64,000 nucleotides of DNA from Escherichia coli (GTDB lineage: Bacteria > Pseudomonadota > Gammaproteobacteria > Enterobacterales > Enterobacteriaceae): assembly GCF_046105845.1 (NCBI RefSeq), contig NZ_CP151004.1, one strand, 5' to 3'. Below, in pieces: positions 1 through 64,000 of the stretch (positions within the stretch are counted from its first letter, which is position 1; each line of letters opens with the position of its first letter). The position numbers and the translations under genes were made by a program. The notes under the pieces were generated by a model. The model did no database searches. It was not told the origin of the DNA and saw nothing but the letters and a program-made list of their open reading frames with translations.

Positions 1-95
1 CAAAATACAGCCAACAACCGCTGGTGAAATATATCGGCCAGCCGGTCGTCAACATTGTCGAACTCAATCTGGCGCTGGATAAGCTTGATGAATAA
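1..95 (+). CDS. kdpC: K+-transporting ATPase subunit KdpC, C-terminal fragment (5' end outside window)
   Basis: Frame-3 translation ...[22 protein letters not shown], stop TAA 93-95 overlapping kdpD start; matches remembered KdpC C-terminus and kdp operon context. Confidence 0.7.
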
Positions 96-2772
96 CGAAC
101 CCTTACGTCCCGATCCCGATCGTCTGCTGGAACAAACTGCCGCGCCGCATCGGGGGAAGCTGAAAGTTTTCTTCGGTGCCTGTGCGGGCGTCGGGAAGAC
201 CTGGGCGATGCTGGCAGAGGCCCAGCGACTGCGGGCGCAAGGGCTGGATATTGTGGTTGGCGTGGTTGAAACCCACGGGCGGAAAGATACCGCCGCAATG
301 CTGGAAGGGCTGGCTGTTCTGCCGCCCAAACGCCAGGCGTACCGTGGGCGGCACATCAGCGAGTTTGATCTCGATGCCGCCCTCGCCCGCCGTCCGGCGC
401 TGATCTTAATGGACGAACTGGCGCACAGTAATGCGCCAGGTTCTCGTCATCCTAAACGCTGGCAGGACATCGAAGAGCTGCTGGAAGCGGGCATTGATGT
501 TTTCACAACCGTCAACGTTCAGCATCTGGAAAGTCTGAATGATGTGGTCAGCGGCGTCACCGGAATTCAGGTACGGGAAACCGTGCCCGATCCTTTTTTC
601 GATGCCGCCGACGACGTGGTGCTGGTGGACTTGCCCCCGGACGATCTGCGCCAGCGGCTGAAAGAAGGCAAAGTCTATATTGCCGGGCAGGCGGAGCGCG
701 CCATTGAACATTTTTTTCGCAAAGGCAATCTGATCGCCCTGCGCGAACTGGCACTGCGCCGTACTGCCGATCGCGTAGATGAGCAAATGCGCGCCTGGCG
801 GGGGCATCCTGGCGAAGAGAAAGTGTGGCACACGCGCGACGCGATCCTTTTATGCATCGGGCATAACACCGGCAGTGAGAAACTGGTCCGCGCGGCGGCG
901 CGGCTGGCGTCGAGGCTGGGTAGCGTCTGGCACGCGGTGTATGTTGAAACCCCTGCCCTGCATCGCTTACCGGAGAAAAAACGTCGGGCAATTCTCAGCG
1001 CCTTACGTCTGGCGCAGGAGCTGGGCGCGGAGACGGCAACACTTTCTGATCCAGCGGAAGAGAAAGCGGTAGTGCGTTATGCCCGTGAACATAATCTCGG
1101 CAAGATTATTCTCGGTCGCCCGGCCTCACGCCGCTGGTGGCGTCGGGAAACGTTTGCTGACCGACTGGCGCGCATCGCCCCCGATCTCGATCAGGTGCTG
1201 GTCGCGCTTGATGAACCACCCGCCCGCACGATTAACAACGCGCCGGATAGCCGCTCTTTTAAAGACAAGTGGCGGGTACAGATTCAGGGATGCGTGGTTG
1301 CCGCCGCGTTATGCGCCGTTATCACCTTAATTGCCATGCAGTGGCTGATGGCGTTTGATGCCGCCAACCTGGTGATGCTGTATCTACTTGGCGTGGTGGT
1401 GGTGGCGCTATTTTATGGACGCTGGCCTTCGGTGGTTGCTACCGTCATTAATGTGGTGAGTTTCGATCTCTTTTTTATCGCCCCACGCGGCACGCTCGCC
1501 GTCTCTGATGTGCAATATCTGCTGACCTTCGCGGTGATGTTAACCGTCGGGCTGGTGATCGGGAACCTTACTGCTGGCGTGCGTTATCAGGCGCGGGTAG
1601 CCCGTTACCGCGAGCAACGCACACGGCACTTATATGAAATGTCGAAAGCACTGGCGGTGGGCCGCAGTCCGCAGGACATCGCCGCCACCAGCGAACAATT
1701 TATTGCCTCCACGTTTCATGCCCGCAGCCAGGTGTTGCTGCCTGATGACAACGGTAAATTGCAGCCGTTAACACATCCGCAAGGAATGACGCCGTGGGAC
1801 GATGCCATCGCGCAGTGGGGTTTTGATAAAGGCCTGCCTGCGGGTGCGGGCACCGACACGTTACCCGGCGTGCCGTACCAGATTTTGCCGTTAAAAAGCG
1901 GTGAGAAAACCTACGGACTGGTGGTGGTGGAGCCGGGGAATCTGCGCCAGTTGATGATCCCGGAACAGCAGCGCCTGCTGGAGACGTTTACGCTGTTAGT
2001 CGCCAATGCCCTTGAGCGGCTGACGCTAACCGCCAGCGAAGAACAGGCGCGGATGGCAAGCGAACGTGAACAGATCCGCAACGCCCTGCTGGCGGCGCTT
2101 TCGCATGATTTACGCACTCCGCTTACGGTGCTGTTCGGTCAGGCAGAAATCTTAACGCTCGATCTGGCGAGCGAAGGATCGCCCCACGCCCGCCAGGCCA
2201 GCGAGATTCGTCAGCATGTGCTGAACACGACCCGACTGGTGAATAATCTACTGGATATGGCGCGAATTCAGTCCGGCGGCTTTAATTTGAAGAAAGAGTG
2301 GTTAACGCTGGAAGAAGTGGTCGGCAGCGCGCTGCAAATGCTGGAACCGGGTTTATCGTCGCCTATCAATCTTTCTCTGCCAGAACCGCTGACCTTAATC
2401 CGCGTTGACGGGCCACTGTTTGAACGGGTGCTGATTAATCTGCTGGAGAACGCGGTGAAATACGCGGGTGCACAGGCCGAAATTGGTATCAATGCCCACG
2501 TTGAGTGCGAAAATCTAGAACTGGATGTCTGGGATAACGGCCCCGGTCTTCCACCAGGCCAGGAGCAGACGATATTTGATAAGTTTGCTCGCGGGAATAA
2601 AGAGTCGGCGGTACCGGGTGTAGGGCTTGGGTTGGCAATTTGTCGGGCGATAGTGGATGTACACGGCGGCACCATTACCGCATTCAACCGACCGGAAGGT
2701 GGTGCCTGTTTTCGTGTTACACTTCCCCAGCAAACAGCCCCTGAACTTGAAGAATTTCATGAGGATATGTGA
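88..2772 (+). CDS. kdpD: Sensor histidine kinase KdpD (894 aa)
   Basis: ORF 55..2772; internal ATG at 88 gives [16 protein letters not shown]..., Walker-type GACAGVGKT, 4 TM segments, HDLRTP H-box and C-terminal HATPase motifs. Confidence 0.95.
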
Positions 2773-3446
2773 CAAACGTTCTGATTGTTGAAGATGAACA
2801 GGCTATTCGTCGCTTTCTGCGCACGGCGCTGGAGGGCGATGGGATGCGCGTCTTTGAGGCCGAAACGCTGCAACGCGGCTTGCTGGAAGCGGCAACCCGT
2901 AAGCCAGATTTGATTATTCTCGATCTCGGCCTGCCCGATGGTGATGGGATTGAGTTTATCCGCGACCTGCGCCAGTGGAGCGCGGTGCCGGTGATTGTGC
3001 TTTCCGCACGTAGCGAAGAGAGCGACAAAATCGCCGCGCTGGATGCCGGAGCGGATGATTACCTGAGTAAGCCATTTGGTATTGGCGAATTGCAGGCCCG
3101 TCTGCGCGTCGCTTTACGCCGCCACTCCGCCACCACCGCGCCCGATCCGCTGGTGAAATTTTCCGATGTTACCGTCGATTTAGCGGCTCGTGTGATCCAT
3201 CGCGGTGAGGAAGAGGTGCATCTCACACCAATTGAGTTTCGCCTGCTGGCGGTGCTGCTCAACAATGCCGGAAAAGTGCTCACCCAGCGCCAGCTCCTTA
3301 ACCAGGTGTGGGGACCAAACGCGGTCGAACACAGTCATTATTTGCGTATTTATATGGGGCATCTGCGACAAAAACTGGAGCAAGATCCCGCCCGCCCCCG
3401 CCACTTCATTACTGAAACCGGTATTGGGTATCGGTTTATGCTTTAG
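2769..3446 (+). CDS. kdpE: Response regulator KdpE (225 aa), GTG start overlapping kdpD stop
   Basis: [20 protein letters not shown]..., receiver domain plus OmpR-type winged helix; GTG at 2769 within ATGTGA junction. Confidence 0.95.
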   Translation: MTNVLIVEDEQAIRRFLRTALEGDGMRVFEAETLQRGLLEAATRKPDLIILDLGLPDGDGIEFIRDLRQWSAVPVIVLSARSEESDKIAALDAGADDYLSKPFGIGELQARLRVALRRHSATTAPDPLVKFSDVTVDLAARVIHRGEEEVHLTPIEFRLLAVLLNNAGKVLTQRQLLNQVWGPNAVEHSHYLRIYMGHLRQKLEQDPARPRHFITETGIGYRFML

Positions 3447-3454
3447 GCGGTTAA

Positions 3455-3560
3455 ATGCTGGATCCGGCATGAACGCCTTATCCGGCCTACAAAATAGCGC
3501 AAATTCAATATATTGCACCATCTTCCCAGGCCTGATAAGCGTAGCGCATCAGGCAGTCAT
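3455..3560. repeat. REP-type palindromic units in kdpE-pgm spacer
   Basis: ggatccggcatgaacgccttatccggcctac and caggcctgataagcgtagcgcatcaggc, typical REP consensus-like imperfect palindromes. Confidence 0.5.
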
Positions 3561-3564
3561 AAGT

Positions 3565-3596
3565 AAAAAAGGGCGATCTTCCGACCGCCCTTTTTC
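3565..3596. terminator. Bidirectional rho-independent terminator shared by convergent kdpE and pgm
   Basis: aaaaaa-GGGCG-atcttccgac-CGCCC-ttttt: GC stem flanked by A-run and T-run. Confidence 0.55.
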
Positions 3597-3609
3597 TTAT
3601 TAAATGTGT

Positions 3610-5250
3610 TTACGCGTTTTTCAGAACTTCGCTAACAATCTCAACCGCTTCTTTCTCAATCTGCTTGCGATGTTCTTCCCCGAGGAAGCTTTCGCAATAA
3701 ATCTTGTACGCGTCTTCCGTGCCTGACGGACGCGCGGCGAACCAGCCGTTGTCAGTCATCACTTTCAGACCGCCAATAGAAGCACCGTTGCCCGGAGCAG
3801 CAGTCAGGCGTGCGGTGATCGGGTCACCTGCCAGGGTGCTGGCGCTCACCATTTCCGGAGACAGCTTAGACAGCGCCGCTTTTTGTGCGGAAGTCGCAGC
3901 TGCCTGCAAACGGTTGTAGCTCGGCGCACCAAAGCGTTTTGCCAGTTCGTTGTAGTGTTCCTGCGGGTTCTTACCGGTGACAGCGGTGATTTCCGCCGCC
4001 AGCAGACACATGATGATGCCGTCTTTGTCGGTGGACCACGGCGTGCCGTCGAAACGCAGGAAGGAAGCCCCTGCGCTCTCTTCGCCGCCAAAGCCGAAGC
4101 TGCCGTCGAACAGACCATCAACAAACCATTTGAAACCTACCGGGACTTCTACCAGCTTACGGCCCAAATCATTGACCACACGGTCGATCATCGCAGAAGA
4201 AACCAGCGTTTTACCGACAGCAACATCTTTGCCCCACTGCGGACGATGCTGGAACAGGTAGTTGATCGCCACCGCCAGGTAGTGGTTCGGATTCATCAAA
4301 CCTGCCGGAGTGACGATACCGTGACGGTCATAATCCGGGTCGTTAGCAAACGCCAGATCGAACTTATCACGCAGTGCCAGCAGGCCCGCCATCGCACACT
4401 CGGAGGAGCAGTCCATACGGATCGCGCCGTCTTTATCGAGGTGCATAAAGCGGAAGGTTTGATCGACCTGATCGTTAACGATGGTCAGGTTGAGGTTGTA
4501 ATACTCGCCAATGCGCTTCCAGTATTCGATACCGGAACCACCCAGCGGATCAACGCCCAGCGTCAGGCCCGCTTTCTGAATCGCCGCCATATCAACGATA
4601 TCGGCCAGCCCTTCCACAAACGGCTGCACCAGATCCTGCTCTTTCACATGACCGGATGCCATCGCTTCGTCGAGGGAGATACGCTTCACGCCTTTCAGGC
4701 CATCAGCCATCAGTGCGTTGGCCCTGTCTTCCACCACTTTAGTGACGTTGGTATCAGCCGGGCCACCATTTGGCGGATTGTACTTGATACCACCATCTTC
4801 CGGCGGGTTATGAGACGGTGTGATCACGATACCGTCTGCCAGCGGGCCACCTTTTTTATTGTGAACCAGGATGGCATTGGAAACGGCAGGCGTCGGGGTG
4901 AAGCCATTGTTTTCCTGCACAATGACATCAACGCCATTCGCTGCCAGCACTTCCAGTACGGAAATGAACGCAGGCTCGGACAGGGCGTGAGTATCTTTAC
5001 CCACATAGCAAGGGCCAGTGATGCCGTTTTTCGCACGTTCTTCAGCAATTGCCTGAGCGATCGCCAGAATGTGCGGCTCGTTAAAGCTGTGGCGCGCTGC
5101 ACTGCCACGGTGACCGGAAGTACCGAATTTCACCGCGTGCTCCGCATTCCCTGCTTCTGGTTTCAGTACATAATATTGCGCCGTCAGTTGGGCGACGTTA
5201 ATCAAATCACTCTGTTGTGCAGGTTGGCCTGCACGATTGTGGATTGCCAT
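3610..5250 (-). CDS. pgm: Phosphoglucomutase (546 aa)
   Basis: ORF 3610..5301; internal ATG at 5250 gives [22 protein letters not shown]...; TSGHRGS-type phosphoserine loop. Confidence 0.95.
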
Positions 5251-5275
5251 TGCTTTGTCCTTTGTCTGCAACGTT

Positions 5276-5821
5276 TTAGATAGTTCCGCAAACCTTCTCA
5301 ATCAATTCCGCCGGGAATTGCATCGACTGCATGATGTGTTCGATCATGCTGCATTTACGGCCGGTGTTGGTGTTGGTGATCACCCAATACGGCGTGCCAG
5401 GCACATGTTTCGGCTTGGTCTGATTACCATTTTTCAGCAGCGTTTGTTCATCTGCCGCAAAGTAAACGCGTGTACGACCGTGCAACGATTCCGTTGCTTC
5501 GGCAAACGCCTGGGCGTCAAGAGAATATAGTGTAGACAACAGCAGCATAAAGCGATTGACCGCTCGCTTTTGCTCTGCGTATTCATCCGAAAGCAGAAGT
5601 TCACGCATTGCGCGAACCTTGTCTTTAATCGTTTTGACCGGCTTCGCTTCGACGATAGCAGGTGACGCAACGCGAACCTCTTTCGTCACCGGAGCAGCAG
5701 GCTGTGATGCGGCGGAAAATTTCAACATACGCCGTAAAATGTCGGATGCGCTCTCGCCGATATGCTTAGTGTGGCTGGCAATATAGCTGTAGAGTTCATC
5801 ATCAACTTCAATCGTTTTCAT
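5276..5821 (-). CDS. seqA: Replication initiation negative modulator SeqA (181 aa)
   Basis: ORF 5276..5899; internal ATG at 5821 gives [35 protein letters not shown]... Confidence 0.95.
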
Positions 5822-6005
5822 CTTAATCCAGTGCAGTGTCTTAGCTGAATACAAGTCGCCAGGAGTATATGAATAAATCCCGGCAGCGGATAGCGTCAAG
5901 CCTGGCTTGCAGAAAAACTCGGATTAAACCTTATTTGTTGCAGCCCTGTGGCACAATGGTCAACATAATACCCTAACCCGACAACGCGAAAAAAAGAACT
6001 TTGCC

Positions 6006-6770
6006 ATGAAATTGAATATCCGCGCGCAAACTGCACAAAACCAGCACAATAATTCTCCCATCGTTCTTGTCCATGGTCTGTTTGGTAGCCTAGACAACCT
6101 TGGCGTACTGGCTCGCGATCTGGTAAACGATCACAATATCATCCAGGTTGATATGCGTAACCACGGTCTTTCACCGAGAGATCCGGTAATGAATTACCCG
6201 GCGATGGCCCAGGATCTTGTTGATACCCTGGATGCACTGCAGATCGACAAAGCAACATTTATCGGTCACTCCATGGGCGGTAAAGCGGTAATGGCACTTA
6301 CTGCACTGGCCCCCGATCGGATTGACAAGCTGGTGGCAATTGATATTGCTCCGGTCGATTATCACGTTCGCCGGCATGATGAGATTTTCGCGGCCATCAA
6401 CGCAGTCAGTGAATCGGACGCACAAACTCGCCAGCAAGCAGCGGCAATAATGCGCCAGCATCTTAATGAAGAAGGGGTGATTCAGTTTCTGCTGAAATCT
6501 TTTGTTGACGGGGAGTGGCGCTTTAACGTGCCGGTATTGTGGGATCAGTATCCGCATATTGTGGGTTGGGAGAAAATCCCGGCATGGGATCACCCTGCCC
6601 TGTTTATCCCTGGCGGCAATTCTCCGTATGTTAGCGAGCAGTACCGCGATGATTTACTGGCACAATTTCCACAGGCACGGGCGCATGTGATTGCAGGCGC
6701 GGGTCACTGGGTCCATGCTGAAAAACCGGATGCGGTATTACGCGCTATCCGTCGCTATCTCAATGATTAA
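6006..6770 (+). CDS. ybfF: Alpha/beta-hydrolase esterase YbfF (254 aa)
   Basis: ORF MKLNIRAQTAQNQHNNSPIVLVHGLFGS..., GHSMGG nucleophile elbow. Confidence 0.9.
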   Translation: MKLNIRAQTAQNQHNNSPIVLVHGLFGSLDNLGVLARDLVNDHNIIQVDMRNHGLSPRDPVMNYPAMAQDLVDTLDALQIDKATFIGHSMGGKAVMALTALAPDRIDKLVAIDIAPVDYHVRRHDEIFAAINAVSESDAQTRQQAAAIMRQHLNEEGVIQFLLKSFVDGEWRFNVPVLWDQYPHIVGWEKIPAWDHPALFIPGGNSPYVSEQYRDDLLAQFPQARAHVIAGAGHWVHAEKPDAVLRAIRRYLND

Positions 6771-6909
6771 CGCAACTGATTAAAAACCCAGCGTCCGCGT
6801 CGCTTTCCGCGCGTGGGCGTTGGCGTGACTCATCGCGCTGATGTATTATGGCGCGCTATCCATCCGGGCAGAGGCCTGGCTGATTGTTTCCCCCGAAGTC
6901 ACCAAGATC

Positions 6910-7203
6910 ATGGCCAAAGAACAAACGGACCGTACGACATTAGATCTGTTCGCGCACGAGCGTCGACCGGGACGACCGAAAACTAATCCGCTTTCGCGCG
7001 ATGAACAGCTGCGTATTAATAAACGCAACCAGCTAAAACGCGACAAAGTACGTGGCCTTAAGCGTGTCGAACTGAAGCTGAACGCGGAAGCTGTCGAGGC
7101 GCTGAACGAGCTGGCGGAATCGCGCAATATGAGCCGTAGCGAACTGATCGAAGAGATGTTAATGCAGCAACTGGCGGCGCTGCGTAGTCAGGGCATCGTT
7201 TAA
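6910..7203 (+). CDS. ybfE: LexA-regulated small protein YbfE (97 aa)
   Basis: ORF 6841..7203; internal ATG at 6910 gives [28 protein letters not shown]... Confidence 0.85.
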
Positions 7204-7342
7204 ATTTCCACTTTCATGTAGCACAGTGTGCAGTCCTGCTCGTTTGCTGATTCCGCAAGACTGCCTGTTCTGCTATGATTGCCTTTATCCGTGGGCAATT
7301 TTCCACCCCCATTTCAATAAGTTTCAAGAGGTTACTTCACTC

Positions 7343-7873
7343 ATGGCTATCACTGGCATCTTTTTCGGCAGCGACACCGGTAATACCGAAAATATCGCAA
7401 AAATGATTCAAAAACAGCTTGGTAAAGACGTTGCCGATGTCCATGACATTGCAAAAAGCAGCAAAGAAGATCTGGAAGCTTATGACATTCTGCTGCTGGG
7501 CATCCCAACCTGGTATTACGGCGAAGCGCAGTGTGACTGGGATGACTTCTTCCCGACTCTCGAAGAGATTGATTTCAATGGCAAACTGGTTGCGCTGTTT
7601 GGTTGTGGTGACCAGGAAGATTACGCTGAATACTTCTGCGACGCATTGGGCACCATCCGCGACATCATTGAACCGCGCGGTGCAACCATTGTTGGTCACT
7701 GGCCAACTGCGGGCTATCATTTCGAAGCATCAAAAGGTCTGGCAGATGACGACCACTTTGTCGGTCTGGCTATCGACGAAGACCGTCAGCCGGAACTGAC
7801 CGCTGAACGTGTAGAAAAATGGGTTAAACAGATTTCTGAAGAGTTGCATCTCGACGAAATTCTCAATGCCTGA
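7343..7873 (+). CDS. fldA: Flavodoxin 1 (176 aa)
   Basis: ORF 7226..7873; internal ATG at 7343 gives [27 protein letters not shown]..., flavodoxin FMN-binding signature. Confidence 0.95.
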
Positions 7874-8078
7874 TGTGATGCGGCGTAGACTCATGTCTAC
7901 GCCGTATTAATAGATAATGCCAATCAAAATAATTGCTACAAATTTGTAACTTTTGCTGTTGTACCTGTACAATGTCCCGGTGTTCAAGTGGCCTTGCCGT
8001 TGTAAATGTAAGCAGTGCCACGTTTTTATTAACAATATTTGCCAGGGACTTGTGGTTTTCATTTAGGCGTGGCAATTC

Positions 8079-8097
8079 TATAATGATACGCATTATC
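8079..8097 (+). promoter_or_regulatory. Fur box (autoregulatory operator) overlapping the uof start
   Basis: tATAATGATAcGCATTATC, near match to 19-bp Fur consensus GATAATGATAATCATTATC. Confidence 0.7.
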
Positions 8098-8169
8098 TCA
8101 AGAGCAAATTCTGTCACTTCTCCTAATGAAGTGAACCGCTTAGTAACAGGACAGATTCCGCATGACTGA
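8083..8169 (+). CDS. uof: uof leader peptide upstream of fur (28 aa), translationally coupled
   Basis: MIRIISRANSVTSPNEVNRLVTGQIPHD; stop TGA 8167-8169 overlaps fur ATG at 8162. Confidence 0.8.
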   Translation: MIRIISRANSVTSPNEVNRLVTGQIPHD

Positions 8170-8608
8170 TAACAATACCGCCCTAAAGAAAGCTGGCCTG
8201 AAAGTAACACTTCCTCGCTTGAAAATCCTGGAAGTTCTTCAGGAGCCGGACAACCATCACGTCAGTGCGGAAGATTTATACAAACGTCTGATCGATATGG
8301 GTGAAGAAATTGGTCTGGCTACGGTATATCGCGTACTGAACCAGTTTGACGACGCTGGTATCGTCACCCGCCACAATTTTGAAGGCGGTAAATCCGTATT
8401 TGAACTGACACAGCAACATCACCACGATCACCTGATCTGCCTCGACTGCGGCAAGGTTATCGAATTTAGTGATGATTCCATCGAAGCGCGTCAGCGTGAA
8501 ATTGCCGCAAAACATGGCATTCGCCTGACTAACCACAGTCTCTATCTTTACGGTCACTGTGCCGAAGGCGATTGCCGCGAAGATGAGCACGCGCACGAAG
8601 GCAAATAA
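8162..8608 (+). CDS. fur: Ferric uptake regulator Fur (148 aa)
   Basis: ORF MTDNNTALKKAGLKVTLPRLKILEVLQEPDNHHVSAEDLYKRL... with HHHDH and CxxC metal sites. Confidence 0.97.
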   Translation: MTDNNTALKKAGLKVTLPRLKILEVLQEPDNHHVSAEDLYKRLIDMGEEIGLATVYRVLNQFDDAGIVTRHNFEGGKSVFELTQQHHHDHLICLDCGKVIEFSDDSIEARQREIAAKHGIRLTNHSLYLYGHCAEGDCREDEHAHEGK

Positions 8609-8623
8609 GCCAGCCGGAACGAG

Positions 8624-8651
8624 AAAAGCCAACCTGCGGGTTGGCTTTTTT
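8624..8651. terminator. Rho-independent terminator between convergent fur and chiQ
   Basis: aaaaGCCAACCtgcGGGTTGGCtttttt. Confidence 0.6.
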
Positions 8652-8691
8652 ATACACGGGAAATAAGAAAAGCGAGAGTTACAGCTCTCAC

Positions 8692-9018
8692 TTATTTGTT
8701 ATTACTGCGAATTTCCTGCCAGACCTTATCACAGTCGGCTTTTACCGCCTGATCATTTCCGGTTTGCGTTGCGCGCAGACACTGCTGATAATCCAGTACG
8801 CGTACACTTTCCTGATCGGCAAACTGCTGATGTTGTTTCTCTTTCTTCAGCACGTTTAACACGCTCTGGCAGGCTTCAATTTTTTCTGGCGAACCTTGCG
8901 CGGTGTTAATACAGGCGCTGTATGCCTCTTTCAGACGACTGTCTTCCTGTGGCGCGGTTGATTGCGCACAAGCTACCAGCCCCGATGCAATCATGGCGAT
9001 GAGAATCAGTTTTTTCAT
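8692..9018 (-). CDS. chiQ: Lipoprotein ChiQ (YbfN), 108 aa
   Basis: ORF MKKLILIAMIASGLVAC..., lipobox LVAC, downstream of chiP on same strand. Confidence 0.85.
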   Translation of the reverse strand: MKKLILIAMIASGLVACAQSTAPQEDSRLKEAYSACINTAQGSPEKIEACQSVLNVLKKEKQHQQFADQESVRVLDYQQCLRATQTGNDQAVKADCDKVWQEIRSNNK

Positions 9019-9067
9019 AGCAAATTCCTCAAACGTGCGGCAGGCACAAAACCTGCCGCGTCAGGCA

Positions 9068-10474
9068 TCAGAAGATGGTGAATGGTGCGATTACCATAAA
9101 TTTCACGTCACGCTCATCCTGGAAGATGTTGCCGTAACCACCGCCCCAGCTTGGGATGTCGGAGTGGTTGTCGTATTCGGTGAAGTGCAGTTTGAACATC
9201 GTGCCTTTGGCACGACCGTCCTGAATGGTGTAGACCGCATCCAGGCTGTAGGCAGACTCTTCAATAGTCCGGTTTTTGTCGTAGTACGCATCCGGATTGC
9301 TCTGCCAGGTCGCAGGTTTAGCATCCCATGCGTAAACGTAGGAAGCGCCGATGGCGAAGCCTGGAAGATTCCAGTTTTTCAGGTCATACATCGCACCGAA
9401 GAAGACCGCTTTTTCGCCGTTGGCGTTGAAGTCAGAACGGTTATCCCACCAGATATCCAGGCGACCGTTCGAGGAAGCGTAGGTTGGAGTCATACGTTGC
9501 AGGAAATATCCCTGCTGACCGTCGGCTTTAACCCAGGTGCCTTCCAGACGCAAATCCACTACATCAGCCGCCCGGTAACCAAAGGTCAACGCTTGCAGCC
9601 AGGCAGTGCCGTCGTAAAGGTCGTTGACGCTGCGATCGTCAACTTTATCGCGCGTACCATAGAACTGGTAGCTGGTGGTTAACGGGCTACCGGCGATATC
9701 AAATTTGTAGCTGGCTTTGGCAAAATATTGATCGATATACCCTTCTGCCTGACCAAATGCCGCTTCCAGTACAAAGTTATTTTTGAAGTCGTACTTCGCA
9801 CCAATAGAATGCAGATAATCAACTTTGGTGGTTTTATCGTTCTGATAAAACTCATCCATTTCCAGATGCCACGGTGCTTTGTATTCGTTGGTCCACATGT
9901 AGGAGAAACTCAACGCACCCGCATCGCCGTAATCAAAATTCGCCCCGGCTTCCGCACCCTGATAAGTACCCGGCATAAAGCTCCAGTGCGGCGCTAACAG
10001 CGTTTGACCAGTTGGCTGAATGTAACCTGCCCTCGCCCACACCGGACCGTATTTAAATTTGGCCGCTGCTTTATACAGGCTTATACCGCTTTTGTCGCCG
10101 GACCAGTCTTCGTCATAGGCTTTATTGCTTTTTGAAAACGCGATTTCGTTCGGGTGAGAGCTGTCACCGTTTTCCGCCATTTCAATCGCCGTAAACGCAG
10201 CAATATCAAGGCCGAACATATCAGCAGCATAACCAGACTGAAAATCGAGGTTGGCGTTCCAGGTGGAGTGAGAAAGGTTGGTTTTGTATTTGTCGCCGTC
10301 GGTAACATCTTTACGGTCGCGTTCACGCTGCCAGTAATAGATACCGCCGGTTAAGGTTGAATCGTCGATGAATCCTTCGGCGCGAGCCTCCGGCATTGCC
10401 ATAAAGCCCGACATTGCTGTAACACCGGCGATAGCCAGCGCCAGCGTACTACGTTTGCCACTAAACGTACGCAT
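9068..10474 (-). CDS. chiP: Chitoporin ChiP (YbfM), OprD-family outer-membrane porin, 468 aa
   Basis: [35 protein letters not shown]... signal peptide, C-terminal aromatic residue (PFTIF). Confidence 0.9.
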
Positions 10475-10801
10475 GGGTTAATCCTCTTTGACGTATAAAT
10501 TGCTGCACCAAAGGTGAACAGCGAAAAAAATAAAAATTAAAAAAGTAGCGTTGAGAAAAGTCTCGCTGACTACAGGAACAGACTATTTTTCGCGACGCGA
10601 ATTATCAATCTCTTTCTGTAACCAGAATGTAAGAACATGAGCAACCGCACATATTTTGATGATTTTTGTTACAAGGCTTAAGTTTGCTGTTGAAAGGCTT
10701 GCAGAAGAATAAAAGCGTGAAATTCCAGCAAGATGAAAGCGGTTACATTTTATTTAATTATGGCTTGTGATTTTAAATTTGTTTTATGGATAAATTGCGA
10801 A

Positions 10802-10826
10802 GCGGAATTAATTCGCGAAGAAAAGC
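10802..10826. promoter_or_regulatory. Candidate NagC operator upstream of chiP
   Basis: gcgGAATTAATTCGCGAAgaaaagc resembles the nagE operator TTAATTCGTATCGCAAATTAA in this window; chiP is reported to be NagC-repressed. Confidence 0.3.
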
Positions 10827-10831
10827 AGAAA

Positions 10832-10860
10832 AAAACGCCGCAGAGCGCGGCGTTTTGGAT
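10832..10860 (-). terminator. Rho-independent terminator downstream of glnS
   Basis: aaaaaaACGCCGCagaGCGCGGCGTttt; on minus strand the stem is followed by a T-run. Confidence 0.6.
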
Positions 10861-10875
10861 TGTTTGCATGTTTCA

Positions 10876-10912
10876 TGCCGGATGCGGCGTAAACGCCTCA
10901 CCCGGCCTGGTA
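10876..10912. repeat. REP element
   Basis: atGCCGGATGCGGCGTAAACGCCTCACCCGGCCTgg, REP-like. Confidence 0.5.
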
Positions 10913-10922
10913 GAACTTAAAA

Positions 10923-12587
10923 TTACTCGCCTACTTTCGCCCAGGTATCACGCAGCCCAACGGTGCGGTTAAATACCGGTTTTTCCGCCGTAGAATGGCG
11001 GCTGTCGAGGCAGAAATAACCTTCACGCTCAAACTGGAATGCTTTACCCGCTACCGCGTCTTTCAGAGACGGTTCAGCAAAGCCCTGTTTGATCACCAGC
11101 GATTCCGGGTTAATCACCGACAGGAAATCATCCGCAGCACCTGGGTTCGGCACGCTGAACAGACGATCGTACAGGCGGATTTCAACCGGCAGCGCATGTG
11201 CCGCGCTCACCCAGTGGATAACACCTTTCACTTTACGACCATCTGCCGGATCTTTGCTTAAGGTGTCGGCGTCATAAGTACAGAAGATGGTGGTGATATT
11301 GCCTTCGGCATCTTTCTCCACGCGTTCAGCCTTAATGACGTAAGCATTACGCAGACGCACTTCTTTACCCAGCACCAGACGTTTGTACTGCTTGTTAGCT
11401 TCTTCGCGGAAATCGGCGCGATCGATCCAAATCTCACCGCTAAACGGCACCTGACGGCTCCCCATTTCCGGTTTGTTCGGATGGTTCGGCATGGTGACCA
11501 TTTCGCCTTCGCCATGGTAGTTTTCGATAACCAGTTTCACCGGATCGATAACCGCCATTGCGCGCGGCGCATTTTCGTTGAGATCTTCACGGATGCAGGA
11601 TTCCAGTGACGCCATCTCAATGGTGTTGTCCTGCTTGGTCACGCCGATGCGTTTGCAGAACTCACGAATAGAAGCCGCAGTGTAACCACGACGACGCAGA
11701 CCGGAAATGGTCGGCATACGCGGGTCATCCCAGCCTTCAACGTGCTTGTCGGTCACCAGCAGGTTCAGCTTACGCTTGGACATCACGGTGTATTCCAGAT
11801 TCAGGCGCGAGAATTCGTACTGGCGCGGGTGAACAGGAATGGTGATGTTGTCCAGTACCCAGTCGTACAGACGACGGTTGTCCTGGAACTCAAGCGTACA
11901 CAGAGAGTGCGTAATACCTTCCAGCGCATCGCTGATGCAATGGGTGAAGTCGTACATCGGGTAGATGCACCACTTGTTGCCAGTCTGGTGGTGTTCAGCA
12001 AATTTAATGCGGTACAGCACCGGATCGCGCATTACGATAAATGGCGACGCCATGTCGATTTTCGCACGCAGGCAGGCTTTACCTTCTTCAAAACCACCGG
12101 TACGCATTTTTTCGAACAGCGCCAGGTTCTCTTCAACGCTGCGGTCGCGGTACGGGCTGTTTTTACCCGGCTGCGTCAGGGTGCCGCGGTATTCGCGGAT
12201 CTGTTCCGGTGTCAGTTCATCAACGTACGCCAGGCCTTTATTGATCAGTTCGATCGCATAGGCGTGGAGCTGATCAAAATAATCGGAGGAGTAACGGACG
12301 TTACCAGACCAGTGAAAACCTAACCACTCAACGTCGTTTTTGATCGACTCAACATACTCGATATCTTCTTTTACCGGGTTAGTGTCGTCGAAACGCAGGT
12401 TGCACTGGCCTTTATAGTCCTGGGCGATCCCGAAGTTCAGGCAGATAGATTTCGCATGGCCAATATGCAGATAGCCATTCGGCTCCGGCGGGAAACGGGT
12501 GTGTACTGTGGTGTGCTTACCACTGGCCAGATCTTCATCGATGATCTGACGAATAAAGTTAGTCGGGCGGGCTTCTGCCTCACTCAT
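10923..12587 (-). CDS. glnS: Glutaminyl-tRNA synthetase (554 aa)
   Basis: [50 protein letters not shown]..., HIGH and VMSKR class I motifs. Confidence 0.97.
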
Positions 12588-12750
12588 CGTGGATTCCTCA
12601 AAGCGTAAACAACGTATAACGGCGTATGATCTTATAAGCGGGACAGGCTGACAACTGTTAGTTAGTGAAAATCGAAAATCTCACTGAGATTATGGGGATG
12701 ATTGATGAAAAAAAAAGCGGCAGAGAAGATCTCCACCGCTTGTCATTGTT

Positions 12751-12780
12751 GGATGCGACGCTCAAGCGTCGCATCAGGCA
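12751..12780. repeat. REP-like palindrome in glnS-nagE spacer
   Basis: GGATGCGACGCtcaaGCGTCGCATCaggca. Confidence 0.4.
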
Positions 12781-12789
12781 TAAAGAAGA

Positions 12790-14736
12790 TTACTTTTTGA
12801 TTTCATACAGCGGCGTTTGACCCGCCACGACATGGCCCTGAGCTTTAATGATCAAGCCACTGAAATCGTCGATATTGCTGCAAACCACCGGGCTAATCAT
12901 CGAGCGGGCGTTAGCGTTCAGGTAATCCAGATCCATTTCCAGAATCGGTTGCCCTGCGCTTACCTGCGCGCCCTCTTCCACCAGACGTTTAAAGCCTTTA
13001 CCTTCCAGCGCTACGGTGTCGATACCCATATGGACGACGATCTCCGCGCCTTTTTCGGTTTCCAGGCAGAACGCGTGGTTGGTATTGAAGATTTTCACGA
13101 TTGTCCCTGCGGCTGGTGATACGACGATTTTATCTGTCGGTTTCACCGCCACACCGTCACCCACCGCTTTGCTGGCGAATGCTTCGTCAGGAACCTGATT
13201 CAGTGCCACAACATCACCGGTAATCGGCGATACCAGCTCCGCGATAGACACCGCGTTTGGTACAGCCTGCGGTTTTGCTACAGGAGCGGCAGTTGCCGGA
13301 GTTGCTTCAGCTGACGCAGCGGCTACCGGACCACGGGCAACAACTTTCTTCATTGCATCGCCAATGGATTCCGCTTTCGCGCCAACAATCACCTGAATAG
13401 TCTGTTTGTTCAGTTTCACTACCCCAGAAGCACCCAGCCGTTTACACATCGCATCGTTGACGCGAGCCGAGTCAACCACGGTCAGGCGCAGACGAGTAAT
13501 ACAGGCGTCAATTGCTTTCAGGTTGTCAGTACCGCCAACCGCAGCAATATAGTTGGTCGCCAGTTGAGTCAGACCTTCTTCCGTGTTGCTGTTGGCTTCT
13601 TCAGTAACGATCTCGTCTTCTTTATCTTCACGGCCCGGCGTTTTCAGGTTGAACATACGGATAACCAAACTGAACACCACGAAGTAGATAGCGAAGAAGA
13701 CAACACCCATCACCAGCAGCATCCAGACGTTCTGGCTGGCGGCCGGCAGGTTATACATCAACGCGTAGTCGATAGCCCCCGCAGAGAAGGAGAAGCCCGC
13801 GTGGATACCCAGCAGCGTTGCCACAAACAGGCTGATACCGGTCAGCAGTGCGTGCAGGAGGTACAGCAGCGGCGCAAGGAACATGAACAGGAATTCCAGC
13901 GGCTCAGTCACACCGGTCAGGAACGCAGTAACAGCAACAGAAAGCAGCATACCGCCAACCATCGGACGACGCTCTTTCGGTGCTGCAAAGTACATCGCCA
14001 GCGCCGCACCCGGCAGACCGAACATCATGATCGGGAAGAAGCCGGACATGAACATCCCCGCGGTGCCGTCACCGGCATAGAAGCGGTTAATGTCGCCGTG
14101 GAAAACCGTACCCGCCGCGTTGGTGAATTCACCAATCTGGAACCAGGCGATGGTGTTCAGTACCTGATGCAGACCGGTTGGGATCAGCAGACGGTTGATG
14201 AAACCAAAGATACCGGAACCCAGCGCGCCCGCAGAAACGATCCACTCGCCGCCTGCATGGATAGCGTGCTGTACCGGCGGCCAGACGTAACCAAAAATGG
14301 CCGCCAGCACCAGGCAGAAGAAGCCGGTGGCAATCGGCACAAAGCGTTTGCCGCCGAAGAAGCTCAGGAAGTCAGGCAGTTTAATATCGGACCAACGGTT
14401 ATAGGCTGCGCCACCAACCAGACCGGTAATGATACCCGCCAGTACACCCATGTTAATTTCTGGGTTGATGGTCACCATCGCTTTGGTTAACACAAAGTAA
14501 CCTACCGCACCCGCCAGCGCCGCCGCACCCGCGCTGTCTTTCGACCAGCTGGATGCCACACCGATGGCGAAGATTAATGCGAGGTTATCAAAAATCGCAC
14601 CGCCCGCCTGGGCAATAAACGCAACGTTAAGTAAATCTGGCTGACCGAATCGCAGCAACAGCGCCGCCACCGGCAGCACCGCGATAGGGAGCTGTAACGC
14701 CCTACCGAGTCGCTGGAAAAAACCTAAAATATTCAT
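12790..14736 (-). CDS. nagE: PTS N-acetylglucosamine-specific EIICBA component (648 aa)
   Basis: ORF MNILGFFQRLGRALQLPIAVLPVAALLLRFGQ..., EIIC membrane domain followed by EIIB (CITRLR) and EIIA domains. Confidence 0.95.
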   Translation of the reverse strand: MNILGFFQRLGRALQLPIAVLPVAALLLRFGQPDLLNVAFIAQAGGAIFDNLALIFAIGVASSWSKDSAGAAALAGAVGYFVLTKAMVTINPEINMGVLAGIITGLVGGAAYNRWSDIKLPDFLSFFGGKRFVPIATGFFCLVLAAIFGYVWPPVQHAIHAGGEWIVSAGALGSGIFGFINRLLIPTGLHQVLNTIAWFQIGEFTNAAGTVFHGDINRFYAGDGTAGMFMSGFFPIMMFGLPGAALAMYFAAPKERRPMVGGMLLSVAVTAFLTGVTEPLEFLFMFLAPLLYLLHALLTGISLFVATLLGIHAGFSFSAGAIDYALMYNLPAASQNVWMLLVMGVVFFAIYFVVFSLVIRMFNLKTPGREDKEDEIVTEEANSNTEEGLTQLATNYIAAVGGTDNLKAIDACITRLRLTVVDSARVNDAMCKRLGASGVVKLNKQTIQVIVGAKAESIGDAMKKVVARGPVAAASAEATPATAAPVAKPQAVPNAVSIAELVSPITGDVVALNQVPDEAFASKAVGDGVAVKPTDKIVVSPAAGTIVKIFNTNHAFCLETEKGAEIVVHMGIDTVALEGKGFKRLVEEGAQVSAGQPILEMDLDYLNANARSMISPVVCSNIDDFSGLIIKAQGHVVAGQTPLYEIKK

Positions 14737-14860
14737 CTTATTCCCCCTACGAGAACCCTATTTGGCTCGTTTAAAGCCGTATTTTTATTTTGCTGCAAAT
14801 TGTACTGCCGATGTTCTGTAATCAGATTGTTAGATCATCTGCTACAGAGTGTGTGAAAAT

Positions 14861-14881
14861 TTAATTCGTATCGCAAATTAA
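14861..14881. promoter_or_regulatory. NagC operator in divergent nagE-nagB control region
   Basis: TTAATTCGTATCGCAAATTAA, near-perfect palindrome. Confidence 0.55.
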
Positions 14882-14893
14882 AAGCGTGTCTTT

Positions 14894-14909
14894 TGTGAGT
14901 TTTGTCACC
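14894..14909. promoter_or_regulatory. CRP (CAP) binding site in nagE-nagB control region
   Basis: TGTGAgttttgTCACc, TGTGA-N6-TCAC core. Confidence 0.6.
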
Positions 14910-15068
14910 AAATATCGTTATCATCACTCCCTTTTACTGGCTAAACCAGAAAACTTATTTTATCATTCAAAAAATCAGGTCGGATTGACGCCTGTCTGCG
15001 CAAATCCAGGTTACGCTTAAAGATGCCTAATCCGCCAACGGCTTACATTTTACTTATTGAGGTGAATA

Positions 15069-17077
<2,009 letters not shown>

Positions 17078-17085
17078 GAGAAAGT

Positions 17086-18306
17086 ATGACACCAGGCGGA
17101 CAAGCTCAGATAGGTAATGTTGATCTCGTAAAACAGCTTAACAGCGCGGCGGTTTATCGCCTGATTGACCAGTATGGGCCAATCTCGCGGATTCAGATTG
17201 CCGAGCAAAGCCAGCTTGCCCCCGCCAGCGTAACCAAAATTACGCGTCAGCTTATCGAACGCGGGCTGATTAAAGAAGTTGATCAGCAGGCCTCCACCGG
17301 GGGCCGCCGCGCTATCTCTATCGTCACCGAAACCCGCAATTTCCACGCAATCGGCGTACGGCTTGGTCGTCACGACGCCACCATCACCCTGTTTGATCTC
17401 AGCAGCAAAGTGCTGGCAGAAGAACATTACCCGTTGCCGGAACGTACCCAGCAGACGCTGGAACATGCCCTGCTGAATGCCATTGCTCAGTTTATTGATA
17501 GCTACCAGCGCAAGCTGCGCGAGCTGATCGCCATTTCCGTGATCCTGCCAGGGCTTGTTGACCCGGACAGCGGCAAAATTCATTACATGCCGCATATTCA
17601 GGTAGAAAACTGGGGGCTGGTAGAAGCACTGGAAGAACGTTTTAAAGTGACCTGTTTCGTCGGCCACGATATCCGTAGTCTGGCGCTGGCAGAGCACTAC
17701 TTCGGTGCAAGTCAGGATTGCGAAGACTCCATTTTAGTGCGTGTCCATCGCGGGACCGGGGCAGGGATTATCTCTAACGGGCGCATTTTTATTGGCCGCA
17801 ACGGTAACGTCGGTGAAATTGGCCATATTCAGGTCGAACCGCTGGGTGAACGCTGCCACTGCGGCAACTTTGGCTGCCTGGAAACTATTGCTGCCAACGC
17901 TGCTATTGAACAACGGGTGTTGAATCTGTTAAAGCAGGGCTACCAGAGCCGCGTGCCGCTGGACGACTGCACCATAAAAACTATCTGCAAAGCTGCGAAC
18001 AAAGGCGATAGCCTGGCGTCGGAAGTGATTGAGTATGTCGGTCGTCATCTGGGCAAAACCATCGCCATTGCGATCAACTTATTTAATCCGCAAAAAATTG
18101 TTATTGCCGGTGAAATCACCGAAGCCGATAAAGTGCTGCTCCCTGCTATTGAAAGCTGCATTAATACCCAGGCGCTGAAGGCGTTTCGCACTAATCTTCC
18201 GGTGGTACGTTCTGAGCTGGATCACCGCTCGGCAATCGGCGCTTTTGCGCTGGTAAAACGCGCCATGCTCAACGGTATTTTGCTCCAGCATTTGCTGGAA
18301 AATTAA
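17086..18306 (+). CDS. nagC: Transcriptional regulator NagC (ROK family, 406 aa)
   Basis: ORF MTPGGQAQIGNVDLVKQLNSAAVYRLIDQYGPISRIQIAEQSQL..., HTH plus ROK sugar-kinase-like fold with CxCGxxGC zinc motif. Confidence 0.95.
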   Translation: MTPGGQAQIGNVDLVKQLNSAAVYRLIDQYGPISRIQIAEQSQLAPASVTKITRQLIERGLIKEVDQQASTGGRRAISIVTETRNFHAIGVRLGRHDATITLFDLSSKVLAEEHYPLPERTQQTLEHALLNAIAQFIDSYQRKLRELIAISVILPGLVDPDSGKIHYMPHIQVENWGLVEALEERFKVTCFVGHDIRSLALAEHYFGASQDCEDSILVRVHRGTGAGIISNGRIFIGRNGNVGEIGHIQVEPLGERCHCGNFGCLETIAANAAIEQRVLNLLKQGYQSRVPLDDCTIKTICKAANKGDSLASEVIEYVGRHLGKTIAIAINLFNPQKIVIAGEITEADKVLLPAIESCINTQALKAFRTNLPVVRSELDHRSAIGAFALVKRAMLNGILLQHLLEN

Positions 18307-18353
18307 TGTGCTTTTATAGTGGCGCTTATTGTTGTCAATATTCTGGGTAGTCC

Positions 18354-19106
18354 ATGACCATTAAAAATGTAATTTGCGATATCGACGGCGTGCTGATGCA
18401 CGATAACGTCGCCGTACCGGGCGCAGCGGAATTTTTGCACGGGATTATGGATAAAGGCCTGCCGCTGGTGTTGCTGACCAACTATCCTTCGCAGACCGGG
18501 CAAGATCTGGCGAATCGCTTTGCCACTGCGGGTGTCGATGTGCCGGACAGCGTGTTTTATACCTCCGCGATGGCAACCGCCGATTTCCTGCGTCGCCAGG
18601 AAGGCAAGAAAGCATATGTGGTGGGCGAAGGCGCACTGATTCATGAACTGTACAAAGCCGGTTTCACTATTACCGATGTGAACCCTGATTTTGTGATTGT
18701 TGGCGAAACGCGTTCCTACAACTGGGACATGATGCATAAAGCAGCCTATTTCGTCGCTAACGGTGCACGCTTTATCGCCACCAACCCGGACACCCACGGG
18801 CGCGGTTTTTATCCGGCCTGTGGCGCGCTATGCGCGGGGATCGAAAAAATCTCCGGACGTAAACCGTTCTATGTTGGTAAGCCGAGTCCGTGGATCATCC
18901 GCGCAGCATTAAACAAAATGCAGGCGCATTCGGAAGAAACGGTGATTGTTGGCGATAACCTGCGTACCGATATTCTGGCGGGCTTCCAGGCCGGTCTGGA
19001 GACGATTCTGGTACTCTCCGGTGTTTCGTCGCTCGACGATATCGACAGTATGCCATTCCGCCCCAGCTGGATTTACCCATCGGTCGCCGAAATCGACGTT
19101 ATCTGA
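18354..19106 (+). CDS. nagD: HAD-family UMP phosphatase NagD/UmpH (250 aa)
   Basis: ORF MTIKNVICDIDGVLMHDNVAVPGAAEFLHGIMDKGLPLVLLTN..., DxDG HAD motif. Confidence 0.93.
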   Translation: MTIKNVICDIDGVLMHDNVAVPGAAEFLHGIMDKGLPLVLLTNYPSQTGQDLANRFATAGVDVPDSVFYTSAMATADFLRRQEGKKAYVVGEGALIHELYKAGFTITDVNPDFVIVGETRSYNWDMMHKAAYFVANGARFIATNPDTHGRGFYPACGALCAGIEKISGRKPFYVGKPSPWIIRAALNKMQAHSEETVIVGDNLRTDILAGFQAGLETILVLSGVSSLDDIDSMPFRPSWIYPSVAEIDVI

Positions 19107-19362
19107 ATAGCAACCACGCCTCAGGGCGTGGTTTCTTATTTTTACCCATCACTAAAATTCGCCCATTTAATAAAACCCGCCCAAAATTATCGATTCATCA
19201 ATAAATACACCTCTACACCCTACCCTTTTTCATTAATCAGCAATCACCATTACGTTTTTTATTTACCCCCTGCCAAATCGCTTGCGCACAGTGCTGCTTT
19301 GCGGCATTTTTTTAAACAAGCAAACACAACAAGCAACAAATACCAGGTTAACGGAGAAGGTT

Positions 19363-21027
19363 ATGTGTTCAATTTTTGGCGTATTCGATATCAAAACAGA
19401 CGCAGTTGAGCTGCGCAAGAAAGCACTCGAGCTGTCACGCCTGATGCGTCATCGTGGCCCGGACTGGTCCGGTATTTATGCCAGCGATAACGCCATTCTC
19501 GCCCACGAACGTCTTTCCATTGTTGACGTTAACGCGGGGGCGCAACCTCTCTACAACCAACAAAAAACTCATGTGCTGGCAGTAAACGGTGAAATCTACA
19601 ACCACCAGGCATTGCGCGCTGAATATGGCGATCGTTACCAGTTCCAGACCGGGTCTGACTGTGAAGTGATCCTCGCGCTGTATCAGGAAAAAGGGCCGGA
19701 ATTTCTCGACGATTTGCAGGGCATGTTCGCTTTTGCCCTGTACGACAGCGAAAAAGATGCGTATCTGATTGGTCGCGACCATCTGGGGATCATCCCACTG
19801 TATATGGGCTATGACGAACATGGTCAGCTGTATGTGGCCTCAGAAATGAAAGCCCTGGTGCCGGTATGCCGCACGATTAAAGAGTTCCCGGCGGGGAGCT
19901 ATTTGTGGAGCCAGGACGGCGAAATCCGTTCTTATTATCATCGCGACTGGTTCGACTACGATGCGGTGAAAGATAACGTAACCGACAAAAACGAGCTGCG
20001 TCAGGCACTGGAAGATTCCGTTAAAAGCCATCTGATGTCTGATGTGCCTTACGGTGTGCTGCTATCTGGTGGCCTGGATTCCTCAATCATTTCCGCGATC
20101 ACCAAGAAATACGCCGCCCGTCGCGTGGAAGATCAGGAACGCTCTGAAGCCTGGTGGCCGCAATTACACTCCTTTGCTGTAGGTCTGCCGGGTTCACCGG
20201 ATCTGAAAGCAGCCCAGGAAGTGGCAAACCATCTGGGCACGGTGCATCACGAAATTCACTTCACTGTACAGGAAGGTCTGGATGCCATCCGCGACGTGAT
20301 TTACCACATCGAAACCTATGATGTGACCACTATTCGCGCTTCAACACCGATGTATTTAATGTCGCGTAAGATCAAAGCGATGGGCATTAAAATGGTGCTG
20401 TCCGGTGAAGGTTCTGATGAAGTGTTTGGCGGTTATCTTTACTTCCACAAAGCACCGAATGCCAAAGAACTGCATGAAGAGACGGTGCGTAAACTGCTGG
20501 CCCTGCATATGTATGACTGCGCGCGTGCCAACAAAGCGATGTCAGCCTGGGGCGTGGAAGCACGCGTTCCGTTCCTCGACAAAAAATTCCTTGATGTGGC
20601 GATGCGCATTAACCCACAGGATAAAATGTGCGGTAACGGCAAAATGGAAAAACACATCCTGCGTGAATGTTTTGAAGCGTATCTGCCTGCAAGCGTGGCC
20701 TGGCGGCAGAAAGAGCAGTTCTCCGATGGCGTCGGTTACAGTTGGATCGATACCCTGAAAGAAGTGGCGGCGCAGCAGGTTTCTGATCAACAGCTGGAAA
20801 CTGCCCGCTTCCGCTTCCCGTACAACACGCCGACGTCCAAAGAAGCGTATCTGTACCGGGAGATCTTTGAAGAACTGTTCCCGCTTCCGAGCGCCGCTGA
20901 GTGCGTGCCGGGCGGCCCTTCCGTCGCGTGTTCTTCCGCTAAAGCGATCGAGTGGGATGAAGCGTTCAAAAAAATGGACGATCCATCTGGTCGTGCGGTT
21001 GGTGTTCACCAGTCGGCGTATAAGTAA
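19363..21027 (+). CDS. asnB: Asparagine synthetase B, glutamine-hydrolysing (554 aa)
   Basis: ORF 19282..21027; internal ATG 19363 gives MCSIFGVFDIKTDAVELRKKALELSRLMRHRGPDWSG..., N-terminal Cys nucleophile. Confidence 0.95.
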   Translation: MCSIFGVFDIKTDAVELRKKALELSRLMRHRGPDWSGIYASDNAILAHERLSIVDVNAGAQPLYNQQKTHVLAVNGEIYNHQALRAEYGDRYQFQTGSDCEVILALYQEKGPEFLDDLQGMFAFALYDSEKDAYLIGRDHLGIIPLYMGYDEHGQLYVASEMKALVPVCRTIKEFPAGSYLWSQDGEIRSYYHRDWFDYDAVKDNVTDKNELRQALEDSVKSHLMSDVPYGVLLSGGLDSSIISAITKKYAARRVEDQERSEAWWPQLHSFAVGLPGSPDLKAAQEVANHLGTVHHEIHFTVQEGLDAIRDVIYHIETYDVTTIRASTPMYLMSRKIKAMGIKMVLSGEGSDEVFGGYLYFHKAPNAKELHEETVRKLLALHMYDCARANKAMSAWGVEARVPFLDKKFLDVAMRINPQDKMCGNGKMEKHILRECFEAYLPASVAWRQKEQFSDGVGYSWIDTLKEVAAQQVSDQQLETARFRFPYNTPTSKEAYLYREIFEELFPLPSAAECVPGGPSVACSSAKAIEWDEAFKKMDDPSGRAVGVHQSAYK

Positions 21028-21040
21028 GAAATGCGGTACT

Positions 21041-21066
21041 GCCCCGGAGAAATCCGGGGCTGTTTT
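21041..21066 (+). terminator. Rho-independent terminator of asnB
   Basis: GCCCCGGAgaaaTCCGGGGCtgtttt. Confidence 0.6.
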
Positions 21067-21338
21067 AGTTATTGAGCTGCTTGTTGATTCTGATACGCAG
21101 TGAGGAAATGTTCCGGATTTGCTACATCGCTGTTTGACAACTCATCACTGTAGGCCAGTATTTCATAGATTAATTTCCCACCACTATTGTTGAATTCCGA
21201 ATTTCATCCTGTATGACAAAAGAATGGCTGTAGGGTGGGGAAAAAACACAAAGTAAACAATAATTGACGAATATAGCGCCACGCTGTTCGCAACCTAACC
21301 AAACAGTCACTTTCGAGCAATTTTCCTTGAAAAAGAGG

Positions 21339-21367
21339 TTGACGCTGCAAGGCTCTATACGCATAAT
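21339..21367 (+). promoter_or_regulatory. Sigma70 promoter of the tRNA operon (stringent-type)
   Basis: TTGACG (-35), 17-bp spacer, CATAAT (-10), followed by GC-rich discriminator gcgcccc. Confidence 0.5.
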
Positions 21368-21407
21368 GCGCCCCGCAACGCCGATAAGGTATCGCGAAAA
21401 AAAAGAT

Positions 21408-21484
21408 GGCTACGTAGCTCAGTTGGTTAGAGCACATCACTCATAATGATGGGGTCACAGGTTCGAATCCCGTCGTAGCCACCA
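21408..21484 (+). tRNA. metT: tRNA-Met (CAU), elongator
   Basis: GGCTACGTAGCTCAGTTGGTTAGAGC...CTCATAA anticodon loop...GTAGCCACCA; cloverleaf, encoded CCA. Confidence 0.9.
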
Positions 21485-21492
21485 TCTTTTTT

Positions 21493-21577
21493 GCGGGAGT
21501 GGCGAAATTGGTAGACGCACCAGATTTAGGTTCTGGCGCCGCAAGGTGTGCGAGTTCAAGTCTCGCCTCCCGCACCA
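21493..21577 (+). tRNA. leuW: tRNA-Leu (UAG), long variable arm
   Basis: GCGGGAGTGGCGAAATTGGTAGACGCACCAGATTTAGGTTCTGG...CGCACCA; anticodon TAG. Confidence 0.9.
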
Positions 21578-21600
21578 TTCACCAGAAAGCGTTGTACGGA

Positions 21601-21675
21601 TGGGGTATCGCCAAGCGGTAAGGCACCGGTTTTTGATACCGGCATTCCCTGGTTCGAATCCAGGTACCCCAGCCA
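21601..21675 (+). tRNA. glnU: tRNA-Gln (UUG)
   Basis: TGGGGTATCGCCAAGCGGTAAGGCACCGGTTTTTGATACCGG...CCCCAGCCA; anticodon TTG. Confidence 0.9.
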
Positions 21676-21709
21676 TCTTCTTCGAGTAAGCGGTTCACCG
21701 CCCGGTTAT

Positions 21710-21784
21710 TGGGGTATCGCCAAGCGGTAAGGCACCGGTTTTTGATACCGGCATTCCCTGGTTCGAATCCAGGTACCCCAGCCA
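21710..21784 (+). tRNA. glnW: tRNA-Gln (UUG), second copy
   Basis: Identical sequence to the copy at 21601. Confidence 0.9.
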
Positions 21785-21799
21785 TCGAAGAAACAATCT

Positions 21800-21876
21800 G
21801 GCTACGTAGCTCAGTTGGTTAGAGCACATCACTCATAATGATGGGGTCACAGGTTCGAATCCCGTCGTAGCCACCA
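21800..21876 (+). tRNA. metU: tRNA-Met (CAU), elongator, second copy
   Basis: Identical sequence to the copy at 21408. Confidence 0.9.
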
Positions 21877-21924
21877 AATTCTGAATGTGTCGAATAAGTT
21901 CGGCAAATTCACAAACCAATTTGT

Positions 21925-21999
21925 TGGGGTATCGCCAAGCGGTAAGGCACCGGATTCTGATTCCGGCATTCCGAGGTTCGAATCCTCGTACCCCAGCCA
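21925..21999 (+). tRNA. glnV: tRNA-Gln (CUG)
   Basis: TGGGGTATCGCCAAGCGGTAAGGCACCGGATTCTGATTCCGG...; anticodon CTG. Confidence 0.9.
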
Positions 22000-22036
22000 A
22001 TTTATTCAAGACGCTTACCTTGTAAGTGCACCCAGT

Positions 22037-22111
22037 TGGGGTATCGCCAAGCGGTAAGGCACCGGATTCTGATTCCGGCATTCCGAGGTTCGAATCCTCG
22101 TACCCCAGCCA
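22037..22111 (+). tRNA. glnX: tRNA-Gln (CUG), second copy
   Basis: Identical sequence to the copy at 21925. Confidence 0.9.
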
Positions 22112-22114
22112 CAT

Positions 22115-22147
22115 TAAAAAAGCTCGCTTCGGCGAGCTTTTTGCTTT
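22115..22147 (+). terminator. Rho-independent terminator of the tRNA operon
   Basis: aaaaaAGCTCGCttcgGCGAGCTttttgctttt. Confidence 0.7.
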
Positions 22148-22159
22148 TCTGCGTATATT

Positions 22160-22262
22160 CAATGTCGAATGCGATGTTGACACGTCTTATCCTTCAAAGT
22201 CGGATGCGACGCTGACGCGTCTTATCCGACCTACAGTTGGCACGCATCCGGCAATGTTGTAA
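22160..22262. repeat. REP-type palindromic units between tRNA operon and ubiF
   Basis: gtcggatgcgacgctgacgcgtcttatccgacctac and ggcacgcatccggcaatg. Confidence 0.5.
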
Positions 22263-22264
22263 GG

Positions 22265-23440
22265 CTACAACCCTAACGCATATTTCAGCGCCTGACGTTT
22301 CAACACGCCAGCACGCTCCGCCGCCATCAAACCAAGATTACGCACAAAACGCAGCGGCGGCAGATTATTACTGAATCCGGCATAAAACAGATCCATACCG
22401 CTCTGCATAATGAAGTTATCCGCCATGCGCCGCATCTGGTAACGCTTGAGGACAGGATAACTGGCCCACGCTTCGCCGTAGCTGCGGGCATTCACCAGAA
22501 CGTCAATCAGGGCATCGACATCACGATAACCAAGATTCACCCCCTGCCCCGCCAGCGGATGGATGGTATGCGCGGCATCGCCCACCAGCGCAAGCCCTGG
22601 CTGCACATACTGCAACGCATGGCGACGCGTCAGCGGAAACGCACCAGCGGCAAGCGGTGTCACGTAACCCAGACGCGACGGGAAATGCTTCGCGATTTCC
22701 GCCTGGAGCTGTGCCATATTCATATTCTGCAACTGGCGAATGCGCGCCGGAGAGTCATACCACACCAGCGATGCCCAGTTATCAAACAACGGCAGAAACG
22801 CACGCGGTCCGTCCGGGGTAAATTGCTGCCAGGTGCTATCGCCGGGATCGTTCTCGCACTGTACGCTAATCAACATACACGACTGTGCATACTGCCAGGC
22901 ATGAACGCCAATTCCCGCCATCTGCCGCACCTGCGAATTTGCGCCGTCGGCACCAATCACCAGCTTCGCGCGGATCGTTTCTCCACCCTTCAGTTCCAGC
23001 TCCTGAAGATCATCATGGCGATGCAGCGCAATCAGCGAGCCTGGCACACGTAACGTTACTTTTGGATGCGCTTCCAGCGCCTGCCACAGCGCCTGTTGCA
23101 GGACGGTGTTTTCCACCATATAGCCAAGCAGCGGCAGCTTAAGTTCAGCGGCGTCAAACACCACATGCGCCGTTTCCCACTCCCACGTTTCCAGTCTGCG
23201 GTAAGGATGGCAACGCATAGCCTGTACTGCATCCCAGACCCCTAACCCTTTAAGCAATGATACCGAAGCCGCACTAATCGCCGAGATCCGCACGTCCGGC
23301 TGGCTGTCAGCGACAAACGGTGCAGGTTGGGCATGTTCGATCACCATTACCGAAAATCCGTGCTGAGCCAGTCCCAGCGCCAGTGCGCCGCCGACCATTC
23401 CTCCGCCGACAATGGCAATTTCCGTTGGTTGATTTGTCAT
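22265..23440 (-). CDS. ubiF: Ubiquinone biosynthesis FAD-dependent hydroxylase UbiF (391 aa)
   Basis: ORF 22265..23446; ATG at 23440 gives MTNQPTEIAIVGGGMVGGALALGL..., GxGxxG FAD motif. Confidence 0.93.
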   Translation of the reverse strand: MTNQPTEIAIVGGGMVGGALALGLAQHGFSVMVIEHAQPAPFVADSQPDVRISAISAASVSLLKGLGVWDAVQAMRCHPYRRLETWEWETAHVVFDAAELKLPLLGYMVENTVLQQALWQALEAHPKVTLRVPGSLIALHRHDDLQELELKGGETIRAKLVIGADGANSQVRQMAGIGVHAWQYAQSCMLISVQCENDPGDSTWQQFTPDGPRAFLPLFDNWASLVWYDSPARIRQLQNMNMAQLQAEIAKHFPSRLGYVTPLAAGAFPLTRRHALQYVQPGLALVGDAAHTIHPLAGQGVNLGYRDVDALIDVLVNARSYGEAWASYPVLKRYQMRRMADNFIMQSGMDLFYAGFSNNLPPLRFVRNLGLMAAERAGVLKRQALKYALGL

Positions 23441-23585
23441 GGTCAATCATCCTGTTAGCAATATGCTTTAAGTTTACAGGATTTTTACCCCCAAGGGCTG
23501 ATAACGCTCATACTGGTCACAACGGCAGCAAAGCATTACACTATGCGCCCTGCATTCCTGGCTACTATTTCGCAAGAGCAAGTCG

Positions 23586-25010
23586 ATGACCAAAAAACTC
23601 CATATTAAAACCTGGGGCTGTCAGATGAACGAGTACGATTCATCGAAGATGGCCGATCTGCTGGATGCCACCCACGGCTATCAACTGACCGACGTGGCGG
23701 AAGAAGCGGATGTGCTGCTGCTGAACACCTGCTCAATCCGCGAGAAGGCTCAGGAAAAAGTCTTCCATCAGTTGGGTCGCTGGAAACTGTTAAAAGAGAA
23801 GAATCCAGACCTGATTATCGGTGTCGGCGGCTGCGTGGCATCGCAGGAAGGCGAGCACATTCGCCAGCGCGCCCACTATGTCGATATTATTTTTGGGCCG
23901 CAAACGCTGCACCGCCTGCCGGAGATGATCAACTCCGTGCGCGGCGACCGCAGCCCGGTTGTAGATATCAGCTTCCCGGAAATCGAGAAGTTTGACCGTC
24001 TGCCGGAACCGCGCGCCGAAGGGCCGACCGCGTTTGTCTCCATCATGGAAGGCTGCAATAAATATTGCACCTACTGCGTGGTACCTTACACCCGTGGTGA
24101 AGAGGTAAGCCGTCCGTCCGACGATATTCTGTTTGAGATTGCCCAGCTTGCGGCTCAGGGCGTGCGTGAAGTCAACCTGCTCGGTCAGAACGTGAACGCC
24201 TGGCGTGGTGAAAACTACGACGGCACCACCGGAACGTTTGCCGATCTGCTGCGTCTGGTTGCGGCGATCGACGGGATCGATCGTATTCGCTTTACCACCA
24301 GCCATCCGATCGAATTCACCGACGATATCATCGAAGTGTACCGCGACACGCCGGAGCTGGTGAGCTTCCTGCACCTGCCGGTACAGAGCGGTTCCGATCG
24401 CATTCTGAACCTGATGGGCCGTACTCATACGGCGCTGGAGTATAAAGCGATCATCCGTAAACTGCGTGCGGCGCGTCCGGATATTCAGATCAGTTCTGAC
24501 TTCATTGTTGGCTTCCCTGGCGAAACCACCGAAGACTTCGAGAAAACGATGAAGCTGATTGCCGACGTCAATTTCGACATGAGCTACAGCTTTATCTTCT
24601 CTGCACGTCCGGGTACACCAGCCGCCGATATGGTTGATGATGTTCCGGAAGAAGAGAAGAAGCAGCGTCTGTATATTCTGCAAGAACGTATCAATCAGCA
24701 AGCGATGGCATGGAGCCGCCGGATGCTCGGCACCACCCAGCGTATTCTGGTAGAAGGGACTTCGCGTAAGAGCATCATGGAGCTTTCCGGGCGTACCGAA
24801 AATAACCGCGTGGTCAACTTCGAGGGCACACCGGATATGATCGGTAAATTCGTCGATGTAGAAATTACCGACGTCTACCCGAACTCTCTGCGCGGTAAAG
24901 TGGTGCGTACTGAAGATGAAATGGGGCTGCGCGTGGCAGAAACACCAGAATCGGTCATTGCCCGTACCCGCAAAGAAAACGACCTTGGCGTGGGTTATTA
25001 TCAGCCGTAA
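23586..25010 (+). CDS. miaB: tRNA-i6A37 methylthiotransferase MiaB (474 aa)
   Basis: [29 protein letters not shown]..., radical-SAM CxxxCxxC (CNKYCTYC), TRAM domain. Confidence 0.95.
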
Positions 25011-25014
25011 TTCT

Positions 25015-25046
25015 CAGGCCCGCCGTTCCGGTGGGCCTTGTTTTTT
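25015..25046 (+). terminator. Stem-loop with T-run downstream of miaB (possible intra-operon attenuator)
   Basis: aGGCCCgccgttccggtGGGCCttgtttttt. Confidence 0.4.
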
Positions 25047-25162
25047 CTCTCTTTATCCCCATCTTTATCGCAATGCTTGCGCCTTTTTCCTGTGGCGTGA
25101 ATAATTTCCTTATAGGCCGGTGAATGTTCAGCTTCCGGCGGCATACAGATAAGAGGAACGGT

Positions 25163-26203
25163 TTGAACATAGACACTCGCGAAATCACCCTGGAGCCAGC
25201 AGACAACGCGCGTCTGTTGAGCCTGTGCGGCCCGTTTGATGACAACATCAAACAACTCGAACGCCGTCTCGGCATCGAAATCAATCGCCGCGATAACCAC
25301 TTTAAACTGACCGGCCGTCCGATTTGCGTCACCGCTGCGGCAGACATTCTGCGTAGCCTGTATGTCGATACTGCCCCGATGCGCGGTCAGATTCAGGATA
25401 TTGAACCGGAACAGATCCACCTTGCGATTAAAGAAGCGCGGGTACTGGAGCAAAGCGCGGAGAGCGTGCCGGAGTACGGCAAAGCGGTCAATATCAAAAC
25501 CAAACGCGGCGTAATCAAGCCGCGCACGCCAAACCAGGCGCAGTACATCGCCAATATTCTCGACCATGACATTACCTTCGGCGTTGGCCCGGCGGGTACG
25601 GGTAAAACCTACCTGGCAGTGGCTGCAGCAGTTGATGCCCTGGAGCGTCAGGAAATTCGCCGTATTCTGCTGACTCGTCCGGCGGTAGAAGCCGGTGAGA
25701 AACTGGGCTTCCTGCCTGGCGATTTAAGCCAGAAAGTAGATCCGTATCTGCGCCCGCTGTACGACGCGCTGTTTGAAATGCTGGGCTTTGAGAAAGTCGA
25801 GAAACTGATTGAGCGCAACGTTATTGAAGTCGCGCCGCTGGCCTATATGCGTGGCCGTACGCTGAACGACGCGTTTATCATTCTCGATGAAAGCCAGAAC
25901 ACCACCATCGAACAGATGAAGATGTTCCTGACCCGTATCGGTTTTAACTCAAAAGCGGTTATCACCGGCGACGTCACGCAGATCGACCTGCCGCGTAATA
26001 CTAAATCAGGCTTACGTCATGCCATCGAAGTGCTGGCTGACGTCGAAGAGATCAGCTTTAACTTCTTCCACAGCGAAGACGTGGTTCGTCACCCGGTGGT
26101 GGCGCGTATCGTTAACGCTTATGAAGCCTGGGAAGAAGCAGAACAAAAACGTAAAGCGGCGCTGGCAGCAGAACGCAAGCGCGAAGAACAGGAACAAAAA
26201 TGA
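25163..26203 (+). CDS. ybeZ: PhoH-like ATPase YbeZ (346 aa), probable TTG start
   Basis: ORF 25124..26203; TTG at 25163 preceded by AAGAGGA gives (M)[18 protein letters not shown]...; Walker A GPAGTGKT. Confidence 0.9.
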
Positions 26204-26667
26204 GTCAGGTGATCCTCGATTTACAACTGGCATGTGAAGATAATTCCGGGTTACCGGAAGAGAGCCAGTTTCAAACATGGCTGAATGCAGTGATCCCGCA
26301 GTTTCAGGAAGAGTCGGAAGTGACTATTCGCGTGGTCGATACCGCCGAAAGCCACAGTCTGAATCTGACCTATCGCGGTAAGGATAAGCCGACCAACGTG
26401 CTCTCCTTCCCGTTTGAAGTGCCGCCTGGCATGGAAATGTCGCTACTGGGCGATCTGGTTATCTGCCGTCAGGTGGTTGAGAAGGAAGCACAGGAGCAAG
26501 GCAAACCACTGGAGGCGCACTGGGCGCATATGGTGGTGCACGGCAGTCTGCATTTGTTAGGTTACGATCACATCGAAGATGACGAAGCAGAAGAAATGGA
26601 AGCCATCGAAACAGAGATTATGCTTGCTCTGGGCTATGAGGATCCGTACATTGCCGAGAAAGAATAA
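26200..26667 (+). CDS. ybeY: Endoribonuclease YbeY, rRNA maturation factor (155 aa)
   Basis: [27 protein letters not shown]..., HGxLHLxGYDH zinc motif. Confidence 0.95.
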
Positions 26668-26756
26668 TTTGCCAGGCATTTGACTGGCAGACGTCCCCGC
26701 CGTTGGTGATTAACGACGGCGTTTTGATTAACTAACATGAGAACCCATACGACGCC

Positions 26757-27635
26757 ATGAGCGACGACAATTCACACAGTAGTGACACGATAAGCAACAA
26801 GAAGGGATTTTTCTCCCTGTTACTCAGCCAACTTTTCCACGGTGAACCGAAAAACCGTGACGAACTGCTGGCGCTGATCCGTGATTCCGGGCAGAACGAC
26901 CTTATCGACGAAGATACGCGCGATATGCTCGAAGGGGTGATGGACATCGCAGACCAACGCGTCCGCGACATCATGATCCCCCGCTCCCAGATGATTACCC
27001 TGAAACGCAACCAGACGCTGGACGAATGCCTTGATGTCATCATCGAGTCCGCCCACTCACGTTTCCCGGTGATTAGCGAAGACAAAGATCACATTGAAGG
27101 GATTCTGATGGCGAAAGACTTGCTGCCGTTTATGCGCAGCGATGCTGAAGCCTTCAGCATGGACAAAGTGTTACGTCAGGCAGTTGTCGTTCCTGAAAGT
27201 AAGCGCGTAGACCGGATGCTGAAAGAGTTTCGCTCTCAGCGTTACCACATGGCGATCGTCATTGACGAATTCGGTGGGGTTTCCGGTCTGGTGACCATTG
27301 AAGACATCCTGGAACTGATTGTTGGTGAGATTGAAGACGAGTATGACGAAGAAGATGATATCGACTTCCGTCAGCTGAGTCGTCATACCTGGACCGTGCG
27401 CGCACTGGCTTCCATTGAAGACTTCAACGAGGCGTTCGGCACCCACTTTAGCGATGAAGAGGTCGACACTATCGGTGGTCTGGTGATGCAGGCATTTGGG
27501 CATCTTCCGGCGCGTGGTGAAACCATCGACATCGACGGTTACCAGTTCAAAGTGGCGATGGCCGACAGTCGGCGTATTATTCAGGTTCATGTCAAAATTC
27601 CGGATGACTCACCCCAGCCAAAGCTGGATGAATAA
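26757..27635 (+). CDS. corC: CorC/YbeX CBS-domain Mg/Co efflux-associated protein (292 aa)
   Basis: [41 protein letters not shown]..., CBS pair plus CorC_HlyC domain. Confidence 0.93.
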
Positions 27636-27659
27636 AACCGAAACTGGATAGATAACTAC

Positions 27660-29201
27660 ATGGCTTTTGCCTCATTAATTGAACGCCAGCGCATTCGCCT
27701 GCTGCTGGCGTTATTATTCGGTGCCTGCGGAACGCTGGCCTTCTCTCCTTACGATGTCTGGCCTGCGGCGATTATTTCGCTGATGGGGCTTCAGGCGCTG
27801 ACCTTTAACCGCCGTCCACTCCAGTCTGCCGCTATTGGCTTTTGCTGGGGATTTGGCCTCTTTGGCAGCGGTATTAACTGGGTCTATGTCAGCATCGCGA
27901 CTTTTGGCGGAATGCCTGGCCCGGTTAACATCTTCCTGGTGGTGCTGCTGGCGGCGTATTTGTCGCTGTATACCGGACTGTTTGCTGGCGTGCTGTCGCG
28001 CCTGTGGCCGAAAACCACCTGGCTGCGCGTGGCGATTGCCGCCCCTGCTCTCTGGCAAGTGACCGAGTTTCTGCGCGGTTGGGTGCTGACTGGTTTCCCG
28101 TGGTTACAGTTCGGCTATAGCCAGATTGATGGCCCGTTAAAAGGGCTGGCACCAATAATGGGCGTGGAAGCCATTAACTTCCTGCTAATGATGGTTAGCG
28201 GCCTGCTGGCACTGGCGTTGGTCAAACGCAACTGGCGTCCGCTGGCGGTGGCCGTCGTGCTGTTCGCCCTTCCCTTCCCGCTGCGTTACATCCAGTGGTT
28301 TACCCCGCAACCGGAGAAAACCATTCAGGTTTCGATGGTTCAGGGCGATATTCCGCAATCACTGAAATGGGACGGAGACCAGCTTCTTAATACGCTGAAG
28401 ATTTACTACAACGCAACGGCACCGCTGATGGGCAAATCATCGTTGATTATCTGGCCGGAGTCGGCGATAACCGATCTGGAAATTAATCAGCAACCGTTCC
28501 TCAAAGCACTGGACGGTGAGTTGCGCGATAAAGGTAGCTCGCTGGTAACCGGGATTGTTGACGCGCGTCTCAATAAGCAGAACCGCTACGATACTTACAA
28601 CACCATCATCACGCTGGGGAAAGGTGCGCCGTACAGCTACGAATCAGCCGATCGCTATAACAAAAACCATCTGGTGCCGTTTGGCGAGTTTGTCCCGCTG
28701 GAGTCGATTCTGCGTCCGTTAGCGCCGTTCTTTGATCTGCCGATGTCGTCGTTCAGCCGTGGGCCATATATCCAGCCACCGCTGTCGGTAAACGGTATTG
28801 AGCTTACTGCGGCTATTTGCTACGAGATCATTCTCGGCGAGCAAGTGCGTGATAACTTCCGCCCGGATACCGATTATCTGCTGACTATCTCCAACGATGC
28901 ATGGTTTGGTAAGTCTATTGGTCCATGGCAGCACTTCCAGATGGCGCGAATGCGTGCGCTGGAGTTGGCGCGCCCGCTACTGCGTAGCACCAACAACGGC
29001 ATTACGGCGGTGATTGGTCCGCAGGGTGAGATTCAGGCGATGATCCCGCAATTCACCCGCGAGGTGTTAACCACTAACGTGACGCCGACTACCGGACTTA
29101 CACCGTACGCACGTACCGGCAACTGGCCTCTGTGGGTGCTGACGGCACTGTTTGGTTTTGCTGCTGTGCTGATGAGTCTGCGTCAGCGACGTAAACGTTG
29201 A
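27660..29201 (+). CDS. lnt: Apolipoprotein N-acyltransferase Lnt (about 512 aa)
   Basis: [37 protein letters not shown]..., multi-TM N-terminus, CN-hydrolase domain. Confidence 0.95.
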
Positions 29202-29214
29202 GGTGAATGATGCG

Positions 29215-29249
29215 CTGGCCTGCAAAATTGCATCATTTTTGCAGGCCAG
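29215..29249. repeat. Perfect 13-bp inverted repeat just downstream of lnt
   Basis: CTGGCCTGCAAAA-ttgcatca-TTTTGCAGGCCAG; no U-tract on either strand. Confidence 0.6.
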
Positions 29250-29304
29250 ATAAACCGTTAACACCGCATCCGGTATCAACAAAACATACTTTCTCATTAA
29301 GCGG

Positions 29305-29332
29305 TGGGGCGTGATTATCATGCCCCTTTTTT
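29305..29332 (+). terminator. Rho-independent terminator (plus-strand orientation) abutting the stop of the minus-strand rhomboid gene
   Basis: GGGGCgtgattatcatGCCCCtttttt. Confidence 0.55.
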
Positions 29333-29333
29333 C

Positions 29334-31211
29334 TTACGGTTCAGGGATACAAGCCACATTGCCATATTGGGGATGACGAATAATTGCCTGCGGATCAAGC
29401 GAGCGCGTCCTGTCCAGTTGGATTAACCCGTTCTTCGCCATAACAAATATTTTTCTACCATCCGCTGAAAAACGAAGGTGATTAACGTAGCTGGCAGGAT
29501 AAACGCCAATAATCTGCCCGGCATTAATATTGAGCTGGATGACATAACCTTGCAGGCCATATGACACCAACGCTAAATATTGACCGTCCGGGCTAATACC
29601 CTCAACGGAATAAACGCTCCTGCTACACCATTGCGTCATAATACTGGCTTGTTGATCCTCAGCTCTTATACGTGAAATCCCCTGGCTATCGGCAAAAATA
29701 ATCTCTCCATTTTTTGGTCGGAATCCCATCGCAGAAACGACACCACGCGCATCACCTGCGGGAAAGTCTTCTTTCTGATGCGTGATGGTATTGATGCGTA
29801 CAATGTCACCTCTGACCATACCGGGTATCAACAATGTTTTTTCATCCGGGGAAAGTGCCATAACCCAGGCACCAGGTTTATTACTCGTCCCCGTCCCGTC
29901 GTATTTCTCCAGCGGGATATCCGCCACATGCTGATAAGTCACCAGATCAATGGCTGACACACTATTACTGGTGCGATTCATCACCCAAGCTTTTGTGCCA
30001 TCACGCGAGAGGATAAGACTGTCAGGATGTGCACCGGTGGTAATCGACTGAATAATCTCCCCCGTCGCCACGTTAATGACCGATAACGCATTCGCTTCAA
30101 ATGAAGTCGCATAAAGCAACGTTTCATCCGGGCTTAGCGCCAGCGATCTGACGCCCTGATCTTTACAGCCACCACAATGTTTGACTGACTTTTCTTTCGC
30201 TATGGGGGCTGTAAAGGTATGCAGGATTTTCTTTTGTCCGAGGTCGAAAACAACAATGCTGTTGGTGTTTTCAATTGCGGCATACAACGTATTACCATCC
30301 CGACTGATCGCCATATCATGGATATCGGAAATCTCAGCGAGCAAATCACCACTGGCCTGTTCACGACTTACCGGAGCGGATAATGTTTCCCTGAGGGCGT
30401 TGCGTTCCTCCGCTAACTGCTGCTTTTTTTGCCGTCGCTCTTGTTCAATCTCCTGTGGATAAAACTCTTCACGCAGGCTTTGCCTGACTTGTAAAACTGA
30501 CTCACCCATCTGCTGCTGCGCAAGCCAGATAGCCCCGGTCAGAAGAAGACTACCCGCAACAATAATCCCGCCTTCCGTAACAAGCCGGTTTTGCCCATAT
30601 AAACGCGCACTCAGCCCCCCCATCGCGCCACCCGCAATCAGGCCGCCAATGTGGCAAGCGTTATCTATTCCTGTTTGCCGGGCACCGTACAACAGTGTCA
30701 GCGCCACCATACCCAGCAGAGGAAATACTCGCCGCTGGTTTTTATGGTGTGTGCCCGCACCTGAAGCAAGCTGTGTTGCTATCGCAGCGCCAGCTATTCC
30801 CATAATCGCCCCGGATGCCCCAACGCTGATGACTATCTGCTCACTTTCGCGTAACGCATAACAGGCACTGATTAGCCCACCAAAGACGCCGGAGAATAAC
30901 CAGATAATCAGAAGTCGCCATTTCCCCAGTATCCGCTCCGCCACTGCCCCCACCACCAGAAGTGCAAACATATTCATCAGCAAATGGGGAAAACTACTGT
31001 GCAGAAAGACACTGCTCAATAAGCGCCAGGATTCGCCCGACAACGTGAGAGAAGTAACGTTAGCACCGAGATGGATGAGTGCGGATTGATCGACTTCTTC
31101 ATAACTCATCCATTGTGCGAGGTAACAAAATATCCCAACACAGAGCGCAAAAAGGATAAGGGTTATTGCGGGTAATTGAACATTTAACGGCTTAACCGAA
31201 GATGCAGACAT
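29334..31211 (-). CDS. Rhomboid-family intramembrane serine protease (7 TM) fused via a charged linker to a C-terminal YVTN/YncE-like beta-propeller (625 aa); not a gene I recognise from E. coli K-12
   Basis: Single 625-codon ORF. N-terminal residues 1-235: rhomboid motifs WR (62-63), HxxxN (H76, N80), GASG with catalytic Ser133, ACHIGG with His187, plus seventh hydrophobic helix 216-232. Residues 240-285 charged (EEFYPQEIEQERRQKKQQLAEERNALRE). Residues 286-625: about seven repeats of [LI]S[PR]DG..[LI]...N......[IV]D-type beta-strand blades. Confidence 0.85.
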   Translation of the reverse strand: MSASSVKPLNVQLPAITLILFALCVGIFCYLAQWMSYEEVDQSALIHLGANVTSLTLSGESWRLLSSVFLHSSFPHLLMNMFALLVVGAVAERILGKWRLLIIWLFSGVFGGLISACYALRESEQIVISVGASGAIMGIAGAAIATQLASGAGTHHKNQRRVFPLLGMVALTLLYGARQTGIDNACHIGGLIAGGAMGGLSARLYGQNRLVTEGGIIVAGSLLLTGAIWLAQQQMGESVLQVRQSLREEFYPQEIEQERRQKKQQLAEERNALRETLSAPVSREQASGDLLAEISDIHDMAISRDGNTLYAAIENTNSIVVFDLGQKKILHTFTAPIAKEKSVKHCGGCKDQGVRSLALSPDETLLYATSFEANALSVINVATGEIIQSITTGAHPDSLILSRDGTKAWVMNRTSNSVSAIDLVTYQHVADIPLEKYDGTGTSNKPGAWVMALSPDEKTLLIPGMVRGDIVRINTITHQKEDFPAGDARGVVSAMGFRPKNGEIIFADSQGISRIRAEDQQASIMTQWCSRSVYSVEGISPDGQYLALVSYGLQGYVIQLNINAGQIIGVYPASYVNHLRFSADGRKIFVMAKNGLIQLDRTRSLDPQAIIRHPQYGNVACIPEP

Positions 31212-31368
31212 AAGGTGTTTCTTCCTTGAAAAGACAGGTAAAAAGCATTTTTCCCGTGTGCAGTTATCATCCCGGCAAACGTCCCATGCCGAAAAGATAA
31301 CTCTGTCCGAAATATGACTTTTTCAGCCTAAAATTACAATCGTAATTAATTCATCCCTAAGTATTTTT

Positions 31369-31384
31369 TGGCATGTAAGTTGCT
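31369..31384 (+). promoter_or_regulatory. Candidate sigma54 (-24/-12) promoter directed toward gltI
   Basis: TGGCATgtaagTTGCT: GG and GC elements at the consensus spacing of TGGCACG-N4-TTGCA. Confidence 0.4.
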
Positions 31385-31451
31385 TTATTTACTGTGTAAG
31401 CAATGAAATCAGCCGCGACGCAACCGGGTTGCACCACCACAAATCAGCGGT

Positions 31452-31468
31452 AGCACCAAAAAGGTGCA
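31452..31468. promoter_or_regulatory. Candidate NtrC (GlnG) enhancer site in the rhomboid-gltI divergent region
   Basis: aGCACCAaaaaGGTGCA matches TGCACCA-N3-TGGTGCA at 15 of 17 positions; further GCACC/GGTGC half-sites at 31430-31436 and 31491-31496. Confidence 0.45.
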
Positions 31469-31665
31469 GTTTAAGAATTTTGCTTCGGAATGGTGCGGCG
31501 CAACTCGCAAAAACAAACAATAAAACAGCAATATCTTTACATTTAGCCAAACTAAATGTTACCTAACAGGCACAACACTGCACAATAAAGTTGCAGACGA
31601 TAACAACACAAACACTCACAACGGGTATCCATGCGTTCTTAACGCAGAAGATAAAGGAGTTGGAT

Positions 31666-32574
31666 ATGCAATTACGTAAACCTGCCACAGCAATCCTGGC
31701 CCTGGCGCTTTCCGCAGGACTGGCACAGGCAGATGACGCCGCCCCGGCAGCGGGCAGTACGCTGGACAAAATCGCCAAAAACGGTGTGATTGTCGTCGGT
31801 CACCGTGAATCTTCAGTACCTTTCTCTTATTACGACAATCAGCAAAAAGTGGTGGGTTACTCGCAGGATTACTCCAACGCCATTGTTGAAGCAGTGAAAA
31901 AGAAACTCAACAAACCAGACTTGCAGGTGAAACTGATTCCGATCACCTCACAAAACCGTATTCCACTGCTGCAAAACGGCACTTTCGATTTTGAATGTGG
32001 TTCTACCACCAACAACGTCGAACGCCAAAAACAGGCGGCTTTCTCTGACACTATTTTCGTGGTCGGTACGCGCCTGTTGACCAAAAAGGGTGGCGATATC
32101 AAAGATTTCGCCGATCTGAAAGGCAAAGCCGTAGTCGTCACTTCCGGCACTACCTCTGAAGTTTTGCTCAACAAACTGAATGAAGAGCAAAAAATGAATA
32201 TGCGAATTATCAGCGCCAAAGATCACGGTGACTCTTTCCGCACCCTGGAAAGCGGTCGTGCCGTTGCCTTTATGATGGATGATGCTCTGCTGGCTGGTGA
32301 ACGTGCGAAAGCGAAGAAACCAGACAACTGGGAAATCGTCGGCAAGCCGCAGTCTCAGGAAGCCTACGGTTGTATGTTGCGTAAAGACGATCCGCAGTTC
32401 AAAAAGCTGATGGATGACACTATCGCTCAGGTGCAGACCTCCGGTGAAGCGGAAAAATGGTTTGATAAATGGTTCAAAAATCCCATTCCGCCGAAAAACC
32501 TGAACATGAATTTCGAACTGTCGGACGAAATGAAAGCACTGTTCAAAGAACCGAATGACAAAGCACTGAACTAA
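31666..32574 (+). CDS. gltI: Glutamate/aspartate ABC transporter periplasmic binding protein GltI (302 aa)
   Basis: ORF 31591..32574; ATG 31666 preceded by AAGGAG gives MQLRKPATAILALALSAGLAQA... signal peptide. Confidence 0.95.
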   Translation: MQLRKPATAILALALSAGLAQADDAAPAAGSTLDKIAKNGVIVVGHRESSVPFSYYDNQQKVVGYSQDYSNAIVEAVKKKLNKPDLQVKLIPITSQNRIPLLQNGTFDFECGSTTNNVERQKQAAFSDTIFVVGTRLLTKKGGDIKDFADLKGKAVVVTSGTTSEVLLNKLNEEQKMNMRIISAKDHGDSFRTLESGRAVAFMMDDALLAGERAKAKKPDNWEIVGKPQSQEAYGCMLRKDDPQFKKLMDDTIAQVQTSGEAEKWFDKWFKNPIPPKNLNMNFELSDEMKALFKEPNDKALN

Positions 32575-32577
32575 TTA

Positions 32578-32731
32578 CAAGAACCAGGGGCGGAAATTCC
32601 AGCCCTCTCGATTGTTACGTAGCACGGACAGACTATACGCCTGATGGTCGTTCCCCATCGGGCCTGAAAACCGCAATACGCTGGGTAACAATCTTCGAGG
32701 GTAGCAGTTAACGCTGCTACCCTCTTTTTTC
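32578..32731 (+). ncRNA. sroC: SroC sRNA (GcvB sponge) processed from the gltI-gltJ spacer
   Basis: Conserved gltI-gltJ intergenic region ending in terminator GGGTAGCAGttaacGCTGCTACCCtctttttt; position matches the known SroC locus. Confidence 0.6.
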
Positions 32732-32743
32732 TGGAGTAGATTT

Positions 32744-33484
32744 ATGTCTATAGACTGGAACTGGGGTATTTTTTTACAACAAGCCCCGTTCGGCAACACC
32801 ACCTATCTTGGTTGGATCTGGAGTGGTTTTCAGGTCACGATCGCTTTGTCGATCTGCGCCTGGATTATCGCTTTCCTCGTCGGTTCATTTTTCGGCATTT
32901 TACGTACCGTTCCAAACCGTTTTCTCTCCGGTCTGGGTACGTTGTATGTCGAACTGTTCCGCAACGTGCCGTTGATTGTGCAATTCTTTACCTGGTATCT
33001 GGTGATCCCGGAGCTGCTGCCGGAGAAAATCGGCATGTGGTTTAAGGCCGAGCTGGATCCCAATATTCAGTTTTTCCTTTCATCCATGCTCTGCCTGGGG
33101 CTGTTTACCGCCGCCCGTGTTTGCGAACAGGTACGCGCCGCGATCCAGTCGCTGCCGCGTGGGCAGAAGAATGCCGCGCTGGCGATGGGTCTGACGCTGC
33201 CGCAGGCTTACCGCTATGTACTGTTGCCTAATGCTTATCGCGTTATCGTCCCGCCGATGACCTCCGAGATGATGAACCTGGTGAAAAACTCCGCCATCGC
33301 CTCGACCATCGGTCTGGTGGATATGGCGGCGCAGGCGGGTAAATTGCTCGACTACTCGGCCCACGCCTGGGAGTCGTTTACCGCCATCACGCTGGCGTAT
33401 GTGTTGATTAACGCGGTTATCATGCTGGTAATGACGCTGGTTGAACGTAAAGTTCGCCTGCCCGGCAACATGGGGGGCAAATAA
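32744..33484 (+). CDS. gltJ: Glutamate/aspartate ABC transporter permease GltJ (246 aa)
   Basis: [35 protein letters not shown]..., polar amino-acid permease family. Confidence 0.95.
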
Positions 33485-34158
33485 TGTACGAGTTTGACTG
33501 GAGTTCCATTGTCCCTTCCCTGCCATATCTGCTCGACGGGCTGGTGATCACCCTGAAAATCACCGTCACGGCAGTCGTGATTGGTATTTTGTGGGGCACC
33601 ATGCTGGCGGTGATGCGCTTGTCCAGCTTTGCGCCCGTAGCGTGGTTTGCCAAAGCCTACGTTAACGTATTCCGCTCGATTCCTTTAGTTATGGTTTTGC
33701 TGTGGTTTTACCTGATTGTGCCGGGTTTTCTGCAAAACGTGCTGGGATTATCGCCAAAAAATGATATCCGTTTAATTTCGGCGATGGTGGCGTTTTCGAT
33801 GTTTGAAGCGGCCTACTATTCAGAGATTATCCGCGCCGGTATTCAAAGTATTTCTCGTGGTCAGTCGAGCGCCGCGCTGGCGTTGGGGATGACTCACTGG
33901 CAGTCGATGAAACTGATTATTCTGCCGCAGGCGTTCCGCGCGATGGTGCCGCTGCTGCTCACTCAGGGCATCGTACTGTTCCAGGATACCTCACTGGTGT
34001 ATGTGTTATCTCTGGCCGATTTCTTCCGTACCGCCTCAACCATTGGTGAGCGTGATGGTACGCAGGTTGAGATGATCCTGTTTGCCGGATTTGTTTATTT
34101 CGTTATTAGCCTTAGCGCATCGTTGTTGGTCAGCTACTTGAAAAGAAGGACAGCATAA
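33484..34158 (+). CDS. gltK: Glutamate/aspartate ABC transporter permease GltK (224 aa)
   Basis: [31 protein letters not shown]...; start overlaps gltJ stop (TAATG). Confidence 0.95.
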
Positions 34159-34883
34159 TGATTACCCTGAAAAATGTTTCAAAATGGTATGGTCACTTTC
34201 AGGTGCTGACCGACTGCTCAACCGAAGTGAAAAAAGGCGAAGTGGTGGTGGTTTGCGGCCCGTCTGGTTCCGGCAAATCAACGCTGATTAAAACCGTCAA
34301 CGGCCTCGAACCGGTGCAGCAAGGTGAAATCACCGTCGATGGCATCGTGGTTAACGACAAGAAAACCGATCTGGCAAAGCTGCGTTCCCGCGTCGGGATG
34401 GTGTTCCAGCATTTCGAGTTGTTCCCCCATTTGTCGATTATTGAAAACCTGACCCTGGCGCAGGTGAAAGTGCTTAAACGCGATAAAGCACCCGCTCGTG
34501 AAAAAGCATTGAAATTGCTGGAGCGCGTCGGGCTTTCCGCACATGCCAATAAGTTTCCGGCGCAGCTTTCCGGCGGTCAGCAGCAGCGTGTGGCGATCGC
34601 TCGCGCATTGTGCATGGATCCTATCGCGATGCTGTTCGACGAACCGACATCGGCGCTGGATCCGGAGATGATCAACGAAGTGCTGGACGTGATGGTGGAA
34701 CTGGCGAACGAAGGAATGACCATGATGGTGGTGACCCACGAAATGGGCTTTGCCCGTAAAGTGGCGAATCGGGTGATCTTTATGGACGAGGGTAAAATTG
34801 TCGAAGACTCGCCGAAAGACGCTTTCTTCGATGATCCGAAATCGGACCGCGCAAAAGACTTCCTCGCGAAAATCCTGCATTAA
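34158..34883 (+). CDS. gltL: Glutamate/aspartate ABC transporter ATP-binding protein GltL (241 aa)
   Basis: [45 protein letters not shown]..., Walker A, LSGGQQQR signature. Confidence 0.95.
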
Positions 34884-35000
34884 TCACTCTGGCGCGCATA
34901 CCCAATTGCGCGCCATCTCACGCTTTATCGTTTCGCCCCTCGTATCTGTTACATCCTGGCGTTACCCTTGTCGCAAAGAAGCACACAACAAGGAGCAACA

Positions 35001-35936
35001 ATGGCACTGCCAATTCTGTTAGATTGCGACCCAGGTCATGACGACGCTATCGCAATAGTTCTCGCCCTCGCCTCACCAGAGCTTGATGTCAAAGCAATTA
35101 CGTCTTCCGCCGGAAACCAGACACCAGAAAAAACCTTACGCAATGTTCTGCGTATGCTGACCTTGCTTAATCGCACCGATATTCCGGTAGCAGGCGGCGC
35201 GGTAAAACCGTTAATGCGTGAGTTGATTATCGCGGACAATGTGCACGGCGAAAGCGGTCTCGACGGCCCGGCATTACCGGAACCGACGTTCGCACCGCAA
35301 AACTGTACGGCGGTAGAGCTGATGGCGAAAACACTACGTGAAAGTGCGGAACCTGTCACGATTGTTTCTACCGGACCGCAAACTAACGTTGCCTTGCTGC
35401 TCAATAGCCACCCGGAACTGCATAGCAAAATTGCCCGTATCGTGATTATGGGCGGTGCAATGGGGCTTGGTAACTGGACGCCTGCGGCTGAATTTAATAT
35501 TTACGTTGACCCGGAAGCGGCAGAAATTGTCTTCCAGTCAGGGATCCCGGTGGTGATGGCCGGTCTGGATGTTACTCACAAAGCACAAATTCACGTTGAG
35601 GACACCGAGCGTTTCCGCGCCATTGGCAACCCTGTTTCAACCATTGTTGCCGAACTGCTGGATTTCTTCCTCGAATATCATAAAGACGAAAAATGGGGCT
35701 TTGTCGGCGCACCGCTGCATGACCCATGCACCATCGCCTGGCTGTTAAAACCGGAGTTGTTTACCACTGTTGAGCGCTGGGTTGGCGTGGAAACACAAGG
35801 GAAATATACCCAGGGTATGACGGTTGTTGATTATTATTATCTGACCGGCAATAAACCGAATGCTACTGTAATGGTCGATGTTGATCGTCAGGGCTTTGTT
35901 GATTTACTGGCTGATCGTCTGAAATTTTACGCTTAA
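35001..35936 (+). CDS. rihA: Pyrimidine-specific ribonucleoside hydrolase RihA (311 aa)
   Basis: ORF 34968..35936; ATG 35001 gives [22 protein letters not shown]..., DxDxxxDD nucleoside hydrolase motif. Confidence 0.95.
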
Positions 35937-35942
35937 TCACTC

Positions 35943-35967
35943 GCCGGATGACATCACGCCATCCGGC
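35943..35967. repeat. Short REP-like hairpin in the 44-bp rihA-ybeL spacer
   Basis: GCCGGATGacatcacgcCATCCGGC. Confidence 0.4.
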
Positions 35968-35980
35968 ACCACTCATTTCA

Positions 35981-36463
35981 TTAAGGCTCGAACGGGCGTC
36001 TCTGGAACTGGTCATGACCACATTTCGGGCATAGCGTCAGCACTTCCGGTGTATAGATCGGGAGATGGAAATGACATTTCTCGCAGACCAGATTTCCCAG
36101 CCCTACCACTTCTCCGCTGTGATAAACCCCGTGATGATTGAGGTCCTGGAAAACTTCGCGCCATTCAAGCTGCGTTTTATCGGTGATGTCTGCCAGCTCC
36201 TGCCACAAGCTTTCTTTAATCACCCGCATAAAGACGCTGTCAGACTCTTCTTTCAGGCTCTCTTCATAGCTCATGGCGAACTCTTCCAGGTCACGTCTGA
36301 CAGCTCGCGTCAGCTCATCGACTTCGGTTCGCGTTAACTCCCCTGTTTTTATTACGCGCTCGCGCGCCTGTTCCACCAGTGCGTCGATATCACGTTCGCC
36401 ATTGCGCAGGCGTTCGCTCAGTGACGCGACCAGTTCACGGTAATATTGAGCAACCTTGTTCAT
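35981..36463 (-). CDS. ybeL: DUF1451 zinc-ribbon protein YbeL (160 aa)
   Basis: ORF MNKVAQYYRELVASLSERLRNGERDIDALVEQ..., C-terminal CxxC...CPxCG. Confidence 0.9.
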   Translation of the reverse strand: MNKVAQYYRELVASLSERLRNGERDIDALVEQARERVIKTGELTRTEVDELTRAVRRDLEEFAMSYEESLKEESDSVFMRVIKESLWQELADITDKTQLEWREVFQDLNHHGVYHSGEVVGLGNLVCEKCHFHLPIYTPEVLTLCPKCGHDQFQRRPFEP

Positions 36464-36698
36464 CGTTTCATCTCCCGGGTCGTTAACTGACTATAATAAT
36501 AGACGTTCTTTGTTCCTTGCTTTGCTAATACGCCCACAAACTCTGTAAATTAATGTATGAATAATCCGAGCATCATTTCAACGTCGAGTGCGCGAAAGGC
36601 TGTTTTGACGCGGACGTTTGGGCTATGCTATGCGGATCTGAAAAACCACCTCAAACGCTACTTTTGTAGCCGTAATGAAAACAGGACCACTGGCTGCC

Positions 36699-39281
36699 AT
36701 GCAAGAGCAATACCGCCCGGAAGAGATAGAATCCAAAGTACAGCTTCATTGGGATGAGAAGCGCACATTTGAAGTAACCGAAGACGAGAGCAAAGAGAAG
36801 TATTACTGCCTGTCTATGCTTCCCTATCCTTCTGGTCGACTACACATGGGCCACGTACGTAACTACACCATCGGTGACGTGATCGCCCGCTACCAGCGTA
36901 TGCTGGGCAAAAACGTCCTGCAGCCGATCGGCTGGGACGCGTTTGGTCTGCCTGCGGAAGGCGCGGCGGTGAAAAACAACACCGCACCGGCACCGTGGAC
37001 GTACGACAACATCGCGTACATGAAAAACCAGCTCAAAATGCTGGGCTTTGGTTATGACTGGAGCCGCGAGCTGGCAACCTGTACACCGGAATACTACCGT
37101 TGGGAACAGAAATTCTTCACCGAGCTGTATAAAAAAGGCCTGGTATATAAGAAGACTTCTGCAGTCAACTGGTGCCCGAACGACCAGACCGTACTGGCGA
37201 ACGAACAAGTTATCGACGGCTGCTGCTGGCGCTGCGATACCAAAGTTGAGCGTAAAGAGATCCCGCAATGGTTTATCAAAATCACTGCTTACGCTGACGA
37301 GCTGCTCAACGATCTGGATAAACTGGATCACTGGCCAGACACCGTTAAAACCATGCAGCGTAACTGGATTGGTCGTTCCGAAGGCGTAGAAATCACTTTC
37401 AACGTTAACGACTATGACAACACGCTGACCGTTTACACTACCCGTCCGGACACCTTTATGGGTTGTACCTACCTGGCGGTAGCGGCAGGTCATCCGCTGG
37501 CACAGAAAGCGGCGGAAAATAATCCTGAACTGGCCGCCTTTATTGACGAATGCCGTAACACCAAAGTTGCCGAAGCTGAAATGGCGACGATGGAGAAAAA
37601 AGGCGTCGATACTGGCTTTAAAGCGGTTCACCCATTAACGGGCGAAGAAATTCCCGTTTGGGCAGCAAACTTCGTATTGATGGAATACGGCACGGGCGCA
37701 GTTATGGCGGTTCCGGGCCACGACCAGCGCGACTACGAGTTTGCCTCTAAATACGGCCTGAATATCAAACCGGTTATCCTGGCAGCTGACGGCTCTGAGC
37801 CAGATCTTTCTCAGCAAGCCCTGACTGAAAAAGGCGTGCTGTTCAACTCTGGCGAGTTCAACGGTCTTGACCATGAAGCGGCCTTCAACGCTATCGCCGA
37901 TAAACTGACTGCGATGGGCGTTGGCGAGCGTAAAGTGAACTACCGCCTGCGCGACTGGGGTGTTTCCCGTCAACGTTACTGGGGCGCGCCGATTCCGATG
38001 GTGACGCTGGAAGACGGTACCGTAATGCCGACCCCGGACGACCAGCTGCCGGTGATCCTGCCGGAAGATGTGGTGATGGACGGCATTACCAGCCCGATTA
38101 AAGCAGATCCGGAGTGGGCAAAAACTACCGTTAACGGTATGCCAGCGCTGCGTGAAACCGACACTTTCGACACCTTTATGGAGTCCTCCTGGTACTATGC
38201 GCGCTACACTTGCCCGGAGTACAAAGAAGGTATGCTGGATTCCAAAGCGGCTAACTACTGGCTGCCGGTGGATATCTACATTGGTGGTATCGAACACGCC
38301 ATTATGCACCTGCTCTACTTCCGCTTCTTCCACAAACTGATGCGTGATGCAGGCATGGTGAACTCTGACGAACCAGCGAAACAGTTGCTGTGTCAGGGTA
38401 TGGTGCTGGCAGATGCCTTCTACTATGTTGGCGAAAACGGCGAACGTAACTGGGTTTCCCCGGTTGATGCTATCGTTGAACGTGACGAGAAAGGCCGTAT
38501 CGTGAAAGCGAAAGATGCGGCAGGCCATGAACTGGTTTATACCGGCATGAGCAAAATGTCCAAGTCGAAGAACAACGGTATCGACCCGCAGGTGATGGTT
38601 GAACGTTACGGCGCGGACACCGTTCGTCTGTTTATGATGTTTGCTTCTCCGGCTGATATGACTCTCGAATGGCAGGAATCCGGCGTGGAAGGGGCTAACC
38701 GCTTCCTGAAACGTGTCTGGAAACTGGTTTACGAGCACACAGCGAAAGGTGATGTTGCGGCACTGAACGTTGATGCGCTGACTGAAGATCAGAAAGCGCT
38801 GCGTCGCGATGTGCATAAAACGATCGCTAAAGTGACCGATGATATCGGCCGTCGTCAGACCTTCAACACCGCAATTGCGGCGATTATGGAGCTGATGAAC
38901 AAACTGGCGAAAGCACCGACCGATGGCGAGCAGGACCGCGCCCTGATGCAGGAAGCGCTGCTGGCGGTAGTCCGTATGCTTAACCCGTTCACCCCGCACA
39001 TCTGCTTCACGCTGTGGCAGGAACTGAAAGGCGAAGGCGATATCGACAACGCACCGTGGCCGGTTGCTGACGAAAAAGCGATGGTGGAAGACTCCACGCT
39101 GGTCGTGGTGCAGGTTAACGGTAAAGTCCGTGCAAAAATCACCGTTCCGGTGGACGCAACGGAAGAACAGGTTCGCGAACGTGCTGGCCAGGAACATCTG
39201 GTAGCAAAATATCTTGATGGCGTTACCGTGCGTAAAGTGATTTACGTACCCGGTAAACTCCTCAATCTGGTCGTTGGCTAA
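36699..39281 (+). CDS. leuS: Leucyl-tRNA synthetase (860 aa)
   Basis: ORF 36675..39281; ATG 36699 gives [56 protein letters not shown]..., HMGH and KMSKS motifs. Confidence 0.97.
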
Positions 39282-39295
39282 GCGCGGGAGGAAGC

Positions 39296-39877
39296 GTGCG
39301 ATATCTGGCAACATTGTTGTTATCTCTGGCGGTGTTAATCACCGCCGGGTGTGGCTGGCATCTGCGTGATACCACGCAGGTTCCTTCCACTATGAAGGTC
39401 ATGATCCTGGACTCAGGCGATCCGAACGGGCCATTAAGCCGTGCGGTGCGTAACCAGTTACGTCTGAATGGTGTCGAGTTGCTTGATAAAGAAACCACGC
39501 GTAAGGACGTTCCATCCCTGCGTTTGGGTAAAGTGAGCATCGCGAAAGATACCGCATCGGTATTCCGTAACGGTCAAACAGCAGAGTATCAGATGATCAT
39601 GACGGTCAATGCGACCGTGTTGATCCCCGGCCGTGACATCTACCCGATTAGCGCCAAAGTCTTCCGTTCGTTCTTCGATAACCCGCAAATGGCGTTAGCG
39701 AAAGATAACGAACAAGACATGATCGTAAAAGAGATGTACGACCGTGCTGCCGAACAGCTGATTCGTAAGCTGCCAAGCATCCGTGCTGCGGATATTCGTT
39801 CCGACGAAGAACAGACGTCGACCACAACGGATACTCCGGCAACGCCTGCACGCGTCTCTACCACGCTGGGTAACTGA
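39296..39877 (+). CDS. lptE: LPS assembly lipoprotein LptE (193 aa), GTG start
   Basis: [26 protein letters not shown]..., lipobox ITAGC; immediately downstream of leuS. Confidence 0.93.
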
Positions 39878-40908
39878 TGATTCGGTTGTACCCGGAACAA
39901 CTCCGCGCGCAGCTCAATGAAGGGCTGCGCGCGGCGTATCTTTTACTTGGTAACGATCCTCTGTTATTGCAGGAAAGCCAGGACGCTATTCGTCAGGTAG
40001 CTACGGTACAAGGATTCGAAGAACACCACACTTTTTCCATTGATCCCAACACTGACTGGAATGCGATCTTTTCGTTATGCCAGGCCATGAGTCTGTTTGC
40101 CAGTCGACAAACGCTATTGCTGTTGTTACCAGAAAACGGACCGAATGCGGCGATCAATGAACAACTTCTCACACTCACCGGACTTCTGCATGACGACCTG
40201 CTGTTGATCGTCCGCGGTAATAAATTAAGCAAAGCGCAAGAAAATGCCGCCTGGTTTACTGCTCTTGCGAATCGCAGCGTGCAGGTGACCTGTCAGACAC
40301 CGGAGCAGGCTCAGCTTCCCCGCTGGGTTGCTGCGCGCGCAAAACAGCTCAACTTAGAACTGGATGACGCGGCGAATCAGGTGCTCTGCTACTGTTATGA
40401 AGGTAACCTGCTGGCGCTGGCTCAGGCACTGGAGCGTTTATCGCTACTCTGGCCAGACGGCAAACTGACATTACCTCGCGTTGAACAGGCGGTGAATGAT
40501 GCCGCGCATTTCACCCCTTTTCATTGGGTTGATGCTTTGTTGATGGGAAAAAGTAAGCGCGCGTTGCATATTCTTCAGCAACTGCGTCTGGAAGGCAGCG
40601 AACCGGTTATTTTGTTGCGCACATTACAACGTGAACTGTTGTTACTGGTTAACCTGAAACGCCAGTCTGCCCATACGCCACTGCGTGCGTTGTTTGATAA
40701 GCATCGGGTATGGCAGAACCGCCGGGGCATGCTGGGCGAGGCGTTAAATCGCTTAAGCCAGCCGCAGTTACGTCAGGCCGTGCAACTCCTGACACGAACG
40801 GAACTCACCCTCAAACAAGATTACGGTCAGTCAGTGTGGGCAGAGCTGGAAGGGTTATCTCTTCTGTTATGCCATAAACCCCTGGCGGACGTATTTATCG
40901 ACGGTTGA
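39877..40908 (+). CDS. holA: DNA polymerase III delta subunit HolA (343 aa)
   Basis: [43 protein letters not shown]... Confidence 0.95.
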
Positions 40909-40909
40909 T

Positions 40910-41551
40910 ATGAAATCTTTACAGGCTCTGTTTGGTGGCACCTTTGATCCGGTGCACTATGGTCATCTTAAACCCGTGGAAACGCTGGCGAATTTGATTG
41001 GTCTGACGCGGGTCACAATCATCCCTAATAATGTTCCTCCGCATCGTCCCCAGCCGGAAGCGAACAGCGTACAGCGTAAACACATGCTTGAACTGGCGAT
41101 TGCCGACAAGCCATTATTTACTCTTGATGAACGCGAGCTAAAGCGCAATGCCCCCTCTTACACTGCGCAAACACTGAAAGAGTGGCGGCAGGAACAAGGG
41201 CCGGACGTGCCGCTGGCGTTTATTATTGGTCAGGATTCACTGCTGACCTTTCCGACCTGGTACGAATACGAAACGATACTCGACAATGCACATTTGATCG
41301 TCTGTCGGCGTCCAGGTTACCCACTTGAAATGGCGCAACCGCAATACCAGCAATGGCTGGAAGATCATTTGACACATAACCCGGAAGATCTTCACCTTCA
41401 GCCTGCCGGTAAAATTTATCTGGCTGAAACGCCGTGGTTTAACATCTCCGCGACCATCATCCGCGAACGTTTGCAAAACGGTGAATCGTGTGAGGATTTA
41501 TTGCCGGAACCGGTACTGACTTACATTAACCAACAAGGCTTGTATCGCTGA
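40910..41551 (+). CDS. nadD: Nicotinate-nucleotide adenylyltransferase NadD (213 aa)
   Basis: [35 protein letters not shown]..., GGxFxPxHxGH motif. Confidence 0.95.
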
Positions 41552-41574
41552 TACCTGTCGTTACGGAGGGCATG

Positions 41575-42186
41575 ATGCGACTGTGGTTAATTCGTCATGG
41601 TGAAACGCAAGCGAATATCGATGGTCTTTACAGCGGTCATGCGCCCACCCCCCTGACTGCGCGCGGTATTGAGCAAGCGCAAAATCTGCATACGCTGCTA
41701 CATGGTGTTTCCTTTGACCTGGTTTTATGCAGTGAACTGGAACGGGCACAGCATACCGCGCGACGGGTTCTCAGTGACCGCCAGCTCCCCGTGCAAATCA
41801 TCCCTGAACTCAACGAAATGTTTTTTGGCGACTGGGAGATGCGACATCATCGCGACCTCATGCAAGAAGATGCCGAAAACTATAGCGCGTGGTGCAATGA
41901 CTGGCAGCATGCTATCCCCACGAACGGTGAAGGATTTCAGGCATTTTCACAACGTGTGGAACGGTTTATCGCAAGGCTTAGTGAATTTCAGCACTATCAG
42001 AATATTTTAGTCGTCAGCCATCAGGGTGTACTGAGTCTGTTAATCGCCCGTTTAATTGGTATGCCTGCCGAAGCTATGTGGCATTTTCGCGTTGACCAGG
42101 GGTGTTGGAGCGCCATTGATATCAACCAAAAATTCGCGACGCTACGCGTCCTCAATAGCCGTGCCATCGGGGTCGAGAATGCATGA
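41575..42186 (+). CDS. cobC: Alpha-ribazole phosphatase / phosphoglycerate-mutase family protein CobC (203 aa)
   Basis: ORF 41572..42186, MRLWLIRHGETQANIDGLYSGH..., RHG histidine phosphatase motif. Confidence 0.9.
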   Translation: MRLWLIRHGETQANIDGLYSGHAPTPLTARGIEQAQNLHTLLHGVSFDLVLCSELERAQHTARRVLSDRQLPVQIIPELNEMFFGDWEMRHHRDLMQEDAENYSAWCNDWQHAIPTNGEGFQAFSQRVERFIARLSEFQHYQNILVVSHQGVLSLLIARLIGMPAEAMWHFRVDQGCWSAIDINQKFATLRVLNSRAIGVENA

Positions 42187-42427
42187 CTTTTCTGTTTTTT
42201 TACGGGTAAGCCGCAACGACCATTGACAGCCCTGGGCAGGCTGATATTCTCCGCAGCCAGACTTTTTTCGCCAGACACGACTTTGTAGAAATTGTTTTAC
42301 AAAAATGGCGATGCAATCTGCGGCGCGGGGTGGGATGATAGCCCACTTTCGAAAGCCGATTCGGCGACAATTGTCCCGAAATCGCCTCTGGTTCAGGTAT
42401 ACTGACAGACCATTTTTATCTATTTGA

Positions 42428-42763
<336 letters not shown>

Positions 42764-42766
42764 TGC

Positions 42767-43234
42767 GTGAAGCTGCAACTTGTCGCCGTGGGAACGAAAA
42801 TGCCGGACTGGGTACAAACTGGTTTTACCGAGTACCTGCGTCGTTTTCCGAAAGATATGCCCTTCGAGCTGATTGAAATTCCGGCCGGAAAACGCGGCAA
42901 GAATGCGGACATCAAGCGCATACTCGACAAAGAGGGTGAGCAGATGTTGGCGGCCGCAGGCAAAAACCGCATTGTCACCCTCGATATTCCAGGCAAGCCC
43001 TGGGATACGCCGCAGTTAGCCGCTGAGCTGGAACGCTGGAAGCTGGATGGTCGCGACGTCAGTCTACTGATTGGCGGGCCTGAAGGGTTGTCGCCTGCCT
43101 GTAAAGCGGCGGCTGAGCAGAGCTGGTCGCTGTCGGCGCTTACCCTCCCCCATCCGCTGGTTCGCGTGCTGGTCGCAGAGAGTCTGTACCGGGCGTGGAG
43201 CATCACCACCAACCATCCTTATCACCGTGAGTGA
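42767..43234 (+). CDS. rlmH: 23S rRNA m3Psi1915 methyltransferase RlmH (155 aa), GTG start
   Basis: [48 protein letters not shown]... Confidence 0.93.
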
Positions 43235-43264
43235 TAAGGGAGCTTTGAGTAGAAAACGCAGCGG

Positions 43265-45166
43265 ATGAAACTACAGAACTCTTTTCGCGACTATACGGCA
43301 GAGTCCGCGCTGTTTGTGCGCCGGGCGCTGGTCGCCTTTTTGGGGATTTTGCTGCTGACCGGCGTGCTTATCGCCAACCTGTATAATCTGCAAATTGTTC
43401 GCTTTACCGATTACCAGACCCGCTCTAATGAAAACCGCATTAAGCTGGTGCCTATCGCGCCCAGCCGCGGCATTATCTACGACCGTAACGGTATCCCTCT
43501 GGCCCTCAACCGCACTATCTACCAGATAGAAATGATGCCGGAGAAAGTCGATAACGTGCAGCAAACGCTGGACGCTTTGCGCAGCGTGGTAGATCTGACC
43601 GATGACGATATTGCTGCATTCCGAAAAGAGCGCGCACGTTCACACCGTTTCACCTCTATTCCGGTGAAAACTAACCTGACCGAAGTACAAGTAGCTCGCT
43701 TTGCCGTCAATCAGTACCGTTTTCCGGGTGTTGAAGTTAAAGGCTATAAACGTCGTTACTATCCTTACGGTTCGGCGTTGACCCACGTCATCGGCTATGT
43801 GTCGAAAATCAACGATAAAGACGTCGAACGCCTGAATAATGACGGCAAACTGGCCAACTATGCGGCAACGCATGATATAGGTAAGCTGGGCATTGAGCGT
43901 TACTATGAAGACGTGCTGCACGGTCAGACTGGTTATGAAGAGGTTGAAGTTAACAACCGTGGGCGTGTTATCCGCCAGTTAAAAGAAGTACCACCGCAAG
44001 CCGGACACGATATTTACCTGACGCTGGATCTCAAACTCCAGCAATATATTGAAACGCTGCTGGCGGGTAGCCGCGCAGCGGTGGTAGTCACCGATCCGCG
44101 TACAGGTGGGGTGCTGGCGCTGGTTTCCACGCCTAGTTATGACCCAAACCTATTTGTTGACGGTATCTCCAGCAAAGATTATTCCGCCTTGCTGAACGAC
44201 CCGAATACACCGCTGGTGAACCGCGCCACACAGGGGGTTTATCCTCCCGCGTCTACAGTTAAACCCTATGTGGCGGTTTCGGCATTGAGCGCCGGAGTGA
44301 TCACGCGCAATACGACGCTGTTTGACCCAGGCTGGTGGCAACTGCCAGGTTCGGAAAAACGTTATCGTGACTGGAAAAAATGGGGCCACGGGCGTCTGAA
44401 TGTCACAAGGTCGCTGGAAGAATCTGCGGATACCTTCTTCTATCAGGTGGCCTACGATATGGGAATCGATCGCCTCTCCGAATGGATGGGTAAATTCGGT
44501 TATGGTCATTACACCGGTATCGACCTGGCGGAAGAACGTTCCGGCAACATGCCTACCCGCGAATGGAAACAGAAACGCTTTAAAAAACCGTGGTATCAGG
44601 GTGACACCATTCCGGTTGGTATCGGTCAGGGTTACTGGACAGCGACCCCAATCCAGATGAGTAAGGCACTGATGATCCTGATTAATGACGGTATCGTGAA
44701 GGTTCCGCATTTGCTGATGAGCACCGCCGAAGACGGCAAACAGGTGCCATGGGTACAACCGCATGAACCGCCCGTCGGCGATATTCATTCCGGTTACTGG
44801 GAGCTGGCAAAAGACGGTATGTACGGTGTTGCTAACCGCCCTAACGGTACGGCGCATAAATACTTTGCCAGCGCACCGTACAAAATTGCGGCGAAATCTG
44901 GTACAGCTCAGGTCTTCGGTCTGAAAGCGAACGAAACCTATAATGCGCACAAAATTGCCGAGCGTTTACGTGACCACAAACTGATGACCGCCTTTGCGCC
45001 ATACAACAATCCGCAAGTCGCTGTCGCCATGATTCTGGAGAACGGCGGTGCGGGTCCGGCGGTTGGTACGCTGATGCGCCAGATCCTCGACCACATTATG
45101 CTGGGTGATAACAACACCGATCTGCCTGCGGAAAATCCAGCGGTTGCCGCAGCGGAGGACCATTAA
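43265..45166 (+). CDS. mrdA: Penicillin-binding protein 2 (633 aa)
   Basis: [36 protein letters not shown]..., STVK, SGN and KSGT transpeptidase motifs. Confidence 0.97.
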
Positions 45167-45168
45167 TC

Positions 45169-46281
45169 ATGACGGATAATCCGAATAAAAAAACATTCTG
45201 GGATAAAGTCCATCTCGATCCCACAATGCTGCTGATCTTACTGGCATTGCTGGTTTACAGCGCCCTGGTTATCTGGAGCGCCAGCGGTCAGGATATTGGC
45301 ATGATGGAGCGTAAAATCGGCCAAATCGCGATGGGCCTGGTCATCATGGTGGTGATGGCGCAAATTCCTCCACGCGTTTATGAAGGCTGGGCCCCCTATC
45401 TCTATATCATCTGTATTATTTTGCTGGTGGCGGTAGATGCTTTTGGTGCCATCTCTAAAGGCGCTCAACGCTGGCTGGACCTCGGTATTGTTCGTTTTCA
45501 GCCGTCGGAAATTGCCAAAATAGCCGTGCCACTGATGGTTGCGCGCTTTATCAACCGCGACGTTTGCCCGCCATCGTTGAAGAACACTGGCATCGCGCTG
45601 GTGCTGATATTTATGCCCACGCTGCTGGTGGCTGCACAGCCTGACCTGGGAACATCAATCCTCGTTGCGCTTTCCGGTCTGTTTGTACTGTTCCTCTCTG
45701 GCCTTAGCTGGCGTCTGATTGGCGTCGCAGTAGTGCTGGTGGCGGCGTTCATTCCTATTCTGTGGTTCTTCCTGATGCATGATTACCAGCGCCAGCGCGT
45801 AATGATGCTCCTGGACCCGGAATCAGACCCACTCGGCGCGGGCTATCATATTATTCAGTCTAAAATTGCTATTGGCTCCGGCGGATTACGCGGCAAAGGC
45901 TGGCTGCACGGTACTCAGTCACAGCTTGAATTTCTCCCCGAACGCCATACCGACTTTATCTTCGCGGTACTGGCGGAAGAGCTGGGATTAGTGGGCATTT
46001 TGATTCTGCTCGCTCTTTACATTCTGCTAATCATGCGCGGGCTGTGGATAGCCGCCAGAGCGCAAACCACCTTTGGTCGCGTCATGGCTGGCGGCTTAAT
46101 GCTGATATTATTCGTTTATGTCTTCGTAAATATTGGTATGGTAAGCGGTATTCTGCCGGTTGTAGGGGTTCCGCTCCCACTGGTCAGTTATGGAGGATCG
46201 GCGCTAATTGTGCTGATGGCTGGGTTCGGGATTGTAATGTCAATCCACACCCACAGGAAAATGTTGTCGAAAAGCGTGTAA
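45169..46281 (+). CDS. mrdB: Peptidoglycan glycosyltransferase RodA (SEDS family, 370 aa)
   Basis: [45 protein letters not shown]... Confidence 0.97.
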
Positions 46282-46291
46282 GAGGTGCGCA

Positions 46292-47380
46292 ATGCGTAAG
46301 CAGTGGCTCGGGATCTGCATCGCGGCAGGAATGCTCGCGGCATGTACAAGCGATGATGGTCAGCAACAGACGGTAAGTGTACCGCAGCCTGCGGTATGTA
46401 ACGGCCCCATAGTTGAAATTAGCGGGGCGGACCCGCGTTTCGAACCACTGAACGCGACGGCAAATCAGGATTACCAGCGCGACGGTAAAAGCTACAAAAT
46501 CGTGCAGGATCCGTCTCGATTTAGCCAGGCGGGACTGGCGGCAATCTATGATGCCGAACCCGGCAGTAACCTGACGGCCTCTGGCGAAGCTTTCGATCCG
46601 ACACAGCTGACGGCGGCCCATCCGACGCTTCCGATCCCCAGCTACGCCAGAATCACTAACCTGGCTAACGGGCGAATGATCGTGGTGCGCATTAATGATC
46701 GCGGTCCTTACGGCAACGACCGCGTTATTTCGCTTTCTCGCGCGGCAGCTGACCGTCTTAACACGTCAAACAACACCAAAGTTCGTATCGATCCGATTAT
46801 TGTCGCCCAGGATGGTTCGCTTTCTGGTCCTGGTATGGCTTGTACCACAGTTGCCAAACAGACTTACGCCCTGCCTGCACCTCCCGATTTAAGCGGTGGC
46901 GCGGGAACAAGTTCAGTGTCTGGCCCGCAGGGTGACATTCTTCCGGTCAGTAATTCGACGCTAAAAAGCGAAGATCCGACCGGCGCGCCGGTAACCAGCA
47001 GCGGTTTCCTCGGTGCACCAACGACGTTAGCGCCTGGTGTGCTGGAAGGCAGCGAACCAACACCTGCGCCACAGCCCGTTGTTACAGCCCCCTCGACAAC
47101 GCCTGCAACCTCGCCTGCAATGGTGACACCGCAAGCCGCCTCACAAAGCGCCAGCGGCAACTTTATGGTGCAAGTCGGGGCCGTTAGCGATCAGGCTCGT
47201 GCGCAACAGTACCAACAGCAACTAGGACAGAAGTTCGGCGTCCCCGGTCGCGTAACTCAAAATGGCGCGGTCTGGCGGATCCAGCTTGGCCCATTCGCCA
47301 GCAAAGCCGAAGCCAGTACCTTGCAGCAACGTTTGCAAACCGAAGCCCAATTACAGTCATTTATTACCACCGCGCAGTAG
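46292..47380 (+). CDS. rlpA: Septal lytic transglycosylase-like lipoprotein RlpA (362 aa)
   Basis: ORF MRKQWLGICIAAGMLAACTSDD..., lipobox LAAC, DPBB domain, C-terminal SPOR domain. Confidence 0.95.
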   Translation: MRKQWLGICIAAGMLAACTSDDGQQQTVSVPQPAVCNGPIVEISGADPRFEPLNATANQDYQRDGKSYKIVQDPSRFSQAGLAAIYDAEPGSNLTASGEAFDPTQLTAAHPTLPIPSYARITNLANGRMIVVRINDRGPYGNDRVISLSRAAADRLNTSNNTKVRIDPIIVAQDGSLSGPGMACTTVAKQTYALPAPPDLSGGAGTSSVSGPQGDILPVSNSTLKSEDPTGAPVTSSGFLGAPTTLAPGVLEGSEPTPAPQPVVTAPSTTPATSPAMVTPQAASQSASGNFMVQVGAVSDQARAQQYQQQLGQKFGVPGRVTQNGAVWRIQLGPFASKAEASTLQQRLQTEAQLQSFITTAQ

Positions 47381-47519
47381 CGTAAAGCAGGCATCTGATG
47401 TGTCAATTTCTGTAAATGACGTTAACAAAGTCACGCGGAAAGTCAGATGCCTGCCGGTAGTGCATTTGCTATAGTAGGGCACTTTTTTTAATTCCATCAC
47501 GGATGTCGTAGTTCAGACC

Positions 47520-48731
47520 ATGAATACCATTTTTTCCGCTCGTATCATGAAGCGCCTGGCGCTCACCACGGCTCTTTGCACAGCCTTTATCTCTGCTGCA
47601 CATGCCGATGACCTGAATATCAAAACTATGATCCCGGGTGTACCGCAGATCGATGCGGAGTCCTACATCCTGATTGACTATAACTCCGGCAAAGTGCTCG
47701 CCGAACAGAACGCAGATGTCCGCCGCGATCCTGCCAGCCTGACCAAAATGATGACCAGTTACGTTATCGGCCAGGCAATGAAAGCCGGTAAATTTAAAGA
47801 AACTGATTTAGTCACCATCGGCAACGACGCATGGGCTACCGGTAACCCAGTGTTTAAAGGTTCTTCGCTGATGTTCCTCAAACCGGGCATGCAGGTTCCG
47901 GTTTCTCAGCTGATCCGCGGTATTAACCTGCAATCGGGTAACGATGCTTGCGTCGCCATGGCCGATTTTGCCGCTGGTAGCCAGGACGCTTTTGTTGGCT
48001 TGATGAACAGCTACGTTAACGCCCTGGGCCTGAAAAATACCCACTTCCAGACGGTACATGGTCTGGATGCTGATGGTCAGTACAGCTCCGCGCGAGATAT
48101 GGCGCTGATCGGCCAGGCGTTGATCCGTGACGTACCAAATGAATACTCGATCTATAAAGAAAAAGAATTTACGTTTAACGGTATTCGCCAGCTGAACCGT
48201 AACGGTCTGTTATGGGATAACAGCCTGAATGTCGACGGCATCAAAACCGGACACACTGACAAAGCAGGTTACAACCTTGTTGCTTCTGCGACTGAAGGCC
48301 AGATGCGCTTGATCTCTGCGGTGATGGGCGGACGTACTTTTAAAGGCCGTGAAGCCGAAAGTAAAAAACTGCTAACCTGGGGCTTCCGTTTCTTCGAAAC
48401 CGTTAACCCACTGAAAGTAGGTAAAGAGTTCGCCTCTGAACCGGTTTGGTTTGGTGATTCTGATCGCGCTTCGTTAGGTGTTGATAAAGACGTGTACCTG
48501 ACCATTCCGCGTGGCCGCATGAAAGATCTGAAAGCCAGCTATGTGCTGAACAGCAGTGAATTGCATGCGCCGCTGCAAAAGAATCAGGTCGTCGGTACTA
48601 TCAACTTCCAGCTTGATGGCAAAACGATCGAACAACGCCCGCTGGTTGTGCTGCAAGAAATCCCGGAAGGCAACTTCTTCGGCAAAATCATTGATTACAT
48701 TAAATTAATGTTCCATCACTGGTTTGGTTAA
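47520..48731 (+). CDS. dacA: D-alanyl-D-alanine carboxypeptidase PBP5 (403 aa)
   Basis: [63 protein letters not shown]..., SLTK, SGN and KTG motifs. Confidence 0.97.
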
Positions 48732-48840
48732 AAATCGAACACTTGAAAGTGTAATTTCCGCCCCCATATACTAAGCATCAGTAAAAAACTCCCGCCTTCT
48801 GGCGGGAGTTGCTATTTAATTACGTTACGCCGGAGCTGAC

Positions 48841-49104
48841 ATGAAAACCAAACTTAACGAACTGCTTGAATTCCCTACTCCTTTTACTTACAAAGTTATG
48901 GGGCAGGCGTTACCTGAGCTGGTTGATCAGGTGGTTGAAGTGGTACAGCGCCATGCGCCAGGTGACTACACCCCAACGGTAAAACCAAGCAGCAAAGGCA
49001 ACTACCACTCGGTATCTATCACTATCAACGCTACTCATATCGAGCAGGTTGAAACACTGTATGAAGAACTGGGCAAAATCGATATTGTCCGCATGGTTCT
49101 GTAA
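48841..49104 (+). CDS. ybeD: UPF0250 protein YbeD (87 aa)
   Basis: [46 protein letters not shown]... Confidence 0.93.
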
Positions 49105-49204
49105 CTCGCTTCTCCGTTACCCGGCTCCTGGTCGGGTAACTCCCCTCTCCTCGCTGTGATATACTTTTCCCCCACTTTTACTCATTCTCCACGGAGATGC
49201 CGTT

Positions 49205-49846
49205 TTGTATCAGGATAAAATTCTTGTCCGCCAGCTCGGTCTTCAGCCTTACGAGCCAATCTCCCAGGCTATGCATGAATTCACCGATACCCGCGATGAT
49301 AGTACCCTTGATGAAATCTGGCTGGTCGAGCACTATCCGGTATTCACCCAAGGGCAGGCAGGAAAGGCGGAGCACATTTTAATGCCGGGTGATATTCCGG
49401 TGATTCAGAGCGATCGCGGTGGGCAGGTGACTTATCACGGGCCGGGGCAACAGGTGATGTATGTGTTGCTTAACCTGAAACGCCGTAAACTCGGTGTGCG
49501 TGAACTGGTGACCTTGCTTGAGCAAACAGTGGTGAATACCCTGGCTGAACTGGGTATAGAAGCGCATCCTCGGGCTGACGCGCCTGGTGTCTATGTCGGG
49601 GAAAAGAAAATTTGCTCACTGGGTTTACGTATTCGACGCGGTTGTTCATTCCACGGTCTGGCATTAAACGTCAATATGGATCTTTCACCATTTTTACGTA
49701 TTAATCCTTGTGGGTATGCCGGAATGGAAATGGCTAAAATATCACAATGGAAACCCGAAGCGACGACTAATAATATTGCACCACGTTTACTGGAAAATAT
49801 TTTAGCGCTACTAAACAATCCTGACTTCGAATATATTACCGCTTAA
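49205..49846 (+). CDS. lipB: Octanoyltransferase LipB (213 aa), TTG start
   Basis: ORF (M)[53 protein letters not shown]... Confidence 0.95.
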
Positions 49847-50105
49847 TTCCATACATCAATGGCCCAATTTACACTGGGTCATTACTCATAATACCTGCTA
49901 ATGCTTTACATCTCCTTCGCGTTTGTATATTTTCTTTATCACTTGCAGAAATGCGATGCTACGCCTTGCTCCGTAACTCACCCCATTGATTAACTTATTG
50001 AAATAGTTGATTGTGGTGAGCAAAAGCGTTCCGTTCCAATTAGACATAAGATTATTGTAATTTTTTTAAATATTATTTTTCCATGAATAAAATTGGAGTA
50101 AGTGC

Positions 50106-51059
50106 GTGGATAGTAATAATCAAATTGAAACCTGTTTAAGCAGAAAGTCGTCAGAAGGTAAACCACAAATATTTACAACCTTACGAAATATTGATCTTAA
50201 CCTTCTGACTATTTTTGAAGCTGTATATGTACATAAAGGGATCGTTAATGCAGCGAAAGTGCTTAATCTGACACCCTCGGCAATCAGTCAGTCTATTCAG
50301 AAACTGCGCGTTATATTCCCTGACCCATTGTTTATTCGCAAAGGCCAGGGTGTCACTCCTACCGCATTTGCGATGCATCTACATGAGTATATCAGTCAGG
50401 GCCTTGAGTCCATTCTTGGCGCGCTGGATATCGAAGGAAGCTATGATAAGCAACGAACGATAACTATTGCGACCACCCCCTCAGTCGGAGCCCTGGTCCT
50501 TCCTGTCATCTATCGGGCGATTAAAACTCACTATCCGCAGCTTTTACTGCGCAACCCGCCCATCAGCGACGCGGAAAACCAACTCAGTCAGTTTCAAACC
50601 GATCTCATCATCGATAACATGTTTTGCACCAATCGTACGGTGCAACATCATGTTCTGTTCACCGACAATATGGTGTTAATTTGCCGTGAGGGAAATCCAC
50701 TACTCTCTTTAGAAGATGACAGAGGGACTATCGACAACGCTGCGCATATACTCCTGTTACCGGAAGGGCAAAATTTCAGCGGTCTGCGGCAGAGAGTTCA
50801 AGAGATGTTTCCGGACCGGCAAATCAGTTTCACCAGCTACAACATTTTGACAATCGCTGCACTGGTTGCCAACAGTGACATGTTAGCGATTATTCCCAGC
50901 CGTTTTTATAACCTGTTTAGCCGTTGTTGGCCGCTGGAAAAACTGCCTTTTCCGTCCTTAAATGAGGAGCAAATAGATTTCTCTATCCACTACAACAAAT
51001 TCAGCCTGCGTGATCCCATCCTGCACGGGGTAATAGATGTTATCCGTAATGCATTTTGA
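50106..51059 (+). CDS. ybeF: LysR-family transcriptional regulator YbeF (317 aa)
   Basis: ORF MDSNNQIETCLSRKSSEGKPQIFTTLRNIDLNLLTIFEAVYVHKGIVNAAKVLNLTPSAISQSIQKLR..., LysR HTH. Confidence 0.9.
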   Translation: MDSNNQIETCLSRKSSEGKPQIFTTLRNIDLNLLTIFEAVYVHKGIVNAAKVLNLTPSAISQSIQKLRVIFPDPLFIRKGQGVTPTAFAMHLHEYISQGLESILGALDIEGSYDKQRTITIATTPSVGALVLPVIYRAIKTHYPQLLLRNPPISDAENQLSQFQTDLIIDNMFCTNRTVQHHVLFTDNMVLICREGNPLLSLEDDRGTIDNAAHILLLPEGQNFSGLRQRVQEMFPDRQISFTSYNILTIAALVANSDMLAIIPSRFYNLFSRCWPLEKLPFPSLNEEQIDFSIHYNKFSLRDPILHGVIDVIRNAF

Positions 51060-51267
51060 AAAAGTATTGTTACAGCCAGATCACAGCGAAGAACGAAAAA
51101 ATGGCACAATCCAACAACAATTTTACATTTTCGCGACCGCTTTGGCTGCTTTCAGGTCCGTTTCAATGATATACTGCCAGTCGTTAATTCAAAAATAGTT
51201 GATAATTACAACAATCTATTGAATTGAAACGCTTTCCTTCGTAATTCGCAACTGGAACACGCACGCT

Positions 51268-52233
51268 ATGAGTAAACCCATTGTGATGGAACGCGGTGTT
51301 AAATACCGCGATGCCGATAAGATGGCCCTTATCCCGGTTAAAAACGTGGCAACAGAGCGCGAAGCCCTGCTGCGCAAGCCGGAATGGATGAAAATCAAGC
51401 TTCCAGCGGACTCTACACGTATCCAGGGCATCAAAGCCGCAATGCGCAAAAATGGCCTGCATTCTGTCTGCGAGGAAGCCTCCTGCCCTAACCTGGCGGA
51501 ATGCTTCAACCACGGCACAGCAACGTTTATGATCCTCGGCGCTATTTGTACCCGCCGTTGTCCGTTCTGTGACGTTGCCCATGGTCGCCCGGTAGCTCCG
51601 GATGCCAATGAACCAGTGAAACTGGCGCAGACCATTGCCGATATGGCGCTGCGTTATGTGGTTATCACCTCCGTTGACCGTGATGACCTGCGCGATGGCG
51701 GTGCCCAGCACTTTGCGGATTGCATTACTGCCATTCGGGAAAAAAGCCCGCAAATCAAAATTGAAACTCTGGTGCCGGATTTCCGCGGTCGTATGGATCG
51801 TGCTCTGGATATTCTGACCGCCACACCACCAGATGTGTTCAACCATAACCTGGAAAACGTACCGCGTATTTACCGTCAGGTACGGCCTGGTGCAGATTAC
51901 AACTGGTCGCTGAAGCTGCTGGAACGCTTTAAAGAAGCGCATCCGGAAATCCCGACCAAGTCTGGTCTGATGGTGGGTCTGGGTGAAACCAATGAAGAAA
52001 TTATTGAGGTAATGCGCGACCTGCGCCGTCATGGTGTGACGATGTTAACGCTGGGGCAATATTTGCAGCCAAGCCGCCATCACCTGCCGGTTCAACGTTA
52101 CGTTAGCCCGGATGAGTTCGACGAAATGAAAGCCGAAGCGCTGGCGATGGGCTTTACCCATGCTGCATGCGGTCCGTTTGTCCGCTCGTCTTACCACGCC
52201 GATTTGCAGGCGAAAGGGATGGAAGTTAAGTAA
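51268..52233 (+). CDS. lipA: Lipoyl synthase LipA (321 aa)
   Basis: [29 protein letters not shown]..., radical-SAM CxxxCxxC (CTRRCPFC) plus auxiliary cluster cysteines. Confidence 0.97.
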
Positions 52234-52264
52234 TCCTGTAATAATTGCTTACATCTGTCTGATA

Positions 52265-52294
52265 AAAAACCCGCTTTTTGAAGCGGGTTTTTTG
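52265..52294. terminator. Bidirectional rho-independent terminator shared by convergent lipA and tatE
   Basis: aaaaaaCCCGCTttttgAAGCGGGtttttt. Confidence 0.7.
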
Positions 52295-52333
52295 TATCGA
52301 ACAAGATATTGAGGGAGCGTCCTGCTCGCCACG

Positions 52334-52537
52334 TCACTCTTTATGAGAGAGCTTTTCAGCCTGAAGATCAACGTCTGCGCCTTTTTTCGCCGCAGCATCG
52401 TCATCATTCATCGCCTTCTTGAACCCTTTAATGGCCGCTCCAAGGTCTCCGCCCAGCGTACGTAACTTCTTAGTCCCAAACAGCAGAACGACCAGCGCCG
52501 CAACTACCAGCAGTTTGGTAATACTAATCTCACCCAT
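52334..52537 (-). CDS. tatE: Sec-independent translocase component TatE (67 aa)
   Basis: [50 protein letters not shown]... Confidence 0.95.
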
Positions 52538-52665
52538 AGATACCTTCTTGACATATAACCGGCAACAGAACGCGCCTTAAAAACCAGAGAATATTAACGG
52601 TCATTCGACGCGCGCACACAATAGCAATCTGTAACAAGGTGAATCAAGCGCCGAGTAAAAAAACA

Positions 52666-53454
52666 TCATAATAATTGCGGCGGCGCAAAGCGACGGTTGT
52701 TTAAGACGGGCAGTTGCGCGCGCACCTGACGCACACGTTCGGGCGTCACTTCCGCCATAATGAGTGCAGGCATTTCTGACGCTGCCGCAATGGTGACGCC
52801 AAAGGGATCTATAATCCGGCTTTGCCCGATATTTTTGTTCCCGCACTCCCCCGCCGCCACCATATAACAGGTGGTATCCAGCGCACGAGCGGCAAGCAAC
52901 GTTGACCAGTGATGCTCTTTGAGCGGCCCACGAACCCAGGCGGCAGGAAGTACCAGGATTTCAGCTCCCTGTAATGCCTGTGCCAGCGCCAGCTCTGGAA
53001 AGCGTAAGTCATAACAGGTCATCAGACCGACCTTCATCCCTTCCACCTCCAGTAACGGAGCTATTTCATTACCAGCATCAACATGGCGTGATTCCTGAAT
53101 GGCAAATGCATCATAGAGATGCAGTTTGGCATAACGGGCGACGATGTTTCCTGCCTGAAGTGCCACCAGCATATTCCATGCGCGCCCCGGCGTTGAAGGA
53201 ACATGAATCGTCAGAATTGTCGTCATCATGTTACGTTTACTTTCTCGCCGTAAACGTCCGAGGAATTTGCCTTCCAGCAGCTGCGCTGATTTAACCGATA
53301 GATCTGCATCATGATCATCACGCGCCAACAATGCTTCCGGCAGGACAAACAGCGAAACGTCGTTTTCCGCCGCCTGCGCCATCAACGAGGCACAAATCTC
53401 AGCGTTCTTTTCCCACACAGATGTAACAGCAAACTGTCCTGCGGCAACCAGCAT
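52666..53454 (-). CDS. ybeM: Carbon-nitrogen hydrolase (nitrilase superfamily) YbeM-like protein, apparently intact (262 aa; alternative GTG start at 53460)
   Basis: ORF ...[47 protein letters not shown]...; E-K-C triad context (MTCYD); AGGAGG 7 nt upstream of ATG 53454. Confidence 0.8.
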
Positions 53455-53549
53455 TGCCACCTCCTCCTGTCAGAGTCGTAAAATTCGCCAACGGCGATTA
53501 TTCGGCGTTACACTTATCACTCATACAAATCAAATAGCAGGATTTTGCA

Positions 53550-53933
53550 GTGTTACAACTTCTTTTAGCAGTTTTTATTGGCGGTGGTACGGGAAGCGTG
53601 GCGAGATGGCTGTTAAGTATGCGATTTAACCCGCTGCATCAAGCGATTCCGTTGGGGACGCTGGCTGCAAACCTGATTGGGGCATTCATCATAGGAATGG
53701 GATTCGCCTGGTTTAGCAGGATGACGAACATTGATCCAGTGTGGAAAGTATTAATCACCACCGGATTTTGTGGCGGTCTAACAACCTTCTCAACATTTTC
53801 GGCAGAAGTGGTGTTTTTGTTACAAGAGGGCCGCTTTGGCTGGGCGTTACTGAACGTTTTCGTCAACCTTTTGGGGTCTTTTGCTATGACCGCACTGGCT
53901 TTCTGGCTGTTTTCCGCCTCAACCGCACACTAA
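53550..53933 (+). CDS. crcB: Fluoride channel Fluc/CrcB (127 aa)
   Basis: [58 protein letters not shown]..., TTFSTF motif. Confidence 0.95.
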
Positions 53934-53938
53934 AGACC

Positions 53939-53967
53939 AAAAAAAACCCGCTGATTAAGCGGGTTTT
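53939..53967. terminator. Bidirectional rho-independent terminator shared by convergent crcB and cspE
   Basis: aaaaaaaaCCCGCTgattaAGCGGGtttt. Confidence 0.7.
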
Positions 53968-53986
53968 GAATTCTTGCTGACGTATC

Positions 53987-54196
53987 TTACAGAGCGATTA
54001 CGTTTGCAGCAGAAGGGCCTTTGGCACCGTTAGTGATTTCGAACTCTACGCGCTGACCTTCAGCAAGAGTTTTAAAACCATTAGTCTGGATTGCAGAGAA
54101 GTGTACGAACACGTCTTTGCTGCCGTCTTCCGGAGTAATGAAACCGAATCCTTTGGACTCATTAAACCACTTAACGTTACCTTTAATCTTAGACAT
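53987..54196 (-). CDS. cspE: Cold-shock-family protein CspE (69 aa)
   Basis: ORF 53987..54280; internal ATG 54196 gives [69 protein letters not shown]. Confidence 0.97.
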
Positions 54197-54370
54197 CAAA
54201 ATTACCTTTACATGAAAAATAGACACAAATGCTGTGTCGGTTACCAGTACACCAATTGTGGTACGCTTTGTCCAGTGCAACTTTACTAAAAAGTGATAAA
54301 AGTCGCGTTATTTTTGATGTTAATTATTTTACCCATTGATTTTAAAGAGTTTACTAAAATTTCATTTGTC

Positions 54371-54931
54371 TCAAAACTGAAAGCGCATCCAGGCAAAGTA
54401 CACATTGCCATTGTTATAGGTACCCGGAATGTAGGTCATCTGAAAAGTCACTGGACCATAACCCACAGAGGCCAATGGCAGTAGAACCGGGAGAGGGATG
54501 TAATTCCAGTTATCGCGTGCCGTTACGCCAGCGGTGAATCCCAGTCCTAAATGAAAATTTTCATCTGCCAGCGGTCGCCAGGTACTTTCCCATCCGTATC
54601 CGGCAATCGGTTCCCATTTGTTCCACGAGTCCTTAAATGCCATGGCATACAGGCCATGCCAGTTTCCTTTTTCATCCCAACGCGACTGACCAAAACCGCC
54701 ACCCCACGGTCGCTCGTTATAGCGATCGGTTTTTTCTTTGTCGTAAGCGAAACGAGCATGCCAGGTGATGGCAGGAATATATAAATCATAATGTTCAGGC
54801 TGTTGCCAGGTTTGTGTAATATTTTCTCCAAACGTTGTCATCCACTCATCTGCGTTAGCAAAAACTTTACCAACGCTGATTAACTGAATAAAAACAAAGG
54901 AAAAGATAGCGACATATTTACTCACGTTCAT
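54371..54931 (-). CDS. pagP: Lipid A palmitoyltransferase PagP (186 aa)
   Basis: ORF 54371..54955; ATG 54931 gives [64 protein letters not shown]... Confidence 0.95.
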
Positions 54932-55415
54932 TTGTGACCATAAAACATTTATCAAAAATCTACTACTAGCATAGCAAAGCTACAATTAACATAACCTTAA
55001 TAGCCCCAACATAAAGAATAATCTGAATAGCTGCTCTATTTATTTCCGCTTGTTTAAGTTAAATATTTCCGCGCATCGATTAAAGATGATGCGTCGTTTT
55101 CTGCGATGGGAATAGTCAAAAAAGAAAAACCAAGTCTTTTTTGATGACAAAATGCAACCAAGAAAAAATTACTTTATTTTTAATAAGATACAAAAAATTC
55201 CTTAACGAAAAATATATTATATATCGTCAACCCATGATCATGGTAGATTATTTTTTGAGCGCACACCCGCGGCTAACACCATTGCAATTAACAAATTTGC
55301 ATCAATCCACCATCAATTTACACACATTATTATGTGATAATTGCCAACCGCTAAATATGCGTTTTGTTATCTATGTATAAAAACAGCAACTTCAATGTCT
55401 TAATGGCAGTTTTTC

Positions 55416-55429
55416 TTGATTTTAATCAG
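55416..55429. promoter_or_regulatory. Candidate FNR site upstream of dcuC
   Basis: TTGATtttaATCAg, close to TTGAT-N4-ATCAA, about 95 bp upstream of the dcuC ATG. Confidence 0.35.
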
Positions 55430-55519
55430 CATTCACCGCCAATTTATTGGGCATATTTTTTTCCTTAAGCTTTAGGAATTTTTTATTATTTACTTTGGGG
55501 CCTGGAGACAGGAAAAATT

Positions 55520-56905
55520 ATGCTGACATTCATTGAACTCCTTATTGGGGTTGTGGTTATTGTGGGTGTAGCTCGCTACATCATTAAAGGGTATTCCGCC
55601 ACTGGCGTGTTATTTGTCGGTGGCCTGTTATTGCTGATTATCAGTGCCATTATGGGGCACAAAGTGTTACCGTCCAGCCAGGCTTCAACAGGCTACAGCG
55701 CCACGGATATCGTTGAATACGTTAAAATATTGCTAATGAGCCGCGGCGGCGACCTCGGCATGATGATTATGATGCTGTGTGGCTTTGCCGCTTACATGAC
55801 CCATATCGGCGCGAATGATATGGTGGTCAAGCTGGCGTCAAAACCATTGCAGTATATTAACTCCCCTTACCTGCTGATGATTGCCGCCTATTTTGTCGCC
55901 TGTCTGATGTCTCTGGCCGTCTCTTCCGCGACCGGTCTGGGTGTTTTGCTGATGGCAACCCTGTTTCCGGTGATGGTAAACGTTGGTATCAGCCGTGGTG
56001 CAGCTGCTGCTATTTGTGCCTCCCCGGCGGCGATTATTCTCGCACCGACTTCAGGGGATGTGGTGCTGGCGGCGCAGGCTTCCGAAATGTCGCTGATTGA
56101 CTTCGCCTTCAAAACGACGCTGCCTATCTCAATTGCTGCAATTATCGGCATGGCGATCGCCCACTTCTTCTGGCAACGTTATCTGGATAAAAAAGAGCAC
56201 ATCTCTCATGAAATGTTAGATGTCAGTGAAATCACCACCACTGCTCCTGCGTTTTATGCCATTTTGCCGTTCACGCCGATCATCGGAGTGCTGATTTTTG
56301 ACGGCAAATGGGGTCCGCAATTACACATCATCACTATTCTGGTGATTTGTATGCTGATTGCCTCCATTCTGGAGTTCATCCGCAGCTTTAATACCCAGAA
56401 AGTTTTCTCTGGTCTGGAAGTGGCTTATCGCGGGATGGCAGATGCGTTTGCTAACGTGGTGATGCTGCTGGTTGCCGCTGGGGTATTCGCTCAGGGGCTT
56501 AGCACCATCGGCTTTATTCAAAGTCTGATTTCTATCGCCACCTCGTTTGGTTCGGCGAGTATCATCCTGATGCTGGTATTAGTGATCCTGACAATGCTGG
56601 CGGCAGTCACGACCGGTTCAGGCAATGCGCCGTTTTATGCGTTTGTTGAAATGATCCCGAAACTGGCGCACTCTTCCGGCATTAACCCGGCGTATTTGAC
56701 TATCCCAATGCTGCAGGCGTCAAACCTCGGTCGTACCCTGTCACCCGTTTCTGGCGTAGTCGTTGCGGTTGCCGGGATGGCGAAAATCTCACCATTTGAA
56801 GTCGTAAAACGCACCTCGGTGCCGGTGCTTGTTGGTTTGGTGATTGTTATCGTTGCTACAGAGCTGATGGTGCCAGGAACGGCAGCCGCGGTCACAGGCA
56901 AGTAA
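55520..56905 (+). CDS. dcuC: Anaerobic C4-dicarboxylate transporter DcuC (461 aa)
   Basis: ORF MLTFIELLIGVVVIVGVARYIIKGYSATGVLFVGGLLLLIISAIMGHKVL..., polytopic membrane protein. Confidence 0.95.
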   Translation: MLTFIELLIGVVVIVGVARYIIKGYSATGVLFVGGLLLLIISAIMGHKVLPSSQASTGYSATDIVEYVKILLMSRGGDLGMMIMMLCGFAAYMTHIGANDMVVKLASKPLQYINSPYLLMIAAYFVACLMSLAVSSATGLGVLLMATLFPVMVNVGISRGAAAAICASPAAIILAPTSGDVVLAAQASEMSLIDFAFKTTLPISIAAIIGMAIAHFFWQRYLDKKEHISHEMLDVSEITTTAPAFYAILPFTPIIGVLIFDGKWGPQLHIITILVICMLIASILEFIRSFNTQKVFSGLEVAYRGMADAFANVVMLLVAAGVFAQGLSTIGFIQSLISIATSFGSASIILMLVLVILTMLAAVTTGSGNAPFYAFVEMIPKLAHSSGINPAYLTIPMLQASNLGRTLSPVSGVVVAVAGMAKISPFEVVKRTSVPVLVGLVIVIVATELMVPGTAAAVTGK

Positions 56906-56945
56906 ATAGTCATGCCGGAGGCAAGTTTCCTCCGGCTTTATCATG

Positions 56946-57626
56946 TCACCCACTGTGGTATATGCGTTGCGGTCTGCCAACTTTGCCGTGAACAATTTCA
57001 GCAATAATCAGATGGCGGCTGGCGCAATATTCAAGATAACGTCTGGCAGTGGTGCGGCTGATAGTCAGTGCCTGCGCCACCGTTTCTGCCGTATGTTGCA
57101 CACCAGGCTCTTTAAACAGTTTTCGCACTGCGTTTAGCGTCAAGGGGTCAATGCCGGTCGGCAGTTCGTCTTTGGGTTCACCGCGAGCATAGGCATTAAA
57201 CATCTCATCAATTTGCTTCTGGCTGGCGCTATCAATACTTTCCAGCATATGTTTACGCTGGCGGAAACGGGTTAGCGTTTGCCCCAGCCGTTCATAGGCA
57301 ATTGGCTTAATGAGATAATCAAATACACCACAACGTACGGCTTCAGACACCGTTTCCATATCGCTGGCTGCAGTGGTAAACACCACGTCGCCGGGATAAT
57401 GCGTCTGCACCAGTTCATGCAGTAAATTAATCCCTCTACCGTCAGGAAGATAGTTATCGAGCAAGATTAGCCCCGGCTTAAAACGCTCGATCATCATTCG
57501 GGCCTGCGCCAGGTTTCCCGCCAGTAATATCTGACTGAATCCGGGAATGTGACGAATATATTCCGCATGCATCTCTGCCAGCGGCGTTTCGTCCTCAACG
57601 ATCAATAGGGTTAATGGAGCTGTCAT
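56946..57626 (-). CDS. dpiA: Response regulator DpiA (CitB), 226 aa
   Basis: ORF MTAPLTLLIVEDETPLAEMHAEYIRHIPGFSQILLAGNLAQARMMIERFKPGLILLDNYLPDGRGI... Confidence 0.95.
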   Translation of the reverse strand: MTAPLTLLIVEDETPLAEMHAEYIRHIPGFSQILLAGNLAQARMMIERFKPGLILLDNYLPDGRGINLLHELVQTHYPGDVVFTTAASDMETVSEAVRCGVFDYLIKPIAYERLGQTLTRFRQRKHMLESIDSASQKQIDEMFNAYARGEPKDELPTGIDPLTLNAVRKLFKEPGVQHTAETVAQALTISRTTARRYLEYCASRHLIIAEIVHGKVGRPQRIYHSG

Positions 57627-59253
57627 TAGGTTTCACTTTCGGAATATAGATTGAAAATAAGGTACCGCAGGGCTCATTATCTTCGAGAGTGATAACACCA
57701 CCGCAGCGCGTTACGTAGCTGGCAATCAAGTACAACCCAATGCCATGTTCGCCGGGCTCGTCAGCACGCGTACTGACACCCTGCTCAAATATTTTGTCTC
57801 GTAGAGACTCTGGAACGCCGCAGCCCTGATCGGCGACTTCAATCACCACATCATCGCCTTCATCGCTGAGGAATAATTCAACGATCTTGTTTCCTTCATC
57901 GCTACGTAGGCTGGCTTCGAAGGCGTTATCAAGTAAATTGCCCACAATGGCTGCAAACTCGGTGCTGTCCAGTCCTGGCGGCAGTTGCGAAAGCTGACTT
58001 CCGGGGACGATGACCATTTTTAGCCCCAGTTCGCGGGCGCGCTGCACTTTACCAAAAAGCAGCCCCGCCACCTGGCGATCGGCAAACGCCTCGCGCAGGC
58101 TATCAATAAGCTGTTGCTGGGCCTGAGACTCCCCCTGCACCATCGCCAACACGCGATCATACTCTTTCATCTGCAACAGACCATTGAGCGTCGACATCCA
58201 ATTGAGATGCTCGTGTCGCAATGTGCGCAGGCTCTCGACGTATTGTTTAATTTGCGTCAGTTGCGCATTGAGGGTGGATATTTCGTCTTTACTACGAAAG
58301 CTGATAATGGCCCCCAGCAAATCATCACCAGAACGAATAGCTTCCCGGTTGGCAATAACGCTCAGACCGTTAAAGTTCGCCACCACATCCTGACGTTTTT
58401 CATCAATCTGTTCGGTAAAGAAATCGGCGGGCCTGACCACTTCAGCAATGGGTTTACCCAACCATTGCCGTCCGGGGGAGCTCAGCCCCAGCATCTTTCT
58501 TGCGTTACGATTGATGGCGGTAATGTAACCATGCGGATCCACCGCAATGAGCCCTTCATAAACCGAACTAAACAGCGCCTCTTGCTGACGGACCACGCGT
58601 GCGATTTGCTTTGGCTCCATGCCCATCATCTGCCGACGGATATGCGCGGCCAGGAACCACGATAGCAACATCAGAATCCCTAACAGCACGACAAACACGC
58701 CAGCCATCGGTAATAAAAACTCAGCCCGCCAGCTATCGATTTTACTCACCAGGTAGCCAATCGACACCACGCCGATGACTTTTCCATCGTCATCAAAGAT
58801 TGGCGTTTTGGCACGCATCGCCATGCCAATTGACCCTTTCCCGGTGATGAAGTAGCTCTCCCCTTTCTCCAGCGCGCCCGGTTTGGTGAACTGCATAGGA
58901 TAACCAATTTTCTCCGGATTAGGATGGTAAAGACGAATCGAGTGGCGATCGCCAATCACCACATAATCGAAATCAGTATCTCTTTGTAATTTATCAGCGA
59001 TGGTCGCCAGCCTCTTGTAGTCACGCGTTTTCACTGCGCTGATGATACTGTCATTAGAAGCAATAATTTTTGCCTGATTCATTGCCATGTCGCGCACATG
59101 AAGCGTTAAATAGTCCTCAAAACTGGCCGTAAAATATTGCGCCAGGGCTGCAATGACAAATATTGAGAACACCAGAATCAGCAAAAAGATACGCAGCGGA
59201 AATGCCAGTCTTTGGAAAAATGCAAACTGTTTATTCTCGTTAAGCTGCAACAT
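57595..59253 (-). CDS. dpiB: Citrate-sensing histidine kinase DpiB (CitA), about 552 aa
   Basis: ORF 57595..59313; internal ATG 59253 gives MLQLNENKQFAFFQRLAFPLRIFLLILVFSIFVIAALAQYF...; periplasmic PAS domain, HATPase; 3' end overlaps dpiA by 32 nt. Confidence 0.93.
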   Translation of the reverse strand: MLQLNENKQFAFFQRLAFPLRIFLLILVFSIFVIAALAQYFTASFEDYLTLHVRDMAMNQAKIIASNDSIISAVKTRDYKRLATIADKLQRDTDFDYVVIGDRHSIRLYHPNPEKIGYPMQFTKPGALEKGESYFITGKGSIGMAMRAKTPIFDDDGKVIGVVSIGYLVSKIDSWRAEFLLPMAGVFVVLLGILMLLSWFLAAHIRRQMMGMEPKQIARVVRQQEALFSSVYEGLIAVDPHGYITAINRNARKMLGLSSPGRQWLGKPIAEVVRPADFFTEQIDEKRQDVVANFNGLSVIANREAIRSGDDLLGAIISFRSKDEISTLNAQLTQIKQYVESLRTLRHEHLNWMSTLNGLLQMKEYDRVLAMVQGESQAQQQLIDSLREAFADRQVAGLLFGKVQRARELGLKMVIVPGSQLSQLPPGLDSTEFAAIVGNLLDNAFEASLRSDEGNKIVELFLSDEGDDVVIEVADQGCGVPESLRDKIFEQGVSTRADEPGEHGIGLYLIASYVTRCGGVITLEDNEPCGTLFSIYIPKVKPNDSSINPIDR

Positions 59254-59632
59254 TGTTTTCCTTGCGGGTTGTCCCGAGCCTCTTTGACGAATGTAATTAA
59301 AATGTTGAATCAAAATACATAGATATTAAATATAATCGTGGCAAATTTTATTCATTAAATCAATTAAATCACTTAAACCTGCGGGTCATTTCGTAATTAC
59401 ATTAATTAAAAAACTTAAAACCATTAAATAAATAAAAAACCACTAACTCTATGTGAAATAAATCAAAATTTCACGCTGCAATACTCCTTAGGATGTATAG
59501 CGAAAGGAGAAAAAGATATACCTCGATCGCCCCCCTTTCTCCCAAGTGAAAATAAAAGGTTATCAGTTTGCAACATCGAACAACATTCGTTGCAAATCGA
59601 TAACAACATGCACCTTCAGGATACTATTTATT

Positions 59633-60691
59633 ATGTTCGGCAATGATATTTTCACCCGTGTAAAACGTTCAGAAAATAAAAAAATGGCGGAAATTGCCCA
59701 ATTCCTGCATGAAAATGATTTGAGCGTTGACACCACAGTCGAAGTATTTATTACCGTAACCCGCGATGAAAAGCTTATCGCGTGCGGTGGAATTGCCGGA
59801 AATATTATTAAATGCGTTGCTATCAGTGAATCCGTTCGCGGTGAAGGACTGGCGCTGACATTAGCCACCGAGCTAATTAACCTCGCCTATGAGCGGCACA
59901 GCACGCATCTGTTTATTTATACCAAAACCGAATACGAGGCGCTGTTCCGCCAGTGCGGTTTTTCCACGCTGACCAGCGTACCCGGCTTGATGGTGCTGAT
60001 GGAAAACAGCGCCACGCGACTGAAACGCTATGCCGAATCGCTGAAAAAATTTCGTCATCCAGGGAACAAGATTGGCTGCATTGTGATGAACGCCAATCCC
60101 TTTACGAATGGTCACCGTTATCTGATTCAACAGGCTGCAGCACAGTGCGACTGGTTGCATCTGTTTTTAGTTAAAGAAGATTCTTCACGCTTTCCCTATG
60201 AAGACCGGCTGGATCTGGTGTTAAAAGGCACCGCCGATATTCCACGCCTGACTGTGCATCGCGGCTCCGAATACATCATCTCCCGCGCTACGTTCCCTTG
60301 CTACTTCATTAAAGAACAGAGCGTCATTAACCATTGTTACACCGAAATTGATCTGAAGATTTTCCGTCAGTACCTCGCTCCCACGCTGGGTGTAACTCAC
60401 CGCTTTGTCGGTACTGAACCCTTTTGTCGCGTTACCGCCCAGTACAACCAGGATATGCGCTACTGGCTGGAAACGCCGACTATCTCCGCACCGCCCATCG
60501 AACTGGTTGAAATTGAGCGGCTGCGTTACCAGGAGATGCCGATATCCGCTTCCCGGGTACGTCAACTGCTGGCGAAAAACGATCTCACGGCTATCGCGCC
60601 GCTGGTCCCTGCAGTCACGCTGCATTATTTGCAGAACCTGCTTGAGCACTCCCGCCAGGACGCGGCAGCTCGTCAAAAGACCCCCGCATGA
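59633..60691 (+). CDS. citC: [Citrate (pro-3S)-lyase] ligase CitC (352 aa)
   Basis: ORF 59546..60691; ATG 59633 gives MFGNDIFTRVKRSENKKMAEIAQFLHENDLSVDTTVEVFITVTRDEKLIACGG... Confidence 0.93.
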   Translation: MFGNDIFTRVKRSENKKMAEIAQFLHENDLSVDTTVEVFITVTRDEKLIACGGIAGNIIKCVAISESVRGEGLALTLATELINLAYERHSTHLFIYTKTEYEALFRQCGFSTLTSVPGLMVLMENSATRLKRYAESLKKFRHPGNKIGCIVMNANPFTNGHRYLIQQAAAQCDWLHLFLVKEDSSRFPYEDRLDLVLKGTADIPRLTVHRGSEYIISRATFPCYFIKEQSVINHCYTEIDLKIFRQYLAPTLGVTHRFVGTEPFCRVTAQYNQDMRYWLETPTISAPPIELVEIERLRYQEMPISASRVRQLLAKNDLTAIAPLVPAVTLHYLQNLLEHSRQDAAARQKTPA

Positions 60692-60705
60692 GAAACAGGT
60701 GAAAA

Positions 60706-61002
60706 ATGAAAATAAACCAGCCCGCCGTTGCAGGCACCCTTGAGTCTGGGGATGTGATGATACGCATCGCCCCACTCGATACGCAGGATATCGACCTGCA
60801 AATCAACAGCAGCGTTGAGAAACAGTTTGGCGATGCCATTCGCACCACCATTCTGGACGTTCTCGCCCGCTACAACGTGCGCGGCGTACAGCTGAATGTC
60901 GATGACAAAGGCGCACTGGACTGCATTTTACGTGCACGACTGGAAGCCCTGCTGGCACGCGCCAGCGGTATCCCGGCTCTGCCATGGGAGGATTGCCAAT
61001 GA
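60706..61002 (+). CDS. citD: Citrate lyase acyl carrier protein (gamma subunit) CitD (98 aa)
   Basis: [56 protein letters not shown]... Confidence 0.95.
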
Positions 61003-61907
61003 TTTCCGCTTCGCTGCAACAACGTAAAACTCGCACCCGCCGCAGCATGTTGTTTGTGCCTGGTGCCAATGCCGCGATGGTCAGCAACTCATTCATCTAC
61101 CCGGCTGATGCCCTGATGTTTGACCTCGAAGACTCCGTGGCATTGCGTGAAAAAGACACAGCCCGCCGCATGGTTTACCACGCGCTGCAACATCCGCTGT
61201 ATCGCGATATTGAAACCATTGTGCGTGTAAACGCGCTGGATTCCGAATGGGGTGTTAACGACCTGGAAGCCGTCGTTCGCGGTGGTGCGGACGTTGTGCG
61301 TCTGCCGAAAACCGATACCGCTCAGGATGTTCTGGATATCGAAAAAGAGATCCTGCGCATCGAAAAAGCCTGTGGTCGTGAACCCGGCAGCACCGGCCTG
61401 CTGGCAGCGATTGAATCTCCGCTGGGCATTACCCGCGCGGTGGAAATCGCTCACGCTTCCGAGCGTTTGATCGGTATCGCCCTCGGTGCAGAAGACTATG
61501 TGCGCAACCTGCGTACAGAACGCTCCCCGGAAGGAACTGAACTGCTGTTCGCACGCTGTTCCATTTTGCAGGCCGCGCGCTCTGCGGGTATTCAGGCGTT
61601 CGATACCGTCTATTCCGACGCTAATAACGAAGCCGGATTCCTGCAAGAAGCCGCCCACATCAAACAGCTGGGCTTTGACGGCAAATCGCTGATCAACCCG
61701 CGTCAGATTGATCTGCTGCACAACCTCTACGCACCGACCCAGAAAGAAGTGGATCACGCCCGCCGCGTCGTAGAAGCCGCTGAAGCCGCCGCTCGCGAAG
61801 GCCTCGGCGTGGTTTCCCTGAACGGCAAGATGGTGGACGGTCCGGTTATCGATCGCGCCCGTCTGGTGCTCTCCCGTGCAGAACTTTCCGGCATCCGCGA
61901 AGAATAA
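60999..61907 (+). CDS. citE: Citrate lyase beta subunit (citryl-ACP lyase) CitE (302 aa)
   Basis: ORF 60984..61907; ATG 60999 gives [47 protein letters not shown]... Confidence 0.95.
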
Positions 61908-61917
61908 GGCAATCAAA

Positions 61918-63450
61918 ATGACGCAGAAAATTGAACAATCTCAACGACAAGAACGGGTAGCGGCCTGGAATCGTCGCGCTGAATGCGATCTTGCCGCTTT
62001 CCAGAACTCGCCAAAGCAAACCTACCAGGCTGAAAAAGCGCGCGATCGCAAACTGTGCGCCAACCTGGAAGAAGCGATTCGTCGTTCTGGTTTACAGGAC
62101 GGCATGACGGTTTCCTTCCATCACGCTTTCCGTGGCGGTGACCTGACCGTCAATATGGTGATGGACGTCATCGCGAAGATGGGCTTTAAAAACCTGACTC
62201 TGGCCTCCAGCTCCCTGAGTGATTGCCATGCGCCGCTGGTAGAACACATTCGCCAGGGCGTGGTTACCCGCATTTATACCTCCGGCCTGCGCGGTCCGCT
62301 GGCGGAAGAGATCTCCCGTGGTCTGCTGGCGGAACCGGTGCAAATCCACTCTCACGGCGGACGTGTGCATCTGGTACAGAGCGGCGAACTGAATATCGAC
62401 GTGGCTTTCCTCGGCGTCCCGTCCTGTGATGAATTCGGTAATGCCAACGGCTACACTGGTAAAGCCTGCTGCGGCTCCCTCGGCTATGCAATGGTTGATG
62501 CCGACAACGCGAAACAGGTTGTGATGCTCACTGAAGAACTGCTGCCTTATCCTCATAATCCGGCAAGCATTGAGCAAGATCAGGTTGATCTGATCGTCAA
62601 AGTTGATCGCGTTGGCGATGCCGCGAAAATCGGCGCTGGCGCGACCCGTATGACCACTAACCCGCGCGAACTGCTTATTGCCCGTAGCGCTGCGGATGTG
62701 ATTGTCAACTCTGGCTACTTCAAAGAAGGTTTCTCCATGCAAACCGGCACCGGTGGCGCATCGCTGGCGGTAACCCGTTTCCTGGAAGACAAAATGCGTA
62801 GCCGCGATATTCGCGCCGACTTCGCCCTCGGCGGTATTACCGCGACGATGGTTGACCTGCACGAAAAAGGTCTGATCCGCAAACTGCTGGATGTACAGAG
62901 CTTTGACAGCCACGCTGCGCAATCGCTGGCCCGTAACCCCAATCACATCGAAATCAGCGCCAACCAGTACGCTAACTGGGGTTCAAAAGGCGCATCGGTT
63001 GATCGTCTCGACGTGGTGGTACTGAGCGCGCTGGAAATTGACACCCAGTTCAACGTTAACGTGCTGACCGGCTCTGACGGCGTACTGCGTGGTGCTTCCG
63101 GTGGTCACTGCGATACCGCGATTGCCTCTGCACTTTCCATCATCGTCGCACCGCTGGTACGCGGTCGTATTCCGACTCTGGTGGATAACGTGCTGACCTG
63201 CATCACTCCGGGCTCCAGTGTCGATATTCTGGTCACCGACCACGGTATCGCAGTTAACCCGGCACGTCCGGAACTGGCAGAACGTCTGCAGGAAGCGGGG
63301 ATCAAAGTGGTTTCTATTGAGTGGCTGCGTGAACGTGCGCGTCTGCTGACCGGTGAACCACAGCCGATTGAATTCACCGACCGCGTCGTTGCCGTTGTGC
63401 GTTACCGCGATGGCTCGGTGATCGATGTTGTGCATCAGGTGAAGGAATAA
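61918..63450 (+). CDS. citF: Citrate lyase alpha subunit (citrate CoA-transferase) CitF (510 aa)
   Basis: ORF 61876..63450; ATG 61918 gives MTQKIEQSQRQERVAAWNRRAECDLAAFQNSPKQTYQAEKARDRKL... Confidence 0.95.
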   Translation: MTQKIEQSQRQERVAAWNRRAECDLAAFQNSPKQTYQAEKARDRKLCANLEEAIRRSGLQDGMTVSFHHAFRGGDLTVNMVMDVIAKMGFKNLTLASSSLSDCHAPLVEHIRQGVVTRIYTSGLRGPLAEEISRGLLAEPVQIHSHGGRVHLVQSGELNIDVAFLGVPSCDEFGNANGYTGKACCGSLGYAMVDADNAKQVVMLTEELLPYPHNPASIEQDQVDLIVKVDRVGDAAKIGAGATRMTTNPRELLIARSAADVIVNSGYFKEGFSMQTGTGGASLAVTRFLEDKMRSRDIRADFALGGITATMVDLHEKGLIRKLLDVQSFDSHAAQSLARNPNHIEISANQYANWGSKGASVDRLDVVVLSALEIDTQFNVNVLTGSDGVLRGASGGHCDTAIASALSIIVAPLVRGRIPTLVDNVLTCITPGSSVDILVTDHGIAVNPARPELAERLQEAGIKVVSIEWLRERARLLTGEPQPIEFTDRVVAVVRYRDGSVIDVVHQVKE

Positions 63451-63453
63451 GCC

Positions 63454-64000
63454 ATGCACCTGCTTCCTGAACTCGCCAGCCATCATGCGGTGTCAATTCC
63501 CGAGCTGCTCGTCAGCCGGGATGAAAGGCAAGCACGGCAACACGTCTGGCTCAAGCGCCATCCTGTTCCACTGGTCTCCTTTACCGTGGTTGCGCCTGGG
63601 CCGATTAAAGACAGCGAGGTCACACGCCGAATTTTTAATCATGGCGTGACAGCCTTGCGTGCCTTAGCCGCAAAACAGGGCTGGCAAATTCAGGAGCAGG
63701 CTGCACTGGTTTCCGCCAGCGGGCCGGAGGGCATGTTGAGCATTGCCGCCCCGGCTCGCGACCTCAAGCTCGCCACCATTGAGCTTGAACATAGTCATCC
63801 TCTCGGGCGGTTATGGGATATCGATGTCCTGACACCCGAAGGCGAAATTCTCTCCCGCCGCGACTATTCACTGCCGCCTCGCCGCTGCCTGTTGTGCGAG
63901 CAAAGCGCAGCTGTTTGCGCGCGTGGAAAAACCCATCAACTGACCGATTTACTCAACCGCATGGAGGCGCTGCTGAACGATGTCGATGCCTGCAACGTCA
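63454..64000 (+). CDS. citX: Apo-citrate lyase phosphoribosyl-dephospho-CoA transferase CitX, 3' end outside window
   Basis: ATG 63454 opens [53 protein letters not shown]... running to window end; cit operon context. Confidence 0.85.

Follow-up and report, generated by a model that had tools for sequence, protein, structure and literature searches.

The rpsO terminator / pnp promoter region is an overlapping terminator-promoter junction, in which the signals that end one transcript and start the next share a short spacer, and partial read-through gives both monocistronic and polycistronic RNAs. The spacer between rlpA and dacA of Escherichia coli is arranged in a similar way, though here the overlap reaches the level of single bases: the likely -35 hexamer of dacA lies in the 3′ arm of a long hairpin whose arms enclose the whole promoter-upstream region, and the loop of a weak terminator downstream contains the -10 hexamer of dacA. 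Another comparison is with intrinsic terminators, bidirectional ones among them, which share a stable GC-containing stem after the last gene of an operon and 3′ ends just downstream, here on both strands. The rlpA hairpin differs from them in its loop of 44 nt, as opposed to the 4-11 nt of the canonical terminators in the window (the whole stretch of 64,000 nucleotides that was analysed), and the sequence-only reading was thus right to call the spacing unusual for a terminator. It also has no abutting U-tract, its RNA ends lie 10-14 nt out, and read-through is documented.

Resemblances are also found to the protective stem-loops described at transcript 3′ ends (Dar and Sorek 2018, PMC6061677) and to REP-type stabilisers, which share with the rlpA hairpin the absence of a U-tract, a sharp 3′ end a few nucleotides downstream and a presumed role as a barrier to 3′-to-5′ exonucleases. 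Unlike the protective stem-loops of Rho-terminated transcripts, the rlpA hairpin has near it none of the Rho-termination regions of Adams et al. 2021, and the likely preceding step is a stop at a weak intrinsic terminator placed 20 nt beyond; unlike the REP-type stabilisers, it is a single-copy sequence. Small RNAs derived from 3′UTRs are similar in being stable structured fragments at the 3′ end of an mRNA, with a reported internal start in this case, but the rlpA hairpin lacks a terminator U-tail, a known association with Hfq or ProQ and an outlying abundance, and it is nameless in Rfam and in the literature searched. It is best filed as an uncharacterised addition to the class of 3′-end protective stem-loops, with the unusual feature of a base-for-base overlap with the promoter of the next gene. 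It reveals no new kind of mechanism, being a real but fairly ordinary element. The 3′ terminus is already public in tables of transcript ends, but we found no description of the hairpin, of how its arms covary or of the dacA promoter that it overlaps.

The gene rlpA (46292-47380, + strand, stop codon TAG at 47378-47380) is the last of the operon rsfS-rlmH-mrdA-mrdB-rlpA and is followed by dacA, which encodes PBP5 (47520-48731, + strand); both were located from the list of open reading frames and from the RefSeq annotation, for rlpA that of identical E. coli sequence. The window is chromosomal DNA of E. coli; its segment 47300-47560 is present at no less than 95% identity in 5424 of 5426 complete E. 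coli genomes, where it is the annotated rlpA-dacA junction. A perfect 12-bp inverted repeat enclosing 44 nt had been proposed at 47386-47397 and 47442-47453; the repeat and its spacing stand, with these coordinates one base too far left, the arms being GCAGGCATCTGA (47387-47398) and TCAGATGCCTGC (47443-47454). A G-U pair (47399/47442) lengthens the stem from 12 to 13 bp, giving a 5′ arm at 47387-47399 (columns 28-40 of our alignment) and a 3′ arm at 47442-47454 on the + strand. The stem starts 7 nt past the rlpA stop codon and ends 65 nt ahead of the dacA ATG (47520). The predicted fold of the RNA 47384-47457 has an energy of −32.4 kcal/mol, compared to −14.7 ± 2.7 for dinucleotide shuffles (z = −6.5), and none of the 200 shuffles equalled it, so that the long hairpin suggested between the two genes holds up when the RNA is folded. 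In the E. coli minimum-energy fold the 13-bp lower stem (47387-99/47442-54) is followed by a one-sided internal loop of 7 nt and then, within the interior (47400-47441), by two helices, one of 7 bp (47407-13/47435-41) and one of 4 bp (47417-20/47430-33). The lower stem and the inner helix are predicted to stack for approximately 20 bp.

The 12-bp inverted repeat by itself is only mildly unusual in terms of chance frequency: perfect repeats of this length with a loop of at most 100 nt occur at 3 loci of the 64-kb window compared to 0.36 expected, and 26% of first-order random sequences contain at least one. That the hairpin is not a chance structure follows from its conservation and covariation, described below, and not from the repeat. 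The other two perfect repeats of at least 12 bp in the window are both ordinary terminators with loops of 4-11 nt; one (29212-29250) lies between convergent ORFs and has a loop of 9-11 nt, and the other (52262-52293) is a bidirectional A6-stem-T6 terminator between a lipA-like ORF (51268-52233) and a 67-aa ORF on the − strand.

The rlpA hairpin itself received no call in a terminator scan of the + strand. No U-tract directly follows the stem, the sequence on its 3′ side being CGGUAGUGCA; what comes after the stem is CGGUAGUGCAUUUG, and the RNA ends 10-14 nt out. Where a terminator loop is short (about 3-8 nt), the 13-bp stem encloses 42-44 nt. The hairpin sequence occurs once in the 64-kb window, and the complete E. 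coli genomes that carry it (5424 of 5426) have it at a median of one site each, without the many copies of a REP/BIME element; it is therefore not a REP-type repeat. A search of Rfam found no family at gathering score and only two matches at chance level; on the hairpin the higher-scoring one was to a plant microRNA model, with 16.4 bits where the gathering score is 65. The MG1655 annotation carries no feature in the rlpA-dacA spacer.

For a broader comparison we used 80 dacA loci of Enterobacterales, each from the genome of a different GTDB species, and an alignment of the rlpA-dacA spacer from the 49 species that are Enterobacteriaceae. Within E. coli the segment 47375-47470 is at least 99% identical in 5264 of 5424 genomes. 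Across the 49 species, standard pairs fill 78.7% of the cells of the lower stem, compared to 33-40% in controls with the 3′ partner displaced by 1-3 columns. Changes on both sides are seen in 8 of the 13 stem pairs, and the observed covariation was matched by none of 500 column shuffles. For instance, at columns 37 and 91 there are 23 species with U-A, 20 with C-G and 3 with U-G; on a neighbour-joining tree built from dacA this pair changes state 13 times, with wobble intermediates inside Kosakonia, and 47 of the 49 species keep it paired. A similar example is the pair 30/98, which is A-U in 15 species, U-A in 7, G-U in 4 and C-G in 2. On the dacA tree the compensatory changes are many independent events. 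Single-sequence folds give the same long-range stem in almost every locus of the Enterobacteriaceae; RNAalifold on a MAFFT alignment recovers only 6 stem pairs, owing to the fact that the outer pairs shift register between species. The inner helices of the loop are paired in 68% of cells, but their slid controls reach 53-57% with equal or higher covariation.

Erwinia, Mixta and part of the Pantoea loci also keep the stem, and have pairs not seen before, as where CAGGC/GCCUG has become CCGGC/GCCGG, and a covariance model confirmed the Erwinia, Mixta and Pantoea loci and found a single + strand site in the 64-kb window. Conservation of the pairing had been named as a check on the original proposal, and the stem passes it: the pairing is kept across Enterobacteriaceae and Erwiniaceae by compensatory changes, with wobbles that fit an RNA of the + strand. 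In three Pantoea-like loci (L052, L066, L071), the -35 region has a GCCTG whose partner is a CAGGC only a few bases downstream (GCCTGT-AAAA-CAGGC, then TTTG), and a small local hairpin between -35 and -10 replaces the long-range stem.

The covariation also indicates the strand. The nine pairs of the core stem comprise 369 Watson-Crick, 35 G-U and 6 A-C cells; as a G-U pair on the + strand is a C-A mismatch on the − strand, selection acts on the + strand RNA, which has the sense of rlpA. Of 81 loci, 56 likewise fold more stably as the + strand; the E. coli energies are −32.4 kcal/mol for the + strand and −25.7 (z = −4.6) for the − strand. The transcribed strand thus carries a stable hairpin with conserved pairing. 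The two arms are not conserved to the same degree, the mean column identity being 0.87 for the 3′ arm and 0.69 for the 5′ arm, and the interior, at 79%, lies above the 5′ arm. The pattern of substitutions suggests that the 5′ arm evolves to match the 3′ arm, which is itself pinned by promoter function.

Published maps of transcript ends place a boundary at the hairpin. Upstream of the T-run described below, the window position equals 711482 minus the MG1655 coordinate. Term-seq of Adams et al. 2021 (PMC7815308) lists − strand 3′ ends of MG1655 at 664018 (LB, OD 0.4) and 664017 (LB, OD 2.0), which are window positions 47464 and 47465, 10-11 nt beyond the stem. The end was classed there as "orphan", its distance from the rlpA stop being >50 nt (PMC7815308), and that distance is the sole cause of the label. 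The 2023 TRS study (PMC10687069), from its own RNAtag-seq and term-seq, gives termini at 664014-664017 (47465-47468 in the window) under the label "Primary rlpA", and a second terminus at 663995, which is the fifth U of the T-run. Two K-12 data sets, obtained independently, thus agree on a primary 3′ terminus of rlpA 10-14 nt beyond the stem, and the dominant mature ends (47464-47468, + strand), at which the RNA finishes in ...CCGGUAGUGCA/U/U/U/G, are a few nucleotides beyond the hairpin; all the 3′ ends published in the Term-seq and TRS data are downstream of the stem and none is inside it. On the opposite strand a weak 3′ end, reproducible in both studies, falls at 47381-47382, 5-6 nt past the stem, with the tail UUUACG; it is listed at 664101 (+) by Adams et al. 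2021 (PMC7815308) and at 664100 (+) as "Antisense rlpA" in the TRS tables (PMC10687069). A sharp transcript boundary therefore adjoins the hairpin on both strands. The Rho-termination regions in Supplementary file 2 of Adams et al. 2021 include none at 6635xx-6640xx, where the assay is blind because the dacA promoter, firing 16 nt downstream, masks any effect.

SMRT-Cappable-seq (PMC6131387) placed the dacA start at 664001 of MG1655, both for b0632 alone and for b0632, b0631 and b0630 together; we found no entry matching the coordinates of the locus in the supplements of Cappable-seq 2016. This start is A47481 on the + strand, six nucleotides after TATAGT, 27 nt beyond the stem and 13-17 nt past the rlpA termini, so that the transcript boundary looked for between the genes is present both as an end and as a start. 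As dacA starts downstream of the stem, the hairpin belongs to the 3′ end of the upstream operon RNA and is absent from the dacA mRNA. The same data (PMC6131387) contain a read-through transcript rlpA-dacA-ybeD, flagged as a novel operon variant, which begins at 665332 in mrdB (about 46150 in the window).

Around the dacA start there is a weak hairpin with a T-run (47459-47489, + strand, −8.1 kcal/mol), formed by pairs 47459-63/47479-83 and 47465-69/47474-78, with the dacA -10 hexamer in its loop. It would resemble an intrinsic terminator for transcripts from upstream, and not for those of dacA itself. The T-run (47483-47489, dacA +3 to +9) begins 2 nt after the dacA start and is conserved, with T7 here, T6 in MG1655 and T5-T8 in other genera; a U-run in this position might permit UTP-sensitive reiterative transcription.

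A point missed by the sequence-only reading is that the DNA of the 3′ arm and of the interior belongs to the dacA promoter as well. The extended -10 element TGCTATAGT (47467-47475, with TG at 47467-68 and the hexamer at 47470-75) is invariant in Enterobacteriaceae and nearly so across Enterobacterales, and its spacing fits the mapped start. The sequence ATGCCT (47447-47452), 17 bp upstream of the -10 and inside the 3′ arm, is the likely -35 hexamer, as judged from its position and from the invariant T, G and C columns of the 3′ arm, which are exactly those that match TTGACA. A sigma-70 promoter scan of 47000-47900 reported nothing, missing even the real dacA promoter with its weak -35.

The promoter DNA spanned by the hairpin comprises the -35 hexamer in the 3′ arm and, in the interior, a region rich in A and a tandem repeat similar to a CpxR box. 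This repeat, GTCAA-tttct-GTAAA (47402-47416, about -79 to -65 from the dacA start), is one mismatch from GTAAA-N5-GTAAA, which we take to be the CpxR box consensus. The repeat occurs at a fixed distance from the dacA ATG in most loci (L002-L077), 8 of them with a perfect box and 18 with one mismatch. The perfect boxes include those of Yersinia, a Serratia and Hafnia-like loci, which have no long hairpin and carry a canonical rlpA terminator upstream of the box. As the repeat is kept where the hairpin is absent, the conservation of the loop is at least partly that of a DNA-level element of the dacA promoter, in which the repeat is a putative CpxR site. On this basis dacA (PBP5) may be under the control of Cpx or of another OmpR-family regulator; a literature search on Cpx control of dacA found nothing relevant. 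A CRP-like reading of TGTAA...T(T/C)AACA was dropped, as by eye its spacing and half-site do not fit.

The large loop would be a consequence of the spacer being only about 140 nt long in Enterobacteriaceae, with the promoter-upstream DNA of dacA lying between the arms. In this family the spacer measures 135-153 nt, compared to 163-246 nt for those loci of Yersiniaceae, Hafniaceae and Brenneria that have a separate small terminator. A canonical terminator of GC-stem and U-tract follows rlpA in Rahnella, Hafnia-like and Brenneria loci with their longer spacers, and occupies the place of the hairpin in Yersiniaceae, Hafniaceae and Pectobacteriaceae. These lengths fit a compaction, by which a spacer without space for a separate terminator would have come to pair the 5′ arm, directly after the stop, with the -35 region across the promoter-upstream DNA.

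We consider it probable, at roughly 0.6, that the structure is a U-tract-less hairpin at the 3′ end of the rsfS-rlmH-mrdA-mrdB-rlpA mRNA, which acts as an exonuclease barrier and insulator and is backed by a weak terminator. The hairpin would mark the end of the upstream operon message and probably protects that end. Only transcripts arriving from upstream would carry it. Polymerases that pass the stem would mostly stop at the weak hairpin and U-run (47459-47489), or end elsewhere, and 3′-to-5′ exonucleases would then trim the RNA back until the very stable stem stalls them at a distance of approximately 10-14 nt, which would produce the ends at 47464-47468. The stem and the weak terminator together would shield the dacA promoter from upstream transcription while allowing some read-through into dacA, and on the opposite strand the same stem followed by UUUAC would end the weak antisense transcript. 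We infer the trimming and the insulation from the positions of the ends and starts, which, with the conserved pairing, support what the sequence-only reading had suggested, an element of RNA stability or processing that sets the mrdAB-rlpA transcript apart from dacA. RNase II and PNPase stall roughly 6-10 nt from a stem, and the rlpA ends, at 10-14 nt, are slightly beyond this distance, which counts against a barrier. Cleavage by RNase E, or pausing or termination, at AUUUG would give identical ends.

The latter possibility corresponds to a reading in which the hairpin is a non-canonical intrinsic terminator or pause-release element that stops polymerase in AUUUG, 10-14 nt out, with no trimming. 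The mapped 3′ ends do fall in AUUUG, canonical terminators hold the equivalent position in other families, the − strand stem followed by UUUAC behaves as a weak terminator, and in E. coli 7 further, imperfect pairs (47374-82/47455-63) can lengthen the helix until it lies 1 nt short of the U's, at −40.6 kcal/mol, which would likewise account for the mapped ends. We nevertheless consider it unlikely, since no U-tract abuts the conserved stem, the terminator scan made no call there, and a proper U-run with its own 3′ terminus is found 20 nt further downstream. The outer extension is present in 20 of 49 species compared to 18.8 expected with a shuffled 5′ flank; with no energy gain either, a giant canonical terminator, in which an outer helix reaching the U-tract is a conserved feature, was rejected. 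A site at which an endonuclease cuts the read-through rlpA-dacA RNA, with RNase III acting inside the long stem or RNase E directly behind it, would make use of the approximately 20 bp of stem and inner helix and of the rlpA-dacA-ybeD transcripts known to exist. RNase E prefers the motif RN↓WUU, with the cut before U-rich sequence, and the ends at A-U↓U-U-G resemble this preference. Cleavage by RNase III is unlikely because no mapped end falls inside the stem, and the published data examined gave no 5′ end that a downstream cleavage product would have. A cut by RNase E is compatible, and partly identical, with the barrier model, since the hairpin would then protect the upstream product; as an explanation of its own we find endonuclease cleavage very improbable.

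The hairpin might instead belong to a free-standing, conserved structured small RNA of approximately 98 nt (47367 to 47464-65) that acts in trans or binds a protein such as ProQ. A dRNA-seq start at 664115 of MG1655 (47367, + strand, within the last rlpA codons) lies 97-98 nt upstream of the 3′ end and appears in Supplementary Data 4 of the TRS study (PMC10687069) as "Nearby TSS 664115", attributed to Thomason 2015 and within 150 nt of the terminus; the LB OD 2.0 end was kept in a table of Adams et al. 2021 (PMC7815308) that requires a start within 200 nt upstream; and the interior sequence is well conserved. In the TRS data, read starts in the rlpA 3′UTR are 3-4.7 times those in the coding sequence, but this ratio is not an outlier in any library. 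Upstream of 47367 there is no convincing -10 or -35, and the stretch varies with the rlpA codons between species; 47368, the base after the reported start, is C in the window and T in MG1655. Additionally the RNA has no U-tail of the kind found on Hfq-dependent small RNAs, has no match in Rfam and coincides with no small RNA named at the locus in the literature searched, where we found nothing relevant on a link of rlpA to small RNAs, ProQ or Hfq. The conservation of the interior is partly explained by DNA-level promoter elements, which persist without the hairpin. A small RNA is thus improbable, and so, to a like degree, is the more specific idea that its conserved interior serves the control of the cell envelope, in trans or as a decoy for a binding protein. 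A related and equally improbable reading links the folding of the upstream transcript, which copies the -35 hexamer, to the activity of the dacA promoter. The conserved loop may nevertheless have a role at the RNA level. Least probable, and only by a very small chance the correct reading, is a repeat that matters as DNA, either a cruciform, whose extrusion a 44-nt spacer makes unlikely, or inverted sites about 56 bp apart for a dacA regulator such as BolA, with the RNA pairing incidental. The whole element does lie within the promoter-upstream DNA of dacA, and BolA is reported to bind the dacA promoter; its ChIP consensus is YYGCCAGH, each arm holds a TGCCTG that is one mismatch from the GCCAG core, and Cedecea-like species have an exact GCCAG. 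But this motif is weak, being present with one mismatch in 39.5% of gene 5′ regions, and most of the covariation falls beyond the GCC(A/T)G core and obeys the rules of base pairing, U-G intermediates included. The excess of G-U over A-C cells would be meaningless for duplex DNA, and the RNA 3′ ends adjoin the stem on both strands.

As a protective 3′-end hairpin, the structure accounts for where and how the mRNA of an essential elongation operon (rsfS-rlmH-mrdA-mrdB-rlpA) ends, and for the "orphan" class of that end in one atlas. It is also a case of dual coding, in which 13 bp are fixed on one strand by the -35 region and a partner 56 nt away keeps pace with them by compensatory substitutions and wobbles. 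As mutations of the 5′ arm spare the core promoter of dacA, they would be a clean tool, both for the effect of U-tract-less 3′ hairpins on mRNA ends and for that of upstream transcription on PBP5 expression.

Further along the dacA 5′UTR, the annotated dacA ATG has no obvious Shine-Dalgarno sequence at normal spacing. The motif CACGGATGT (47498-47511) is conserved out to Edwardsiella and Yersinia, and contains a mini-ORF, ATG TCG TAG (47503-47511), which is 2-4 codons long in other genera.

Follow-up and report, generated by a model that had tools for sequence, protein, structure and literature searches.

An intact ybeM gene, most likely encoding a deaminated glutathione amidase, in an Escherichia coli chromosome, and the frameshift that breaks it in K-12

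Does this Escherichia coli strain still carry an intact copy of a nitrilase-type gene that is broken in the reference strain K-12, and what would its product do? The question is raised by ybeM, located on the minus strand at 52666..53454 of the window, i.e. the whole stretch of 64,000 nucleotides of contig NZ_CP151004.1 (assembly GCF_046105845.1) that was analysed. A sequence-only reading had described it as an uninterrupted C-N hydrolase gene behind a strong Shine-Dalgarno (SD) element, described the K-12 copy as a disrupted pseudogene and suggested that the copy in the window may be the functional ancestral form. Our analysis leaves us highly confident that the feature is the intact chromosomal ybeM, encoding a cytoplasmic amidase of 262 residues that belongs to the nitrilase superfamily, is a bacterial homologue of Nit1 and is most likely a deaminated glutathione (dGSH) amidase. 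The reading frame, the HMM family, the catalytic residues, the synteny, the place of the K-12 lesion, its distribution among strains and the purifying selection were computed here, while the proposed substrate and chemistry of YbeM are drawn from the family assignment and the literature.

The gene is a single open reading frame of the expected length. The ORF scan gave one uninterrupted frame at 52666..53460 on the minus strand, 264 aa long if counted from a GTG at 53460, and the in-frame ATG at 53454 yields the 262-aa product, with 262 codons followed by a TGA stop. The 262-264 codons and the coordinates noted earlier are hence correct. RefSeq places the ybeM start of other strains at the ATG equivalent to 53454 (789-nt CDS). 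The sequence 5' of this ATG is ACAGGAGGAGGTGGCAATG, and in longer context ...GACAGGAGGAGGTGGCAATG. It holds an SD element, AGGAGGAGG, at 53460..53468 (minus strand), made of three AGG units and separated from the ATG by the 5-nt spacer TGGCA. The element is followed by a T, and its 3'-most AGGAGGT matches the complement of the anti-SD sequence. The GTG at 53460 sits inside the SD element and is therefore unlikely to be the start, and the ATG at 53454 is the credible one. The strong SD read from the letters was confirmed, but the distance of 7 nt given for it was approximate, since the spacer measures 5 nt when counted from the last AGGAGG and 8 nt when counted from the first.

The SD element of ybeM is a short tandem repeat whose copy number varies between strains. 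Three AGG units are found in the window and in many other strains, and two in K-12, E2348/69, O111:H8 and others; both forms are common, and both occur among the retrieved loci L003-L017. The number of units could tune translation. When 52200-53700 was scanned for promoters and terminators, only two weak hairpins came up, no more than in shuffled controls, and there was no sigma-70 consensus promoter.

The lesion in K-12 is a deletion of one base. RefSeq flags the 788-nt ybeM CDS of MG1655 as a 'frameshifted' pseudogene (labelled 'ybeM: pseudogene' in NC_000913.3), in agreement with the earlier reading. The K-12 locus (b0626 region) and its flanks are orthologous to those of the window, and 961 bp align with 98.3% nucleotide identity. 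Only one of the differences in the alignment breaks the frame: K-12 has lost a single base at CDS nt 200, the G in the middle of the CGT codon of Arg67. Alignments and allele-specific probes both find this G present in the window, at 53255 on the minus strand, so that the K-12 frameshift, which would have overturned the earlier reading, is absent here; no stop or frameshift occurs over the 262 codons. The K-12 product has 66 native and 9 out-of-frame residues (75 in total) with a stop at codon 76, and it keeps E40 of the four catalytic residues described below but lacks K110, E121 and C147. Putting the G back at nt 200 of the K-12 sequence by computation gives a complete frame of 262 codons. 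The K-12 gene (locus L001) has two further nonsynonymous changes upstream of the frameshift, at nt 98 and 110 (V33A and V37A), and the frameshifted allele of NCTC86 (locus L012) is without them. They would be compatible with decay or relaxed constraint after the inactivation, for which two changes make a thin basis.

Could the open frame be an artefact of sequencing or assembly, in a strain that truly has the K-12-type frameshift? Single-base indels are a common sequencing error, but the chance that this happened here is very small. The base in question lies outside any homopolymer (context GGAC-G-TTT), several linked SNPs separate the haplotype of the window from that of K-12, and at least 3986 complete genomes have an intact sequence at the same site. 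The last number comes from a megablast search of 5426 complete E. coli genomes with probes of 44 and 45 bases that have the lesion at their centre; since megablast requires an exact 28-base word, a probe seeds only on a target with the same allele. The probe of the common intact allele matched 3752 of the 5426 genomes, and the intact probes of the E2348/69 and MS1494 types matched 158 and 76, respectively. The probe with the K-12 deletion matched 860, and this is a lower bound because about 578 of the 5424 genomes bearing the locus were left unclassified, with nearby SNPs breaking the 28-base seed. The nt-200 deletion is thus carried by at least ~16% of the complete genomes, about one in six.

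The carriers of the deletion come from humans, chickens, pigs, calves, river water and seawater. They also include NCTC86 (host Homo sapiens, Germany, according to its record), which we take to be the nineteenth-century isolate of Escherich. With so many natural isolates and NCTC86 among its carriers, the frameshift is an old natural allele of a lineage, inherited by K-12, and not a laboratory mutation or a domestication artefact. It is fixed in a large lineage to which NCTC86 and K-12 belong, together with many isolates of clinical and animal origin. One carrier stands out. The ybeM pseudogene of EcN_Sk (locus L013, NZ_CP172017.1, 725-1512) is identical in nucleotide sequence to that of MG1655, including the K-12-specific V33A and V37A. 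Both its name and its origin (stool, Herdecke, Germany) point to a relative of Nissle 1917, a background that presumably belongs to phylogroup B2. A ybeM identical to that of MG1655 would be unexpected in a Nissle-type strain, and might be explained by recombination, by a hybrid or by a problem of labelling.

What kind of enzyme does the intact frame encode? The nitrilase-superfamily features noticed in the translation are borne out by the Pfam search, in which YbeM matches CN_hydrolase (PF00795) with 139.9 bits against a cut-off of 23.2 (E 1.2e-40), residues 3-245 aligning to positions 2-255 of the 256 of the profile. The gene can be assigned beyond the level of a C-N hydrolase, and it now has a specific function attached to it: the NCBIfam model of deaminated glutathione amidase (NF033621, EC 3.5.1.128) covers YbeM end to end (positions 2-260 of 260) with 451.3 bits against a cut-off of 355. 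The best-matching solved structures are of the Nit1 type, namely NitFhit of C. elegans (1ems, 104.9 bits, E 4.7e-29) and yeast Nit2 (4h5u, 97.1 bits, E 1.1e-26), and the omega-amidase structures score lower (mouse Nit2, 2w1v, 80.3 bits, E 1.5e-21; yeast Nit3, 1f89, 74.9 bits, E 6.8e-20). YbeM thus appears to be nearer to the characterised proteins of the Nit1 type than to those of the omega-amidase type, by a modest margin. The homology to solved structures (E 4.7e-29) also implies a predicted alpha-beta-beta-alpha sandwich fold.

An alternative hypothesis could be that the ORF is intact but encodes another enzyme of the nitrilase superfamily, for instance a true nitrilase, an N-carbamoylputrescine amidase or an omega-amidase of the YafV or Nit2 kind. 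All of these families have the same fold and catalytic residues, YbeM has weak matches to several of their NCBIfam models, and the omega-amidase structures match it at E of the order of 1e-20 to 1e-21. We nevertheless regard this as very unlikely, with the structural relatives ranking as they do and with the alternative models far under their cut-offs (61.4 bits against 249 for the YafV-type NF007757, 63.5 against 410 for aguB, 61 against 500 for nitrilase), whereas the cut-off of NF033621 is exceeded by ~96 bits. The match to NF007757 is only partial and its score is well under the cut-off, so the gene in the window is not a YafV omega-amidase; the omega-amidases share with YbeM the fold family and the hydrolysis of amides through a thioester. 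The eukaryotic Nit1 proteins (mammalian Nit1, yeast Nit2 and the Nit domain of NitFhit) have the superfamily and the Glu-Lys-Glu-Cys set in common with YbeM, and dGSH amidase is the activity assigned to them in a published account (PMC7041631). YbeM is distant from them (E ~1e-26 to 1e-29) and shorter, at 262 aa, without the Fhit fusion and without the insertions of yeast Nit2.

The putative active site of a dGSH amidase is complete in the window. By alignment to 1ems, the general base would be Glu40 in the LPE motif (codon at 53335..53337, minus strand, as are the others), aligned to the LPE glutamate of NitFhit; the catalytic lysine would be Lys110 in YAKLHL (53125..53127), aligned to the KLHL motif; the second active-site glutamate would be Glu121 in QES (53092..53094), aligned to mES; and the nucleophile would be Cys147 in MTCYD (53014..53016), aligned to sICYD. 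All four residues are invariant in the 12 of 12 enterobacterial orthologues aligned, each 262 aa long. Orthologues of this length, with 71-84% identity and named deaminated glutathione amidase, occur in E. fergusonii, Citrobacter, Salmonella, Leclercia, Kosakonia and Enterobacter. The divergent ybeM allele of the EPEC strain E2348/69, which we take to belong to phylogroup B2, is also intact. Both observations support the suggestion that the open frame is the ancestral form, the orthologues of these six genera or species keeping the catalytic residues.

The neighbourhood of ybeM is conserved as well. The gene order is lipA(+)-tatE(-)-ybeM(-)-crcB(+)-cspE(-)-pagP(-), the same in K-12 and in other E. 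coli. Downstream, tatE lies on the same strand (52334..52537, minus) after a gap of 128 bp; upstream, the fluoride exporter gene crcB is divergent (53550..53933, plus) and shares an intergenic region of 95 bp with ybeM. The gene between tatE and crcB is at a position orthologous to that of genes annotated as deaminated glutathione amidase. According to Rfam and tRNA scans, which covered all of the window, the rest of it resembles ordinary E. coli core genome, with a cluster of seven tRNA genes (Met-Leu-Gln-Gln-Met-Gln-Gln, 21408-22111), the sRNA sroC (32570-32732) and, over cspE with its 5' leader, a match to the cspA-type thermoregulator family (53939-54297).

A short frame also lies inside ybeM. 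It is an out-of-frame ORF of 47 aa at 53061-53204 (minus strand) with the N-terminus MFLQRRGAH. A 29-bp ybeM fragment of UTI89 (clone D10) that causes filamentation on over-expression encodes exactly MFLQRRGAH (PMC6206680). The sequence is conserved in the window, and the filamentation is probably an artefact of over-expression.

The protein of the window is a rare variant of a very common one. It is 99.6% identical to the most common YbeM allele of E. coli (RefSeq WP_001305561.1 and related alleles, NF033621), the same gene at the same locus, from which the window differs only in one of 262 residues and in the three AGG units of the SD (two in K-12). The residue is Lys at codon 63 (AAA at 53266..53268, minus strand), where the common allele has Glu (GAA), and it alone makes the protein rare. 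The exact protein of the window (P0002) was found in 9 contigs and is recorded as E. coli deaminated glutathione amidase in the public collection; the allele differing only by E63 (P0001) is listed in 38,604 index blocks and was found in at least 1000 contigs. In this region the window has no identical counterpart among complete RefSeq E. coli genomes, the best match reaching 99.8% across 961 bp and 99.5% across 18 kb. This raised the question of Shigella or another species as the source, but the record of the exact protein is from E. coli, and gene order and identity are both typical of that species.

One may ask if the frame is open but the allele impaired, E63K or the extra AGG unit being a cryptic loss of function. 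The rarity of the exact protein (9 contigs against at least 1000) and the charge reversal by E63K would fit such impairment, yet we judge it highly improbable. Position 63 is E, D, A, S, P or G in the orthologues and lies well away along the chain from E40, K110, E121 and C147, and many loci coding for the common allele have the three-unit AGG form, which is hence no oddity of this strain. Since the position varies among orthologues, E63K is probably neutral.

Where it is intact, ybeM is under purifying selection, as indicated by a dN/dS of 0.045-0.105 when the window is compared with four intact alleles that were chosen independently. The mean over 13 sequences is 0.056, a value biased low by six loci that were retrieved for encoding an identical protein. 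From these sequence comparisons we infer that the ybeM of the window is functional, and we assume that it is expressed in this strain.

The function we propose for YbeM is the repair of a damaged metabolite. Transaminases occasionally turn the gamma-glutamyl amino group of glutathione into a keto group, giving dGSH. YbeM, translated from the ATG at 53454 behind the AGGAGGAGG ribosome-binding site, would hydrolyse the amide of dGSH to 2-oxoglutarate and cysteinylglycine, with the thiol of Cys147 as the nucleophile, helped by Glu40, Lys110 and Glu121 in the standard thioester mechanism of the nitrilase superfamily. A useless side-product would in this way be recycled. The 1-bp deletion at codon 67 cost K-12 and a large natural sub-lineage this enzyme, and the window has the ancestral open frame. 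Nit1 homologues of E. coli and of other glutathione-producing bacteria are said, in the 2017 abstract of Peracchi et al., to be excellent dGSH amidases. A published account (PMC7041631), citing Peracchi et al. 2017, attributes dGSH amidase activity to Nit1 homologues, including those of 'many bacteria'. In a mutant of the UPEC strain CFT073 exposed to NO, the expression of ybeM was ~0.30-fold (PMC5320621), and a gene whose expression changes in this way is transcribed in that strain. The same work reports for CFT073 an NsrR ChIP peak within ybeM, ~345 bp into the gene, and K-12 ybeM is likewise listed among the targets of NsrR (PMC5320621).

The frame of ybeM has been lost more than once. CEC08123 (locus L018, 167-954) has lost one base of an A-run at CDS nt 49 (codon 17), and in JNE21-003 (locus L016, 1-2198) an IS21-like insertion (ISEc62 family) replaces the last ~30 codons, the disrupted CDS still being annotated as an intact protein of 241 aa. 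Each of these lesions was found in one strain and is independent of the K-12 lesion. Clusters of truncated YbeM in a large protein collection hint at more lesions, some of which may be sequencing errors. The recurrent natural loss shows that the function is dispensable. PMC7041631 describes Nit1 loss in other organisms as having no obvious detrimental effect, and the independent losses and the ~16% frequency of the frameshift fit these reports. Given three lesions, i.e. the deletion at codon 67, that at codon 17 in CEC08123 and the IS21-family insertion in JNE21-003, one could speculate that the repeated inactivation reflects selection for loss of the dGSH amidase in some E. coli lineages and not neutral decay. 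We consider this quite unlikely. If true, intact and broken ybeM would form a functional polymorphism with effects on the economy of glutathione or sulfur, and the rare E63K allele with its three-unit AGG site would be a further variant in expression or activity.

The intact ybeM is the common and ancestral state, and RefSeq already annotates the intact gene routinely. The observation made from the letters and its interpretation both hold, and both are already known from annotation and literature. What our analysis adds is modest: the exact lesion of K-12 and its frequency among complete genomes, the losses that arose independently of it, and the finding that the E63K allele is rare. For the biology of E. 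coli, the strain keeps a probable metabolite-repair gene that is broken in the reference laboratory strain. This is relevant where K-12 serves as the model of glutathione damage metabolism, or where ybeM, treated in K-12 as a pseudogene, is used as a 'neutral' insertion site (PMC7242477).

Follow-up and report, generated by a model that had tools for sequence, protein, structure and literature searches.

The element TTGATTTTAATCAG, which occupies positions 55416–55429 of a 64,000-nt stretch of Escherichia coli DNA (analysed as a whole and referred to here as the window), is the already-known FNR site of dcuC, and its assignment is correct but ordinary. FNR is an oxygen-labile, dimeric [4Fe-4S] activator of the CRP/FNR family. 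We hold with high confidence that the element constitutes the FNR operator of the dcuC promoter, most likely in a class II architecture with the activator centred at about −41.5. In vivo occupancy by FNR as well as FNR-dependent expression of dcuC have been shown by published work for the identical sequence of E. coli K-12. The contribution of the present analysis is a phylogenetic footprint that points to a probable −10 element and start site, both left unassigned by databases and by the ChIP study; the conservation of the weak, non-consensus half-site itself is likewise new.

The FNR site and its occupancy in vivo

The region of the window that harbors the element corresponds to K-12 b0620–b0624 on the opposite strand and carries crcB (+), cspE (−), pagP (−), dcuC (+), and dpiA (56946–57626, −) in this order. 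The spacer in question is bounded by the divergently transcribed pagP gene for lipid A palmitoyltransferase (54371–54931, − strand; identified as an open reading frame, by the annotation of K-12 b0622 and by alignment) and by the coding sequence of dcuC (55520–56905, + strand), which encodes an anaerobic C4-dicarboxylate transporter of 461 amino acids according to its open reading frame, the RefSeq annotation of matching E. coli genomes and K-12 b0621. A probable Shine-Dalgarno sequence, AGGA (55510–55513, + strand), precedes the dcuC ATG by 6 nt, and the upstream alignment reveals that a GACAGGrGAAA block before the ATG is kept in most genera. From the pagP ATG at 54931 to the dcuC ATG at 55520, the spacer measures 588 bp (54932–55519) rather than the 560 bp given in the first-pass annotation, a minor error in an otherwise apt description of AT-rich DNA (GC content of 31.5% versus ~50% in the flanking genes). 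When a 661-nt spacer query was compared with 5,426 complete E. coli genomes, 5,409 of them matched, with identities that range from below 90% to above 99% and reach 99.8% in the best match. Relative to K-12 MG1655, the pagP–dcuC spacer is ~97% identical and the FNR element is unchanged. The differences between the two strains cluster at 55205–55260, where ~15 substitutions and one indel fall within 55 nt, and the remainder is nearly identical.

The FNR-like half-sites that had been noticed upstream of dcuC are present on the + strand at 55416–55429 and agree with 9 of the 10 specified bases of TTGAT-N4-ATCAA. The element is a near-palindrome, listed here without a strand, whose promoter-proximal half reads ATCAG and not ATCAA; its assignment draws on sequence, matrix score, identity to K-12, the published ChIP listing, and conservation. 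With its centre (55422.5) 97.5 nt and its 3′ end 90 nt before the dcuC ATG, the distance of about 95 bp that had been attributed to it is fair. One-mismatch matches to TTGAT-N4-ATCAA occur three times in the window, compared with 2.43 expected. For the matrix scan proposed in the first-pass annotation, an FNR matrix was built from 62 other ChIP-bound FNR sites (Myers et al. 2013, Table S6). The dcuC motif emerged as the top match in the 64 kb with 11.66 bits, a score lower than that of every one of the 62 ChIP-bound sites composing the matrix. In random sequence of the same length, about 2.6 equal or better matrix matches are expected; when the spacer is shuffled, the score of the motif is attained in 8% of cases (P ~0.08). 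By itself, the sequence match is not significant and does not go beyond chance. The next-best matches to the FNR matrix, TTGACCCACGTCAT (43778–43791, 11.56 bits) and TTGATGTTAATTAT (54314–54327, 11.18 bits, in the interval that separates cspE from the 3′ end of pagP), have scores at the level expected by chance.

Taken alone, these frequencies of one-mismatch, matrix and shuffled-spacer matches would be compatible with a fortuitous match in AT-rich DNA that lacks any regulatory role, in which case the control of dcuC by FNR would be indirect. However, the identical sequence of K-12 is covered by an FNR ChIP-seq peak, and the core bases of the motif are invariant over ~20 genera whose flanking sequences have diverged. 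Because of the ChIP-seq data and this conservation, a chance match is effectively refuted and retains next to no probability. The motif is regarded as real on account of its position, its conservation and the published binding data, and not of its match score.

Regulation of dcuC by FNR is said to have been first reported by Zientz et al. in 1999 (J Bacteriol 181:3716). Later, Table S6 of Myers et al. 2013 (PLoS Genet, PMC3688515) gave a predicted FNR site, CTGATTAAAATCAA, at 655,281 for dcuC/pagP and marked it as covered by a peak of anaerobic FNR ChIP-seq; this sequence is the reverse complement of the 14-mer in the window. The listed site has a PatSer score of 12.38 (ln p of −10.96) and does not overlap with H-NS, IHF, or Fis enrichment (PMC3688515). 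In current K-12 coordinates the motif maps to 656,058–656,071, which corresponds to 655,281–655,294 in the older genome version if the two are offset by 777 nt, a value deduced from the shared 14-mer and its gene label. The summit of the FNR peak, which contains one site, was placed at 655,298 (Myers Table 1, PMC3688515), ~10 nt from the motif centre. The same table assigns dcuC to Category 1, i.e., direct activation by FNR, reports that sigma-70 occupancy and expression are both higher without oxygen, and gives earlier evidence for FNR binding as 'None' (PMC3688515). In RNA-seq, the ratio of fnr mutant to wild type amounts to 0.0498 for dcuC, a 20-fold loss (PMC3688515). In agreement with these data, the anaerobic induction of a single-copy dcuC-lacZ fusion is lost in an fnr mutant (Oberto et al. 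2009, PMC2634741). The gene has also been reported as a non-target of DcuS-DcuR (PMC10636207). Neither mutagenesis nor a footprint of the dcuC FNR site was found in the literature, and the Fnr/ArcA ChIP-exo supplements of Federowicz 2014 hold no entry for dcuC.

CRP and FNR sites are related, and the orthologous site of Salmonella arizonae, GTGATTTTAATCAG, displays a CRP-like GTGA in one of its halves; both observations could be taken to mean that another protein of the CRP/FNR family, e.g., CRP, is the main binder instead of FNR. In contrast, 35 of the 36 orthologues retain the FNR-specific TTGAT, the four nucleotides between TTGAT and ATCA are the spacing that the common 22-bp frame takes in FNR sites, and the documented FNR ChIP enrichment together with the 20-fold drop in dcuC expression upon loss of fnr (PMC3688515) speaks for FNR, making a different main binder highly improbable. 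The anaerobic activation of dcuC by FNR, as anticipated in the first-pass annotation, is supported by the ChIP-bound identical 14-mer, by RNA and lacZ measurements that depend on fnr, and by conservation of the site in each of the 36 orthologous regions.

Phylogenetic footprint and predicted core promoter of dcuC

Conservation was assessed with a one-genome-per-species scan that returned 80 loci encoding DcuC at 86–100% identity. The 300 nt upstream of the ATG were aligned for 36 sequences from ~20 genera, and columns were scored without gaps, anchored on the site, in 26 sequences picked to cut redundancy. The FNR site is kept in all 36 aligned upstream regions of Enterobacteriaceae, its TGAT and TCA being invariant, and constitutes the best match to the FNR matrix in 35 of them; the mean column identity of the whole upstream alignment is only 36%. 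Within the ~100–135 nt around the site, strong conservation is confined to two islands, the FNR site and a GGCAyATT block, the rest having diverged. The first island, TTTnTTGATttnnaTCAGCA, extends over 55412–55431 (+ strand), i.e., beyond the site itself, with flanking TTT (55412–55414) conserved to 88–92% and CA (55430–55431) to 77%. The second island, TTnGGCAyATT (55447–55457, + strand), shows column conservation of 0.88–1.00 except at 55449 and 55454; T55447, A55455, and T55456 are invariant, and G55450, G55451, A55453, and T55457 are conserved to at least 92%. A pattern combining both islands, TTGAT-N5-TCA-N(20-22)-GCANAT, matches 77 of 81 loci, and each match spans exactly 41 nt (N21) although 40–42 nt were allowed. 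Despite this fixed spacing between the site and GGCAyATT, the distance from the site to the ATG varies between 89.5 and 156.5 nt. Two loci, L029 (Atlantibacter sp.) and L065 (Citrobacter freundii M-21), share a distinct upstream region with TTGATATTwATCAG as the site and CACAAT replacing GGCACAT. Such loci may belong to a separate lineage of dcuC, or to a paralogue, in which an FNR site is also kept. Two other interpretations were ruled out: the conserved GGCAC is not followed by GC 10 nt downstream, as a sigma-54 promoter would require, and AATCAGCA is missing the TTR part of the IHF consensus.

The second island holds a predicted weak −10 hexamer, CATATT (55452–55457, + strand; CACATT in most genera), which is proposed on the basis of its conservation and spacing. 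From the end of the FNR site (55429) to CATATT there are 22 nt, the geometry of a hexamer at −12 to −7 combined with FNR at −41.5, and the hexamer keeps A at its second and T at its sixth position, both conserved to at least 92%. The −35 position reads GCATTC. A two-hexamer sigma-70 promoter was not detected in 54850–55600, as expected for a promoter that depends on an activator. Since the −10-like CATATT sits where class II activation by FNR from −41.5 requires it, a FNR-dependent start is predicted near 55464 (55463–55466, + strand; centre of the site at 55422.5 plus 41.5, together with the position of the −10 hexamer), which would give rise to a 5′ untranslated region of ~56 nt. For dcuC, the assignment of a −10 hexamer, a start position and class II geometry is inferred from sequence, and such an arrangement has precedents: most of the directly activated operons in Table 1 of Myers et al. 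carry FNR sites at −38.5 to −42.5 (PMC3688515), and Federowicz et al. 2014 described genome-wide activation by Fnr from −41.5.

According to the mechanism proposed here, holo-FNR would dimerise when oxygen is absent and bind TTGAT-N4-ATCAG. From a class II position with its centre at about −41.5, where it overlaps with the −35 region, bound FNR would then recruit sigma-70 RNA polymerase to a promoter with no usable −35 element and a weak −10 hexamer, CATATT, and transcription of dcuC would start near 55464. Its product, DcuC, serves succinate export and C4-dicarboxylate exchange in fermentation, hence the coupling of its synthesis to anaerobiosis.

No anaerobically mapped start site of dcuC was found in the literature. 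In the FNR ChIP-seq study of Myers et al. 2013 (PMC3688515), the dcuC entry bears the remark 'TSS not in peak region', and the start-site tables of Kim 2012, searched by gene name and coordinate prefix, list no start in the dcuC–pagP spacer. The sole 5′ end on record for dcuC stems from Mendoza-Vargas et al. 2009 (PMC2760140) and lies at 55482 (+ strand), with 38 nt separating it from the ATG downstream. It was obtained by 454 sequencing, presumably of aerobic cells, with 4 reads and was accompanied by a proposed low-scoring −10 given as 'tttcCTTAAGCTttag' (PMC2760140). Transcription from 55482 would place FNR at −59.5, a position that is neither canonical nor clearly incompatible with activation, and the sequence around 55482 is not conserved outside Escherichia. 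At class I promoters of the CRP/FNR type, the canonical helical face is that of −61.5. Activation from the same FNR site might accordingly be class I-like, with a start at ~55482 and FNR near −59.5 to −61.5 contacting the alpha C-terminal domain. The recorded 454 end, for which a −10 was proposed at CTTAAGCT (PMC2760140), would fit this geometry, and FNR-regulated operons with sites at −56.5 and −60.5 exist (Myers Table 1, PMC3688515). However, the end is represented by just those few reads and its −10 scores low, −59.5 is ~2 bp off the canonical helical face, and conservation of the stretch 55460–55485 is limited to Escherichia, whereas the GGCAyATT block retains the position required for class II activation, at fixed spacing, in 77 of the 81 loci. 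Class I-like activation is unlikely on these grounds, and the class II arrangement with a start near 55464 is preferred.

One feature of the operator departs from the general FNR pattern. The outer G of ATCAG, G55429, occurs in none of the 62 other ChIP-bound sites of Table S6, a comparison that is partly biased because a site had to exceed a certain matrix score to be included in this table. Among the dcuC orthologues, the same G is conserved in 33 of 36 sequences, the three exceptions being T, and the CA that follows at 55430–55431 is likewise conserved. Conservation of ATCAG suggests that selection favours a half-site purposely kept below the optimum, or acts on another element overlapping this half-site. 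The core promoter of dcuC might, on this basis, carry more than a plain FNR site and a −10 element, be it a weak site that is purposely kept, or an additional factor or atypical RNA polymerase contact overlapping the core promoter. The features behind such a reading, all seen across ~20 genera, are the G of ATCAG with the subsequent CA, the GG before the −10 hexamer, and the fixed distance at which the GGCAyATT block follows the site; we nevertheless consider it doubtful that extra information of this kind is present. If the weak FNR site were kept deliberately, a high threshold of active FNR would be set for dcuC.

Further signals in the pagP–dcuC spacer

The only oxygen-responsive sigma-70 ChIP-seq peak in the spacer was recorded at 655,742, with values of 37 under aerobic and 366 under anaerobic conditions (Myers et al. 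2013, Table S2, PMC3688515). This position corresponds to ~54969 in the window, ~38 bp ahead of the start codon of pagP and away from the dcuC promoter; the location of the sole oxygen-responsive peak beside pagP counts against the proposed dcuC promoter. Control of pagP is exerted by PhoP. Scans for PhoP boxes in the spacer returned only matches with 2–3 mismatches, none of which was convincing. The promoter region of pagP also contains an ArcA-like direct repeat, TATTAAGGTTATGTTA (54987–55002, − strand), with one mismatch to TGTTA-N6-TGTTA, and this repeat fits the ArcA matrix match upstream of dcuC/crcA, devoid of ChIP binding, that was described by Park et al. 2013.

The anaerobic signals at pagP raise the question of whether the dcuC FNR site acts bidirectionally and also controls the divergent gene. 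Expression of pagP (crcA) in the fnr mutant drops to 0.29 of the wild type by RNA-seq, and the rise in sigma-70 occupancy described above occurs next to this gene (PMC3688515). Yet the FNR site is ~490 bp away from the pagP ATG and ~455 bp away from the sigma-70 peak, far beyond known distances for activation by FNR, and the ArcA-like repeat at the pagP promoter provides an indirect route to the same response. Direct action of the FNR site on pagP over ~490 bp is unlikely, and we attach very little probability to bidirectional control.

Apart from the FNR site and its associated block, the spacer contains several elements of less certain relevance. A 79-codon open reading frame at 55141–55380, which the first-pass annotation had already called dubious, begins with TTG and has a GC3 of 0.33 compared with 0.59 for dcuC. 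It was ruled out as a gene since a 1-nt indel shifts the frame in K-12, where a stop is encountered at codon 22. Among the best 10 of the 5,409 matching E. coli genomes, only pagP and dcuC are annotated under the spacer match. A search of 53900–55700 against Rfam, with E values up to 1, returned nothing in the spacer, all matches being confined to the cspE leader/terminator region. The cspA thermoregulator family RF01766 was found there at 53939–54297 (− strand; 123 bits, E = 1.4e-32), over the cspE leader and gene, a match to be expected because cspE is a paralogue of cspA. The middle part of the spacer also holds GCGCATCGATTAAAGATGATGCGT, a terminator-like hairpin with the T-run CGTTTTCTGC behind it (55071–55094, + strand), which has no Rfam match. 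It was set aside: the hairpin is identical in K-12, partial in one close Escherichia lineage, and absent from more distant ones.

For dcuC of K-12, a constitutive sigma-70 promoter, ATGACA-17-AATTAT, was predicted by Shimada et al. 2014, who also reported H-NS binding in the spacer. In the window, this promoter corresponds to ~55144–55172 (+ strand), where the −10 element reads AATTAC; having lost the final T of its −10 element, the constitutive promoter is unlikely to matter in this strain. A third conserved island, ATTAACAAATTTGCATCAA, is located at 55302–55320, ~110 bp upstream of the FNR site, and its ATTAACA...CATCA is retained in Escherichia, Citrobacter, and several Enterobacter sequences.

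Comparison with known FNR-dependent promoters

Beyond correct annotation, the importance of these findings is small: they would round off what is recorded on one of the minor genes of the anaerobic regulon. Compared with the dcuC FNR site of K-12, the 14-mer is identical, and the sequence from the site to the ATG is identical except for one base change and a 1-nt difference in a T-run. The neighbourhood of pagP, dcuC, and dpiA is also the same, i.e., this is the same element in another strain, with no functional difference.

In its organization, the dcuC promoter resembles the class II promoters of narG, nirB, dmsA, and pfl (P6), featuring a single FNR site, no −35 hexamer, and a weak −10 element after 22 nt, and its expression is likewise anaerobic and dependent on FNR. 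Unlike in these examples, the class II start of dcuC is a predicted one, and the promoter-proximal half-site ends in G (ATCAG). The carrier gene dcuB needs DcuS-DcuR. Like dcuC, dcuB-fumB comprises an anaerobic C4-dicarboxylate carrier gene that is directly activated by FNR (Myers Table 1, PMC3688515). However, the top-scoring FNR site of dcuB resides at −132.5 (Myers Table 1, PMC3688515), and dcuC, in contrast to dcuB, appears to have a simple, proximal FNR site.

Follow-up and report, generated by a model that had tools for sequence, protein, structure and literature searches.

Our analysis of the dpiB-citC intergenic region, within a 64,000-nucleotide stretch of Escherichia coli DNA (the window), indicates that this region is probably best explained as a composite promoter of the citCDEFXGT operon, in which two palindromes have different and unrelated parts. 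The conserved portion of palindrome 1 (GTGAAAT-N8-ATTTCAC; 59453-59474) is, judged from its sequence and spacing, very likely a class II CRP site, the palindrome itself being incidental. According to this explanation, cAMP-CRP would bind TGTGA-N6-TCAAA at position -41.5 of a promoter that would start near 59501, and the ATTTCAC arm would sit in an unconstrained interval (-33 to -27), complementing the left arm by accident in Escherichia. Phosphorylated DpiA would exert citrate control from AT-rich direct repeats located further upstream (59344-59437), and palindrome 2 (core TTGCAAC-N14-GTTGCAA; 59568-59595) would most likely matter, if at all, as an RNA hairpin. Two candidate roles could be envisaged for such a hairpin: a structured element of a 132-nt citC leader or, on the minus strand, a weak intrinsic terminator that would stop antisense nog1 transcription short of the citC promoter and dpiBA.

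Both palindromes were found at the positions given by a previous sequence-only reading of this DNA, which had correctly placed them in an AT-rich region between dpiB and citC and the end of the second one 38 bp before the citC ATG. The spacer (59254-59632) is 379 bp long with 32% G+C. It is bounded on the left by the start codon of dpiB (citA) (59251-59253, minus strand), as given by the ORF list and by the RefSeq annotation of K-12 and of the identical stretch of E. coli strain GF43, and on the right by the ATG of citC (59633-59635, plus strand), which opens a 352-aa product in both the PGAP and the K-12 annotation and at which tblastn matches begin with residue 1. A query of 378 bases (59256-59633) was 100% identical to strain GF43 and was present in 5,419 of 5,426 complete E. 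coli genomes. K-12 MG1655 carries both palindromes unchanged, and palindrome 1 is invariant in the six E. coli strains compared.

To assess how often such inverted repeats arise by chance, we used dinucleotide-preserving shuffles of the dpiB-citC spacer. Three perfect 7-nt inverted repeats separated by at most 20 nt were observed, versus a mean of 1.15 in the shuffles (P = 0.15), and 23% of the shuffles contained one or more such repeats having at least two G/C in each arm, so that palindrome 1 taken alone is no more than would be expected by chance. We also built an alignment of the dpiB-citC spacer from 24 genomes (Escherichia, Citrobacter, Salmonella, Intestinirhabdus, and Enterobacter). 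In this alignment the block T-TGTGAAATAAATCAAAA (59451-59467) varies hardly at all, and the right arm ATTTCAC (59468-59474) is restricted to Escherichia, the other genera having ATTTACC, ATTTATC, AATTACC, or similar sequences. On the evidence of this alignment, the match of the right arm is a coincidence confined to Escherichia, and the conserved unit is not the palindrome itself. As the right arm of palindrome 2 is also found only in Escherichia, neither palindrome keeps both half-sites in orthologous regions, contrary to what would be expected of a conserved dimer operator.

The conserved block coincides with a CRP-type 22-mer, CTA-TGTGA-AATAAA-TCAAA-ATT (59449-59470; core 59452-59467, centre 59459.5), which matches the CRP core TGTGA-N6-TCACA at 9 of 10 positions. 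In the shuffles, the chance of a CRP-core match of this quality anywhere in the spacer was P = 0.008. The sequence-only reading had stated that neither palindrome fits CRP spacing; this was mistaken for palindrome 1, whose left arm forms the TGTGA half of TGTGA-N6-TCAAA, and the misjudgement came from pairing TGTGA with the wrong partner.

In a looser scan of all fetched loci, with a search pattern that required the left half TGTGA, an element of the TGTGA-N6-TCAAA type was identified upstream of citC in 44 loci from about ten genera, including Escherichia, Citrobacter, Salmonella, Intestinirhabdus, Buttiauxella, Atlantibacter, Edwardsiella, and Ewingella, and some of these loci have a neighbour other than dpiB. 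The distance from the element to citC is about 175-186 nt (86-157 nt in some genera). The N6 spacer varies freely, with 12 different sequences across the 44 loci, and the right half-site is TCAAA in 41 loci and TCATA in the other three. A TAnnAT hexamer (TACGAT in 27, TAGGAT in 11, and three single variants) is present in 41 of the 44, always at +37 to +42 counted from the T of TGTGA. The sequence between the site and the hexamer, which includes the right arm of palindrome 1, holds little information, and positions +20 to +27 almost none.

This fixed offset identifies TAGGAT (59489-59494, plus strand; TACGAT in most other genera) as the predicted -10 hexamer of the citC promoter. The CRP centre lies 29.5 bp upstream of the first base of the hexamer; with TAGGAT as the -10 element, transcription would thus start near 59501 (±2 nt; about 651,987 in K-12) and the CRP centre would fall at -41.5. 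A CRP site centred at -41.5 is the textbook class II arrangement, as at galP1. The region resembles class II CRP promoters such as galP1 and melR in having TGTGA-N6-TCANA 29.5 bp upstream of a weak -10 hexamer with no -35 element. It differs from known CRP sites in that 41 of 44 loci have TCAAA in place of TCACA as the second half-site, and in that both binding and the transcription start are predictions here. A consensus scan of 59200-59700 called no sigma-70 promoter, a result which is expected for an activator-dependent promoter, yet which adds no support, and the tables of transcription start sites listed no entry for citC at this locus. A sigma-54 promoter (GG-N10-GC, 59558/59570) was considered by eye and rejected, as its GG is not conserved.

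The assignment of the conserved element to CRP was weighed against FNR. The right half-site TCAA (TCAAA; TTGA on the other strand) is an FNR-type half-site, the FNR consensus being TTGAT-N4-ATCAA, and activators of the FNR type are likewise centred at -41.5. A site for FNR, or for both CRP and FNR, would be compatible with the anaerobic induction of the cit operon, which it would drive from -41.5. However, the left half GTGA is of the CRP type at every site found, albeit with a search pattern that demanded TGTGA, and the right half TCAT of three loci belongs to neither the CRP nor the FNR type. Moreover, the literature names cAMP-CRP for PcitC and for its Klebsiella counterpart (PMC12405535, PMC2735749). 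We therefore consider an FNR or dual CRP/FNR site highly improbable.

The class II CRP reading of the element fits what has been reported for this operon. PcitC is regulated by DpiA (DpiAB), NarL, and cAMP-CRP (PMC12405535), and the citS-citC region of K. pneumoniae has sites for both CitB and CRP (PMC2735749). The promoter described here resembles the K. pneumoniae citS and citC promoters controlled by CRP and CitB, which also combine an A+T-rich upstream region for the response regulator with catabolite control. It differs from the Klebsiella citS-citC2 cluster in that the E. coli-type locus is paralogous to it, with CitC proteins that are about 55% identical.

The predicted -10 hexamer is overlapped by a putative NarL/NarP site of the 7-2-7 type, TACTCCT-TA-GGATGTA (59482-59497), which has two mismatches to TACYYMT-N2-AKRRGTA, a quality of match expected 2.5 times by chance per 64 kb. 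The corresponding block, AATAC(T/C)CCTTA(C/G)GATGTAT, is kept in Escherichia, Citrobacter, and Salmonella. Nitrate has been reported to inhibit PcitC (PMC12405535), and binding of NarL to this NarL-like site would account for such an effect.

Upstream of the CRP site, the interval 59344-59437 contains AT-rich direct repeats (TTAAATCAATTAAATCACTTAAA; TTAATTAAAAAACTTAAAACCATTAAA) which form a direct-repeat family with 9-bp spacing, and whose TTAAA-type blocks are near-invariant across Escherichia, Citrobacter, and Salmonella. According to the title of Meyer et al. (1997), the targets of K. pneumoniae CitB are A+T-rich. Two published reporter experiments bear on the location of the DpiA sites. 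Robinson et al. used EcoCyc to place the DpiA sites of E. coli on the citC promoter of C. rodentium and then deleted them; the resulting truncated PcitC, whose forward primer reads ...CATCTAACTCTTTGTGAAATAAATCAAA, lost its response to citrate (PMC12405535). According to our comparison, the 5' end of this primer corresponds to 59441 and lies 11 nt upstream of TGTGA (about -60), so the truncated promoter retains the CRP site and the whole leader, i.e., both palindrome regions, and these regions are thus insufficient for the citrate response. In the second experiment, an E. coli PcitC::gfp fusion was induced about 2-fold by anaerobiosis plus citrate (Fellner et al.; PMC4683798). The fragment used corresponds to 59187-59544 of the window and ends before palindrome 2, which is therefore unnecessary for the response.

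Taken together, these reporter results suggest that the DpiA sites lie upstream of 59441, and the repeats at 59344-59437 are, from their composition and conservation, the likely DpiA operators. The sequence-only reading had proposed both palindromes as candidate operators for DpiA or another regulator of citrate fermentation genes. This proposal holds insofar as the region is a control region of the cit genes and palindrome 1 touches a regulator site; a role of DpiA is unlikely at either palindrome. Although the palindromes share the spacer and the operon with the DpiA/CitB operators, they are not AT-rich elements of the TTAAA type, the arms GTGAAAT and TTGCAAC differing from the invariant repeats, and the operators taken from EcoCyc map upstream of the position that corresponds to 59441.

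Palindrome 2 is larger than first noted. Beyond the core at 59568-59595, it extends to a 46-bp imperfect inverted repeat, GTTATCAGTTTGCAAC-N14-GTTGCAAATCGATAAC (59559-59604), with arms at 59559-59574 and 59589-59604 that are complementary at 14 of 16 positions. For the spacer alone, a repeat of this quality was obtained in 0.8% of the shuffles (P = 0.008), although it could still be a product of chance given that a 64-kb window had been scanned. Within the predicted citC leader it covers about +59 to +104 and, lying downstream of the predicted start, would be transcribed. The RNA fold of the plus strand has a predicted energy of -16.5 kcal/mol (z = -6) and that of the minus strand -16.3 kcal/mol (z = -4.2); in a separate evaluation of the 46 nt as a minus-strand terminator, the energy was -15.5 kcal/mol. 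The element is present in one copy per genome, and on this ground a dispersed repeat or mobile element was rejected as its origin. An Rfam scan of 59000-59900 returned nothing real, only a spurious SCARNA7 match (17.6 bits versus a gathering score of 65).

The conservation of palindrome 2 differs within and outside Escherichia. Of the 5,419 E. coli genomes, all but one match a 65-nt stretch at 95% identity or more, and the hairpin is kept in six Escherichia lineages through 4-8 substitutions per lineage. Two common single-nucleotide polymorphisms were observed in E. coli. One is G/A at 59566 in the stem, where A replaces a G.T by a Watson-Crick A-T pair with T59597; the other, at 59577, is a C/T change in the loop, with T in K-12 and O157:H7. 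Against a background of random mutations introduced into the E. coli sequence, the minus-strand hairpin was more stable than expected in E. whittamii (P = 0.03) and in E. albertii (P = 0.013), and the result for the plus strand was not significant (P = 0.07-0.37); this comparison draws on a small number of non-independent lineages. Outside Escherichia, only the left part of the element (A-tract, GTTATCA, and TTGC) and the CAACA motifs are conserved. The right arm is new in Escherichia, folds computed per species for other genera are weak, and RNAalifold analysis of a 30-sequence leader alignment gave no consensus structure across genera.

These data allow the possible roles of palindrome 2 to be ranked. 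One of them is that of an operator in the DNA, bound by a dimeric or tetrameric regulator that would act as a roadblock downstream of the start, with DpiA, a LysR-type regulator (CitR/YbdO or YbeF), or ArcA as candidates. The repeat is extended and statistically unusual, TTGCAA occurs twice 22 bp apart, and CAACA (TGTTG on the minus strand) occurs three times at 10-23-bp intervals with two copies conserved across genera, all of which would suit an operator; in addition, deletion of citR raises citCDEF expression (PMC9068703). On the other hand, a dimer operator needs both half-sites, and the conservation outside Escherichia of the left half alone (GTTATCA..TTGC) argues against one. A distance of 30 bp between arm centres is atypical, each genome has a single copy of the element, and the citrate response neither needs palindrome 2 nor is conferred by it. 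Furthermore, the only CitR site confirmed by ChIP-exo is at its own promoter (PMC9068703). In a comparison by eye with their consensus sequences, none of FNR, IHF, PurR, ModE, Fur, and ArcA fitted palindrome 2 well. Overall, an operator at this position appears improbable.

A role of palindrome 2 as an RNA hairpin, in which we include every function at the RNA level, is the reading that we slightly favour. One such function concerns the minus strand, which carries nog1, an antisense ORF of 101 aa (59563-59868, minus strand; ORF list and PMC4683798) at which RefSeq has no annotation. This ORF is intact in all six Escherichia lineages, including E. albertii and E. whittamii, with the same GTG start and the same tandem stops TGA TAA. 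These stops (59560-59565) lie inside the 3' arm of the minus-strand hairpin and are the complement of the GTTATCA block, which is itself conserved far beyond Escherichia. Directly 3' of the hairpin, the minus strand reads CUUUUAUUUUC. The conserved A-tract TGAAAATAAAAG (59547-59558) gives on this strand the U-tract CUUUUAUUUUCA after the hairpin, the stem being followed at once by CUUUUAUUUUCAC.

Fellner et al. (2015) reported a predicted Rho-independent terminator after nog1, in a text that gives no coordinates for it (PMC4683798), and the palindrome 2 hairpin is the sole candidate that we saw for this prediction. Like intrinsic terminators, and like the predicted nog1 terminator, it combines a stable minus-strand hairpin with a 3' U-tract and an upstream ORF that stops in the stem; the U-tract, CUUUUAUUUUCACUU, comes right after the stem with a T score of 2.65. 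Unlike intrinsic terminators, its stem is long, AT-rich, and bulged, with only 6 of 19 pairs being G-C, and it fails the d'Aubenton-Carafa rule (d = -36). The consensus scan of 59200-59700 called no terminator, and the tables of Adams 2021 have no 3' end near 651,933-651,942 of K-12, the locus being barely expressed in the conditions that they cover. Within the RNA-hairpin reading, termination of antisense nog1 transcription accounts for a sizeable share, and is in itself less likely than not.

It is less probable, though not remote, that palindrome 2 has no function. We rate in much the same way the broader view that both palindromes are chance features with no function of their own, the first a CRP half-site with a fortuitous match and the second a lineage-specific accident in the leader, whose conserved blocks would then serve other purposes. 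Palindrome 1 is indeed within chance expectation and its right arm is unconserved, and for palindrome 2 the novelty of the right arm in Escherichia, the lack of a structure conserved across genera, the non-significant maintenance on the plus strand, and the selection bias introduced by scanning 64 kb all point the same way, as does the neutrality of a double mutation of the right arm for fitness in aerobic LB. However, the hairpin survives the 4-8 substitutions per lineage genus-wide, with changes that are wobble-compatible or restore pairs, its minus-strand stability exceeds random expectation in two lineages, and the 65-nt stretch that carries it is nearly uniform among the 5,419 E. coli genomes. 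In view of these observations, we regard absence of function in both palindromes as unlikely, and retain the RNA hairpin as the preferred reading of palindrome 2.

The other candidate role of the hairpin lies in the citC leader. From the predicted start to the ATG, this leader is 132 nt long, and it carries the Shine-Dalgarno sequence AGGA (59618-59621, plus strand), located 11 nt before the ATG and with a GG that is invariant in the 30-sequence alignment. At its 5' end, the predicted leader has a further inverted repeat, H1 (GGAGAAA...TTTCTCC; 59506-59542, plus strand), the sequence of which differs between clades. The arms are GGAGAAA/TTTCTCC in E. coli, AGGGAA/TTCCCT in C. werkmanii, TCCGGGGAAAA/TTTTCCCCGGA in C. 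amalonaticus, and GTCAGAG/CTCTGAC in Salmonella. H1 is significant versus half-wise shuffles in C. amalonaticus, Edwardsiella hoshinae, and Salmonella, and weak or absent in others (absent in C. koseri and Buttiauxella).

Several additional features were observed in the leader. A block, TGAAAAnAAAAnGTTATCA (59547-59565), is conserved across genera. The pentamer CAACA is found three times on the same strand (59571-59575, 59581-59585, and 59604-59608), and at least two of its copies are conserved across genera. C/A-rich sequences of this kind are known as translational enhancers and as target sites of GcvB. In addition, GUGAAAAUA (59546-59554) is perfectly complementary to UAUUUUCAC (59648-59656), which corresponds to codons 6-8 of citC, and when the whole leader is folded, palindrome 2 and the ribosome binding site lie within the loop closed by the GUGAAAAUA/UAUUUUCAC helix. 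Several other genera show a weaker pairing, UGAA..UUCA.

These features could be read together as an undescribed cis-regulatory RNA, comprising the A-tract with GUUAUCA, the CAACA repeats, the clade-variable H1, and the pairing of GUGAAAAUA with codons 6-8, a proposal that we consider doubtful. If it were true, the hairpin added in Escherichia could tune citC translation or, as an antisense terminator, could insulate the citC promoter and dpiBA from nog1 transcription.

The extent of the leader depends on the start codon of citC. The EDL933 annotation (Z0762) gives a longer CitC of 381 aa that starts at GTG 59546. An N-terminal extension of CitC from this GTG, or a leader peptide, was considered and rejected, as five other Escherichia lineages have no start codon at this position, the indels between genera are not multiples of three, and the variable sites are without 3-nt periodicity. 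By these comparative data, citC starts at ATG 59633 and not at GTG 59546.

The position of the start also affects how a published allele is to be understood. The "translationally arrested citC" (delta-citC) allele of Fellner et al. changes GTTGCAAAT to GTTGAAGAT (PMC4683798), which in our coordinates is a two-base change in the right arm of palindrome 2. With citC starting at ATG 59633, this allele would be a change in the 5' UTR and not a knockout of CitC. It had no effect on fitness in aerobic LB (PMC4683798), a condition that does not test citrate fermentation and is thus uninformative about it.

The finding as a whole is ordinary and has largely been described already, since DpiA, NarL, and cAMP-CRP are recorded for PcitC and a nog1 terminator prediction has been published. 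Its significance beyond annotation is small, lying in the assignment of the conserved half of palindrome 1 to what would be a standard class II CRP site. The gain in annotation consists of likely DpiA operators upstream, a likely NarL site over the -10 hexamer, and the placement of palindrome 2 in the predicted transcribed leader; the predicted start and leader are now testable.

Finally, a further conserved element was observed at the dpiB side of the spacer. The sequence TGTAATTAAAATGTTG (59291-59306) precedes the start codon of dpiB by about 40 bp, and every aligned genus has it in the form TGTAAT(A/T)AAAATGTT. It resembles an ArcA-type direct repeat (TGTTA-N6-TGTTA) or, alternatively, may represent the DcuR site that presumably precedes citAB.
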